Positions 1-64,000 of a stretch of DNA of 64,000 bases are shown here, one piece after another; within the stretch, counting starts at the first letter, position 1; every line of letters begins with the position of its first letter. The notes under the pieces are model-generated. The model ran no database searches and was not told where the DNA came from. It was given only the letters and a program-made list of their open reading frames with translations. The stretch lies in assembly GCF_006345805.1 (NCBI RefSeq), contig NC_043000.1:114514001-114578000 (forward strand), given 5' to 3'. The stretch is from Octopus sinensis. Lineage: Eukaryota. A program made the translations under genes and the position numbers.

Positions 1-129
1 TTTGCGCATGTTTGTATGTATATGTGCAGTATTTGGAGTCAGTGCATGTGCAGCTTTATATGTTTTGTTTTATGAATGTATTCTCATGCATATAGTTGCA
101 TGTCTAGACATTCACATATATACTTAAAT

Positions 130-1245
130 GCTAAATTTCTGGTTTTGCGAAGCGTAATTTCTCAAGATTGGTATTTAGGTAGTGTGTTACATATCCCAGT
201 GCCCCAATAATTACAGGTAGAAACCAGAATTTGTAATCTGGATAGAGTAACGGCAAATTTCCCAATAGTTCGGTGTAGGTATATTCTTTTTCATTGATCT
301 TTGTCTTTATGGAACATCCGCAGAGCAGCTGATTTCCACAACTGGACAGTTTCTCTTTTTAGTCCCAAATCACTATGTCTGGTCTATTGTGTTTACATTT
401 TATTGAGTTTTGCATTGGGGCATTCCACCAGTACTTCTTATTATGGGTGGTTATAGCCTCTACCATGCTGTGGTTCTTATGTCTTTGGCCCCAGGAATAT
501 CCTTCCGACGGATCTCATTATACAGCATCTTGGCTACATCATGTGTCATCGGTGGATAACAGCGCAATGACATTTTTGGACAATTGCTTATGATATGGGT
601 GATATCTTCGGTGTTAACTCCACAAAGTCTGCACCGGTTATCACATTTTGGTGTTTTTCCTGCATGTCTGTCCTTTTCGCGCATCAGGTATTTGGTTGAT
701 ATTTCCCGCTCCTGGATTGCAAACGCATACCCTACAAAGTGGGAGTTACTAATCTGGTTGATAGACTGCTTTGATTATCAATGCTTACTATCAACCCGGA
801 GCTTTACTGCTGACATATCCATGCATGGTTTTCTGCTGATATACGTTCATTCTTTCAGCAAATGATACATTCTTGTAGAGTCATGTGACTTCTTTGGAGA
901 TGAATTCACGATTGTTAGACAAGGAATGTTGCTCGAAGAGCTGCTTTCAAAGTCACGTGGTGTTATCTGCCTGATGTTTGCAAACTTAATCAAGAAATGC
1001 ACTCCGACACTTGATGGTTAAAAGATGTTGCCGAAGGGATATATGACATTCAAGGCAGTTTGGATCGATGATAAGCCTACGCCTCTTTTCATTTTAGTCA
1101 ACGGCAATGTGCGTCGCTGTTGATGTGGAAATTATATGCGCTGGTTACTCTCTCCCGGATCTTCAGATCAATGGCTCGGATCTCATCAAGCGTCCAGTCA
1201 AGTAACCCACATACTGGTATGAGTACTTGTACAGCAAACACATTG
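130..1245 (-). mobile_element. Decayed R4/Dong-like non-LTR retrotransposon fragment (post-RT region, CCHC knuckle, RLE)
   Basis: Broken frames give AVQVLIPVCGLLDWTLDEIRAIDLKIR, CRLCGVNTEDITHIISNC, HNRPDIVIWD and VVEISC. Confidence 0.85.
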
Positions 1246-1529
1246 AATGTATGTATGTATATATGAATGTATGTATGCATATATATACATATATGTATGT
1301 ATGTTTGTATGTGTGCATGTATGCATCTATGTAAATATGTATGTACGAGTGTTTGTGTATGTGAGTGTGTACATACATACACACACATATACATATATAC
1401 ACATTTATGGATATATGTATATGCATTTGTGTGTATATGTGTGTATATACAGACACACTATATACATATTACGTACATACATACATACATACATACATGC
1501 GCGCATGCATACATACAAGTGCGTGTGTG

Positions 1530-2070
1530 TATTTTTTCTCCCCTTCACCCTTTTTGTATCTGTCTCTTTCTCTCCCCTCTTTCTCCTTTTCTCTCTCTTG
1601 TTGCTCACACGTGACCATCGTCTATCTTTCTTTTCCTCACGTGACCATCTTTCTTTTCCTACGCGACGTTCTAAAGACAGGACGTCTTCTAACCCCCTCT
1701 TCTATCTTTTCTGTTTTCAAACAAAATATTTCTTCCAGCATTCATTATTTCCTCCCTCGTTCTGGTCTAAGGACTCTCCATGTTTGTTTTCGTTCGGTTT
1801 CCTTGTACGGCTCCACTGTCCTGTTTTTGTTCCCAACTTTGACCCTCCATAAAATCCAAAATATATTTTGGAAGTTATGGGAACAACTGTCTTCGAAGAC
1901 TCATATTGTCGTTGAAAGCTCGAAATGAGGAGTAGATAGACAGCCGACAACTGACGAAGTGTCGTTCTTTGTGTTACTTGTCCTGTTTTCAATTTTCTTC
2001 TCTCGTTGTTTGCATATTTAACTCGCTTGTTTTCGTATTTGATGTTGTTTACAGTTGCTGACGTCCTGTA
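1530..2070 (+). mobile_element. Penelope-like non-coding repeat fragment, related to 6010-6590
   Basis: Shares cacgtgaccatcg, tttgaccctcc and gctcGAAAtg...acagcc.acaaCTGAnGAag with the reverse complement of 6010-6590. Confidence 0.5.
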
Positions 2071-2078
2071 TCCATATA

Positions 2079-2157
<79 letters not shown>

Positions 2158-2161
<4 letters not shown>

Positions 2162-2359
2162 ATCCAAACATGAAAACACAAAGAGAAAACACAACAATGA
2201 GAGGACGTGGAACAAGTATAGTGTTATTGGACGCTCAGGAAAGGAAAGGAAGAAGGAGGTTTTAATGTTTCGAGCGGAGCTCTTCGTCAGAAACATAGGA
2301 AAATGAAACATCCAAGGAAGGGAAGACGGAGGAAAAAATCGCCAACGATACACACGCGG

Positions 2360-2360
<1 letters not shown>
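2158..2360 (-). mobile_element. HHR-bearing short repeat, family H1 (Penelope-like 3' end)
   Basis: Reverse complement aligns with 19378-19580 and 26560-26755; all end at ...tttggattaac. Confidence 0.75.
2260..2294 (-). ncRNA. Minimal type I hammerhead motif (H1), stem III degenerate
   Basis: guuu CUGACGA a GAGC ucc GCUC GAAA cauu aaaac. Confidence 0.6.
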
Positions 2361-2400
<40 letters not shown>

Positions 2401-2470
2401 ACACACACACCCCACACACCACACACACACACCACACACACACATATATACATATATATATATATATATA

Positions 2471-3618
2471 TGTTAATAAAATAGAATATAGCATATATAA
2501 ACATATATGTACGTACCTACCTCTACATGTACATATACACGCATATATGTGTACAGGACACCAAAAAGACGTCGAACACATAGAGAGACGAAACACATCG
2601 ACACAAACCAGGAACAAGACAAGCAAAAAAAGGGGAGAGATACAGGACAATAAGCACAACGAAAATCCCCTTCTTCAGTCGCTAAGATTTCATCTACTAA
2701 ACGTTTCGAAGGATAAAAGCGAGACGTATACTTCGAAAAAATTCCTTCCCGCGAAAAGCAATCAATAAAATTCTGAGATCTTTTCGCAGAGGGGTAAAAA
2801 AAAAGAGACGGTAACGACAGTACAAACATATAAACAGTAAAAATATATATATAAACAGTGGAAAAATAAATATATAACTGAGAGACAAGACAAGGAGAAC
2901 AAGATAAGAAGGGCTGTTAACGCCAGACGAAAAAAGTATTGTAAACGCTGGATTATCGTGGAAGACAGAGGGAAATTTTGTCAACCAGAACCTTGCAAGG
3001 CGGGAGAGAAAAGACAGGATAGCAGTTACGACGGAAGTATCGTCGCAGATGGATGACGGGAATGGGGGAGGAGGAGCAAGAGGAAGAGAGAGAGAAGAAG
3101 GGGAATGGTGCGAGGAGACCATGAAGAATGGTGAAAGGGAGAGAGAGAATGAAGAATGAGAGAGAGAGGAAGAGACCAGTTAAGTGAGGGAAAAAAAGAC
3201 GAAACAGGGAATGGAGAGAAAGAAAGAAAGATGCAGAGTCGCGTGAGAGTTAATATCAAGGCTAACTTGATAAACAGAAAATCTTACTTAGTAGGGTGCG
3301 TGCGTTTAATCGTATAATATGTTAATAAAATAGAATATATGCATATATATAAACTATATGTACGTACCTACCTCTACAGTACATATACACACGCATATAT
3401 TGGTACAGGACAACCAAAAAGACGTCGAACACATAGAGAGACGAAACACATCGACACAAACCAAGGAACAAGACAAGCAAAAAAAAGGGGAGAGATACAG
3501 GACAATAGCACAACGAAAATCCCCTTCTTCAGTCGCTAAGATTTCATCTACGAAACGTTTCGAAGGATAAAAGCGAGACGTATACTTCGAAGAAAAATTC
3601 CTTCCCGCGAAAAGCAAA
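2471..3618 (-). mobile_element. Element with ~295-bp direct repeats (2471-2760, 3321-3618; 850-bp period), Penelope pLTR/retrozyme-like, family H2
   Basis: Near-identical repeats, each with GAAAcguu...CUGAAGA on the minus strand. A third partial copy lies at 12248-12500. Confidence 0.7.
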
Positions 3619-3934
3619 TCACACACATACACTAGACAGGTTTTATTGATATAAAGTCAATAAAGACAGAGAAGAAAGGAAACGTATGCAGTGCTTAAGC
3701 TACTGTGCATGACGTGTTGTGACGTAAACTGGGACTTATTTGTAATATGAATGATTAAATATATCTCCTATCATAGAGAACGATTCTATCAAAGATGGAA
3801 GGAAGTTAAACACTCAACGAAGCAAAAACAAGTTTAACCTCCGCTGTAACCTCTTAGCAGTCGTGTTGATAGATGTACAACAGCTTCAGTGATAACAGAT
3901 TGAAAGGATATGAAGAGGAGAAAAGCGCAACTTC

Positions 3935-4026
<92 letters not shown>

Positions 4027-4059
4027 CCCACTTACCTACCTACCTACCTACCTACCTAC

Positions 4060-4121
<62 letters not shown>

Positions 4122-4469
4122 GTCTGTCTCTCCCTCTCTCTCTCCCTCTGTCTCTCCCTCTCTCTCTCCCTCTGGTTCTGTCTCTCTCTGTCTGTCTCTC
4201 TCTATATATATCTATTTATCTATTTGTCTATCTATCTATCTATCTATCTATCTACCTATCTATCTATTTATCTATCTGTCGCTCTCTCTCCCCTTCTCTT
4301 TCTCTCTCTCTCTCTCTATCTGTCTGTCTGTCTGACTGTCTCTCTGTCACTCTCTCTCTCTCTCTCTCTCTCTGCCTGCCTGTCTGTCTGCCTGTCTGTC
4401 TATCTGTCTGTCTGTCTGTCTGTCTATCTGTCTGAGTGTCTGTCTATTTGTCTATCTGTCTGTCTATCT

Positions 4470-4830
4470 ATTGACTCCAGTACTTGACTGGTACTTAATT
4501 TATCTACCTCGAAAGAGTGAAAGGCATAGTCGACCACGACGGAATTTAAACTCAGAATGTAAAGACGGACGAAATACCGCTAAATGTTTTGTCCGGCATG
4601 TTAATGATTCTGCCAGCTCGCCGCTTTATAAGAATAATTTAGGCACAAGACTAGTAATTTCAGGCGAAGGGGCCAAGTTAATTACATCGACCAAAGTATT
4701 CAACTGGTACTTATTTAATCGACCCCCGAAAGGATGAAAGGCAAAGTCGACTTCGGCGGAATTTGAACTCAGAACTTAAAGACGGACGCAATACAGCTAA
4801 GCATCCTGCCCAAGGAGCTATCGATTCTGC
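4470..4830 (-). mobile_element. SINE family B, two decayed tandem units
   Basis: Reverse complement of ttctgagttcaaattccgccgaggtcgactttgcctttcatcctttcggggtcgat present twice. Confidence 0.8.
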
Positions 4831-4941
4831 AACCTTTAAGGGTGTGGGTGGGGAAGGTAAAATAATAATAATAATAATAACGATAATTACAATAATAATA
4901 ATAATCTTCCTCCTCCTCTTCTTCTTCTTCTTCTTCTTCTT

Positions 4942-5016
<75 letters not shown>

Positions 5017-5086
5017 GGTAGTAGTAGAAGTAGTAGTGGTAGTGGAGGTAGTAGTAGTAGTTGTAGTAGTAGTAGTAGTGGTGGTA

Positions 5087-5128
<42 letters not shown>

Positions 5129-5350
5129 ACAACAACAACAACAGCAGCAGCAGCAGCAGCAGCAACAACAACGACAAAAACCAACAAATTCTGAGATGGT
5201 TTCTAAGAAAGACTATCTGGTATATCAGTTAAGTGAAAGCCAAAAGCGATGAAGAGCTAGCAAGGGAGATAAATGAATATCAACGGATTTCGGAGTTAAT
5301 CCCTTTTCCTCCCCCCGAAATGATTATATCTATTTGTACTTGTTAAGTAG

Positions 5351-5383
<33 letters not shown>

Positions 5384-5385
5384 TA

Positions 5386-5449
<64 letters not shown>

Positions 5450-5885
5450 GTGTGTGTATGTATGTATGTTTGTATGCATGTATGTATGCATGTATGTATG
5501 TATGTATATATGTATGTATGTATGTTGCATGCGTGTATGTAAATATATATAATGCTTACGTACATGTATGTATTTTTTAAAAAATTGTATGGTTGAACAC
5601 CACATGCACCCATGCATATACACTTAGTACTCTGTATGTCCGTATTCGGCTACACACACACACACACACACATATATACATACATGCATAATACATACAT
5701 ACATATGTATATACATACTTACATATACATATATGCATACATACACATATACGTATGTAGGTGTCGAAATTGTTATGATATTTGGTTGGTAACTGATGAA
5801 TACATATATATATACATATATATATATAAATATATATGCATATATACATACGTATATGTGCATACTTACATCTATACACACACAT

Positions 5886-5988
<103 letters not shown>

Positions 5989-6009
5989 ATATATATATAA
6001 ATACACATA

Positions 6010-6589
6010 TGTGGGCACAGGACGTCACGAAACCTGTACAACAAAAAAATTCGAAGTACAAGTACGTGGAACATGAACTATTCTTTCGAACAAGGAAAGG
6101 CACAAACGGGAAACAAAACAAACAACACAATGAACGATCCTTCATCAGTTGTTGGCTGTGTTACTAGTCTCGCATTTCGAGCATTTTACAACAATATACG
6201 CCTTCGATAAAACAGTTGCTCCCGCAAAGCAAATTAAATAAAATTTAGGATTTTGCGGAGGGTCAAAATAGGTAACGCAAACAGGATGGGCTGCTAAGCC
6301 TAAACGAGGTTGTGGTGGCGAACGCGTAATTCAAGCTAAGACAGGAGACAAACAATAACACGTCTTCCTTGTTCCAGCCACAAAGGAGAGAAAGAAAGAA
6401 ATATGACCGATGGTCACGTGGGAGCCACGTAAGAAAAGGAGGAGTAGAGTAACAGAATAATAGGATAGAATAGTGGGAGAAGAGGAGGTAAAGGAATAAG
6501 GGAGAGAGAGAAAAAGAGAGAAAAAAGAAAGAGTGAAAAAATCGTATAGAGTGCTCATCAGAATGATTAAGATAAAAACTTACCAGGAA

Positions 6590-6590
<1 letters not shown>
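6010..6590 (-). mobile_element. Penelope-like non-coding repeat fragment
   Basis: Similar to 1530-2070 in the opposite orientation; contains GAAA...CTGATGAagg on the minus strand. Confidence 0.5.
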
Positions 6591-6640
<50 letters not shown>

Positions 6641-6911
6641 TACAGACAGACACACACAAATGTGTGTGTTTATATACACCTCGTTGTGTCTGTGCATTTG
6701 TTTCCGCGCCATTCTGTTCGACTGTACACATATGCATATGTAAATTTATGCGTTCATATCTGTGTAATGCATGCTCGATGGTGCATATTTGTGTTCGTGT
6801 CCGGTGGCAATGTTAGCTCGAAATATATTATCTAGCTTTTGACATACGTATTTATTTATCTCCCTTGCTAGAATTCCTTCATTTCCGGCTTCCGATTAAT
6901 TGACACACCTG

Positions 6912-6956
<45 letters not shown>

Positions 6957-6993
6957 TAATAATAATAATAATAATATAATAATAATAATAATG

Positions 6994-7064
<71 letters not shown>

Positions 7065-7523
7065 TCTATTTTATCTTATATTTCCTTTCAAATGTATGAG
7101 ATATCTTCCACATCAAAATATAAAGTTACAGCCTTTTCCCTTAGCATCATTAACCCTTATACCCTGCCAACATACCCTGGTTACATATCCCTTACATCAC
7201 GCCACTAAATGGATTTATTAAGACATTATGTTCTTTTTCTTTATTCTTTCCCACTTATACCACGTTTCTGATCTTTCTATGCAATTCGGTCTAAATATTG
7301 GCAATATTATTTTGTCACTCTGTATTTCGGTCATTTGAAAATTTTTGTTCTCCTGTCCATGAGGTTCTATGTATGTATGTATGTATGTATGTATGTGTGT
7401 ATGTATGTATGTATGTATGTATGTATGTTATGTATGCATGTATGTATGTATGTATGTATGTATGCATGCCATGCATGTATGTATGTATGTATGTATGTAT
7501 GTATGTATGTATGTATGTATGTA

Positions 7524-7558
<35 letters not shown>

Positions 7559-7699
7559 ATGTATGTGTATGTATGTATGTATGTATGTATGTTTGTTTGT
7601 ATGTATGTATGTATGTATGTATGTATGTATGTATGCATGCATGTATGCCATTATTCAGTGTTACTGAAGATGTGGTACTTCTCTGCAATTCACTCTTTG

Positions 7700-7990
7700 C
7701 ATAGATGCTAAATTTAACTATGAAATGGACTTTCCGACGACACTATTTTATTGGAGTTAGGTGAAATTATTTTGAATTTCCAGATATACTGTGACAGAGA
7801 AGTTGTATTAATTCTGTCTCTAGGACTTAATGAAATTATTAGTTGTGTTTACTGTGTTTGAAAGTATTTTCTGTAAGCCCTATATACGCCATTTCAACAT
7901 CTCCTACTGTTGTACTGTGGGTTATGAAGAACAAGAAACTCCTGGTTAGTTTTGAAGTAACATATACACTCTATGGCGATGATTTTTCAT
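7700..7990 (-). mobile_element. Decayed Penelope-like GIY-YIG endonuclease fragment
   Basis: Minus-strand translation gives AYIGLTENTFKH and NTTSLSQYIWKFK, parallel to 20930-21260. Confidence 0.55.
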
Positions 7991-8662
7991 TTGTTATGTT
8001 AGCTGCATTTTTTTTTTTGTGTTTAACATACTTCACTTTTTTCACTTTTGATCTCAATTGCAATAATATAATTAAACCTGCAGAACTAGCTTCTAAGTGT
8101 GTTTTTCATTAACCGTCCCGCCAACCGACCAGCAATTCTAACAACTAATTTATCCATCTATCCAACTTCAGTCTAACTATACCCAACCGATTCACCATTT
8201 TACCGTCGTACTCCCTCAGTTTTCCATCATTTCACCATTGCATCATATTACCAAGTGAATTATCCAATCATTTAGACAAACATACAGTTATGGAGAAACA
8301 GTACGTGCAAAGTAACCGAAGTAATAGTATAACAACGGAGGAACTACTATGGGTTGGACCGACTGCTAAAAATGACAACCGAATTTCCCTCAAATAACAG
8401 CTTAAATGAAGAACATATAGAATAACGTAGTCCAAGATACACTATGTCGATCTTGACTGCTGGAGAATCGTCGGACTTTCAAATTTAGAAATATGAAAGT
8501 CTTAATGAGTAAATTCTCATGAATAGTTTGGCTGCAGCTGTTCTTCAACGCCAAATTCACGAATGGCTGTTGTTGATTGCAGTCTCAGCTGGAAGATAGT
8601 CGTGTAAGAAGCAGGACAATGGTATTGAACACTCCTCAGGGATATGTCTTGCTATAGTCTCC

Positions 8663-8923
8663 CTGCGTGTTGTGTTCTCGAGCAAGACACTTTATTTCAC
8701 GTTGCTCCAGTTCACTCAGCTGTAGAAATGAGTTGCGACCTCACAGGTACCAAGCTGTATTGGCCTTTGTCTTTCCCTTGGATAACACTGGTGGCGTGGA
8801 GAGAGGAGGCTGGTATGCATGGGCGACTGCTGGCCTTCCATGAACAACCTTGCCCGGACTTGTGTCTAGGAGGGTAACTTTCTAGGTGCAATCCCATGGT
8901 CATTCATGACCGAAGGGGGTCTT
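8663..8923 (+). mobile_element. SINE family C, 5'-truncated
   Basis: Matches the reverse complement of the full copy at 44125-44466. Confidence 0.85.
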
Positions 8924-9522
8924 TAGTCTCCCCGCCACCGTAGTAAATCAACAAAATGGAGGAATGTTATTGTTGTGTTGTGCAGAAAAGAGTCAATTAA
9001 CGCCACAGAATCATAGAAAGTTGTTCTCTGGGTTTTGGTGGTGCCGCATTTTAGATTCTTCAATTGACACAGACCCAAACTACTGGATTCTCATTTCTTT
9101 TCATTGATTTCTGCTCGAACAGAGCCCAGTTGTCATGCCTGAACTTGAGATGTTATTCCTCATCTCACCCTCCTGTACTCTATTTCCAGGGTCAGTATTC
9201 TCAGCATTCCAATTCCCGGAAAATCTCCTCCACCTTCGTTCATCTAACTTCTTTTATAAAACACAAAACAGTGATGGCGTTTTTCTCGCAGGTTGCTTTC
9301 TGGTTACTTTTCATCTCCTTTCTCAGGCGACACTTACCCGTTTACGTGAAGGACAAGTAGACCGTCACATTTTCGCGTAGCATAATCAATTTCGTGCAGG
9401 ACAATCTCCAGAGTCAAGAATACAATAAATGTGATTCTGATTCTTCAACGTTCGATTCTCACTTTCGTTAGCCATCATCTCTTCGTTTCGTTTTTTTTTT
9501 TATTAATTCTCTATATTATTTA

Positions 9523-9921
9523 CTAGCAGTATCGCCCGGCGTTGCTCGGGCTTGTTTTCTTTTAACCCCTTTAGAATTGGAATTTTTGAAAAGTAAAAAT
9601 TTTGCATTATGTAGCTTGTTATTCTCTTTGAGTGAACATTTTTCTGGTTGAAATACACCGAAAAACGGCAACACAGCACTCAAAAAATCGTAAAAAATAG
9701 GGATTTTCCTAGAAAAAAAAGCACCTTTTTGATGTAAATAATTTTTGGTGTTAACATGGTCCGATTTGAACTTTTTCTTCTACGGAAGGAAGAGCAAGTC
9801 TTCTTCTATCATACTCTCAATTTTAGTCAACTTGCGCCGCAGGGTCTCGGAGGAGATAGTGTTAGTTGAAGGCTACCAAACCTGCCATACACAGACAACT
9901 TCAGCTTTATATATATAGAGA
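9523..9921 (-). mobile_element. Non-autonomous Helitron
   Basis: Minus strand starts TC, ends cccgagcaacgccggg hairpin + cgatactgCTAG, and sits between A and T. Second copy at 28047-28438. Confidence 0.9.
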
Positions 9922-10223
9922 TAAGGCAATCAAATAAAACACTAATCTCAGATCATTGCCAAAGGAATCATAATCTGGCAAAAACTTTAGAGATCATTCC
10001 TCCTACATTCTTCGACATGAGAATAAGGTCCCGGTAAAACAACTTGAGTATTAAATTGTGCTCCCATGTTGAGCCTTCATCAGCAGAAAAACCAACAACT
10101 GTTTACTCTGCCTGTCTATCTGTCTGTCAGTCGGCCATCCGTCCATTCGCCTGTCTCCATGTCAGTCTGTGTATAGGCTCACACTCACACACATACATGT
10201 ATGTGTATGTAAGCGTATATGCA

Positions 10224-10488
10224 CAGTAATCCTTTGCCATATCACGGTTCACCTATCGCGGCTCACCTATCGCAGTTCACCTATCGCGGTTCATCTATCG
10301 CGGTTTATTATTTAAGCTCACGCCGATTCCTCCGTGGTGTTCTTTTGCATTTATAATAAAATAAATATATACAAATTATGAAAATAATAAAAAAGAATAT
10401 ACACTACAGTACTGTTTCTATTTCGCGGATTTTCATCTATCGCGGGGGGTTCTGGAACGTAACACCTGCAATAGTCGAGGGATTATTG
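10224..10488. mobile_element. Tigger/pogo-like MITE
   Basis: Imperfect TIRs cagtaatcc.. / ..gggattattg followed by TA; internal 14-bp tandem gttcacctatcgcg. Confidence 0.65.
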
Positions 10489-10552
10489 TATATATGTATG
10501 TATATGTATATATGTATGTGTGTGCGTGTGCGCGCATATGTATATGTATGTT

Positions 10553-10596
<44 letters not shown>

Positions 10597-10872
10597 TGTG
10601 TGTAGTGAATTCCTTTGCTCTGGCTATGCTCAGCATTCTAGTTTTCAAACAACGAAATTCCTAATTAGTGCAATTAGCGTTTAAGTAGCTGACTCGACCT
10701 TTGAATTGCAGTCATAGTCGAGAGAGTAAGAGGGATCGAACTCAGAACAATGAAAAATAAAACTGACCTCGGAGCAACTGGAACTCAGAGCCCAGTGAAC
10801 CGTAGCGAATAATATCGGAGGAAATGGTTCATTCCGACGGCGTTTCAACGAATTTGTTAAACCACCACAGGT

Positions 10873-10907
<35 letters not shown>

Positions 10908-11202
10908 TGTGTGTGTATGTGTGTGTGTATGTGTGTGTTTTGTGTGTGTGTGTGTGTGTGTCTGTGTGTCTGTGTGCAGTCTGTAATATAAATGATTATA
11001 CATAATACATACATATATATATATATATATGCAGGTATGGCTCTCTGGTGAGATGTTTTCTTCTCGACACATGGTTCCGGATTCTTCTACTATAGCCTCG
11101 GGCTGACCAAAGCCGACATATGTGTGTGTGTGTGTGTATGTGTGCGCGCACGCGTATGTGTGTACACATATGACTATATGTATGATTTATACACACACAC
11201 AC

Positions 11203-11245
<43 letters not shown>

Positions 11246-11855
11246 ACACAAACACGCATACACAGAGGCGTGCGCGTTAATGCTGTAAGCCAACATGTAC
11301 GGGACATTTCCACACCCGTGTTAGCGAAATGCCATCAGCAATACGTAAAGCAGGTGCAATAGACAACAACTGCAGCACCATCAGCACCATCAGCAGTAGC
11401 AGCAGTAATAAGGGAAGGGGTTGCTAGAACTAAGGTAAAAAAAACTTCTATAGCCGCTGCTGCTGTCGCTGTTGCTGCTGACTATAAGAATGAGTTTGTA
11501 GGTTGGCTGTGTTTAGTGTGTGAGTTGTTCTAACTAGTTGAAGTAGTCTGTTCCTGGACCATCATCTCATCCGCGGCAGACCAGAATGGTAAGTACCGGG
11601 ACTTTAGCATTTATTGTTTGTGTGTTACAGACATTTCACTGCAGTCATCCCGGGGCACTGCCTTGAAGGGTTTTAGTCGAACATATCCACCCCGAGATTT
11701 ATTTTTATGTCGGGTGTTGTGTTTTATTAGGGTCTTGGGACAAAGTGGTATGTTACGGGGAATTGCATAAATATATACATACACCGAATGTATAATATAT
11801 GCATTATATATAATATATGATATATATAAATATATATATATATGTATATACATAC

Positions 11856-11909
<54 letters not shown>

Positions 11910-12200
11910 TAAATACACAGGTATACATAAAAACGTATACATAAACCACATGCACACATACACACATATAAAATATACTTACATAAATATGCACACGCAA
12001 AAATTTGTAATTATAAGTATAATTTAATTATGCTTATAATATAGAATTTTGCATAAAGTACCGATAATGGTTCTTTTAACACACCGAAACTACTTGGTAA
12101 AATGATTAATTATTAATTGATTAATTAATTTACCTTTCATATTATTGATAAATATGCAGATATGTATAAAATAATATACGCAGACATACAAAAATATAGA

Positions 12201-12238
<38 letters not shown>

Positions 12239-12247
12239 TATATATAT

Positions 12248-12497
12248 GTTAATAAAATAGAATATATGCATATATATAAACATATATGTACGTACCTACC
12301 TCTACATGTACATATACACGCATATATGTGTACAGGACACCAAAAAGACGTCGAACACATAGAGAGACGAAACACATAGACACAAAACCAAGGAACAAGA
12401 ACAGCAAAAAAAGGGAGCGATACAGGACAATAGCACAACGAAAAATCCCTTCTTCAGTCGCTAAGATTCATCTACTAAACGTTTAGAGGATAAAAGC

Positions 12498-12500
<3 letters not shown>
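12248..12500 (-). mobile_element. Third, truncated copy of family H2 repeat
   Basis: High identity to 2471-2720 and 3321-3575. Confidence 0.8.
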
Positions 12501-12541
<41 letters not shown>

Positions 12542-12995
12542 GCATGCACATTATATACATGTATACAAACATATATACATGCAATTACTGACACATGCTA
12601 CATATACACACACACATACACATATGCACATGCTTGCACAAATATACTTACACACATACATACACACACACGTACGCTCACACGTAATTATACACACATG
12701 CATATATACACACACATAGTTATATACACATACGCACGCACCTGATCATTCTTGCTCATTATTCTCACTGTTGTTGCTGTTGTTGGTGTTGTTGTTGTTC
12801 CTCAGTCCTATATCTGCCCTAATCATGCAGACTTATAATACTGGTTTTTCCGATCGTCGCCATCCCCTCTATTTAAAGTCATGTAGGGCTGCACTTTGTA
12901 ATGGGCTCGCACCTTAGTCAAAACGGGAGGGTGTGATTTGAGGAAGATTTAGCTGCTATTACTGATGTTACTGCTGTTACTGCTGCTGCTGTTGT

Positions 12996-13201
12996 TGTTG
13001 TTGTTAAGCAACAAGACGGGTAAGGGTGATTAGGTGATGGTCTAGGGCTTAGGGGCGGGAGACCCCGGACCTCGGAAAAAAAAAACTTTGGTCGTTTTGA
13101 TGTAGTCGAGGGCTCTTCGTTGACGCCCGACACCACTGGGAGAGGTGGCCCTTGAAGTCGCTGGAAATGGAGATCTCCAGGTCCAAATTCTTGGACCGCT
13201 G
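12996..13201. repeat. Unclassified ~200-bp GC-rich dispersed repeat in GTT/GCT tracts
   Basis: Second copy at 40298-40501 with the same boundaries. Confidence 0.75.
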
Positions 13202-13279
13202 CTGTTGCAGCTGCCGGTCCTGTCATAGTTGTTGTTGCTGTTATGATGTCTAGTCAGAAAGAAAGAGATAGATAGATAA

Positions 13280-13321
<42 letters not shown>

Positions 13322-13594
13322 AATCAAATAATTATAATAGGGATTTTTCATTATTTTATCATCCTTTTTTCTTTTATTTTTTCCTTCCTTCCTTCCTTTC
13401 TACCATCCTTCCTTCCTAAATACTGACAAATATATTTTTATACAAGAAGCGGAATCAGCTTTACTAACGGGCAATTCTTCGCAGTTCGGACCAAAGATAA
13501 ACCTGTAAGTCGTCTTAATGAAGTTTTAACACGCCCTCCTTTCTCTCACTCACCCTCTTTCCACTATACCCTCGTCTCTCTTTCTCTCTATCTG

Positions 13595-13647
<53 letters not shown>

Positions 13648-13744
13648 CGTGTATGTATGTAAGTATATATGAATATATGTCTCTACATGTATATCTTTAC
13701 CTACCTACTTATCTACCTACCTTTACCTACTTAGTATATATATA

Positions 13745-13778
<34 letters not shown>

Positions 13779-13849
13779 GCTATCTATCTATCTATCTATC
13801 TTCTATCTATCTATCTATCTATCTATCATCTATCTGTTCTTTTTCTCAC

Positions 13850-13992
13850 GATCCCTTTGACCGGAATTTTATTTTCTCTTTTTTTTCTATTTTCGAAAAG
13901 AAAGCTCTACATTGTATTTTTGTCCCGTCTGTGTTCGGTCTGTGGGCTAATAAAGAAACTTATCTATCTATTATCTATATCTGATCTCTTCT

Positions 13993-14025
<33 letters not shown>

Positions 14026-14732
14026 ATAAAAAGAAATATAACATGTGACTTCATTGACCGAGGTTACCGTGGTCTTTTCCGTAGGTTTTTCTTTCCACGG
14101 GTAAACCTCACCTGTCCTCCCCTTTACACTTCATATTGACATTTCTGTGATTACGATCCCTATTGATCAACTTTTTTTCCTCTCCCCTTTTCTTTCCCCC
14201 CCTTTTTAAAAAAAAAAAATCCTCCCCTTTTTTTGTCCTCTTTCTTTCTTTTTATGATCCCTTTTGATCGAAAACCAACCCCCTTTTTTTTTACCCCCAA
14301 AAGAAAAGCTCTACCTTGTAATTTGTTCTGTCTGTGTGCAGCCCTGTGTGGCTAATAAAGAAACATATCTATCTATCTATCCATGTATCTATCTACATCT
14401 TTCTATATAGAAACAGATATATAATATAATATATAATATATACATAGATATATAAATAAGCATATATGTATATCTATCTATAGTGTGCATGTGGGTATCT
14501 GTGTGCAAGTGTGTGTGCATGTTTGAGCAGAGATAAATAGATAGTTACACAGATAGCCATGGAAATGCACACATATATATAAACGTACGCATATAAATAT
14601 TTGTTAGATTTCCTTGATAATAAATATATATGTGAATATGAGTTTGAGGTGTGATGTGGTTGCAGATGTGTAAAATAACGGTGCAAGAGCGTGCATCTAT
14701 GCATGTGTACGTGTATGCGTATGCTTATGTGT

Positions 14733-14770
<38 letters not shown>

Positions 14771-14953
14771 AAAAGGTACGGCATGACGAAGAGGAATTCC
14801 AGATCTGTGGTGCTGATACCGTGTTGGTAAGAATGTCTTGGAGTGACGGGAATGTTGAGAGATGAGATACTGGAATACCACCTTTCATATTTCAGGGAAC
14901 TCATCATCATATTCTCTCTGACTTCATCAACCATCTATGCCTATAAGCGATCA

Positions 14954-15020
<67 letters not shown>

Positions 15021-15180
15021 GTATCCATCCATCCATCCATCCATCCATCCATCCATCCATCCATCCATCCATCCATCCATCTATCTATCTATCTTTCCAT
15101 TTTTTGTTTCCGAAAAGAAAAGCTCTACATTGTATTTTGTCCCCTTTTTGTTCGGCCCTTAGTGGCTAATAAAGAAACTT
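13850..15180 (+). mobile_element. Three 3' ends of a retroposon (L1/Tx1-like 3' UTR) embedded in (TATC)n
   Basis: aaagaaa(a)gctctac..ttgt....ggctaataaagaaac at ~13895-13960, 14300-14365 and 15112-15180, each followed by TATC repeats. Confidence 0.6.
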
Positions 15181-15203
15181 ATCTATCTATCTATCTATCT
15201 ATC

Positions 15204-15250
<47 letters not shown>

Positions 15251-15288
15251 CTTTCTCTCTTTCTATATAATAATAATAATAATAATGG

Positions 15289-15336
<48 letters not shown>

Positions 15337-15337
<1 letters not shown>

Positions 15338-15630
15338 AGATATGACAGGTTAGCTTGAGAGGTTAAGCAGTGTGTGGTCGCCGAGAAAGGTGATAGTAAT
15401 ACCAATACTTGTCGGAGCCCTGGGAACAGTGAGTAAAAATCTTGAGAAGTACATGGAACAAATAAGGGCTGCAATAATGGTGGAGCATTTGGAGAAAACA
15501 GCACTGCTTGGAACCGCTTGAATACTCCGGAAGGTGCTAGAAAAATAAGAGATGTTACCTTAGTTCACTGGTAGTGAACAGCTGACACTGTAGTACATCT
15601 CCAGCGTTAGAAGCTGTGCAAAGGCAATGA
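15337..15630 (+). mobile_element. 3' end of an R4/Dong-like LINE, same family as 29940-30600
   Basis: YDRLA.EVKQ...LLGTA..LRKVL plus a matching 3' UTR; flanked by (GAT)n/(AAT)n. Confidence 0.85.
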
Positions 15631-15641
15631 TGATAATGATG

Positions 15642-15719
<78 letters not shown>

Positions 15720-16053
15720 GGATTATTACGATGTAGCATTAGCGTTACCTCTAATTCCTTTATGTATACACATCTTCAAATAGACCTACACATGTTTCTA
15801 CTGCATCGATTAGTAACCGTTGCAATTGCAACCTAACTATAACACCGAACATACAAACATGCATATACATACATACATACATACATACATACATACATAC
15901 ATACATACTTACATACTTACATACATACATACACACACACTACAACATACATACATACATACATACATACATACATACATACATACACGCGTACCTACTA
16001 CTACATACATACATACATACATACATACATACATACATACATACATACATACA

Positions 16054-16517
16054 TAGGCGTAGGAGTGGCTGTGTGGTAAGTGGCTTGCTTACGAACCGCA
16101 TTGTTTCGGGTTCAGTCCCACAGCGTGGCACCTTGGGCAAAGCCTTGTGAATGGATTTGGGAGACGGAAACTGAAAGACACCCATCGTATATGTATATAT
16201 ATATATATATAATATATATTATATAAGTGTGTGTGTGTGTGTGTGTGTGTTTGTTGTGTGGTGTGTGTGTGTGTGTGTGTGTCGTGTGTGTGTGTGTGTG
16301 CGTGTGTGTGTGTGTGTATGTTTGTCCCCCCAACATCGCTTGACAACCGATGCTGGTGTGTTTACGTCCCCGTAACCTAGCGGTTCGGCAAAACAGACTG
16401 ATAGAATAAGAACTAGACTTACAAAGAATAAGTCCTGGGGTCGATTTGTTCGACTAAAGGCGGTGCTCCAGCATGGCTGCAGTCAAAAGACTGAAACAAG
16501 TAAAAGAGTAAAAGAGT
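16054..16517 (+). mobile_element. SINE family A (tRNA-like head, internal microsatellite)
   Basis: ggcgtaggagtggctgtgtggtaag head, internal TA/TG tract, tail ggcggtgctccagcatggc..cagtcaaa.gactgaaacaagtaaaagag. Multiple copies in the window. Confidence 0.9.
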
Positions 16518-16996
16518 ATACATACATACATGCATGCATACACACACACACACACACACACACTGACACACACATACACAAATATAAATTTGCAGTCAGT
16601 CATTGTGACTAAGACTTTTCATGGCTTCGACATGACTTGACGAGCTTCTCTGCAGACTGGTCGTCGATTTTCCGCTTCATCCTGCCATTTATTATGTGGA
16701 ATTCTTTTCCACTTCACGTTCCTTTTTGCACCATCTTTCACTTCCATTGTTTCTTTTCTCCTTCTATAGTTGGGAGCAAAGAAGCTGCCTGGGGAGTATG
16801 CGCTTTCCTATCGTGTGCATGTGACCCAACCACCGTAAATTTCTGTCAATGAGGATATATATATATTATAATATATATATACACACACATACATACATAC
16901 ATACATACATACATACATACATACATCATACATACATACATACATACATATATACATACATACATACATATATGTATTTTATGTATTTTATATATA

Positions 16997-17034
<38 letters not shown>

Positions 17035-17035
<1 letters not shown>

Positions 17036-17340
17036 GGAGGCGCAATGGCCCATTGGTCAGGCAGCGGACTCGCGGTTGTAGGATCGCGGTTTCGATTCCC
17101 AGTCCGGGCGTTGTGAGTGTTTAATGAGCGAAAACACCTAAAGCTCCACGATGCTCTGCAGCGGGTGGTGGCGATCCCTGCTGTACTCTTTCCCACAGCT
17201 TTCTCTCACTCTTTCCTCCTGCATCTTGCAGTTCACCTGCGATGGACCGGCGTCCTATCCAGGTGGGGAAACTATACGCGCCAAGGAAACCGGGAAGCCG
17301 GCCCTTATGAGCCAGGCGTGGCTCGAGAAGGAACAAACGA
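17035..17340 (+). mobile_element. SINE family E (tRNA-derived)
   Basis: A/B-box head tggcccattggtcagg...gtttcgattccc; matches 35612-35922 and the reverse complement of 31953-32272. Confidence 0.85.
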
Positions 17341-17362
17341 TGGTTCCTCAAGGATGAAACGA

Positions 17363-17398
<36 letters not shown>

Positions 17399-17407
17399 TA
17401 TATATAT

Positions 17408-17906
17408 AATAGTGTAATAAATAAAATATATGCATACATACAACATATATGTACGTACCTACATCTACATGTATGTATACATGCATATATAAATATATAT
17501 ACGTGTGTACAGGACACCACAAATATACGTAGAACTCAACGAAAACGTAAAAACAGCATGGAACGGACTATTTTTTTAACAACGAAAAAACAGAGTACAA
17601 GACAAATACACAAGGAAAAATCCCCTTCATTAGCTGTCCCTAGTTCAACTCCAGCGTGTTTCGAAGGGACAGCTGATGAAGGGGATTTTTCCTTGTGTAG
17701 TTGTCTTGTACTCAGTTTTTTCGTTGTTAAAAAAATGGTCCGTTCCATGCTGTTTTTACGTTTTCGTTTCTCGTTGAGTTCTACGTATATTTGTGGTGTC
17801 CTGTACACACGTATATATATTTATATATGCATGTATATATACATGTAGATGTAGGTACGTACATATATGTTTGTATGTATGCATATATTTTATTTATTAC
17901 ACTATT
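17408..17906. repeat. Long inverted repeat P1 (arms 17408-17641 and 17665-17906) of an H2-related repeat
   Basis: Arms are near-perfect reverse complements with a 23-nt spacer; CTGATGA at the start of the right arm. Confidence 0.9.
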
Positions 17907-18157
17907 GTATGACTGGGCGCCTTCGCTCGATTCGATTCGATTCGTTTGGTTTGGTTTGGTTTCTTCTTCTCTAAGCTGGTTTATATATTATATATATATA
18001 TATATATTTATATAAATACAAAATGGGACAAGAACGCAAAACTTCAAATAGACGATACAAAAACACGGACGAGTCATTCGAAGCGTCTAATCTTCAGTCA
18101 AGACCGGATCATCCTCGCAATATATATATATTATATATATAATATATTATATTATAT

Positions 18158-18190
<33 letters not shown>

Positions 18191-18199
18191 ATATATATA

Positions 18200-19352
18200 T
18201 TGTGGCATAGCTGGAAAACTTGGAGTGTGGTTACATGACTTCCTGAAAGATAGGAGTCAGGCAGTAGTGGTTAATGGAGCCACCTCTATGAACACACAAA
18301 TAGTGAGCGGTGTTCCACAGGGCACTGTCTTGGGATCACTGCTTTCTATAGTGGCCCTCTCAGGTATGCCCTCAAATGCCCGGATAGCCACTCTGGCCAG
18401 CTATGCAGACGATACGAAAGTCTCGTAGAAAATACAGAACCCCAGCGATGTTGCACACCTGCAGCAGGAGTTGGACTCAATCTACAGATGGGCTGAGGAT
18501 AATAATATGCAGTTTAATGCTGAAAAATTCCAGGTCTTGCGCTACCAGCATCCAAAACTGAATATTAAACTTACAGGATACACCGGTCCACAGGGAATTT
18601 CAATCCCAGAGCCTAAGTCTGTGAGGGACCTGCGTATCGACATGAGTGATGATACCTCTTTCCAAGTGCACATTATCAGGATAGCGACAAAGTGCAGACA
18701 ACTGGCTGGGTGGATCCTAAGAACATTCAGAACCAGAGATAAGGAAACCATGATGGTCCTCTGGCGGACATTCGTCCTCAGCCGCCTGGATTACTGCTCA
18801 CAGCTATGGTCAACCACCAGTGTAAAATTAACAGCGGACCTTGAAGCAATCCAGAGAAGATTCACAAAGAAGATTGTCTCTTTGCAACAGCTCAGCTACT
18901 GGAAAAGTTTGAAACAGCTAAGACTCTACTCCCTGAAGAGAAGACGGGAGAGGTATGCAGTAATATATGTCTGGAAGATCCTGGAAGGAATTGTGTTAAA
19001 TTTTGGCATTGTAAACTACACCAATGCTAGAACGGGACGACACTGCATAGTGTCAAAGATCCCAGCAATGCCATCACGCTTCAGGACCAGCTTCTGCAAC
19101 AGCCTGGTTTTCTCCCAAAGAGTCTGAGGAACATGCACGAAGTAGATGTAGCGGTTTTTAAATCAAAGCTGGACATCTTCCTGTCAAGAGTCCCAGATGA
19201 ACCTACCTCACGGCAAGAGGTGCAAATGAGAGTAGCTACGTCAAACTCCATTCTTCACCAAGTGCCACATATTAGAGGAGGTTCTTCGTAATAACAGTGT
19301 AGCACAAAACGGTGGTGCATCAGCATGGCCGCAGCTCTGAGCTGAAACTAGA
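18200..19352 (+). mobile_element. 5'-truncated CR1-group LINE (RT C-terminus and 3' tail)
   Basis: SGVPQGTVLG, YADDTK, LSRLDYCSQLWS and LRLYSLKRRRERY, with stops/frameshift; ends gctgaaactagAAAA. Confidence 0.9.
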
Positions 19353-19377
19353 AAAAAAAAAATATATATATGTATGT

Positions 19378-19580
19378 ATGTGACCTCGTCTGTACCACTA
19401 GCGATTTTTTTCCCTCTGTCTTCCCTTCTCGGGATCTTTCCTTCTCCTATGTTTCCGACGAAGAGCTCCGCTCGAAACGTCAAACCCTCCTTCTTCCCTT
19501 CTTTCCTGAGCGTCAAATAATACTTTATTTGTTCCACGTCCTTGCGTTGTTGTCTTTTTGTTTTCTTGTTTGGATTAACT
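19378..19580 (+). mobile_element. Family H1 copy with HHR variant at 19451-19485
   Basis: guuu CCGACGA a GAGCuccGCUC GAAA cg UC aaac; perfect stem I but a U4C core change. Confidence 0.75.
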
Positions 19581-20001
19581 GTGGCTTCTATTCTTTACAT
19601 TATCGAGCGATTACTGTTTCAATCTCATTCTGAGATTTAATTATGCTTACTGTTCGTTTTTCGACATCAGTGGCAGACGCCACTAGAAAAACTTATATAT
19701 ATTTGCAAAGCAGCCTTCACTTTCATCGCGACCTGGTGGTTACCGCCCGTTGACGAGGGACAACATCCCGAAACTAGTTCGAGCGTATCACTCAGGCTTG
19801 CCAGGAAGGGAGGGCCTCCCTTTGCAAATACTCCAAGGACACTGATATTGTGTCTAAGCAGCCCTAGAGACGACGATCTCTTGGGGCTATAAAGCTACAG
19901 TAACACCCCCTCCCCTATGTGGTTAGCCATGATAAGATGGCTTCTATACTTTACATTATCGAGCGATTACTGTTCAATCTCATTCTGAGATTTAATTATG
20001 C

Positions 20002-20002
<1 letters not shown>
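19581..20002 (+). mobile_element. Terminally redundant 356-nt non-coding unit containing an HHR (retrozyme/pLTR-like)
   Basis: ~65-bp direct repeat at 19582-19647 and 19938-20002, with the HHR at 19744-19785. Confidence 0.7.
19744..19785 (+). ncRNA. Type I hammerhead motif
   Basis: cgcccg UUGACGA GGGA caaca UCCC GAAA cuag UU cgagcg; palindromic stem III ACUAGU; U3-G8 wobble. Confidence 0.7.
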
Positions 20003-20033
<31 letters not shown>

Positions 20034-20089
20034 ATATATATATATTAATATAATATATATATATACTATTATAGTATATTAATATATAT

Positions 20090-20130
<41 letters not shown>

Positions 20131-20929
20131 AGTGTACATATTTGTATATAAAGGAATATAGAAGAAACGAGTGATGGGCTATTTAAAGATTTCTACACTA
20201 TATTTTTCCTCCCCTATTCATCATAAATACACACACACACACACACGCACACACACACACGCACGCACACACACACACACACACCACACACACACGTTCA
20301 CACACAGTGAGACAATAGCACAATGTATTTTTACAACTGTGAGCACTGTAAGCTGTCTCTGCTCACAGTCCTATGTTAAGGCTCTGAGTGAATCTCTCCT
20401 ACTGTACTTGCTTTGTGTTGATGGTGGTCGTGATTGTGTGAGTGTATGTGTGGGAGGGAGGTGGTAGGGTGTGGTCGGGTAAGAGCGATGCTGAGTTGTT
20501 GGACTGAGGTGGGCTCGGCTGTCTTTGATGTTGTAAATATAGTTTCGTTCAGGTGACTATGAATATGTATATGTTGATCCATCCCTAAAACACTCCCTCC
20601 CCAGCCTATCAACACTCACCACATGAATAAGTTGATATATAAGGTATATAAGTATATTAATGCTTATTAAGGTATATAAGTAAGATATATATGAATATTA
20701 ATATAAGGCCAAATATATATCCATACATAAATCCGAGGGTTAAAATTTGTTGATTTTAAAGAGGAGCTTTATGCAGTAAAGTGGAAAAAAGATAAATATG
20801 TAGTCAAATGGGTTAGACATGGATGCAAATGCAAGTGATTAAATAAAATAAATAAGTAAATAATATTGTATCAATATTTTGAGAATACAAATTTAGTCCT
20901 ATGAATACAAGACCGTTGCGTTGATCGCG

Positions 20930-21260
20930 AAGGTTAAGAATAGGGTATCTCGCCAAGAGAATAATAAATTTTTCCTTTAGGCATAAACGACATTTACTCA
21001 CATTTAATTGATAAGAAGGTGTGGAAGTTAGTATTTCCCATTTAAAATCATACTGTATATTCTTATCTTTTAGCTCCCAAATAAATTTACTCCGACCAGT
21101 GGAAGCAATTCTACGTCTATTTCTGAATGAATAGATGTGAGAGGCTAACGTTTCTTGATCTCATTCTGCGTCGAACCTATATAACAACTCTTCATTCACT
21201 GTGCCGTTACTATACATTGATATACTACGCTTTTACGCTTACATGCATTTCTAAATAAGC
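20930..21260 (-). mobile_element. Penelope-like GIY-YIG endonuclease fragment
   Basis: CKRKSVVYQCIV..CYIGSTQNEIKKR...SKFIWELKDK...KWEIL...KCRLCLKEKFII. Confidence 0.8.
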
Positions 21261-21624
21261 TGTTACCTTTAATTCTATAAGCACAGTTATTAGGTGTAAC
21301 ATTGGCTTCAGGAATATTAGGTGACTGGTCCATATTATGAGAAGATGCATTGCTCTGTAAAAATGAGTTATTGGCATTAATTCTTGATTTGGGGTTATCT
21401 ATGGGGGGTGGGAGTGGATTAATAGTATTATAGATATTTACATTCCTGTTAGAATCCCTTCTATTTATATAGAATAAATCCAATTTCCTATTGTTTAAAG
21501 ATAATAGTAGCCAGATTCTGGGTTAAACTATACCCTATTTTGATAGTTTTAGTATTAATAATTTCATATTTATTGTTATTGTTGAAACGCAACTTTTGTT
21601 AAAACTTGACCCTTTCGTGTTGGA

Positions 21625-21725
<101 letters not shown>

Positions 21726-22029
21726 GACTGCCTGTCTCTCTGCCTGTCTGTCTGTCTATTTATACATACATACGTACATAAATACATACATACAAACTTT
21801 CTCACTTCCCGAGGGTTAAACTAATACATCTGTTTGTTGTTTACACAACTGTCTTCGTCTTTTGTTTTTTGTAAATTCTCGCCAAATATATAAGTGTGTG
21901 TGTGTGCGTATATGCACACACACATATATATATTATATACATACATACATATAATATATATTTACATACATATATACATATGTATATACACACATGCATA
22001 TATATATATGCATATACATACATATATAT

Positions 22030-22453
22030 ATAAAATACAAAATGGGACAAGAACGCAAAACATCCGGACAACTAGGTGATACAAAAATGGACAACAAACA
22101 TCCAGATAGACGATACAAAAAAAAACAAAATACGGACGGGTCATTCAAACCCTTTTATCTTCAGTCAAGAACCGGATCATCCTCGCAATTTCGGCTGATT
22201 AATCTTGAGATTGCTCCAATCTGGCCAGCCCCAAGGCAAAACTAACCTAAGAGCATTAGATTCCTTGGAAAAAAAACTTCGAATGTATACGAAACAAGAA
22301 CGGAAAATCATACGAGGTTACACGAATATAAATACAAAAATACAATAAAAAAACAATAATAATAATAACAGGACATAACAACAGACGTCTTTCGACTGGG
22401 GACGAATTGAATTCAGCTGGCGTGTGTGGAAATGAAGCCTTACGGTAGAGGGA

Positions 22454-22455
<2 letters not shown>
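22030..22455 (-). mobile_element. Penelope-like non-coding repeat; partial copy at 18015-18120
   Basis: Shared tacaaaatgggacaagaacgcaaaac...tcttcagtcaaga.ccggatcatcctcgcaa. Confidence 0.6.
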
Positions 22456-22541
<86 letters not shown>

Positions 22542-23089
22542 CTCTCTATATATATATATAAACTCGTACATTCCTATAAACTCGTACACACGCGCATACG
22601 CAGACGGACTGGACCAGAGTTAAAGATAAAAGTGTGAGACGGAAAGTGGAGAGAGAGAGAGGGCCGTTGTATTTGGTGCAGTGTGGAGTATCTGGAAGGA
22701 GCGGGCAGTTGGGTCACTACGCAAGCACGACATGGCTGTTTTCTCTCAATCTCTCTCTCCCTCTCTTCCTCCCTCCCTCCCTCTCTCTCGCTCGTTCGCT
22801 CGCTCGTGCACGAGCAGTCTAACTCTCTGCAGTAATCACTTTGTATTAGTCTCCCTCTCTTTGTCTTTATTCTGATGTAATTTCTGACTACGACATAGAG
22901 AGAGAGAGAGAGTGTGTGGGGGCGGGAGAGCAGGAAGACTTATGATGTTATGATATAAGACGGCTGTTAAGAAGTAAGACTCATCTCTCCAACGGTAATT
23001 GTGTAATAGAAAACATGGCTGCCATCGTTGTTGTTACAGGCAGTGGTGGGGAAGTGCATACAGATGTGTGTGCATCTGTGTGTGTCTGT

Positions 23090-23670
23090 GGAGATGTGTG
23101 TGTGTTGTGTGTGTGTTGTGCGTGTGTTGTGTGTGTTTTGTGTGTGTGTGTTGTGTGTGTGTTATGTGTGTGTTGCGTGTATGTTCTGTGTGTGTGTTGT
23201 GTGTTGTGTGTGTGTTGTGTGTGTGTGTTGTGTGTGTTTTGTGAGTGTGTGTTGTGTGTGTGTGTGTGTGTGATGTGTGGTGTGTGTCGTGTGTGTATGT
23301 TGTGTGTGTGTGTTGTGTGTGTTTTGTGTGTGTGTGTGTGTGTTGTTGTGTGTGTGTTGTGTGTGTGTTGTGTGTGTGTGTGTTGTGTGTGTGTTGTGTG
23401 TGTGTGTTGTGTGTGTGTTGTGTATGTGTGTGTTGTGTGTGTGTTGTGTGTGTGTGTTGTGTGTGTGTTGTGTATGTGTGTGTTGTGTGGTGTGTGTGTG
23501 TTGTGTATGTGTGTTGTGTGTGTGTTGTGTGTGTGTGTGTTGTGTAGTGTGTGTGTTGTGTGTGTGTTGTGTGTGTGTGTGTGTTGTGTGTTTGTGTTGT
23601 GTGTGTGTTGTGTGTGTGTGTGTGTGTTGTGTGTCTGTGTGTTGTGTGTCTGTGTGTTGTGTGTCTGTGA
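23090..23670. repeat. Complex (TG)n/TTG low-complexity tract
   Basis: Seen directly; source of the spurious CV/HT ORFs. Confidence 0.95.
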
Positions 23671-23943
23671 CATCCACTCCTACAACTAGTAAGGCAGAGC
23701 AACGATATCCTGTGGTGACGGTGTTGGTAGTGGTGGTGGTGGTGGTGGGTGTCTTGTTTTGTCCCAAGCCAGCCCTGAAATGTATATGGTATGAGCGTTG
23801 ATCAAATACGTTCCGGACATGACCACATCGTCATCTTCAAATAGTATATCCAGGACAACACTGTCTGATGTGTCCTTCCGCTTTTCAAGACGACAAAGCG
23901 AAATTTGAGGGAGAGTCCGCAGCTATTTCTAGTATGTGACGTG

Positions 23944-24043
23944 NNNNNNNNNNNNNNNNNNNNNNNNNNNNNNNNNNNNNNNNNNNNNNNNNNNNNNNNN
24001 NNNNNNNNNNNNNNNNNNNNNNNNNNNNNNNNNNNNNNNNNNN
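23944..24043. other. Assembly gap (100 N)
   Basis: Run of N. Confidence 1.
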
Positions 24044-24980
24044 GTCAATGAAAAGCAGACCGAACTCAACTCCAGTCTGATCTATATGCTGTGAGTCAAT
24101 GGGGCAGACAGAAACAAAATGCAACTGAATGAGGGAAAATTTGAGCTGATGCATTTTGGAGAAAATTCCTCACTAAACAACAGCCATACTCTCTTCCTTC
24201 AAGGGACCGCTCACAGCCTCTAACAATATCAGAGACCTGGGTGTAATTGTTAATGACGATCTCAGTTGGAGTGCACACATCAACAAGAAGGTCGATATAG
24301 CTCGTAGGATGAGTTCCTGGATCTTAAGAACTTTCCGGTCCAGAGAACAAGGTGTCATCATACCACTTTTCTCCTCCTTTGTATGGCCACACCTCGAATA
24401 TTGCTGCCCACTGTGGTCTCCCCATACAAGACAAAACATCTCCAGGATTGAGTCACTCTAGAGGGCACTCACTAAACGAATTGAAGGCATGGCTGCTCTC
24501 GATTATTGGGATCGCCTTAAAGCCTTGAAACTTTACTCTCTCCAGCGTCGCCGTGAGCGGTACATCATTTGTACGATGTGGAGAATTATACCGCCAACTT
24601 TGCCCAACGACCTTAACATTAGCTTCAAGGTTCATCCAAGACTGGGACCACGGCCATACGTCCCCTGCCCAATTCAAGATCACAACATACATGTACACTG
24701 CAACATAATTTCTTTCTCACAACGCCCTGCCCTATTTAACATTGTCCCGAGGAGATCAAAGAGGAAAGGATCCCATCAACTTTAAACGGAGTCTGGATAG
24801 ATTCCTTCAAAGAATACCAGATAAGCCACCCATAATTGGATACAACTCACGTAACAAGAACTCCTACTTGAATGGACCATAAGAAAACTTGACTTAACAG
24901 GATTCGAATAATCCTATCAGGTGGTGTGGTGCTATTAAGTTTACATGGCCTGGACCAATCTTTGGTCGAACATATCTAAG
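24044..24980 (+). mobile_element. CR1-group LINE 3' fragment (second family)
   Basis: IRDLGVIVNDDLSWSAHI, PHLEYCCPLWSPH and LKLYSLQRRRERY. Confidence 0.9.
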
Positions 24981-25048
24981 TTTATTATTATCTAAGTTTA
25001 TATATATATATATATTATATATATATATAATATATATATATATATAGT

Positions 25049-25085
<37 letters not shown>

Positions 25086-25468
25086 CATATATATATGTAT
25101 ATGTAAATATATATATATGTATGTATATATATTATATATATATGTAAATATATATATATATATATAAATATATATACATACATATATATACATATACATA
25201 TATATATATGTATATGTATATATATATATTGTATAATATCTATATATTATATATTATATATATATAAATATATACATATATATATATATATATCTTATAT
25301 ATATATAATATATATATATGTATATATATATATGTATATATATGGTATATATGCATATATGTATATATCCCTACTATATCTCTCTCTCTCTCTCTCTGTG
25401 TCTCTCTCTGTCTCTGTCTCTCTCTCTCCTCTCTCTCTCTATTATATATATATATATATATATATATA

Positions 25469-26324
25469 CTATGTGGGTGGAAAGTATCTAGGCATTGCTT
25501 ATAGAATTTTAGTATCACTGAAGTCATGATGAAAACATTTTTCAACAGACAACACTAATGGGGATTTCTTATTTTCTTATTGTCTTATTTTTTTATTTTC
25601 CAGATGACCGGTCGCTTGACTGTCCAGGAGCGAGCTAAGAAGGGTGGAATTCCATTGTTTTGGTTCAGAGATGGTGGCGTGCATAGAAAGATAAGCATGC
25701 AACGCTACGTCCGGAGACAATAAAAAGTTTTCATGCAAAGCTGGTGAGCACGGGCTCTGTGAACGATGCAAGTAGTGGCCGTCCAACCACACCCCGATTA
25801 GGAGGGAACGTGGCATCAGTACAAGAAACCTTTAATAGCAGCCCGCAAAAATCAACGCGTCAAGCAGCTCGTGAGAGTGAACACAATACATACGGTGTTG
25901 CACAAAGAACTGAACTTTCGTCCGTAGAAACCCCATTACGTGCAGGAGCTAGAACCTAATGGGACGACACGGACCTCATGAATGGCCTCCGAGAATTCCA
26001 GATCTCACACCATGTGATTTTTACCTGTGGGTTTACGTAAAAGGGGAGGTGTACAAGATAAAACCTCGCACACTGGAGGAGTTGGAGACACGCATTCATG
26101 AGGTTCTCAGTGATATCTCAGACGACATCCTTAAGGTTGTTCATTCTATCCCTGGCCGTTTGATGAAACTAGTTGATGCCACTGGTGTTTACGTCGAAAT
26201 ATGAAGATTTACTTTCATATTCTCATGTAATAAAGAACTTGTATCATTTGTTTCAATAAATTTGTAAAAGGAATATCAATTTTATTACCAATTTTTAATG
26301 CTTACTTACTTTTCACCCACTCTG
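25469..26324 (+). mobile_element. Internally deleted Tc1/mariner DNA transposon
   Basis: Imperfect TIRs ctatgtgggtggaaagta..gcatt / aatgc..tacttttcacccactctg flanked by TA. Transposase remnants TGSV...SGRP, SPQKSTRQAA and WPPRIPDLTPCDFYLW. Confidence 0.85.
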
Positions 26325-26447
26325 TATATACGTATGTGTGGATGTATGTATGTATATATGTATATATATATACATATATATATAAACATAAACATACACA
26401 TAGACATATGTGTGTGTATATTATATATGCATATGTATATATATATT

Positions 26448-26499
<52 letters not shown>

Positions 26500-26623
26500 C
26501 TCTCTGTCTTTGAAAACCCACACTCTTGTTTACTACTTCCGCCTTTCCAGTATGTTGACCTCGTGAGACCACTTGCATTTTTTTCCCACTGTCCTCCCAC
26601 CTCGGGATCTTTCTTTCTCCTAT

Positions 26624-26658
26624 GTTTCTGACGAAGAGCTCCGCTCGAAACGTCATAC
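26624..26658 (+). ncRNA. Minimal type I hammerhead motif (H1) with intact core, inside repeat ~26500-26755
   Basis: guuu CUGACGA a GAGC ucc GCUC GAAA cg UC auac; ACGU palindromic stem III; predicted cut after C26654. Confidence 0.75.
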
Positions 26659-26751
26659 CCTCCTTCTTCCCTTTTTTCCTGAGCGCCTAATAATACTTTA
26701 ATTGTTCCACCTCCTTGCGTTGATGTCTTTTTTGTTTTCTTGTTTGGATTA

Positions 26752-26786
<35 letters not shown>

Positions 26787-27056
26787 AAATAAGGATACAG
26801 ATAGAATCAGGTACTTGAAAAGATATGCACCAGTAAGGGTTGGATAAACCTGTGGTTCCGGCCTATGGTTGGTAAGTATCAAATACGATATTCCGGTTGC
26901 GTACACAGAGAAAACCAATTCTTTGAAGTATTTGGATGTACGTTTGTTTATATCATTTATCCATCGTTTTATTATTTGATTATATATATATATATATATT
27001 ATATATATATATATATATATTATAATATTATTATATATGTGTGTGTGTGTGTGTGT

Positions 27057-27095
<39 letters not shown>

Positions 27096-27147
27096 ATACT
27101 AATAAACTTGCTTGTTCTTCATAAACCTGTTTTCGTTTTGTTTTTAT

Positions 27148-27221
<74 letters not shown>

Positions 27222-27446
27222 GATATATATGTAACAGTATGTATGTATGTGGAGCAAATCGTAAAAGGCGACAATATGACGTAATGGTCGTTTGTCCGAA
27301 CAAGCATAATTGTTGGTAATCCCATTCGTTAAAATTACTGCTCATATACGAATTGTAAACTTTCGTCAAAGAAATCTTTCACGAAGTACGGTTCTTAGAA
27401 TTTGGATATGAGCAGTTATAAAAACCCTGAATTTTGGGAAATTACC

Positions 27447-27567
27447 CAGTGATCGTAGGATGTTACTAAACTCCACAACACTCACAACAGTGATCGTTGA
27501 ATGTTACTAAACTCCACGACACTCACAACAGTGATCGTTGAATGTTACTAAACCCCACGACACTCAC
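27447..27567. repeat. 41-bp minisatellite, ~3 copies
   Basis: cagtgatcgttgaatgttactaaactccacgacactcacaa at 27447, 27488 and 27529. Confidence 0.9.
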
Positions 27568-28046
27568 TCCTTGAGATATTGGCTATTTTTTATGCCATGT
27601 TTGTGGCTTAAATCCAACAAGACTTATTTGAATTGTTGTGAACTCTAGTAGTTAGAATGAAGGATTAGCTAGTGTGAATTTTAAGTCGTAATTCTCTACG
27701 ACAAAATAACTTTACTTGCCAGTTGAACTATAAATGCTAAATGTACATAAATAAACTAATGCAGTAATTATTTTCTCTTTCTTCACGTTCTTCAGCTTGT
27801 TAATAAAATTTATTCCTGCAACTATAAAACTGTGTATTTTTTTATAGCGGCTAAAAGAACACGAATTTATTTATACATGCACGTATAAAATGTCCGTTAG
27901 CGTTTCAGAGTAAATATTTCTCACTATGGCGTTTATGTAGCTGGAGTCAGGATTTATGCATAACGATAACACTTATCAGTAAATTATAAGTGACGGGTTT
28001 ATCAATATATATTCTTACTTCAAAAGTAAAATATATTTATTATCTA

Positions 28047-28438
28047 CTAGCAGTATCGTCCGGCGTTGCTCGGGTTTGTTTCGACCCTTTAGAATTGGAA
28101 TTTTTGAAAAGTAAAACTTTTGCATTATGTAGCTTGTTATTCTCCTTAAGTGAACATTTTTATGGTTGAAATACACCGAAAAATGGCAACACAGCAGTCA
28201 AAGAATCGTAAAAAATAGGGATTTTCATAGAAAAAAAACACCTTTTTGATGTAAATAATTTTTGATGTTAACATGGTCCGATTTGAATTTTTTCTTCTAC
28301 GGAAGGAAGAACAAGCCTTGTTCTATCATACTTTCAATTTTAGCCAACTTGCGCCGCAGGGTCTCGGAGGATATAGTGTTAGTTGAAGGCTACCAAACCT
28401 GCCATACACAGACAACTACAGCTTTATATATAGAGAGA
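28047..28438 (-). mobile_element. Non-autonomous Helitron, second copy
   Basis: TC...hairpin-CTAG termini, A/T target; aligns end to end with 9523-9921. Confidence 0.9.
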
Positions 28439-28730
28439 TTATGAGCAAGCACAGACGCACTCTCTTACCTTAGCTTTTATATGTTACTGTTAAACCAGCT
28501 CAATGTTCCAGTAAACCAAATAACTGACGCTGGTATTCGTCCGGTCTTTTGTATTCGTGATCATAAAATGATGACAGTTTTACATTGAATTTGATAGAAA
28601 GACACAAATAGAAGGAAACAAACAAATGAAGAGTATAAGACTAAAAAAAATGCCCGTCACGTAGAATCGAGCGGGGCTTGACAGCATTAAGTTCCTCCGT
28701 AATTTTGAGCAAGCATAGACGCAGTCTTAC

Positions 28731-28923
28731 CTTAGCTTTCATATTTGCAATGATATCTTCCGTATATTTATCATAATTCTTTTTCTTCTGTTCTTCAATT
28801 CGCAGCTTTTCATTTTCCTTTTCCTGTGCCACCTTCTCAATTCTTTGGTTCTCATCATCACTTAGTTGCTTCATGTGATTACTGATTCGAAGACCGAGCA
28901 ACTCGAGGTATTTCTGACGCTGC
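28731..28923 (-). CDS. CFAP210: Internal coding exon of a host coiled-coil gene, CFAP210/CCDC173-like (next exon)
   Basis: Minus strand: tttgtcttttacag|G CAG CGT...GCT AAG|gtaagac. 193 nt, open frame QRQKYLELLGLRISNHMKQLSDDENQRIEKVAQEKENEKLRIEEQKKKNYDKYTEDIIANMKAK. Phase-compatible with exon 63210-63295. Confidence 0.75.
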
Positions 28924-29081
28924 CTGTAAAAGACAAATTAGACGCATAGGGTATTTTTTATGACACTATTTCTTGCTGACGACCAGGAACTTCTTGAATT
29001 CTGAACAGGCAAACTAAAGGGAGTCACCAAAAGGGTCACTCAACCATCTACAAATGAGTGCTGTATCTGCCTCAAATTGTA

Positions 29082-29315
29082 CTTATTTCTTTACTACCCA
29101 CAAGGGGCTAAACACAGAGGGGTCAAACAAGGACAGACAAACGCATTAAGTCGATTATATCGACCCCAGTGCGTAACTGGTACTTATTTAATGGACCCCG
29201 AAAGGATGAAAGGCAAAGTTGACCTCGGCGGAATTTGAACTCAGAACGTAGCCGCTGACGAAATACCGCTAAGCATTTCGCCCGGCGCGTTAACGTTTCT
29301 GCCAGCTCGCCGCCT
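29082..29315 (-). mobile_element. SINE family B, full monomer
   Basis: Head aaggcggcgagctggcagaa, B-box-like gagttcaaattcc, Meta-domain-like core, tail gccccttgtgggtagtaaagaaata. Confidence 0.9.
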
Positions 29316-29846
29316 TAATTCTACCTCAAATTGTACCGTCTTCAAAGACCTATACTCTGGTATGTGTAGATAATATAGTTATCGTAATCGAAACATAAAT
29401 CATACTGTTTCGAATCAAAATTTAATTACAAAGAAAGAGAAAACAGAAAAAGGAAGTGGTGGGGATTAAGCAGCAGCAGAAGGGGCAGGAAAAACGGCGT
29501 GCCATGTGGTCATGATGGTGATGGTGTTGCCGCGGAAAACGGCCAACGACACTCGCTGTAGCCGCCACTCCATTTCGCGGGGCTCATTTCATAGACGGGC
29601 CGCCGTTGTCCTGATTTTGTGGTAGAGATCGGTAGAGCGGGGTCTGAGAATCCCCGAGGACTAGACGGCGACCGACACAAACTGATAGCCGCCGACACGA
29701 GTACGCAACTGATACTTAATTTATCGACCCCGAAAGAATGAAAGGTACAATCGACCTCGGCGGAATTTGAACTTAGAACGTAACGACAGGCGAAATATCG
29801 CTAAGCATTTCGTCCAACGTGCTAAAGATTCTGCCACCCCGTCGCC

Positions 29847-29928
<82 letters not shown>

Positions 29929-29939
29929 TAATAATAATA

Positions 29940-30600
29940 GACAACGGCAGGAACTGATAAGTGCAGAATGTGTGGACAAAATGGTGAAACCGTATGGCAT
30001 ATTACCAGCCAATGTACGCCACTAGATCAGAAGGAATATAAGAGACGCCATGACAATATAGCCAGGCTTGTCCATTAGACACTTTGCAACAAGTATGGAC
30101 TTTACGGAGCAAAAAATTGGCACGACAATAAACCTGAGGACATCGTCGAAAATAAAAATGCAAAGATCCCATGGGATTCAGTGCGACCATGAAATAGAGA
30201 ATAGGAAGCCAGACATAGCCTTAATTGAAAAGGGAAACAAACTATGCTGGATCATAGATATAGCATGCCCAGCTGACAAGGTACGCGATAAGGAATGAAG
30301 AAAAGTCGAGAGATATGACAGGTTAGCTTGGGAAGTTAAGCAGTTGTGGTCGATGAAAAAGGTAGCAGTAGTATCAATAATTGTCGGTGCCCTGGGAACA
30401 GTGAACAAAAATCTCGAGAAATACGTGGAACAAATAGGGACTGCAATAAGAGTGGAGCACTTGCAGAAAACAGCACTGCTTGGAACAGCTCGAATACTCC
30501 GGAAGGTGCTCGAAAACTAAGAGGTGTTACCTTTGTTCACAGGTAGTGAACGGCTGACACCGCAGCTGTTCTCCGGCGTTAGAAGCTATGCAAAGGTAAT
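29940..30600 (+). mobile_element. R4/Dong-like LINE 3' fragment flanked by (AAT)n on both sides
   Basis: KCRMCGQNGETVWHITSQC, YKRRHD, RKPDIALIEK..IIDIACP and TALLGTARILRKVL. Confidence 0.9.
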
Positions 30601-30619
30601 AATAATAATAATAATAATA

Positions 30620-30671
<52 letters not shown>

Positions 30672-30672
<1 letters not shown>

Positions 30673-31236
30673 GCCCCGATGCAAACAGTGGCTCTCGTGG
30701 CTTCTGATCTTAACTGATTGGAAGTGTTATGTACATTGTTATGTCTTGGTATAAAAGATGGGCTACAGCAAATATTCTGCTCAATACCACAGATTTGCTT
30801 GTCAGTTGCTTGACCTTAACCAGTTGAGCATGTCACTTAGTGGCTGATGATATGTGCATCTATGATCACGAGCAGAAGTTCTGGAGGAACATCATGGCCA
30901 TGTATTGAGAGGGATTCTTTAGGGTTTGAATAATTAACTTCTGGAAACATGGGTGTTTCATTCAACATCCTTAAACAAAAGTTATTCAGGGACCTTTTGA
31001 GCGGGATGGGTTACGCGACCAGAAGAAAATTCTAACTGGGCCCCACCTGCAAGGTCATGCACTGTTTATCTTGATATAAGATCACCATGTCACGCACATA
31101 TGGTTGTGATGCATGTGCATGGTGTACTCTTTATCAGACGGATAGTCATGAGGAGTATACTGTATATTTTACCCCAGTGTCACTTTGATGGCATGCGCTC
31201 CTCTCTCACTCAATAATAATAATAATAATAATACTC

Positions 31237-31291
<55 letters not shown>

Positions 31292-32271
31292 CCCTGATGC
31301 AGTACCAGGCTGCCCTGATGCAGTACCAGACTGCCCTGATGCAGTACCAGGCTGCCCTGGTGCAGTACCAGGCTGCCCTGATGCAGTACCAGGCAGTGGC
31401 TCTCATGGCTTCTGATCTTAACTGATTGGAAGTGTTATCATGTACATTGTTTTGTCTTGGTATAAAAGATGGGCTACAGCAAATATTCTGCTCAATACCA
31501 CAGATTTGCTTGTCAGTTGTTTGACTTTAACCAGTTGAGCATGTCCCTTAGTGGCTGACGATATGTGCATCTCTGACCACGAGCAGAAGTAGTGGGGGAG
31601 CATCATAGCCATGTGTTGAGAGGGATTCTTTGGGGTTTGAATAGTTCACCTCTGGAAACATGGGTGGTTCTTTCAACATCCTTAAACAACCCTTATTCAG
31701 GGACCGTTTGAGCGGGATGGGCTACTCAACCTGAAGAAGAAAATTCTAACTGGGCCCCACCTGCAAGGTCATGTGCTGTTTATCTTGATATGAGATCACC
31801 ATGTCGCGCACATATGGTTGTGATGCATGTGCCTGGTGTACCTTTATCAGACGGGTAGTCATGATGGGTATATTGGGCTTCGTATATTTTACCCCAGTGT
31901 CACTTTGATGGCATGAACTGCTCTCTCACTCAATAATAATAATAATAATAATGTTTGTTTTTATGTTTTGTTTGTTCCTTCTCGAACCATGCCTGGCTCA
32001 TTAGGGCCAGACTCCCGGTTTCCTTGGCGTATAGGTTCCCCACCTGGACGGGACGCTGTCCGTCGCAGGTGAGCTACAAGATGCAGGAGGAAAGAGTGAG
32101 AGAAAGTTGTGGCGAAAGAGTCAGCAGAAGTTTCGCCATTACCTTCTGTCGCAGCCGCGTGGAGCTTAGGTGTTTCGCTCATAAACACACATATCGCCCG
32201 GTCTGAGATTCGAACCCGCGATCCCACGACGGCGAGGCCGCTGCTCTAACCACTATGCCATGTGCCTCCAC

Positions 32272-32302
<31 letters not shown>

Positions 32303-32890
32303 CAGTACCAGGCAGTGGTTCTCATGGCTAAATGCCCTGATGCAGTACCAGGCAGTGGTTCTCATGGCTTCTGATCTTAACTGATTGGAAGTGTTATCAT
32401 GTACATTGTTTTGTCTTGGTATAAAAGATGGGCTACAGCAAATATTCTGCTCAATACCACCGATTTGCTTGTCAGTTGTTTGACCTTAACCAGTTGAGCA
32501 TGTCCCTTAGTGGCTGACGATATGTGCATCTCTGATCACGAGCAGAAGTAGTGGGGGAGCATCATAGCCATGTGTTGAGAGGGATTCTTTGGGGTTTGAA
32601 TAATTCACCTCTGGAAACATGGGTGGTTCTTTCAACATCCTTAAACAACCCTTATTCAGGGACCTTTTGAGCGGGATGGGCTACTCAACCTGAAGAAAAT
32701 TCTAACTGGGCCCCACCTGCAAGGTCATGTGCTGTTTATCTTGATATGAGATCACCATGTCGCGCACATATGGTTGTGATGCATGTGCCTGGTGTACCTT
32801 TATCAGACGGGTAGTCATGATAGGTATATTGGGCTTCGTATATTTTACCCCAGTGTCACTTTGATGGCATGAACTGCTCTCTCACTCAAT
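30672..32890 (+). mobile_element. Tandem array of three ~550-bp family D elements (30672-31212, 31291-31932, 32332-32890) separated by (AAT)n
   Basis: Near-identical units from gccctgatgcagtaccaggc to ctctctcactc(AAT)n. Confidence 0.85.
31953..32272 (-). mobile_element. SINE family E inserted in the (AAT)n spacer of the D array
   Basis: Reverse complement of 35612-35922. Confidence 0.85.
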
Positions 32891-33342
32891 AATAATAATA
32901 ATAATAATAATACTTTCTACTATTGGCACAAGGCCTCGAATTTGGGAGGGAGGGGATAGTAGATTCCATCGATCCCAGTGCTATTTCCAACGCAGACTAT
33001 CGCTATCGTCTCCCAGGATTTTTCAAACAGAAGACTATGGCCGAGAAATCCTAAGAAATATTTTTGTAGTTTGAGGTCTGATACTGCGGCAAATCGGCAG
33101 AGTCTTTAAACACTGGATAAAAATTTTCACGATCTTCATTCCAACTCATTGCTATTTGAGTTCAAGTGACGCTGAAGTCAACCATTCCTTTCATCCGTCC
33201 TCAATAAAATCGGTTGTAGTTAGACCTTGAAAGGGAGATGTACCCCATCAGGTCTAAAAAGTACCTTAAAATACGCTGAGTTTCACACTCACGCCTCTCT
33301 TACTCCATCATCAAACTGAAAGCTAAGTAAATATTTTATAGA

Positions 33343-33616
33343 CTGTTGTGTCTGGGGAGAGTCATTCTCTTTTAGTGCCTTATTATTTAATACACTCACC
33401 GGTTAAAATTTCCACTTTTTTCTTATTTTTATTTTCCTAAAATTTTCGTTGCGTCTTGCAACCTTTTCAATAGTTTTGAGTCAAGACTATTGAAAAGGTT
33501 GCAAGACACAACGAAAATTTTAGGAAAATAAAAATAAGAAAAAAGTGGAAATTTTACCGGTGAGTGTATTAAATAATAAGGTACCAAAAGAGAATGACTC
33601 TCCCCCGACACAACAG
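33343..33616. repeat. Near-perfect palindrome P2 (~137-bp arms, centre 33480), one U3-A8 HHR motif per arm
   Basis: Arms are reverse complements; cua UUGAAAA g GUUGC aagac GCAAC GAAA au UU uag. Confidence 0.9.
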
Positions 33617-34569
33617 AATATGCTTCAACACACGAACTCATATAAAGAATCTTGCAAACCAAATCCAAAAACGAATGATTTTATAGACGTTTTTTTTTTA
33701 ATTTCAGAAAATCTTTAGTGTCATTTACCGATATTCCTTCCAGTGTAAATTTTTTTTGGAATACACGATAATATCCGACAATATGCCGGCAAAGTTGACT
33801 TTGTCTTTTATATTTGAGGTCGATATCAATTCTACCAAAGTGACTTTGTGCCTGTTTTCGAAACCATTAATATTTCACCGTTTCTTTCTTTCATTAAGAT
33901 AACTGCGGAGTATAATAACTGTAACTGTAACTAATTAAGTTTGAGAGTATAGAATAACCAAACATATAGGAGCAGATACAATACTGAGAGAGCGATTATC
34001 TTCCGTTTGGCATAATAATCTCATTTTAGAGTGTAAACTTTTTTATATTCATCTTTGATTATTGTATTGTTTAGGTTTTTAACCAGATATATATTTGTAA
34101 GTCTGTCACAGAATTAATTTTCTTATCTCTATTTATGCAACTGAATGTCACAAATTTTTAAATTATGTTTTCTCCCTGTAAAGAGGCATTAACATATATC
34201 ATGAAGTATATGTCGCGTGTATGCGACTGTTGTCCTGTTTATTATATACACAGATTGAGGTCATTCATATGCACGTAGTGGCTGTTTATCATTAATAAAT
34301 CAAACTAAACAGTCACCTATGGGAACCGCTTCGCATCTCGAGTTCGTCTCACAAAGATGCCACCGTTCAACGCTGTTTTAGGTTTTGTCGCTCAAACTAC
34401 TGCTGCAAAATCTGGAGGCGTTGAGGAGCTTCCTACATGAACTGGGATACAGGAAGGACCTATCTGCATATGTGGACAAAGTTTACATGATGGCATTAAT
34501 CAAAACGGAAATTGAAGTGATTGGTACCTTACTGAAAGAGTAGCTGCTGGTAATGAGGAGAACGCTTAC

Positions 34570-34965
34570 TATTTTCTACTCTAGGCGCAAGGCCCGAAAT
34601 TTTGGAGAAGGGGGCCAGTCGATTACATCAACCCCAGTATGCAACTTGTACTTAATTTATCGACCCCGAAAGGATGAAAGACAAAGTCGACCTCGGCGGA
34701 ATTTGAACTCAGAACGTAACTGCAGACGAAATACTTATTTCTTTACTACCCACAAGGGGCTAAACACAGAGGGCAAACAAGGACAGACAAACGGATTAAG
34801 TCGATTATATCGACCCCAGTGCGTAACTGGTACTTAATTTATCGACCCCGAAAGGATGAAAGGCAATGTCAACCTCGACGGAATTTGAACTCAGAACGTT
34901 GCGACAGACGAAATACCGCGAAGCATTTCACCCGGCGTGCTAACGATTCTGCCAGCTCGCCGCCT
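34570..34965 (-). mobile_element. SINE family B dimer with two different tails
   Basis: Full unit followed by a headless unit ending ...gccttgcgcctagagtagaaaat. Confidence 0.85.
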
Positions 34966-35159
34966 TCTGGAGAATACTTATTAAAGGAGACAAGTTAATG
35001 GACTTTCAATCCGACGCTTGATACACAAATCTATGCAGGAAGGCGGCTTCTGCCGCAGGGGCGTGGGCTCGGGGTTTGGTTCGGTCCTCACCATCAGTTG
35101 GATAACGATTAGAAAGAGGTCATGAGTAGGGGTGGCCAGTTTCACTAAAAAGTTCAACA

Positions 35160-35337
35160 TAGGCGTAGGAGTGGCTATGTGGTAAGTAGCTTGCTTTACG
35201 AACCACATGGTTTCGGGTTCAGTCCCACTGCGTGGCACCTTGGGAAAGTGTCTTCTACTTTAGCCTCGGACAGACCAAAGCCTTGTGAGTGGATATGGAA
35301 GACGGAAACTGAAAGAAGCCCGTTGTATATATATATA

Positions 35338-35401
<64 letters not shown>

Positions 35402-35955
35402 TATATATATATGAGTGTGTGTGTGTGTATACGTTTGTGTGTCTGTGTTTGTCCCCCCAACATCGCTTAACAACCGATGCTGGTGTGTTACGTCCCCGTA
35501 ACTTAGCGGTTCGGCATAAGAGACCGATAGAATAAGTACTAGGCTTACAAAGAATAAGTCCTGAGGTCGATTCGTTCGACTAAAGGCAGTGCTCCAGCTT
35601 GGCCACAGTCACAGTGGAGGCACATGGCCAAGTGGTTAGAGCAGCGGACTCGCGGTGGTGGGATCGCGAGTTCGAATCTCAGACCGGTCGATGTGTGTGT
35701 TTACGAGCGAAACACCTAATCTCTACGCGGCTCCGGCAGAAGGTAACGGCGAACTTCTGCTTACTCTTTCGCCACGACTTTCTCTCATTCTTTCCTCCTG
35801 CATCTTGCAGCTCACCTGTGACGGACCGGCGGCCCGTCCAGGTGGGGAACCTATACGCCAAGAAACCGGGAAACCGGCGCTAATGAGCCAGGCATGGCTC
35901 GAGAAGGAACAAACAAAATCAAACAGTCAAATGACTGAAACAAGTAAAAGAAAAC
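35160..35955 (+). mobile_element. SINE family A interrupted by SINE E
   Basis: A tail resumes after the insertion at acagtcaaatgactgaaac. Confidence 0.9.
35612..35922 (+). mobile_element. SINE family E with 7-bp TSD
   Basis: TSD acagtca at 35605-35611 and 35923-35929. Confidence 0.9.
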
Positions 35956-36424
35956 AAAAAGAGACAGAAAGAAGCAGCTGTTTCAGAAATGATAGACAAA
36001 AGTGACCAACGCATGTATTGCCTCAGTGTTGTATTACCTCCTGATCTCGTGCCTTATTCCAGTAAACATCACCTTTCCTTCTAGGAAGATAGAGTCTGTC
36101 GGTATTACTTATTTTGAAGACGGACTGCGTTATGCACCGAGAGCAGCTTTCTATCTTCTCCTTTCTAAATTCTGTTTCACCACCATTGTCCTTTTCAGAA
36201 AAAGAGCAGAGTAACTCAGTACTGTATTGCCCACGTACTTATGGCTTTAATGATGTGCCCCGTCCCATCTAATTTTGCTTCGAGTGCCTTCTTAACTCCC
36301 TTCTTGTACTCTTTAGTGACTTTTTCTCTCATTTCTCCTTCCATTAGCTTATTGTTTTACAGAACTGTTAGCTATTTGAATCCACCATTATTCCACTGCG
36401 ATTTTATTGTTGTTGTTGTTGTTA

Positions 36425-36569
36425 TTGAGTGAGAGAGCAGTGCATGCCATCAAAGTGACACTGGGGTAAAATATACGAAGCCCAGTATACCCATCATGAC
36501 TACTCGTCTGATAAGGGTACACTAGGCACATGCATCACAACCATATGTGCGCAGCATGGTGATCTCATA

Positions 36570-36602
<33 letters not shown>

Positions 36603-36630
36603 GCAGCAGCAGCAGCAGTAGTAGTAGTAA

Positions 36631-36667
<37 letters not shown>

Positions 36668-36691
36668 TTTAATAGTAGTAGTAGTAGTAGT

Positions 36692-36749
<58 letters not shown>

Positions 36750-36980
36750 ATTGTAGTAGTAAGGTGGCGATCTGATCCAATCGTTAGCACACTGGACAAA
36801 ATTCTTAGTGGCATTTCGTCGGTCTTTGCGTTCTGAGTTCAAATTCCGCCGAGGTTGACTTTGCCTTCCATCCTTTCGCGGTCGATACATTAAGTACCAG
36901 TGAAACACTAGGGTCGATGTAATTGATTAGTCCCCTCCCCCAAAATTTCAGGTCTTGTGCCTATAGAAGAAAGGATTATT
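36425..36980. mobile_element. Family D 3' fragment (-, 36425-36570) and SINE B with alternate tail (+, 36762-36980)
   Basis: Matches to other copies in the window. Confidence 0.8.
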
Positions 36981-36989
36981 ATTATTTTT

Positions 36990-38000
36990 ATTCAGTAGTC
37001 TTAGTTTTATCGCGTGTTTCCACTGCACAACCGAACACAGCTCTGCGTGCCTTGGACATGTGAAGCAGTTTGTTTTGGTATTGAAACTGTTTTACATAGG
37101 CTGTGTGCGGTGCCTAGCAGTGCTATTTTCTATATATTATACATATTCGTAAGCCCTTCCTATGCATTTTGTGCCGCATGTTTTTTAATCATACCTAACG
37201 CATCTATTATTATAGGGATTGTTTCTGTTTTAAGGCTCCACATTCGGGTAATCTCTATTTCCAGATCTTTGTATTTTGAGAGTTTCTCCGATGCTCATTA
37301 TTTTGGTTTGGCTCAAGTTCGGTCTTATTCCTGGTAGGATTTATGTGGGTAGCGGGTTACTACCTGTAACCTTAGGTATCCACAAGTTTTCATCAGTCTT
37401 TCAAGGGCTTAGAACCTTCCTGATAACCATTGTTGTCCCGAAGAGAGAAACTTTCCGTAGGGGCTCTACCGGGAATTCTGTTTCAATCTTCTTCAGCCTT
37501 TTGTATATATCTTGGCTTAATATTCCCAACGCGCCAATTATTACAGGCATGGCATTTACAGTTCTTATGCTCCAAATTCTTCCTATTTCTAATTTTAAGA
37601 TGTTGTATTTTTGTTTCGCTTTTTATCCACTTTCTTTACGATTCAAAAATCAAACGGGCATGATGGGTAGATCAGTAAGCAACTTCGCTTTTCCCTATCT
37701 ATAATTGCCATGTCTGGTCTTTTATTTTCCAACTTCTTTTCCGTTTGAATAGGGAAGTCCCACAAAATCCTACAAAATCTCTCCAACTCCATTACTCTTT
37801 CAACTCGATGATAATACCATGTGTTTCCAGTTTCAAATTCACATTTCTGCCACAGTTTCCAGTGTAAAACATTTACAACCCGGTCATGCCTCCATTTCTT
37901 ATATTTTTCCTGTGCCAACTTGAGACATTCTTCCACAATATGTGCTACTGTCTCGTTACAAGTTCCACAGGCTCTACCTTTTACCGACGCCTTCTCTCCA
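36990..38000 (-). mobile_element. R4/Dong-like LINE 3' fragments
   Basis: CGTCNETVAHIVEEC..RHDRV..LWDFPIQT..KRPDM and PVIIGALG..RKVL; a second tail IALLGTAH near 37100. Confidence 0.85.
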
Positions 38001-38041
38001 TATATATGTATGCATATATATACATATAAACATACGCACAC

Positions 38042-38086
<45 letters not shown>

Positions 38087-38122
38087 GTGCGTGTGTGTGT
38101 GTGTGTAATTATTATTATTATT

Positions 38123-38657
38123 AAGTGAGAGATCAGGACAGGCATGCCATCAAAGTGACACGGGTAAAATATATGAAGTCCAATATACCCATCATGACTA
38201 CCCGTCTGATAAGGGTACACCAGACACATGCATCACAACCATATGTGCGCGACATGGTGATCTCATATCAAGATAAACAGCGCATGACCTTGTAGGTGTG
38301 GCCCAGTTAGAATTTTCTTCTGGCTGAGTGGCCCATCCCACATCTGCGAATAAAGGTTTGATCAACACACCCATGTTTGCAGAGTTGAATTGTTCAAACC
38401 CCAAAGAATCCCTCTCAACACATGGCTATGATGCTCCCCCACTACTTCTGCTCATGATCAGAGATGCACATATCGTCAGCCACTAAGGGACTTGCTCAGC
38501 TGGTTAAGGTCAAACAACTGACTAGCAAATCTGTGGTATTGAGCAGAATATTTGCTGTAGCCCATCTTTTATACCAAGACAAAATACGTACATCATAACA
38601 CTTCCAATCAGTGAAGATCAAAAACCATGAGAGCCACTGCCTAGTACTGCATCAGGG

Positions 38658-38660
<3 letters not shown>
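38123..38660 (-). mobile_element. Family D element flanked by (ATT)n
   Basis: Reverse complement of the 31291-31932 unit. Confidence 0.85.
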
Positions 38661-38702
<42 letters not shown>

Positions 38703-39229
38703 GCGGTTCGGCAAAAGAGACCGACAGAATAAGTATTAGGCTTACAAAGAATAAGTCCTGGGGTCGAGTTGCTCGACTAAAGGCGGTGCTGAAGCTTGAC
38801 CGCAGTCAAATGACTGAAACAAATAAAAGAATAAAAGAACAAAAGAATGCGATAGAAAAATTGGAAAAAAGAAGTATTTAAAAATGGTTATCGTTTATGT
38901 TTGACATAAAATGTTTTGGCGTGTACTTGATATAACAGTTATAAGAATAGTGTAAAGTTTAAGCATAAAAAAAAAACAGATATAGGATTGTAAGTATAAG
39001 CAGATTCGACTGCGGTCCGTCGCATTAATTTACTCTAAAGTTCATATCTAACTTGCAAATATTCTTCATGATATGTGTGATATGTGTAATGCTAATCCGT
39101 ATTAGTTGCATTTCTTGGAGAGATGCCGATAAGATGTTTCTCACAGTCTTTTTTTTTTTTGTACCATACCCACGGCGGCCGCTATGATGGCTGACTTTGT
39201 TTTCGTTTTAAAGCGTTACATCTTTCCAA

Positions 39230-39297
<68 letters not shown>

Positions 39298-39479
39298 GTA
39301 TTTAATTTATTTTAAAAATTCTTTTATCAAAATAGTTTTATACTCAACTAATTTGTAGGTCTTATCTCTGTTGTTTCCTTGATGTTATATGTATTTTTTT
39401 TCGAATTATCCGACCTATGTTATCTGGAAGATCCCAAAGTACCGTTACCTTATCTCCTTCGATGACAGACTATGAATAC

Positions 39480-40200
39480 CGTTTCTAATGGTTTGCGACT
39501 TTGCATTTCGTAATGGTTGTATATCGACCAACATAAGTATTGGTCTACTCCATCATGGCGATTCTTACGCTCAATAAACGTCAATACCGGACTGTCCGAC
39601 AGTAGACAGTCAAGTGTTTCCTCAAATTTGACATGGAACCTGTATTTTGAAGCAGCACGTTTCTTTAATACAAGGGTTTCATATTTTCCGGCCAAGAAGC
39701 GCAGTCTTGTGTTGCTAATATAAGTTCTTTTGAATCTTCTTCTAGTCCTGAATTCCTCAGCCACTGATGAGTTGTTTTCTGCTCTACGTCAAAAATCTTT
39801 GCTTCGAACTACAAATTTCCCATTCATTGACTCTTGTTTTCATCGATATTGGTTTCGACCTTGCCTTTTTATCCCTTGTTTCATGCTTTAACATGTTTGA
39901 CAGCTGGTTCCTTAAGTTGATAACTTCCAGCAAAATTACATTGATTTCTGTGACCAAATTTTCTACATTTCTTGAAAACTGAATGGTGTTTGTGTTTTGT
40001 TAGTTCAGTGGTGTTGATCCAATTACAGTCTTTCATCTTCTGCGGTTTTAGGGAGTCTAAATAATCTTACCGTGGTGCTTTTGAATAACCAGTCAAGTTA
40101 TACCATCCCCTTACCACCCTACGCTACTGTATATACAGACGACCAACGTATGATTTGTACTGGTGCATTTTAATGTATGCTAGCATGTGAACCTCCTTCT
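39480..40200 (-). mobile_element. Old R4/Dong-like LINE fragment
   Basis: RLYI..GG.G, THQWLRNSGL..ELILATQD and a degenerate knuckle EETLDCLLS..P.L...KNRHDGV. Confidence 0.7.
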
Positions 40201-40732
40201 TATTCGCGATTTGGTGTTGCTGTTGGCGATGGTGAAAGGGGTAGTGTCGGTGGAGGTGATGTTGATGTTGGCGATTGTAACGATGCTGATGCTGATAGTT
40301 GTTGTTGTTAAGCAACAAGACGGGTAAGGGTGATTAGGTGATGGTCTAGGGCTTAGGGGCGGGAAACCCCAGACCATGGAAAAAAAACTTTGGTCGTCTT
40401 GTTGTAGTCGAGGGCTCTTCGTTGACGCCCGACACCACTGGGGGTTGGCCCTCGAAGTCGCTGGAAATGGAGATCTCCAGGTCCAAATTCTTGAACGGCT
40501 GTTGATGCTGATGGTAGCAGTGGTGACATTACTAGTGGGAATGATAAATATAGTAGTAGTTGTGGTGGTGGTGGTGGTGATATCGGTGAAACATCTGAGT
40601 CTTATTTGCAGCTCAAGTCTTTCATACGCAAGTTAAGTAAGTCTTGATATCCAGACCCTGACTCAACCTATCGCCACTACCTATATACAAATAAACAAAC
40701 ACGCCCTCACAAACACACACACACACATACCA

Positions 40733-40764
<32 letters not shown>

Positions 40765-41465
40765 ACACAACACACACACACACACACACACTCTATCTCT
40801 CTCTCTCTCTCTCTCGTTCTCACCACACACACTATCTCTCTCTCTCGTTCTCACCACACACACACACACACACTCTCTCTCTCGTGCACACATACACATG
40901 CATGTATGGCGCCTACTTCAAACCCCCTATCCTTCCTTCACCCCTATTAAAAATATGTAACACAGTGTGTGCCTGCGAGGTTATCAGAGATACATGTCAC
41001 CTGGTCGTAACATAATAGAAAAATACGCGATAAGTGATGATTGTTTGTGCAGTTTGGATGTTTTCTTGGCCCTGGGGATGAAGGTTATTTAGTCATAAAA
41101 ATTGTGGGACAAATTGAAAATATTTCTAGCCACGTATTTAGTTATCAATTTCATGTTATAATTCTTGAGCGATAATGACGTCGGTTATAAATTTCTAACG
41201 ACCCATCCGCTGGTTAAATGCACACCTGAGATCGAATGTGACCAGAGAATATCCATAATTTCCGAATATATTCGTAAGACACCGTACATCTACCTGTGCC
41301 TACTCACTGCATTCTCCTTCCCTTAAATTTGTACTTTTCTTTCGCAATCTCTCGAACTTACTCACCTATTCAGCCTATTCAATCTTCTCTTATTTACTTC
41401 TATACATTTCCCTGTAACTAGAACGTACACCTGTCACACCTTCACCATGTCTCTCTCCCTCTCTC

Positions 41466-41511
<46 letters not shown>

Positions 41512-41726
41512 CTATCTCTGTTTTTCTAACTGAAGTAGCTGTATATCTCCTCTACTGCAAGACACCTATTTCTCTCCCTCTGTTCATTATTTAGTACAAA
41601 GCCGCCCCAGTATCATTCATCCCTCAGTTGAAGGGTCTTGTCTTGCTAGTTACTTGGGGACCTAACTAAAGGTTGGTGCTACGTAAAACGTACCCGCTAC
41701 ACTCTGTAAAGTAGTTGAGGAGAATA

Positions 41727-43030
41727 TCTTATAAGGGATATTAATTTTTATGTGTTTGGGGTGGCATGAGTTGAATAATAGGTATTGTTTAGAATCTGTG
41801 GGTTTATAGATGTCTGTTTCGATGTGGTCATTGACTATTTTAATTAAGATGTCAAGTAAAGGGAGTTGTTTACTGCTGTACTCCATGGTGAATTGTATGT
41901 TGCTATTAATATTGTTAAGCATTATTTTGAAATCGAGGAGTTTGTCCATGCTGTCTTTCCAAAGTATAAAGCAATCGTCCAAATACCTCTTCCAGTACTC
42001 CTTTGAATAGCAATGAAATGAGGTGCCATATTTCTGTAGTGATGATTGATATATTTTACGCTCTAGGTAACCCGTTACAAAGTTAGCAATCACTGGAGCA
42101 GCTCGGGCTCCCATTGCAATTCCACATTTTTGTCGATAGTATAATGTATCGAACATGAAATAGTTGTTCAGTAGGATGAATTTGAGTGCAGCGATTATGA
42201 ATCTGTGGTTGATGCGTCCTGGGATCTCTTCTGGGTATTTTCCTAGCCAGAAGGTGATCGCTTCTATACCATAATCGTGTGAGATATTGGTGTACAAATT
42301 CACCACATCGAATGACACTAACAGGGATCCTTCATTTATTGTCTTCAGGAGGTGGTTGAGTATGTTTAAGTCATCCCTGATAAAGCTTTTCATATATTTT
42401 AGAAACGGTTTGAGTAAAATGTCGAGGAAGTTGCTCAAACGGTGGGTTTCACAAGTAGGGCCAGCAATGATGGTTCTCAGTTTGAGGTCACTAGGGGGGG
42501 GGGGAGACATTAATGCGTAGGCTTGGAGAATCTTTGCAGGCTTTACAAATATGCAGATTTTTGTGTATTTTAGGTATTCCGCAGAATAGAGTAAGTCTGT
42601 ATTTAGAATTGAATAAATAGTCAATTTCATTTTTAGTGAGGCCCTTTCCATGTATTTGAAGTAAGGAGGATAAGTTTTTAAGTGACTTCTGGGGGTTGTA
42701 TTGTACTATCTTCTCATAGTAAATAATATTTTCCAACATGGAAAGTATTAAATTTTTGTAGTACTCTGTGTCCATCACCACTACGGCACTTCCTTTGTCG
42801 GCTTCTTTAATGGTGAGGTTTATATAATTTTTTTAACTCGATTAGATCTTTCCATTTATTTACATTAAGGCTGGATTTAATTCGATGTTTTTGTAGGGTA
42901 TTAAAAGGAAAACTGGTAATGTGTTCACAAGTGCTTTATTTCTAACTTTTGTAGGATAGTATTCACTTTTGTTTTTTACTATTGAGTCATCTTCACTGGT
43001 GTAGTTGTGAAGGCGTAATTTTCGTCAGAA
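41727..43030 (-). mobile_element. Penelope-like element reverse transcriptase (frameshifted)
   Basis: IKEADKGSAVV, GIPKIHK, LRTIIAG, SFDVVNLYTNI, GIAMG, RYLDD, FTME, LPLLDI and YKPTDSKQYL..SCHP. Confidence 0.95.
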
Positions 43031-43147
43031 ATCCATAGTGTTTCTGTGACTTAGGTCTAAAAAATGGTTGTAGTAGGTGTATTGTTGTAGAAAGTCTGTA
43101 TTGTGTTTGGTTTGCTGAGGAGAAAATGGATGTGAAGTGTGTCTGTG

Positions 43148-43228
<81 letters not shown>

Positions 43229-43332
43229 CCTTAGTCATTTGCACGGTGATCGATATAAGCTTTAAGCTTATAAAAATACCATTATTATTATTTACAGAAT
43301 TGCAAAACTCGACACCGCTTAACAAAACCATT

Positions 43333-43370
<38 letters not shown>

Positions 43371-43380
43371 CATACATATA

Positions 43381-43501
<121 letters not shown>

Positions 43502-43514
43502 AGTATATAAGTAT

Positions 43515-43740
43515 GTGGCAAGCTGGCAGAAACTTTAGCGTGCCGGGCGAAATGCTTAGCAGTATTTCGTCTGCCGTTACGTTCTGAGTTCAAATTCCTC
43601 CGAGGTCGACTTTGCCTTTCATCCTTTCGAGGTCGATAAAGTAAGTGCCAGTTACGCACTGGGGTCGATGTAATCGACTTAATCCATTTGTCTGTCCTTG
43701 TTTGTCCTCTCTGCATTTAGCCCCTTGTGGGCAATAAAAA
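43515..43740 (+). mobile_element. SINE family B monomer
   Basis: Matches the B consensus. Confidence 0.85.
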
Positions 43741-43953
43741 GTATATAAGTATATAAGTATGTGTATGCGTGTGTATGTGTATGAGGGAGAGGGAGAAAGA
43801 ATAGGACGAAGATCGAAGGGAGGAAGGCATTGAATAAAAAAAATCAAGGCTTACAATAAACACAATAGATATGGTGTAAACATTTTCCACAAATATTTTG
43901 CATCTAAAAAAACTTAACTTTGCAATCACTTATTTTTAATGAAAACATCTGAA

Positions 43954-44473
43954 CAGGAGTGGCTGTGTGGTAAGTAGCTTGCTAACCAACCACATGGTTC
44001 CGGGTTCAGTCCCACTGCGTGGCATCTTGGGCAAGTGTCTTCTGCTATAGCCCCGGGCCGACCAATGCCTTGTGAGTGGATTTGGTAGACGGAAACTGAA
44101 AGAAGCCTGTCGTATATATATGTAAGGGTAAAGACCCCCTTCGGTCATGAGTGACCATGGGATTGCACCTAGAAAGTTACCCTCCTAGACATAAGTCCGG
44201 GCAAGGTTGTTTATGGAAGGCCAGCAGTCGCCCATGCATACCAACCTCCCCTCTCCACGACACAAGTGTTTTCCAAGGGAAAGACAAAGGTCGATACAGT
44301 TTGGCACCCATGACGTCGCAACTCATTTCTACAGCTGAGTGAACTGGAACAACGTGAAATAAAGTGCCTTGCTTAAGAACACAACACGCAGCCCGGTCCG
44401 GGATTCGAGCTCACAACCTCACGATCGTAAGTTCGACGCTCTAACCACTGAGCCATGCGCCTTCACATATATG

Positions 44474-44504
<31 letters not shown>

Positions 44505-44720
44505 GTATGTGTGTGTATATGTTTGTGTGTCTGTGTTTGTCCCCCTAGCATTGCTTGACAACCGATGCTGGTGTGTTTACGTCCCCGTCACTTAGCGGTT
44601 CGGCAAAAAGAGACCGATAGAATAAGTACCAGGCTTACAAAGAATAAGTCCCGGGGTCGATTTGCTCGACTAAAGGCGGTGCTCCAGCATGGCCGCAGTC
44701 AAATGACTGAAACAAGTAAA
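43954..44720 (+). mobile_element. SINE family A interrupted by SINE C
   Basis: A head and tail flank the insertion in the internal TA tract. Confidence 0.9.
44125..44466 (-). mobile_element. SINE family C, full length (tRNA-derived)
   Basis: Head ggcgcatggctcagtggttagagcg...tcgaatcccgg; TSD atatatgta at 44116-44124 and 44467-44475. Confidence 0.9.
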
Positions 44721-45039
44721 AGAGTAAAAGAGTAAAGAGAGAGCGGTAGAGTGCGCGCACGCATGAGAGAGAAAGAGAAAGAGAGAGAGGGGTGAAAGAG
44801 GGAGAGAGGGGGAGAAAGAGGGAGAGAGGGGGAGAAAGAGGGAGAGAGACGTTTACTGCACTGAGCGTAATCGTGTTTTGTGATTGATGGCAGTGAATAA
44901 AAAATATTTTGTGATTGAAGCGATTATTTGAATCTTCAATAATAAAATTTATCTTGAAAAACATACATTGATAAAGATTTTTTTAAGCTATAGGGACTTT
45001 AATAAATGCTTTCTATTAGTAAAAGTTACATAATTCCAA

Positions 45040-46090
45040 CTCATTAACAAGCAGAATAGAATCTATTAATGTACAGGCGAATAGCAGGTCCCCTTGATTT
45101 CTTTTTGCATCCCTTTTGGTCCTTTGGCGATAGGTTTTCCTTATACAAAAAGCTATACGCTTCAACAGCTGAGGGAGCCGTCACGAAAAGTACTGATCTC
45201 AGTGCAGTTCCCCGAGGGGCTCTGCTTAGTATTGATATCTCCCCAGACAGGGCATCATTATCTGCGAATGTTTCCTCACTTTTAAAACGCCATGCAGTTA
45301 CTTCCATATTTTTCCAAGTATATCTACAGCTCACATTTTCGTCACATATCATCCTGAGACAATCGACTTTGTCGAAGGCTGTGGCAAAATCGAGCTATAT
45401 CACACTCACATTTGAACGACTGAGCTGTTGATTCAGAGTCCAGCCATAGTGTTGTAGTAGCTGTTTGAGACAGTTCCTTTCTCGATGTAAGGCATTTTGC
45501 GTGTAATTGAGCAAGCTATTTTTTAAGATCGTGATCAGTTGCCTTCTGATAATATCTTCCAGACCTGAAATTATTAGCACCAGCAATGCTTCCTCTTTTG
45601 TGGATGCGGCATATGGTACTTTCTTTTAACATTTTGGGAAGTGTGACATATGCAAGGAAGCTCTAGAAATATATCTATAGTGGTTTTGCGAAGTTTTCTG
45701 GCATATTATTAAAAGGGTGACTGGAAGATCAAGGTTTGCCGTTAAGTGTAAATTCATTTCATCAATAGCCGACATTACATCCTTTTCTTTCGTGCCAATA
45801 TAATCAATGGTTGCCCCTTCCAGACTTGCTCATTTGATCTCCCAGTGGACAGGTGAAACCACTTTATTTAGTATTTCGCGTAACCTGCTGAGGTCTATAA
45901 TCAGTGAACTGTTTACTTCAAGCAATGGCCGTGTAGCGCACAGAGTCAGATTCTTTTATAGATTTGTAGAAATCCTTAGAGCTAATTTATATACATTTTC
46001 AACTATTCTGGCTTCTCGTTCATATCGTTCTTTTTGTGGAAGAGTCAGATTATTTTCGCGACGATTTTGTAACGCCGGTAACATGTTCTG
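45040..46090 (-). mobile_element. Highly decayed CR1-group LINE RT fragment
   Basis: NCLKQLL, LDFATAFDKV and SRAPRGTAL (degenerate SGVPQG). Confidence 0.7.
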
Positions 46091-46122
46091 CAGAGAACAT
46101 GTTACGTACTTAGTAAATAATT

Positions 46123-46537
46123 ATTTCTTTATTGTACACAGAAGGCTAAACATAGAGAGGACAAACAAGGACAGACAAACAGATTAAGTCGATTTTATCG
46201 ACCCCAGTGCGTAACTGGTACTATTTAATCGACCCCGAAAGAATGAATTCCAAAATCGACCTCGGCGGAATTTGAACTCAGAACGTAGCGACGGACGAAA
46301 TACCTATTTCTTTACTACCCACAAGGGGCTAAACACAGAGAGGACAAACAAGGACAGACAAACGTACTAAGTCGGTTATATCAACCCCAGTGCGTAACTG
46401 GTACTTATTTAATGGACCCCGAAAGGATGAAAGGCAAAGTCGACCTCGGCGGAATTTGAACTCGTAACGTAACGTCAGACGAAATACCGCTACGCATTTC
46501 GCCCGACGTGCTAACGTTTCTGCCAGCTCGCCGCCTT
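46123..46537 (-). mobile_element. SINE family B dimer
   Basis: Full unit plus a headless unit joined at gaaata|ggtatttcg. Confidence 0.9.
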
Positions 46538-47958
46538 CTTTCAGGACAATATATGCCTTATCAACCTCATACAGTACATATTCAAATCCTGGTATGTTAA
46601 TAATCCTTGACGATTTTTGTGGTCATTGCTTTTTTGTATATAGTATATATATATATATAATATATATATATATTATATATATAGATATATATATATAGTA
46701 TATATATACCTATATACTATATATATATACACGCACATATATATACATATATATACATATATACATATATAATATACACACAGATATATATATATATATC
46801 TGTGTGTTATATATATATATATGTATATATGTATATATATGTATATATGTATATATATCTGTGTGTATATATATATACACACGCACACACACTCACATAT
46901 ATATATATATATGCAATTTATATATGTATATATATATATATATGAAAAAATACATACATATATATATGTATTATACGCACACATATATATATGTATGCGT
47001 ATGAAAGTGTATGTGCGTGCATGTATATGTATGTATATCAAAAATGTATGAACATATATTTACATACATACACACAAATACACATATGTAGGCATTTACA
47101 AAGGGTATGTGTGTGTATGCATGTGCGCAAGTTAGTGTATCTAAGCGTGTATGTGTGTGTGTGTGTGTGTGTGTTGTATTGTCATAAAGTACTGTGAGAA
47201 ATGTAGAACATTATATGCCTTATCAATATCGTCCAGTTCATATTTAAATTATGATACGTTACACTGGTTCGTGCGCTTTTGTTAGTGTTTTTTCACACAT
47301 CCACAAATGGGGCAGGCACACATACCACACCACACACACACACACACACACACACACACCACACACACACACACACTCACTCACTCACTCACACACAAAA
47401 AAAAAGAGACAGGCAGAAATATAGAGTAAGAGGTAGAGAAGAATCGTACCCAGTATGCGACTCGTACTTTATTTATCGATCCTCAAAAGCAAAGTTGATA
47501 TCAGTAGAAATCACAGTACAGGTAACTTGGACAATTACTGAAAAGATATCCATCGAACGTTCCAATGTTTCGACTAAACAATTCGTCAAATATTGTTCTT
47601 TTATATGTTCCAGGCGGTTTTCTGCTACTCGTTAAATAATATTTACGCATTTGATTCCCAATTCAAAAAATGTTTTCGGTAGATTAACATCTAATTTCCA
47701 TTGGTATCCATTATTCGTCTAATAACACTCACTTGCCCAGTAAATAAATTCAGAATAATGTAACGAAAATAATGTATTTGGAAGCATCAGTTCCTATGAT
47801 TAACTATAATTCAAAGGTTACCGAGATGTACTTGCATAGCGAGTGACCTGATCCGAGATCGTGTGCTGGAACGAAAACAATTGCAGCGTGGAAGGTGTTT
47901 ATAAGCCATTTAAGAAACACACAAAAACCGTTAGATTCACTTCAACATTTAAATTTAA

Positions 47959-48009
47959 TTTGTCAAAATGTTTTCGTCGCTTTGAGACCGCGACCTGTTC
48001 ACTGACAAA
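47959..48009 (-). ncRNA. Type I hammerhead motif, G3-C8 covariant
   Basis: uuuguca GUGAACA g GUCGC ggucucaaa GCGAC GAAA acau UU ugacaaa; 7-bp stem I, 5-bp stem II. Confidence 0.75.
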
Positions 48010-48302
48010 ACTCCGTGCTGCATTGTAATTCTAAAACATTGTAATTGTTTTAGAATTTATGTAGAAATCAAGTTTGACGTTGAGTAAAAGTCCTTAGTTT
48101 ATTTTAAACATACAAGTAAGAAGATATCCTTACTTAGCATAAAAGTGAACTGAAATGCTCACCACGTATATACCGGAAAAGTACATACTGAAAAACTTGC
48201 TGTTGGTTCGAACTCATTTGATTGCGTAACATATTACAAGCGCTGCAGTACTATTCCGTTGCTAGAAACAGAAGTGGGCAAAAGTAGGTATATAAACTGA
48301 AT

Positions 48303-48890
48303 AAGGCGGCGAGCTGGCAGAATCATTAGCGCGCTGGACGAAATGCTTAGAGGTATTTCGTCTGCCGCTACGTTCTGAGTTCAAATTCCGCCGAGGTCGA
48401 CTTTGCCTTTCATCCTTTCGGGGTCGATTAAATAGTACCAGTTACGCACTGGGGTCGATAAAATCGACTTAATCCGTTTGTCTGTCCTTGTTTGTCCTCT
48501 CTGCGTTTAGCCCCTTGTGGGTAGTAAAGAAATAGGTATTTCGTCTGCCGTTACGTTCTGAGTTCAAATTCCGCCGAGGTCGTCTTTGCCTTTCATCCTT
48601 TCGGGGTCGATTAAATAGTACCAGTTACGCACTGGGGTCGATAAAATCGACTTAATCCGTTTGTCTGTCCTTGTTTGTCCTCTCTGCGTTTAGCCCCTTG
48701 TGGGTAGTAAAGAAATAGGTATTTCGTCTGCCGTTACGTTCTGAGTTCAAATTCCGCCGAGGTCGTCTTTGCCTTTCATTCTTTTGGGGTCGATTAAATA
48801 AGTACCAGCTACGGACTGGGGTCGATATAATCGACTTAATCCGTTTGTCTGTCCTTATTTGTCCTCTTGCGGGTAGTAAAGAAATCGGTA
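48303..48890 (+). mobile_element. SINE family B trimer (183-bp period)
   Basis: ggtatttcgtctgccg at 48352, 48535 and 48718. Confidence 0.9.
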
Positions 48891-49440
48891 TATAACTGAA
48901 TGGCACCCCATATCCCCAGAAATAAAAGAAAGAGGACTTCTATTGATGTAACAACCCATACAAATCCCTTAATCGACTTATTTCTCTATTTCTTAACATA
49001 TCTCATATTAAACAATTGAATGCCGACATTTGCCCATCCCTTGTATAGTTTGAATGTTTCTTTAAAATTAAAATACTATATAAACACTAAATAAATACAT
49101 AATTATATATACATTATATAAACACACAATTACAGATGTATTACGATAACACAAACAGTGACCTCAGCAACAACACACAACAAATATAAAAAGATAGTGA
49201 AATTAACATAATTTAGCTGACGATGCGTTAAGCGCTTTTATTCCTCTATCTGTAGAAAGTGACATCATCGTTTGTTAGAGAGAAAGTGAAAGAGAAAATA
49301 TGAAGGGAAAACTATCTTGTACTGTTGATAAAACGCCATCTTGCCGGGAATTAAAATTAGAATTATATTTCCGTTGTTAGAATCTTCAGTAAGAAAAGAA
49401 TCGTTAGAATTAGAATTTTAAAGAATTTTCTAGACAGTAT

Positions 49441-49603
49441 AGGCGCAGGAGTGGCTGTGTGGTAAGTAGCTTGCTTACCAACCACATGGTTCCGGGTTCA
49501 GTCTCACTGCGTGGCACCTTGGGCAAGTGCCTTCTACTATAGCCTCGGGCCGATCAAAGCCTTATGAGTGGATTTAGTAGACGGAAACTGAAAAAAGTCC
49601 GTC

Positions 49604-49605
<2 letters not shown>
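49441..49605 (+). mobile_element. SINE family A, 5' half
   Basis: Matches the A head up to the internal microsatellite. Confidence 0.85.
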
Positions 49606-49650
<45 letters not shown>

Positions 49651-49721
49651 AATCGTTAATTATGCATCTTCATTCTTTGTGATTTTCTATATATATATAT
49701 AGACAGATATATACATGCATA

Positions 49722-49798
<77 letters not shown>

Positions 49799-49955
49799 AG
49801 TAGTTGAATGAATTATCTTATTAAGGATAATTCGAAAGATAACGGATACCTGGGTAGTAAATTCACATCAGAAAGAACACACGGTTGAAGTTACGTCTCT
49901 AGGGCATAGACTACGTGCCTTCGTGCGGAAATTTGTATGTTTATTTTAAAAATAT

Positions 49956-50316
49956 AAGTTTATGAAAGAATGGAGTTGAACGACTTGTTAACAAATTTCC
50001 TTTATTTTCGACATATGTTTCGAAGGCTGCATATTCCTAATTCGAAGGAATAACGAGTACATTATGCAGATTTCTCATAAGGAAAGGCAAGGAACTTATG
50101 CCGACATCAATTATCGCCATGGGTTCCTTGAGAGCAGTCAGCTAAAGGTTTTTTGTGCATTTTGATGTCGACATAAGTTCCTTGCCTTTCCTGATGAGAA
50201 ATCTGCATAATGTACTCCTTATTCCTTCGGAATTAGGAATATGCAGCCTTCGAAACATATGTCGAAAATAAAGAAATTTGTTAACAAGTCGTTCAACTCC
50301 ATTCTTTCATAAACTT
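49956..50316. repeat. Long inverted repeat P3 (arms ~49956-50110 and 50162-50316)
   Basis: Reverse-complementary arms with a ~51-nt spacer. Confidence 0.9.
50187..50267 (+). ncRNA. Type I hammerhead motif with extended stem II, core intact
   Basis: uuuc CUGAUGA gaa..cugcaua..auuccu..aggaauaugcag..uuc GAAA cauaug UC gaaa; predicted cut after C50263. Confidence 0.8.
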
Positions 50317-50322
50317 TATATA

Positions 50323-50394
<72 letters not shown>

Positions 50395-50420
50395 TATATA
50401 TTATATATATATATATATAT

Positions 50421-50620
50421 CATCGATTAACGTTCGTTTTCCCTGTTTGCATGGGTTGGACGGTTTGACTGAGGTCTGGAGAGCCAACGGCTGCACCAGG
50501 CTCCAATCCGGTCCGGCAGAGTTTCTACGGCTGGATGCCCATCCTAACGTCAACCACTCCGAGAGTGTAGTGGGTGCTTTTTACGTATCACCGGCACAGG
50601 AGCCAATAAGGCGGGCCTGG
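50421..50620 (-). mobile_element. Retroposon 3' tail (RTE-associated SINE-like)
   Basis: Minus strand ends ccgtccaacccatgcaaacagggaaaacgaacgttaatcgatg; recognised by eye only. Confidence 0.5.
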
Positions 50621-50809
50621 CTATTTACCACACAGCCACCCCATATATATATACATATATGTATATATATGCATATATATACATATATTATATATATATA
50701 TATATATAAGTATATATGTATATATTATTATATAATATATATATATATATATATATACATATATACATATATACATATATATACATATGTACATATATGT
50801 ATATGAACG

Positions 50810-51090
50810 TGAAGGCGCATGGCTCAGTGGTTAGAGCGACGAGCTTACAATCGTGAGGTTGTGAGTTCGAATCCCGGACCTGGCTGCGTGTTGTGTTCTT
50901 GTTATTATTTTGTAAGTTTTTGCATAAATGTCTCGGATCCCATCAAGCGTCCAATCAAGCAGCTCAAATGTTGGTAAGAGTACTGGCACTGCAAACACAT
51001 TATGGGTCACTGTTTTATTGAATGCAGAAAGTTTTGAGGTTCAAATTTTGTTTATTCGGCAGTGATATTCTTTAGTGACACGTGTTTTGT
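50810..51090. mobile_element. SINE C head (+, 50810-50901) abutting an R4/Dong-like fragment (-, 50902-51090)
   Basis: tRNA-like head. Minus frame LSAFNKTVTHNVFAVPVLLPTFELLDWTLD matches 1150-1245. Confidence 0.75.
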
Positions 51091-51346
51091 TATTGGTGCC
51101 ATAGTAAGATATATTTTTTTATATGTGTGTATGTATATATGCATGCATGCCTGCATGTATGTATGTATGTATGTATGTATGTATGTATGTATGTATGTAT
51201 GTATGTATGTATGTATGTACGTACGTATGTACGTATGTATGTACGTATGTATGTTTAAGCAGAAAAGACAGACAAATAATAATCGGTGTAAAAAATACAT
51301 TCACGTTGAAAATTGGATACATAATTATATGATGTAATCAGGTCTT

Positions 51347-51485
51347 TCTTTACAGCCGTTTCGGATAAGACTAATGCTATAAACATGCATATTATCTAAC
51401 GAAGTCTGATAATATTGGATGTCTATAGGCCACCACAAATTTCAAGAGAACCGCGGATCGAATTTAAGTTGTTTTCATCAGAAGA
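51347..51485 (-). ncRNA. Degenerate type I hammerhead motif with ~110-nt stem II insert
   Basis: ucuu CUGAUGA ...(~110 nt)... ucc GAAA cggcug UA aaga; stem II closure is poor. Confidence 0.5.
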
Positions 51486-51823
51486 CACTGACATGTAGCT
51501 AAGTAGAGAACAGTGTTTATCAATATATGTCAGTTCAAAAAGATTAGGAAGATAAGACATGATAAGAAACATGATAAGGAAGATAAGACATGATAAGTAG
51601 AATTACTGAGAATTGTTACTTAAAGGCAGAGGATCACTTCTTATTTTTCATGTTGAGAAATCATTATAAAATAGTCAAAAGAACATACATATATTTTCAT
51701 ATAATTCTTTTATACCTTCATGAGATAAAGGTCCTTAAAATCTCTGGTAGCTATTTCGTTCAGTTTCTGGACTCTTCAGCACGACAAACGTCGAAAAGAG
51801 AAAGGGTTCTAGATAAAAGTATT

Positions 51824-52060
51824 AAGGCGGCGAGCTGGCAGAAACGTTAGCACGCCGGGCGAAATGCGCAGCCGTATTTCGTTTGTCGTTACGTTCTGAG
51901 TTCAAATTCCGCCGTGGTCGACTTTGCCTTTCATCTTTTCGGGGTCGATAAATTAAGTACCAGTTTCGCACTGGGGTCGATGTAATCGGCTTAATCCGTT
52001 TGTCTGTCCATGTTTGTCCCCTCTGTGTTTAGCCCCTTGTGGGTAGTAAAGAAATAAGTA
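51824..52060 (+). mobile_element. SINE family B monomer
   Basis: Matches the B consensus. Confidence 0.9.
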
Positions 52061-53520
52061 TTAAGGGAGAGAGAGAGAAAGAGAAAGAGAGAGATAGAGA
52101 GAAAGAGAAAGAGAAAGAGAGAGAGAAAGAGAAAGAGAGAGAGAGAGAGACAGAAAGATACAGACAGACAGAAGGCCGAGTACAGGGTTACTAAGGATGC
52201 TAGTAATGCCGATCTCACGCTCGATTTGTATGTAGATTTGACGGATGACCTTTGAGTTGTTGCTCAGTCCACCTATTTACGTCGATAGCTTTTGATTTTT
52301 GTCGTATCAGGGTACACGCCAGGGTAAGATCCCAGAGTGGTATGAATGGTATAGTTGCCGGGGGCTTGAACTTGAAACAGGAAGTATTGGTTTACAACGA
52401 TAACTAGTAGCAGATCATATTTGATTTCATCTGGCTATATTATATAAATATATACTGATTTACATATGTGCATATGTGTGAGATAGAGAAAGAGACACGC
52501 AAAAAGAAAGAAAGAAAGAGAGAGAGTGAGAGAGAGAGAGAGTGAGAGAGAGAGAGTGAGAGAGAGAGAGAGTGAGAGAGAGAGAGTGAGAGAGAGAGAG
52601 TGAGAGAGAGAGAGAGGCACAGAAGAAAAGAATGAGAAACCTGTGCCGTCTGCACAACCGTAAATTATTCAGAAGTCTAAGAGACGCCATTGGCATAATA
52701 AACCCTAATTAAGTTTGTGATCTTTTTTACAACCCCACGGCCCCCTTCGTTTTCCGTCTTCTTTGTCAAGAATACTTAATTTTTCACCGAGGAACAAACT
52801 GTCTCTATTTTATAAATAATTGGCTAGCTTTCTTCTAACTCCCACATTAACCCTTTTTCTTCTTCTAAAAGCAACTGGTCCCTGAAATAGCAACAATTAA
52901 TTGGTATTACCTATTCCCACCACACATTGATAAGTCTCAATTCTTACACTTCGCACCTCCCCGTCTTCTCCCAACCACCTCACACACATTCATTCTTGAT
53001 ATTTGTTTACTCAAAATGTTGTTATTCTCCTTTCTCTCAACAAGGTGAACGTCCTCTTGCATCTCTATTACATACACTTTTTATTCCATTATGACATCAT
53101 GCACACTATGTGGTTAACGCGTATCATCTTCATTATATTTTGTCACTATCACAAACGCTCTCCCATACTCGCTATTACATCTATCTTACCAATATCCTCC
53201 GAATAACTAATACTTCACTCACTCTCTCTCTCTCCAATCTTATACACATTTACACACCGCTGTTCACATAACTTCCACTAGAGAATCAACAGCATTAAAC
53301 CACGATTCAACATGTTCTCATCTACAGAAGCAACTTAGCTTCATCTATTTACATTCACCATTGTTCAATCATCATGCTTTGCTAAACGCATACATATTTA
53401 TATTCTCAGCACACACACACGCACACACATACGTACGCTCACACACATGCACAAGCGCACACACATACACACATACACTCATACATACACACTAACACCA
53501 TATTCTCCCTTTTCCTACTT

Positions 53521-53560
53521 TCTATCTTGACAAAGGACAAACTGCCCGAAACGTATTTAT
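53521..53560 (+). ncRNA. Degenerate minimal hammerhead motif, U3-A8 covariant
   Basis: UUGACAA a GGACA aac UGCCC GAAA cg UA; stem I is not recoverable. Confidence 0.45.
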
Positions 53561-54353
53561 CGCTCCCTTTCCTTCACTGTGTAGTACACTAACTTTGCAC
53601 CGTTGTTTGTTTTACAATAGCTGTACCTAAGGTAAAGGTTAAAGCCACTAAAAAAAACAAAACAAAAAAAACATGCAATTTGTTAAAAAGTTAAAACAAA
53701 CAAACAACAGTTTAATGTCCCCAGTGAAAAATTTTTAAATTTCTTGACCAAACACCTAAATGTATATAAATTCAGTAACACAGTTGCTGATGAGATCACG
53801 TTTCGTTTTAATAATATATGCGAAGCTGAAATGTTAACGGTTGTAAAAAGCGGAGTGTGTTTGATGAAAAACGAGTTATTTACGCCTTACTTTATCTCTT
53901 TCAAGTTTTCCTTGTTGGCACGAAATGCCGAGAGAGAGAGAGAGAGTGAGAGGGGGGAAGAGAAAGAGAAAAAGAAAGAAAGACAGTGTTTGTGCGTGTG
54001 CGGCTTTTATCTGTGTAAGTGTGAATGTCTCATTGAGTGTGTTTGTGCGTGTTTTGTTTTTATGTGCTGGCATGTGTATGTGTGTCTGTGCGTGTGTGTG
54101 AGTGTGTGTCTGAGTACGTGTCTAGCCTGAGCGTGTATCAGTGTCTATGTGTATGTGTATATACATGTTCATATGTGTATATGTATGTGAGTCTATGTGT
54201 ATATATGCATATATATTTTTATATATCTGTGTGTGTGTATGTGTGTGTATTTGTGTGAATATATGTGTGTGTATATGTTGTGCATATGTGCGCATGTTTG
54301 TGTACGCATGTGTATGTAATTGCATATATGTATATAATTATAATATGTATGCG

Positions 54354-54495
<142 letters not shown>

Positions 54496-54869
54496 TGTAT
54501 GTATGCGCGTATGGGTAAACTTTAGCTGGGTGGTCTAGTTGGCAGCTTTCTGAGTGTTTATCTCTCTGTTAAGTTGTCGAGGGAAACTGTGTGATTGCTC
54601 GATCTTCTAAAAATAGCAGCACAACATCACACCTGATGCCATTCAAAATGGAAGAACACATTAGATCGACGTTTCTCAACCACTTTGTTTCCCATTTTAT
54701 TCGGGTGGACCCTCATAGCCATTCGACATGCAAAAACCCTATAATTTTTTTTAAATAATTAAATATTATTAAGAATTGTATGATAAATTAAACTATTTAT
54801 AACCAATTTATTACAATGAAATTTTAACAGTTAAAAAATTGGCATTCCTTCGTTAGTAGGAGCAAACCA

Positions 54870-55235
54870 CCAATAGAAGAGAATATGACCAAAGACTGTG
54901 TGTACTCCATCCTATGCAGCTGTGGCAGGTTATACAAAGGCGAAATGTGCCGCCCCCTCAAAATAAGGGTAGAGGAACATCGCAAAGGTGTGACAGGAGG
55001 AGATATTGATAAATCGGATTTATAGCTGATCATGTATGGAAAAATGAAGACCACCTCCCCCAATGGGATGAAGTTAAAATAATAGACAGAGAACACTACT
55101 GGAAAATACGAAAACTAAAAGCAGCAGTACATACAATAGGACATAACAACCTCCTAAGCAGACCGAGTGCTGATATGAATAGCATATGGGAACCGGTATT
55201 AAGGAAGGATAGGAGAATATTGGACTTATAAGCCC
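54870..55235 (+). mobile_element. Penelope-like GIY-YIG endonuclease fragment
   Basis: CVYSILCSCGRLYKGEMCRPLKIRVEEH...ADHVWK..WDEVKIIDREHYWKIRKLK. Confidence 0.85.
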
Positions 55236-55259
55236 TAAAATTAACTCAATAATTGCCCA

Positions 55260-55355
55260 CGGACATATGGTGTAGTGGTTAAGAGCGCGGACTACTAACC
55301 CCAAGACTCCGAATTCGATTCCAGTGACACGAATAATAATAATAATAATAATGAT

Positions 55356-55391
<36 letters not shown>

Positions 55392-55508
55392 AACCCAGGT
55401 TCGAAATTTCCCCAAGACACGTTGTGTTAACAACAAACAAGATGAGAACGAATATCCGTCAAATATAAATAATGTACATAACTCATTATCTCTTAGATAT
55501 AGAACTGA
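55260..55508 (+). mobile_element. tRNA-derived SINE-like element with internal (AAT)n
   Basis: tggtgtagtggttaagagcg A box and aattcgattcc B box. Confidence 0.55.
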
Positions 55509-56754
55509 ACACACCTTCACTCACTCAGTCTCTTTCTCCCTCACAAGCACACACTCTCGTCCTCTCTTTCTCCTCTCTTTCAAATTCCTGCTCGCCTTCC
55601 AAAGAGGAGTAAAAAAAGAAAAAAAATTTCGGAAATTAACGAACAAAACCATGTAAATAACACCTATACTGCTAGAAATAAGAGCTGAAGGACTTTGTTG
55701 TTGCTATCAACGCATCGTCAGAAAGATCGGCACAGATCGCCAACATCTGGAACAACCAAGCTGCGAGCGTATATGTTTACTTCCTAAAAATTGATGGATG
55801 ATTTAGCGAATCGCTAATGTGTATACAAATAATTAAATGAGGCAGCTAATTAGCGAAGTTTAGCCAAAATGGAAAACAATAAATGCCATTAAAAATGACT
55901 GAGGGTGTAAGAACATTTACACTGCTAGCAAAATATATATATAAGAAACCTTCTCACTGAGTTACATTTTTGTGAACCTTAAAGTAGAAAATAATCAAAT
56001 TCCTATATCGACAACATCATGACCTGAAGTTAATACTCCTGAATAAATTACAAACTTTTACATGTTTAACTGAATTCTGAACAATAACCTCTGTCTTCCC
56101 CAAACAAGCAGTTTAAATCACTTACATTCTTTTGCGAACCATAAAAAGCAATCCCACGACCTGGAGCTGACACATCTAAATACACACATCTGATTACGAG
56201 GTTTTATACACATGACTGAACTCTGAAGAATAACACAACTCCAACTTAAAATGATAAAACCTTCTATAATACCTTTTTATCAGAACACAACCTAATTATG
56301 ATTCAACATATCTCATACGTTGAAAAACAAAACTTCACAGAGACCATATAAAGTCAAGATGGAATCAAATCAATTAGGGAAGAACTTCGAAGTCACTGTT
56401 ACTACTATTTTTGTGAAAGTGTAATAAATACGTAATCTACAAAAGCGTGTTGAGTAACCGTCCAGTTTAACACAAAATTGTAATCAAATTGACTTAAAAA
56501 CGAACATTAATATATATCTATATATATATAAATGTGTGTGTGTAAGATTATTTTTTGACGGCCTAGCTTAAGGTAGCAAACACGTGACCTAAGACCTTTC
56601 CGTGGTCACTTAAAGGTCAGTCCTCTGTTTAGGATTTGACCTGCAACCTAGCATAGTCTATATAACAGGGGCCATTTCCTTTCTCGCTCTCTTTTGTGTC
56701 AGCCATGACCAGGAGCAACACTTCACTTTACCCTTCAGTCACCATTCTTTCATT

Positions 56755-57155
56755 CTTATGCTTGTTTCAGTCATTTGACTGCAGCCATGCTGGAGCACTA
56801 CCTTGAAAGGATTTTAGTCGAAAAAATCGACCCCAGGGATTTTTTAAAGCCTAGTACTAATTCTAGCGATTTCTTTGCGAAACTACTAAGTTATGGGAAT
56901 CCAAATACACCATCAATGGTTGTCAAGCAGTGATGAGGGGACAAACACAGAAGCAAAGACAACACACACACACGCACACACAAATATTATATATTCGACG
57001 GGCTTCTTTTAGTTTTCGTCTACCAAATCCACTCACAAGGTTTTGGTCGGCCCAAGGCTATAGTACGAGACGTCTACTCATGTTGCCACGTAGCGGGACT
57101 GAACCCAGAACATGTTGTTGGGAAGTAAGCTTCTTACGAAACATCCACAGCTATG
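56755..57155 (-). mobile_element. SINE family A, older copy
   Basis: Reverse complement of the A consensus. Confidence 0.8.
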
Positions 57156-57182
57156 CCTACCGATCTGTGTGTCTATCTATCT

Positions 57183-57227
<45 letters not shown>

Positions 57228-57234
57228 TTATCTA

Positions 57235-57281
<47 letters not shown>

Positions 57282-57304
57282 TTCTCTTTCTCTCCCTCTC
57301 TCTC

Positions 57305-57392
<88 letters not shown>

Positions 57393-57730
57393 AAGCAACA
57401 AGAGATCCAGAGGTAATGCAGCACGATCGTTTCATGCAACTCCATTTAATTGAACAATGCAATCATTACATCAATTTAAAATGCAGAGTAATCATCAGCT
57501 GCACAAATGCATAGAATTTAATTAAACTAGAACAGATGGACACATTAGTATAATTATACCGACCATGCTGTCTAGTATAGAAGTTACTGTTCTAATTTAA
57601 TTAATTTCTACGTCTTTGTGCAGCTGAAGAATCCTCTGCATTTTAAATTGATGCAATGATTGTATTGTTCAATTAAAAGGAATTGCATAAAACGATCGTA
57701 CTGCATTACCTCTGGATATTCTTGTTGCTT
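57393..57730. repeat. Long inverted repeat P4 (arms 57393-57535 and 57587-57730), each arm with a long-stem-II HHR motif
   Basis: Consensus ugcag CUGAnGA ... GAAA cgaucg UA cugca; motifs at 57417-57503 (-) and 57619-57705 (+). Confidence 0.85.
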
Positions 57731-57884
57731 ATTTTGATTTTAATCACCTTAATTTGAAATTGTATGGATAATACCGTACTAAATTCTGGTGCCTCAACTT
57801 AAGTACCATATTCATCTGAATCTAAAAAAAAATTATATATATTGATGATGGGAGATAATGAAAACGCTTGGAACATCACACACA

Positions 57885-57928
<44 letters not shown>

Positions 57929-58759
57929 CAATGTATACATATATAGTGTAGGCACATGCATGGTGCAGTATTGAATGTATCGTCAGTGAATCTGTGAGTG
58001 GAATGTGACCTCATTGTTTGAATCAATACCACCACTCCCTCTAAATACAAACGCACACGCACACACACGCATAGAGACTTCGTCATTCATTGTTTCATGT
58101 AATTTCACTCGCTAAAACATTTTAATGTCGACAAGCAGACGTTGACTCGATGATTAGTTATCACCTCAACTCACAACCGAAAAGTCATTGCCTTCTACCG
58201 CCCACTATGTTTGTGGTGTACGGAAAATAAAATTCGCCACGACTCACGTACGCTATTCGTGATGAAAATTAATATTTAAGTTAGTACAAATATATAAATA
58301 TATTTTATGCAGCGAATATCAAGAATCTAAATAAATTATAATTATTTATATTGGTTATTGCACTATTGTTATCTTTTCTTCCTCCCATAATTATTTTTTG
58401 ATTAAATTTTTAAAATTCTCACTGTATTGAATACGACATTAACTTCACTATCGCTTTACCCGAGGATGGGTACCCTGAAAAATTTATATATATATATATA
58501 TATAAACACAGGTATTCTGCCACAGATATAACAAAAGGAAACAATGTAAATATTTTGGTCTCCATTATTGATGTAAATTTGTTTTAAAATGGTTCAACGT
58601 TTGTGTTTGAAGTCTATGCGGTCACCCGACGAGAACGGTTTCTTTCAAATTAATGTAATGTTTTCATTAATCAATTAAATGGAGCCGCTTGTAATGGTTG
58701 TAATTGCTTTCTCGGTTGTCAAGGCAAATGATAACTGGCAAAGCAACAGTGCCCTAATG

Positions 58760-60595
58760 CTGACATTGGATACAATGACCTGATCTACAATAATGCGCTG
58801 ATTGAAATCGAGGACGCCCTGCTCAAAATGGGTGGGGCAGCGTTGAACACATTCGGTTTGCTGTCCTCATTGCGACAGGACGTTAACACACTCCCACCGA
58901 AGTTACTTCTGGAGTTGTCGTATGACGCTGATGGCCTTGCGGAGTACCTGAGAGTAAATGAACCGAAATTGCTCCCTGATCAGAGGCTGGTGTACGAAAC
59001 TGTTGAAAAACATTTTTTTCCTCAATGCTGCTAGAGGTACCGGCAAATCCTTTGTAACACAATTAATACTCGCTAAGATTCGTCGCGAGAAACAAATTGC
59101 GCTAGCCGTTGCTTCCTCGGGAAACGCTGCTACGTTATTGCCTATTGCCGGGAGGTAGGACGGCCCACTCGGCATTCAAGCTGCCTTTACATTTGGTGAG
59201 GGCCGAGGTTTATACTTGCAACATTGGCAAAAATTCAGAGGAAGCTAAGTTCTTAGATAGTACCGTCTCATTGTATGGGACGAATGTACAATGACTAATA
59301 AGGGTGCCCTTGAGGCACTGAACCGGTCACTGAAAAGTATCAGGGATTCTACAGCTTCTATGGGTGGTGTAACTCTATTGTTTTCAGGAGATTTCCGGCA
59401 AACCCTTCCTGTCATTCCTAAAGGGAGCCGGGCTGATGAAGTGAACACATGCCTCAAGTCATCCACCTTGCGGCTCCAGGTTAAGACCTTAAGCCTAAGC
59501 ACAAACATGCGTGTGCACTTGCTTGGTGATAGCACGTCTGCAGCATTTGCTGAAGACATTTTACCCCTTGGAGAAGGCAAGATCCCTAGGAATGATAGGG
59601 GCGACATATCCATCTCTGAACTGTGCAACACCGTGGACAACCCTTCCGATCTGTTGGAAACAGTGTTCCCCAATCTGGAAAGTAATTATGCAGGCATCAA
59701 TTGGCTCAGTGAAAGAACCATCATGGCCACCAAAAACGTAGCTGTCAGTGCTATCAACGACCAGCTCATAAGCCGAATTCCGGGTGAGGAGCGCATCTAC
59801 AAATCGATTGACCGGACCTCTGACCCTCAAGACATTTTCAGTTACCCTATCGAGTTTCTTAACTCATTGGATCCAGCAGGGCTCCCACCTCACATTCTTA
59901 GGCTAAGGGTTGGATGCCCAATTATGCTAATCAAAAACTTGCTTCCGCCTAAACAGTGCAACTGGACCCGCTTAGTATTCAAGTCTCTGACGCCCCACTT
60001 GATTGAGGCCACCATTGTTACAGGGTGCGGGAGGGGTGAAAATGTTTTCATTTCAAGGATGCAGCTTTATCCCTTGGGGTCAGACATGCCATTTAACTTC
60101 CGCAGATCGCAGTTCCAGGTGAGACCATACTTCGCCATGTCCATCAACAAATCCCAAGGCCAAACACTATCGGTGGCAGGCATCCATTTGGGGGTTTTCG
60201 ATTCAACCAGGATAAAAATTAATAAACCGATTCCTTATAGGATTTTCCACTAAAATTGGCTACACCCCATTTTCAACCATAACTTTTACCAATTTTGACA
60301 CATTTTGCTCAAACTTGATGCCAGCATTACTTAGGACTCATGGGATCTTTGAATGCTTTAAGTTCTTAAAAAAGCCCCCACAAAAAAATCGATGAGTGGA
60401 AATAATCGATAAACCGATTCCTTATGGGATTTCCTAATCAAATTGCCTGCAACCCATTTTCAGTCAAACGTTTACCAATTTCAACGGATTTCGCTCAAAT
60501 TTGATGTGGATGTCACTTATTTTGGTTTGAAATAAAGCGCTTGATTACTTAACAATCCTAATTTAATCCCGGGCAACGCCGGGCTATACTGCTAG
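58760..60595 (+). mobile_element. Helitron remnant: Pif1-family helicase pseudogene plus 3' terminus
   Basis: GTGKS, AVASSG.AA.LL, GRTAHSAFKLP, WDEC.M, GDFRQTLPV and FAMSINKSQGQTL, with frameshifts. Ends cccgggcaacgccggg..CTAG|t at 60595. Confidence 0.95.
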
Positions 60596-62289
60596 TATAT
60601 CATAATATGTTTATATATAATATTTTGAATACTACTGTATGTCACTAAAAATACATTAACAAAAACAAACGTTACTTCATGGATAATTAACGAAGTAGAA
60701 AGAATACATTTATTGAGATATGTACACCCTGAGGTTGATGGATGCGCGCGTGTATGCTGGAATGTATGTACATGTGCGCGCGTGTGTGTATAAACGCACG
60801 AGCCGTTACGCAAATACGTATACATGTACGTTTGGATTTTATAGGTGTATGAGTGAACAGGTATAGGAATGAACGTATGCCTGATACTGTATAAATGTGG
60901 GTACATATGCGAACGTATGAGAGCACGTGTGTGTGTGTGTGTGTTTGTAGGTCTGTGTGTTGTGCGTGCAAGCGCGCCTGTATATATATATATACTTATT
61001 ATATATAAGTATGAATGTATCTATCATAGGTGATACCTGACAACCTGGTGTACTATTGATGTAGCTCGTGCCAAAATTTATACAACTCCTGCTTAAACAT
61101 AGCTACAACCTTAAAATGCCTGCAACGAAAGAATTTTAATATCATTATTCAACAGGTCTCATCTATATTGTCCCCCTCTCTGACTATTTCGCCTGTATTT
61201 ATTCTTCCTTTCTTTTTCTAATATCCTTTCCTCGCTTTAAACTTAATCTAATTTTCCTCCACCGACCTCGTGCTATCAATATTACTTCCCCTTGGAGTAA
61301 TATTGAATAAAAAAAGAAAAGGCTTTTCTTTTTTCTTCTTTTTCGTCCTTTCTTGTATATTTTATTTCTTTTGGATATCTAACAATAAAGACAATCGTAG
61401 CAAGATCTCATTCTCAAAATGAAGTGCGCGAATAATAACATTTCTGGCCAAAATCAAAATTTTTAGCAAGACACCACTTTATATATGAATATGCTTGATG
61501 TGACACAGACTGCAAGATTAATGCTACATAGTATAATGCACAGGATCCTCCCACCTATAAAGGACAGATACAGGATGGATCGAAACGATCGTCTACAAAA
61601 TAAAGAGTTATACCAATTCCATCTCCCGTTTGCTTAATCGATTTGATATATATATATATATATATACACATAGTCAATTCAACGAACAAACAATTAAAAA
61701 ACGAATAAAAAATAGGAAAGAGAAAAAAACGAGTGTGAGGGCGTGCATAAGAACTGTATTAATTTAACGCTCGGTGAAAGGAGAGAGTTTTTAATGTTTT
61801 GGGCATGGATCTTTGTCGGAAAAGAGAAAGGGAAAAATCCAAAGGAAAAGAAGGAAAATCGCCATATAAATATATGTCTTACTGGAAAGCAATAGTACTG
61901 TATTCCACTATTTAACAATTTTTTCTTTGAAAACTTTTTCACTGTTCTCGGTCTGATAACTACCAGGCGTTCAGACGAGTAATACCAGCATTGATGTAGT
62001 GACATTTGAAATTTTGTTTAGGTGAATCTAGCCGAAGAGAACTAATCAAATTTACGCTAACAAACGTAGTTTGGAAAGTTCGAAACTTAGGTCCTGGATT
62101 ATCCACATCTGGGTTGTACATTTATTTAATGTTCTTCCTACAAGTAAGATGAATTTTTTTTATGTTCGCCACCCGCAGACATCTTTGCCAGTATATATAT
62201 CCAGTATATTATCGACTGCTATTTCACACATCCTGTTGACTGTTCCTTCGTATGTGATAAAAATTACCATTCTCTTTTTTCATTATAAT

Positions 62290-63056
62290 ACAACACTCTA
62301 GGTGTTAAATAGAGAAGTTTTATCACCAAATACGTTAGACAGTAATTCTATGGTTTCTTTAAAACAAATTTCATTGGTTTTTTGGGGGGTGGGTAATATG
62401 AAATTACAATAACGTTCATGCTCTAACGGAGCAAATTTTCGCAATAACAATCTCACTTTTTGTCCGTCCTACCGTGATTTGCAATCTTGCTTAAATATCT
62501 CCTCGTACCTTATGTAGTACGATGCAAAAGTTATACCTTCCTCTGTATTATAACTGAATTCATTAATCGAGTTCGAAACACCGTCTGGCGAAAACGAACT
62601 TACCTCATTTTTGGGCTTCTCTGAAAATAGCTCCAATAATTGTTGTTGTAGTTGCTGCTGTAATAGTTGCTTCTGTAACTCCTGTTGCTGCTCTTGTTGT
62701 TGCTGTTGCAACTGTATTATGGAAGCTAATAGGTCTTTTATTATTTAAGAAGTTGTATCACAAACAAATTGTTAAATAACCTACGCGAACTTCGAAACCC
62801 TCATCGCCAGATGTTGTAATGTAATTCGTTACGTACAATAAATAAGATAACCAGACAACAGTAAGAACAATGTAACCAACTAACAAATCTCTTTACGAAC
62901 CAACACTCAATAATCCTTGTGAACAACCGACACCTTCCGACTTCACTGCAAACTAACACGAACTTTACTCGACTTCTCACTTGGATCGTTTCTATTTATA
63001 CTTTACTCGGACCAGTCCATCTCTCGCAAGGGGGCGTTGTAACTCTCATCACAACA
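62290..63056 (-). mobile_element. Gypsy-like LTR retrotransposon 5' remnant (LTR 62812-63056, PBS, gag start)
   Basis: LTR bounded by TGTTGT...ACAACA and followed by PBS TGGCGATGAGG. Gag-like MQQQ...F.Y..EEGITFASYY.RYEEIF..KVRLLLRK..HERYCNFILP. Confidence 0.85.
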
Positions 63057-63209
63057 CATACGCATACACGTATTTATTTACATAATTGATGCTTTGTTTC
63101 TGAGTTGGATACCATCTCTTTCTCTGCTGGTGATGACTCTATAGAACAAATCAGAAGACACATACACACACAATCAAAACCGAATATACATATTGGAACG
63201 TGTACTTAC

Positions 63210-63295
63210 GCTCGTAATTCTTTATTTCGTTTCTCTCTCATCTTCAACATATCCCGTTTTGCTTCCGCATAAGCTTCGCATGCTTTAACTTCCTC
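63210..63295 (-). CDS. CFAP210: Internal coding exon of a host coiled-coil gene, CFAP210/CCDC173-like (upstream exon)
   Basis: Minus strand: ttcttttgtgacag|GAGGAA...TTACGAGC|gtaagt. 86 nt, phase 0 to phase 2, encoding EEVKACEAYAEAKRDMLKMREKRNKELR. The trailing GC plus the first G of exon 28923 gives GCG. Gene name rests on recalled similarity, not a search. Confidence 0.75.
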
Positions 63296-63544
63296 CTGTC
63301 ACAAAAGAATACCATAGAAAGTTAACACTTCAAAAATATGTTTGTCAATTGTTTCTTTTACGTGAAGATAATCATGAAGCCATACTCTGAGTCCATAACA
63401 TATCACCACAATATGGTCAGTGGGTACCTTTAATGGAGAGTACCTTCATTCTACTCGAATCAAACTACTGGTTCTCATTCTTTAAAGATTGGACGGAAAG
63501 GGGTGGGGGAAAGGGTATCTTTTTTCTTCCCAAATGTAAATAAA

Positions 63545-63770
63545 CCCTCTCTGTGTTTAGCCCCTAGTGGGTAGTAAAGAAATAGGTATTTCGTCTGCCG
63601 CTGCGTTCTGAGTTCAAATTCCGCCGAGGTCGACTTTGCCTTTCATCATTTCGGGGCCGATAAATTAAGTACCAGTTACGCACTGGGGTCGATGTAATCG
63701 GCTTCATCCGTTTGTCTGTCCTTGTTTGTTCCCTCTGTGTTTAGCCCCTTGTGGGTAGTAAAAAAATAGG
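63545..63770 (+). mobile_element. SINE family B, partial dimer
   Basis: Tail joined to a headless unit at gaaata|ggtatttcg. Confidence 0.85.
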
Positions 63771-64000
63771 TTTGTTCAATCAGAAAAGAGATCGATGTAA
63801 CTGCTCTGATTAGCTAATAAGTAAATTTGAATTTGTGTTACATGTATAAGATTTCAAAGTGTTCAAAGTTCCGATCACAAGGTAACGCAGTATTTCCCCC
63901 ATTAACAAAAGAGCTGGTTCAAATCATTCTCTTGTAACATTTGAAAGTCTTGAATAATTTGTTTGTGATTGATTAACACTTCGTTTTTACCATTCACCAA

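What the first reader, a model, noticed from the sequence alone, without database searches (positions are those of the whole stretch)
47959..48009. Hammerhead with rare G3-C8 core covariation
Seen (minus strand): UUUGUCA-GUGAACA-g-GUCGC(9 nt)GCGAC-GAAA-acau-UU-UGACAAA, with a perfect 7-bp stem I and 5-bp stem II. Established: C3 and G8 form a tertiary Watson-Crick pair that tolerates compensatory swaps. Inference: a double compensatory change implies selection on catalysis, and standard CUGANGA searches would miss this family.
Basis: partly seen in the sequence, partly recalled or inferred. Interest (0 to 1): 0.75.

Follow-up and report, generated by a model that had tools for sequence, protein, structure and literature searches.

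The report
Swapped-core hammerhead in Penelope-like retroelement
This is one of about 4,000 copies of a jumping-gene end that carries a hammerhead-shaped RNA, likely self-cutting, in which two paired core letters have traded places, while two sister families in the same genome use the standard pair or a third version; cutting itself is untested.

Summary
The motif lies in a solo 206-bp pLTR (47818-48023, minus) of a Penelope-like element (PLE) in an octopus-like genome. G3-C8 is the family consensus: 3,923 of 4,345 pattern matches, none C3-G8. The family's stem III segment is the palindrome AAUAUU; this copy has AACAUU. Full pLTR-ORF-pLTR elements exist. Two sister PLE families (about 55% protein identity) carry the homologous hammerhead with C3-G8 and with U3-A8, and stems I-III change compensatorily. 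A protein tree makes C3-G8 the likely ancestral state. An older, about 70% identical subfamily keeps G3-C8 (11 of 17). So the tertiary 3-8 pair is under structural selection. Catalysis is only inferred: most copies were reverse-transcribed from RNA not cut at this site, and the excess of junctions at the cut is small and confounded. Natural U3-A8 and engineered G3-C8 are published; I found no natural G3-C8 in print (10 searches; Lunse 2017 and Przybilski 2007 not readable). This scan already reported the swap in this genome, in other animal genomes and in phages. New variant of a known kind.

The parts
47818..48023 (-). Solo pLTR copy of PLE family A, with the 3' tail; no inverted partner or ORF in the window
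   Evidence: 93-94% identical to both pLTRs of the full element L155 and 97.5% to L024.
47959..48009 (-). Minimal type I hammerhead motif with G3-C8 core
48003..48009 (-). Stem I, 5' strand (pairs with 47959-47965)
47996..48002 (-). Core G3 U4 G5 A6 A7 C8 A9 (G3 = 48002, C8 = 47997)
   Evidence: G3/C8 in 3,923 of 4,345 matches
47995..47995 (-). Extra unpaired nucleotide (G) between A9 and G10.1, typical of PLE minimal hammerheads
   Evidence: PMC4209133
47976..47994 (-). Stem II (5 bp) with a 9-nt loop; the loop varies between subfamilies, the stem does not
47973..47975 (-). Core G12 A13 A14
47967..47972 (-). Stem III segment A15.1..U16.1, predicted to pair between two RNAs; palindrome broken in this copy by C at 47970
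47965..47966 (-). Predicted cleavage site, 3' of U17 (47966), triplet UUU
   Evidence: Inferred from hammerhead numbering; not tested
47959..47965 (-). Stem I, 3' strand
47955..48023 (-). Short upstream reading frame (22 codons) over the hammerhead; frameshifted in other subfamilies, so not conserved as protein
47818..47909 (-). First codons of the PLE ORF (ATG at 47909-47907); in full elements this frame runs on into RT and GIY-YIG
   Evidence: L155
47818..47878 (-). Optional 3' tail of about 58 nt between the two preferred 3' ends of the family
   Evidence: Two clusters of 3' ends among 197 copies

Best explanation
This is a solo terminal repeat (pLTR) of a Penelope-like retroelement family whose minimal type I hammerhead has a fixed G3-C8 core pair instead of C3-G8, and which likely self-cleaves slowly after U17, and only as a dimer or with help from the element's protein. 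Shown: family membership, pLTR position in full RT/GIY-YIG elements, fixation of G3-C8, and compensatory change of the 3-8 pair and of all three stems across sister families. Inferred from known hammerhead chemistry: G3-C8 replaces the C3-G8 tertiary pair that places the 2'-OH of nucleotide 8 as general acid, with G12 as general base (recalled). Two pLTR RNAs pair their AAUAUU palindromes to build stem III. U17 rather than C17 avoids an inhibitory G3-C17 Watson-Crick pair, at the price of a G3-U17 wobble that would slow folding. Inferred from copy ends: transcription starts about 15 nt upstream of stem I, and reverse transcription starts at two sites further 3' in the pLTR, mostly on uncut RNA; this yields thousands of solo or inverted pLTR copies such as this one. 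Cleavage would therefore trim or regulate only a minority of transcripts (tandem read-through RNAs). This window's copy is probably impaired, because its palindrome is broken.
For: 4,345 genome matches, control 0; G3/C8 in 3,923 of them, C3/G8 in 0. L155 is pLTR-ORF-pLTR in direct orientation; L149 has a 1,042-aa open frame. The protein alignment matches a Neptune-like PLE across RT and GIY-YIG (probability 97%, E 2.6e-11). Sister family B: C3-G8 in 94 of the first 100 of 3,594 matches. Sister family C: U3-A8 in 88 of the first 100 of 5,872 matches (both counted by eye). Across 11 hand-picked rows the 3-8 pair is formed in 11 of 11 (C-G 4, G-C 3, U-A 3, U-G 1); stem II is 100% paired with 4 of 5 pairs changed on both sides; covariation score 0.595 against 0.239 shuffled and at most 0.179 slid. 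Tree (A,(B,C)) with supports 99/97 and 100/99; outgroups L200, L201 and L211 have C3-G8, L199 has U3-A8. An older subfamily, 62-73% identical over long matches, keeps G3-C8 in 11 of 17 matches while N7, the extra nucleotide and loop II differ. Of 15 subfamily-diagnostic sites in 197 copies, 0 are in the core, 1 is in a stem (U-A to U-G) and 4 are in loop II. Literature: the double mutant partly rescues cleavage in a PLE hammerhead, which needs protein (PMC11167929, passages); in a pairwise scan the G:C swap is the only rescue seen in the U-turn (PMC9901934, passages); G3-C8 is more active with G17 than with C17, data not shown there (PMC3884650, passages).
Against: No cleavage was measured. 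96 of 197 sampled copies begin at the fixed 5' boundary upstream of the hammerhead (the sample is enriched for such copies by my own search patterns), so their templates were uncut. 5' junctions at the cut site number 56, against 22, 14, 12 and 34 at control positions. Of these 56, 19 have the letters of the inverted partner's stem I strand, so microhomology may explain them; 3 of 15 inspected were internal mutations, not junctions. The palindrome duplex is marginal (-0.2 kcal/mol), and the monomer is predicted to form G3-U17 with probability 0.67. The rows are related and were picked with a structural descriptor, so the shuffle counts are not probabilities; there are only three or four independent changes of the 3-8 pair. 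The deficit of diagnostic sites in the structure (1 observed, about 3 expected) is weak. In the Anolis PLE, ribozyme cleavage was not needed for insertion in vitro (PMC11167929). Family B has largely replaced A9 by C (79 of the first 100), which hints at relaxed catalytic constraint in this clade.
Confidence: 0.72

Rival explanations
1. The hammerhead fold is kept as a structural signal (protein binding, RNA dimerisation or RT positioning) and no longer cleaves at a useful rate; the 3-8 pair is kept for the fold only.
For: Templates were mostly uncut. The clade tolerates G3-C8, U3-A8, C9 and, in L200, U15.1-A16.1. Cleavage was dispensable for insertion in vitro in PAc, and PMC4209133 itself allows non-cleavage roles.
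Against: The 3-8 pair is reported to form in the active conformation and not in ground-state minimal structures (PMC3884650). U4, G5, A6, G12, A13, A14, A15.1 and U16.1 are invariant in 11 of 11 rows. H17 is U or C in all 11 rows, never G.
Confidence: 0.18
2. G3 and C8 were fixed by drift in one master element during relaxed selection, and the pairing is coincidental; the copy number only reflects amplification.
For: Thousands of near-identical copies are not independent. G3-C8 arose once on the tree. Single-change intermediates are inactive in vitro, so the lineage may have crossed a dead state.
Against: Three sister families each have a different Watson-Crick pair at 3-8, and the stems are compensated. 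G3-C8 persists in a subfamily about 30% diverged.
Confidence: 0.07
3. G3 and C8 are dictated by an overlapping function (upstream reading frame, internal promoter or splice signal), not by RNA structure.
For: A 22-codon frame covers the motif, and the element's 5' boundary, with a branch-point-like and polypyrimidine-AG signal, lies just upstream.
Against: The short frame is shifted in the 8-nt-loop subfamily. An overlap would not produce paired changes in three stems and in the 3-8 pair.
Confidence: 0.03

Closest known systems
Minimal type I hammerheads in pLTRs of metazoan Penelope-like elements (Cervera and de la Pena 2014, PMC4209133; main text parts 1-2 of 4 and supplement parts 1-2 of 3 read)
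   Same: pLTR location, extra nucleotide between 9 and 10.1, G10.1-C11.1, palindromic 15.2-16.2 segment, no closed stem III, thousands of solo copies; natural U3-A8 variants were reported in Schistosoma.
   Different: G3-C8: none of the 56 representatives in their Fig. S3 has it. The extra nucleotide is G here and H in their consensus. Stem I is longer (7 bp).
PAc (Poseidon, Anolis carolinensis) hammerhead and the engineered C3G/G8C double mutant (PMC11167929, passages read)
   Same: PLE pLTR hammerhead near the ORF start; two RT start sites defining a tail; uncut RNA is the main template; the double swap is partly active.
   Different: In PAc the swap is a laboratory mutant; here it is the wild type of a family of about 4,000 copies. 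The tail is about 58 nt, against the usual 30-40.
Natural core variants surveyed by Perreault et al. 2011 (PMC3088659, passages read)
   Same: Natural covariation of the 3-8 pair (U3-A8).
   Different: The passages I saw name U3-A8 only; figures and supplements were not seen.
Neptune/Nematis-type C-terminal EN+ PLEs (Craig et al. 2021, PMC8557442; passages and supplement parts 1-2 of 59, plus one supplement search)
   Same: Single ORF with RT, a CX2-5CxxC linker, C-terminal GIY-YIG with CCHH-type residues, pLTRs, inverted 5'-truncated copies, tail, (TA)n flanks.
   Different: The distance from RT motif A to B' is 131-132 aa, against 63 aa in the window's Neptune-like RT: an insertion at the IFD position, which that paper says canonical C-terminal EN+ PLEs lack. 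The clade was not assigned.

Membership tests
Hammerhead ribozyme (type I, minimal PLE form) | Three-way junction: stems I and II around the core | tested here: met
   7-bp stem I and 5-bp stem II; compensatory changes across families
Hammerhead ribozyme (type I, minimal PLE form) | Literal core consensus C3 U4 G5 A6 N7 G8 A9 | tested here: not met
   G3 and C8 in 3,923 of 4,345; C3-G8 in 0. U4, G5, A6 and A9 are present.
Hammerhead ribozyme (type I, minimal PLE form) | Watson-Crick tertiary pair between positions 3 and 8 | tested here: met
   Paired in 11 of 11 rows, with C-G, G-C, U-A and U-G; pairing is inferred from covariation, not from a structure
Hammerhead ribozyme (type I, minimal PLE form) | G12 A13 A14, A15.1-U16.1 and H17 | tested here: met
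   invariant in 11 of 11 rows, H17 = U in family A
Hammerhead ribozyme (type I, minimal PLE form) | Extra nucleotide between 9 and 10.1, and G10.1-C11.1 | tested here: met
Hammerhead ribozyme (type I, minimal PLE form) | Palindromic stem III segment for dimer formation | tested here: met
   Met for the family (AAUAUU); this copy's AACAUU forms no predicted duplex
Hammerhead ribozyme (type I, minimal PLE form) | Site-specific self-cleavage after H17 | not testable with these tools
   Only an indirect test on junction positions, which was inconclusive
Rfam hammerhead families | Match to a covariance model | tested here: not met
   0 matches at gathering level over the window and at E<=10 over 47500-48500
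Penelope-like element (EN+) | Direct pLTRs flanking a single long ORF | tested here: met
   L155: pLTR 7214-7009, ORF (frameshifted in this copy), pLTR 1481-1277; L156, L158 and L159 have a 5' pLTR followed by the ORF
Penelope-like element (EN+) | RT plus C-terminal GIY-YIG endonuclease | tested here: met
   hhalign to Neptune-like L115, probability 97%. Pfam is weak: RVT_1 in 2 of 12 and GIY-YIG in 2 of 12 members, none for L117 or L149. Motifs are visible in the alignments.
Penelope-like element (EN+) | Inverted 5'-truncated partner copies and an optional 3' tail | tested here: met
Penelope-like element (EN+) | Spliceosomal intron in the pLTR/5' UTR | tested here: inconclusive
   A branch-point-like and polypyrimidine-AG signal precedes the boundary (441 exact matches), but no shared exon 1 was found upstream of the boundary
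Neptune clade specifically | Phylogenetic placement, and no IFD | tested here: inconclusive
   The linker zinc finger is present, but there is an insertion of about 70 aa at the IFD position; no tree with named reference elements was built

The most novel reading that the evidence does not exclude
One PLE clade has walked the hammerhead's catalytic 3-8 pair through three Watson-Crick states (C-G, G-C, U-A) in co-existing, high-copy families, with position 17 chosen so as not to pair with position 3. The G3-C8 form is an active, deliberately slowed ribozyme whose rate sets how much capped, uncut RNA is left for copying. The clade is also an unnamed C-terminal-endonuclease PLE lineage with a telomerase-like insertion in the fingers.
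Probability: 0.25. Interest if true: 0.62.

Novelty: new variant of a known kind. Interest (0 to 1): 0.42.

Why it matters
It is natural, phylogenetically resolved support for the C3-G8 tertiary pair that was first shown by crystallography and by engineered swaps, and it supplies the G-C state that I did not find reported from nature. Hammerhead censuses built on CUGANGA miss at least two families of 4,000-6,000 copies in this one genome, and a third through C9. The three sister families give a ready-made matched set for asking an open question: whether PLE hammerheads are kept for cleavage, and how fast they need to be.

Tried and rejected
Rfam: no match. A link to the Neptune-like RT at window 41662-42832 was rejected: no pLTR homology near it, and a different RT type. 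Same-strand pairs of copies 4-5 kb apart (L031, L032) were not full elements but separate or duplicated insertions. Sequencing runs: no RNA holder listed. The four runs laid were contigs and cannot show ends, strand or expression; in them the family is present under four organism labels, C8 holds 95-100% of the depth, and no variant row at G3 is among those shown (11 rows hidden). Cleavage footprint from 5' junctions: inconclusive; one control (110 matches) was discarded because a subfamily A-to-G variant inflates it. A3-U8 family: no clear excess (185 matches against 146 control). Further G3-C8 families with an A/C/U extra nucleotide: no overall excess (211 against 237), though an old relative of family A showed up in that list. 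Viral contigs: no relative. Metagenomes: 19 loci, of which 4 gave a readable 3' hammerhead (L199, L200, L201, L211), none G3-C8, and L204 is doubtful. Tree: L155, L113 and L115 were left out for short or missing alignments; the root is the midpoint. PDB search gave only a weak RT hit. Literature: 10 searches; G3-C8 appeared only as an engineered variant. Lunse et al. 2017, Przybilski and Hammann 2007, Martick and Scott 2006 and Hammann et al. 2012 were not held, so they were not seen; Lunse 2017 surveys many PLE-linked variants (recalled) and could contain G3-C8. Figures and supplements of Perreault 2011 were not seen. The bioRxiv retrozyme preprint was read in part 1 of 5 only, and its supplements are closed.

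Full report
Observation. A descriptor allowing any Watson-Crick 3-8 pair and at least 12 stem pairs hits once in the window and 0 times in 200 shuffles. Rfam has no match.

It is a repeat. The genome is 2.72 Gb. A protein labelled Octopus vulgaris by its source falls inside sister family B in my tree, so I call the host octopus-like. A pattern with positions 3, 7 and 8 left open gives 4,345 matches, control 0; 3,923 are G3/C8 and 0 are C3/G8. The window holds one copy, 48023-47818. Among 197 distinct sampled copies, 143 of the 162 that cover both sites are G3/C8, and the rest are single changes (the sample is biased by my search patterns). The stem III segment is the palindrome AAUAUU in the family. 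This copy has AACAUU, which forms no predicted duplex and favours pairing of G3-U4-G5 with that segment. So the family, not this copy, is the relevant unit.

It is a Penelope-like pLTR. Many copies have a 5'-truncated inverted partner, and 3' ends fall in two clusters about 58 nt apart. Longer copies carry the end of a GIY-YIG frame about 1 kb upstream on the same strand. L117 has a 722-aa frame and L149 a 1,042-aa frame. L155 is pLTR-ORF-pLTR, with pLTRs 93-94% identical to the window copy, and its ORF starts at the ATG that lies at window 47909. Pfam support is weak, but the alignment of 12 relatives matches a Neptune-like PLE protein across RT and endonuclease at 97% probability. Inverted partners, tails and pLTR hammerheads are described PLE features (PMC8557442, passages; PMC4209133, parts 1-2 of 4).

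The swap is compensatory. A protein search found two sister families at about 55% identity. Family B has C3-G8 (94 of the first 100 of 3,594 matches) and family C has U3-A8 (88 of the first 100 of 5,872); I counted both by eye. Stem II reads GUCGC/GCGAC, GUCAC/GUGAC and GUUGC/GCAAC in A, B and C, and stems I and III also change in pairs. On 11 hand-picked rows, 3 of them from metagenome relatives, the 3-8 pair holds in 11 of 11 and the covariation score is 0.595, against 0.239 shuffled and at most 0.179 slid. These rows are related and were chosen by structure, so this is descriptive. The tree gives (A,(B,C)) with strong support; outgroup loci L200, L201 and L211 have C3-G8 and L199 has U3-A8. 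By parsimony C3-G8 is ancestral, G3-C8 arose once on the A branch and U3-A8 at least twice; the root is only a midpoint. An old subfamily of A, 62-73% identical over its longer matches, keeps G3-C8 in 11 of 17 matches while N7, the extra nucleotide and loop II have changed. Within A, 15 subfamily-diagnostic sites include none in the core, one pairing-neutral change in stem I and four in loop II; about 3 would be expected in the 42 structured positions, so this is weak support. C8 holds 95-100% of the depth in contig sets under four organism labels.

Mechanism. Published mutants show that the G-C swap partly rescues cleavage, including in a PLE hammerhead that needs its protein (PMC11167929, passages; PMC8495972, passage; PMC9901934, passages). 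PLE minimal hammerheads cleave weakly and as dimers. I therefore infer slow cleavage after U17 that depends on a dimer or on protein. G3 goes with U17, and U3 goes with U17 in family C and L199, whereas C3 occurs with U17, C17 or A17. This fits avoidance of an inhibitory N3-N17 pair (PMC3884650, passages), but rests on very few independent cases. The model still predicts a G3-U17 wobble in the monomer with probability 0.67.

Results against active cleavage. Copies start preferentially at a fixed point 15 nt upstream of stem I (96 of 197). Where the base before that point is not the templated C (553 matches), it is G in 75 of the first 100 listed (counted by eye), with no shared sequence further upstream in the 12 such junctions seen. 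I read this as a G copied from an RNA cap, so these templates were capped and uncut; a very short first exon is an alternative, since a branch-point-like and polypyrimidine-AG signal precedes the point. Junctions exactly at the predicted cut number 56, against 12-34 at four control positions. Of the 56, 19 can be explained by microhomology with the inverted partner's stem I, and 3 of 15 inspected were not junctions. This test is inconclusive. Family B has mostly C9 in place of A9, which suggests that the clade tolerates slow cores.

Comparison and novelty. It works like the PLE minimal type I hammerheads and meets their structural features, but not the literal C3/G8 consensus; cleavage is untested. 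None of the 56 representatives in PMC4209133 Fig. S3 and none of the motifs in PMC8557442 File S2 has G3-C8. Natural U3-A8 is published. Ten literature searches found G3-C8 only as an engineered variant, but four relevant papers were not held (see Tried and rejected). Earlier notes of this scan report the same swap in this genome and in other animal genomes and phages; I had reached the PLE reading before opening them, and they are not independent evidence.

Verdict. A real hammerhead variant of a known kind, kept by selection on structure; probably a slow ribozyme; this copy is probably impaired. Interest is moderate.

Noticed in passing
L117:2014-4179, L149:3452-6577, L161:2710-5841, L199: The RT of this PLE lineage has 131-132 aa between motifs A and B', against 63 aa in a Neptune-like RT: an insertion at the IFD position in a C-terminal-endonuclease PLE, which PMC8557442 says canonical ones lack. 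275 database relatives at E<=1e-10. Not checked against Repbase or Dfam.
   Followed up: partly
family A 5' boundary (window 48023-48026); Sharp 5' end of copies with a strong excess of non-templated G, probably copied from the cap, directly after a branch-point-like and polypyrimidine-AG signal; start site or splice acceptor not resolved.
   Followed up: partly
L160-L166, L180, L185, L188, L197, L198 (family B): Hammerhead with C3-G8 but C9 instead of A9 in 79 of the first 100 matches; an A9 subset (19 of 100) also exists. L199 combines U3-A8 with C9.
   Followed up: partly
L200:4965-5030: Hammerhead-like motif behind a related PLE ORF with C3-G8 but U15.1-A16.1 in place of the near-universal A15.1-U16.1, and a palindromic segment (read by eye).
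   Followed up: no
window 41662-42832 (-): Broken Neptune-like PLE reverse transcriptase (Pfam RVT_1, E 9.9e-7), unrelated to the hammerhead family.
   Followed up: partly
window about 2254-2294 (-): Canonical C3-G8 minimal hammerhead in another repeat; a matching motif with an intact palindrome is in L177.
   Followed up: no
window about 50187-50266 (+): Canonical-core hammerhead-like motif with a long interrupted stem II and a palindromic stem III segment.
   Followed up: no
window 48351-48871: 2.8 tandem copies of a 183-bp unit of an abundant short repeat directly upstream of the pLTR copy; it resembles an octopus SINE (recalled, not tested).
   Followed up: no
L113:5121-6599: Intact-looking 493-aa RT/GIY-YIG frame of another PLE type, possibly the Hydra clade (recalled motifs, not tested).
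   Followed up: no
L166:7396 (-), L181:2342 (-), L171, L174: Further canonical hammerheads of other repeat families in this genome, one with a closed stem III.
   Followed up: no
window 23944-24043: Assembly gap of 100 N.
   Followed up: no
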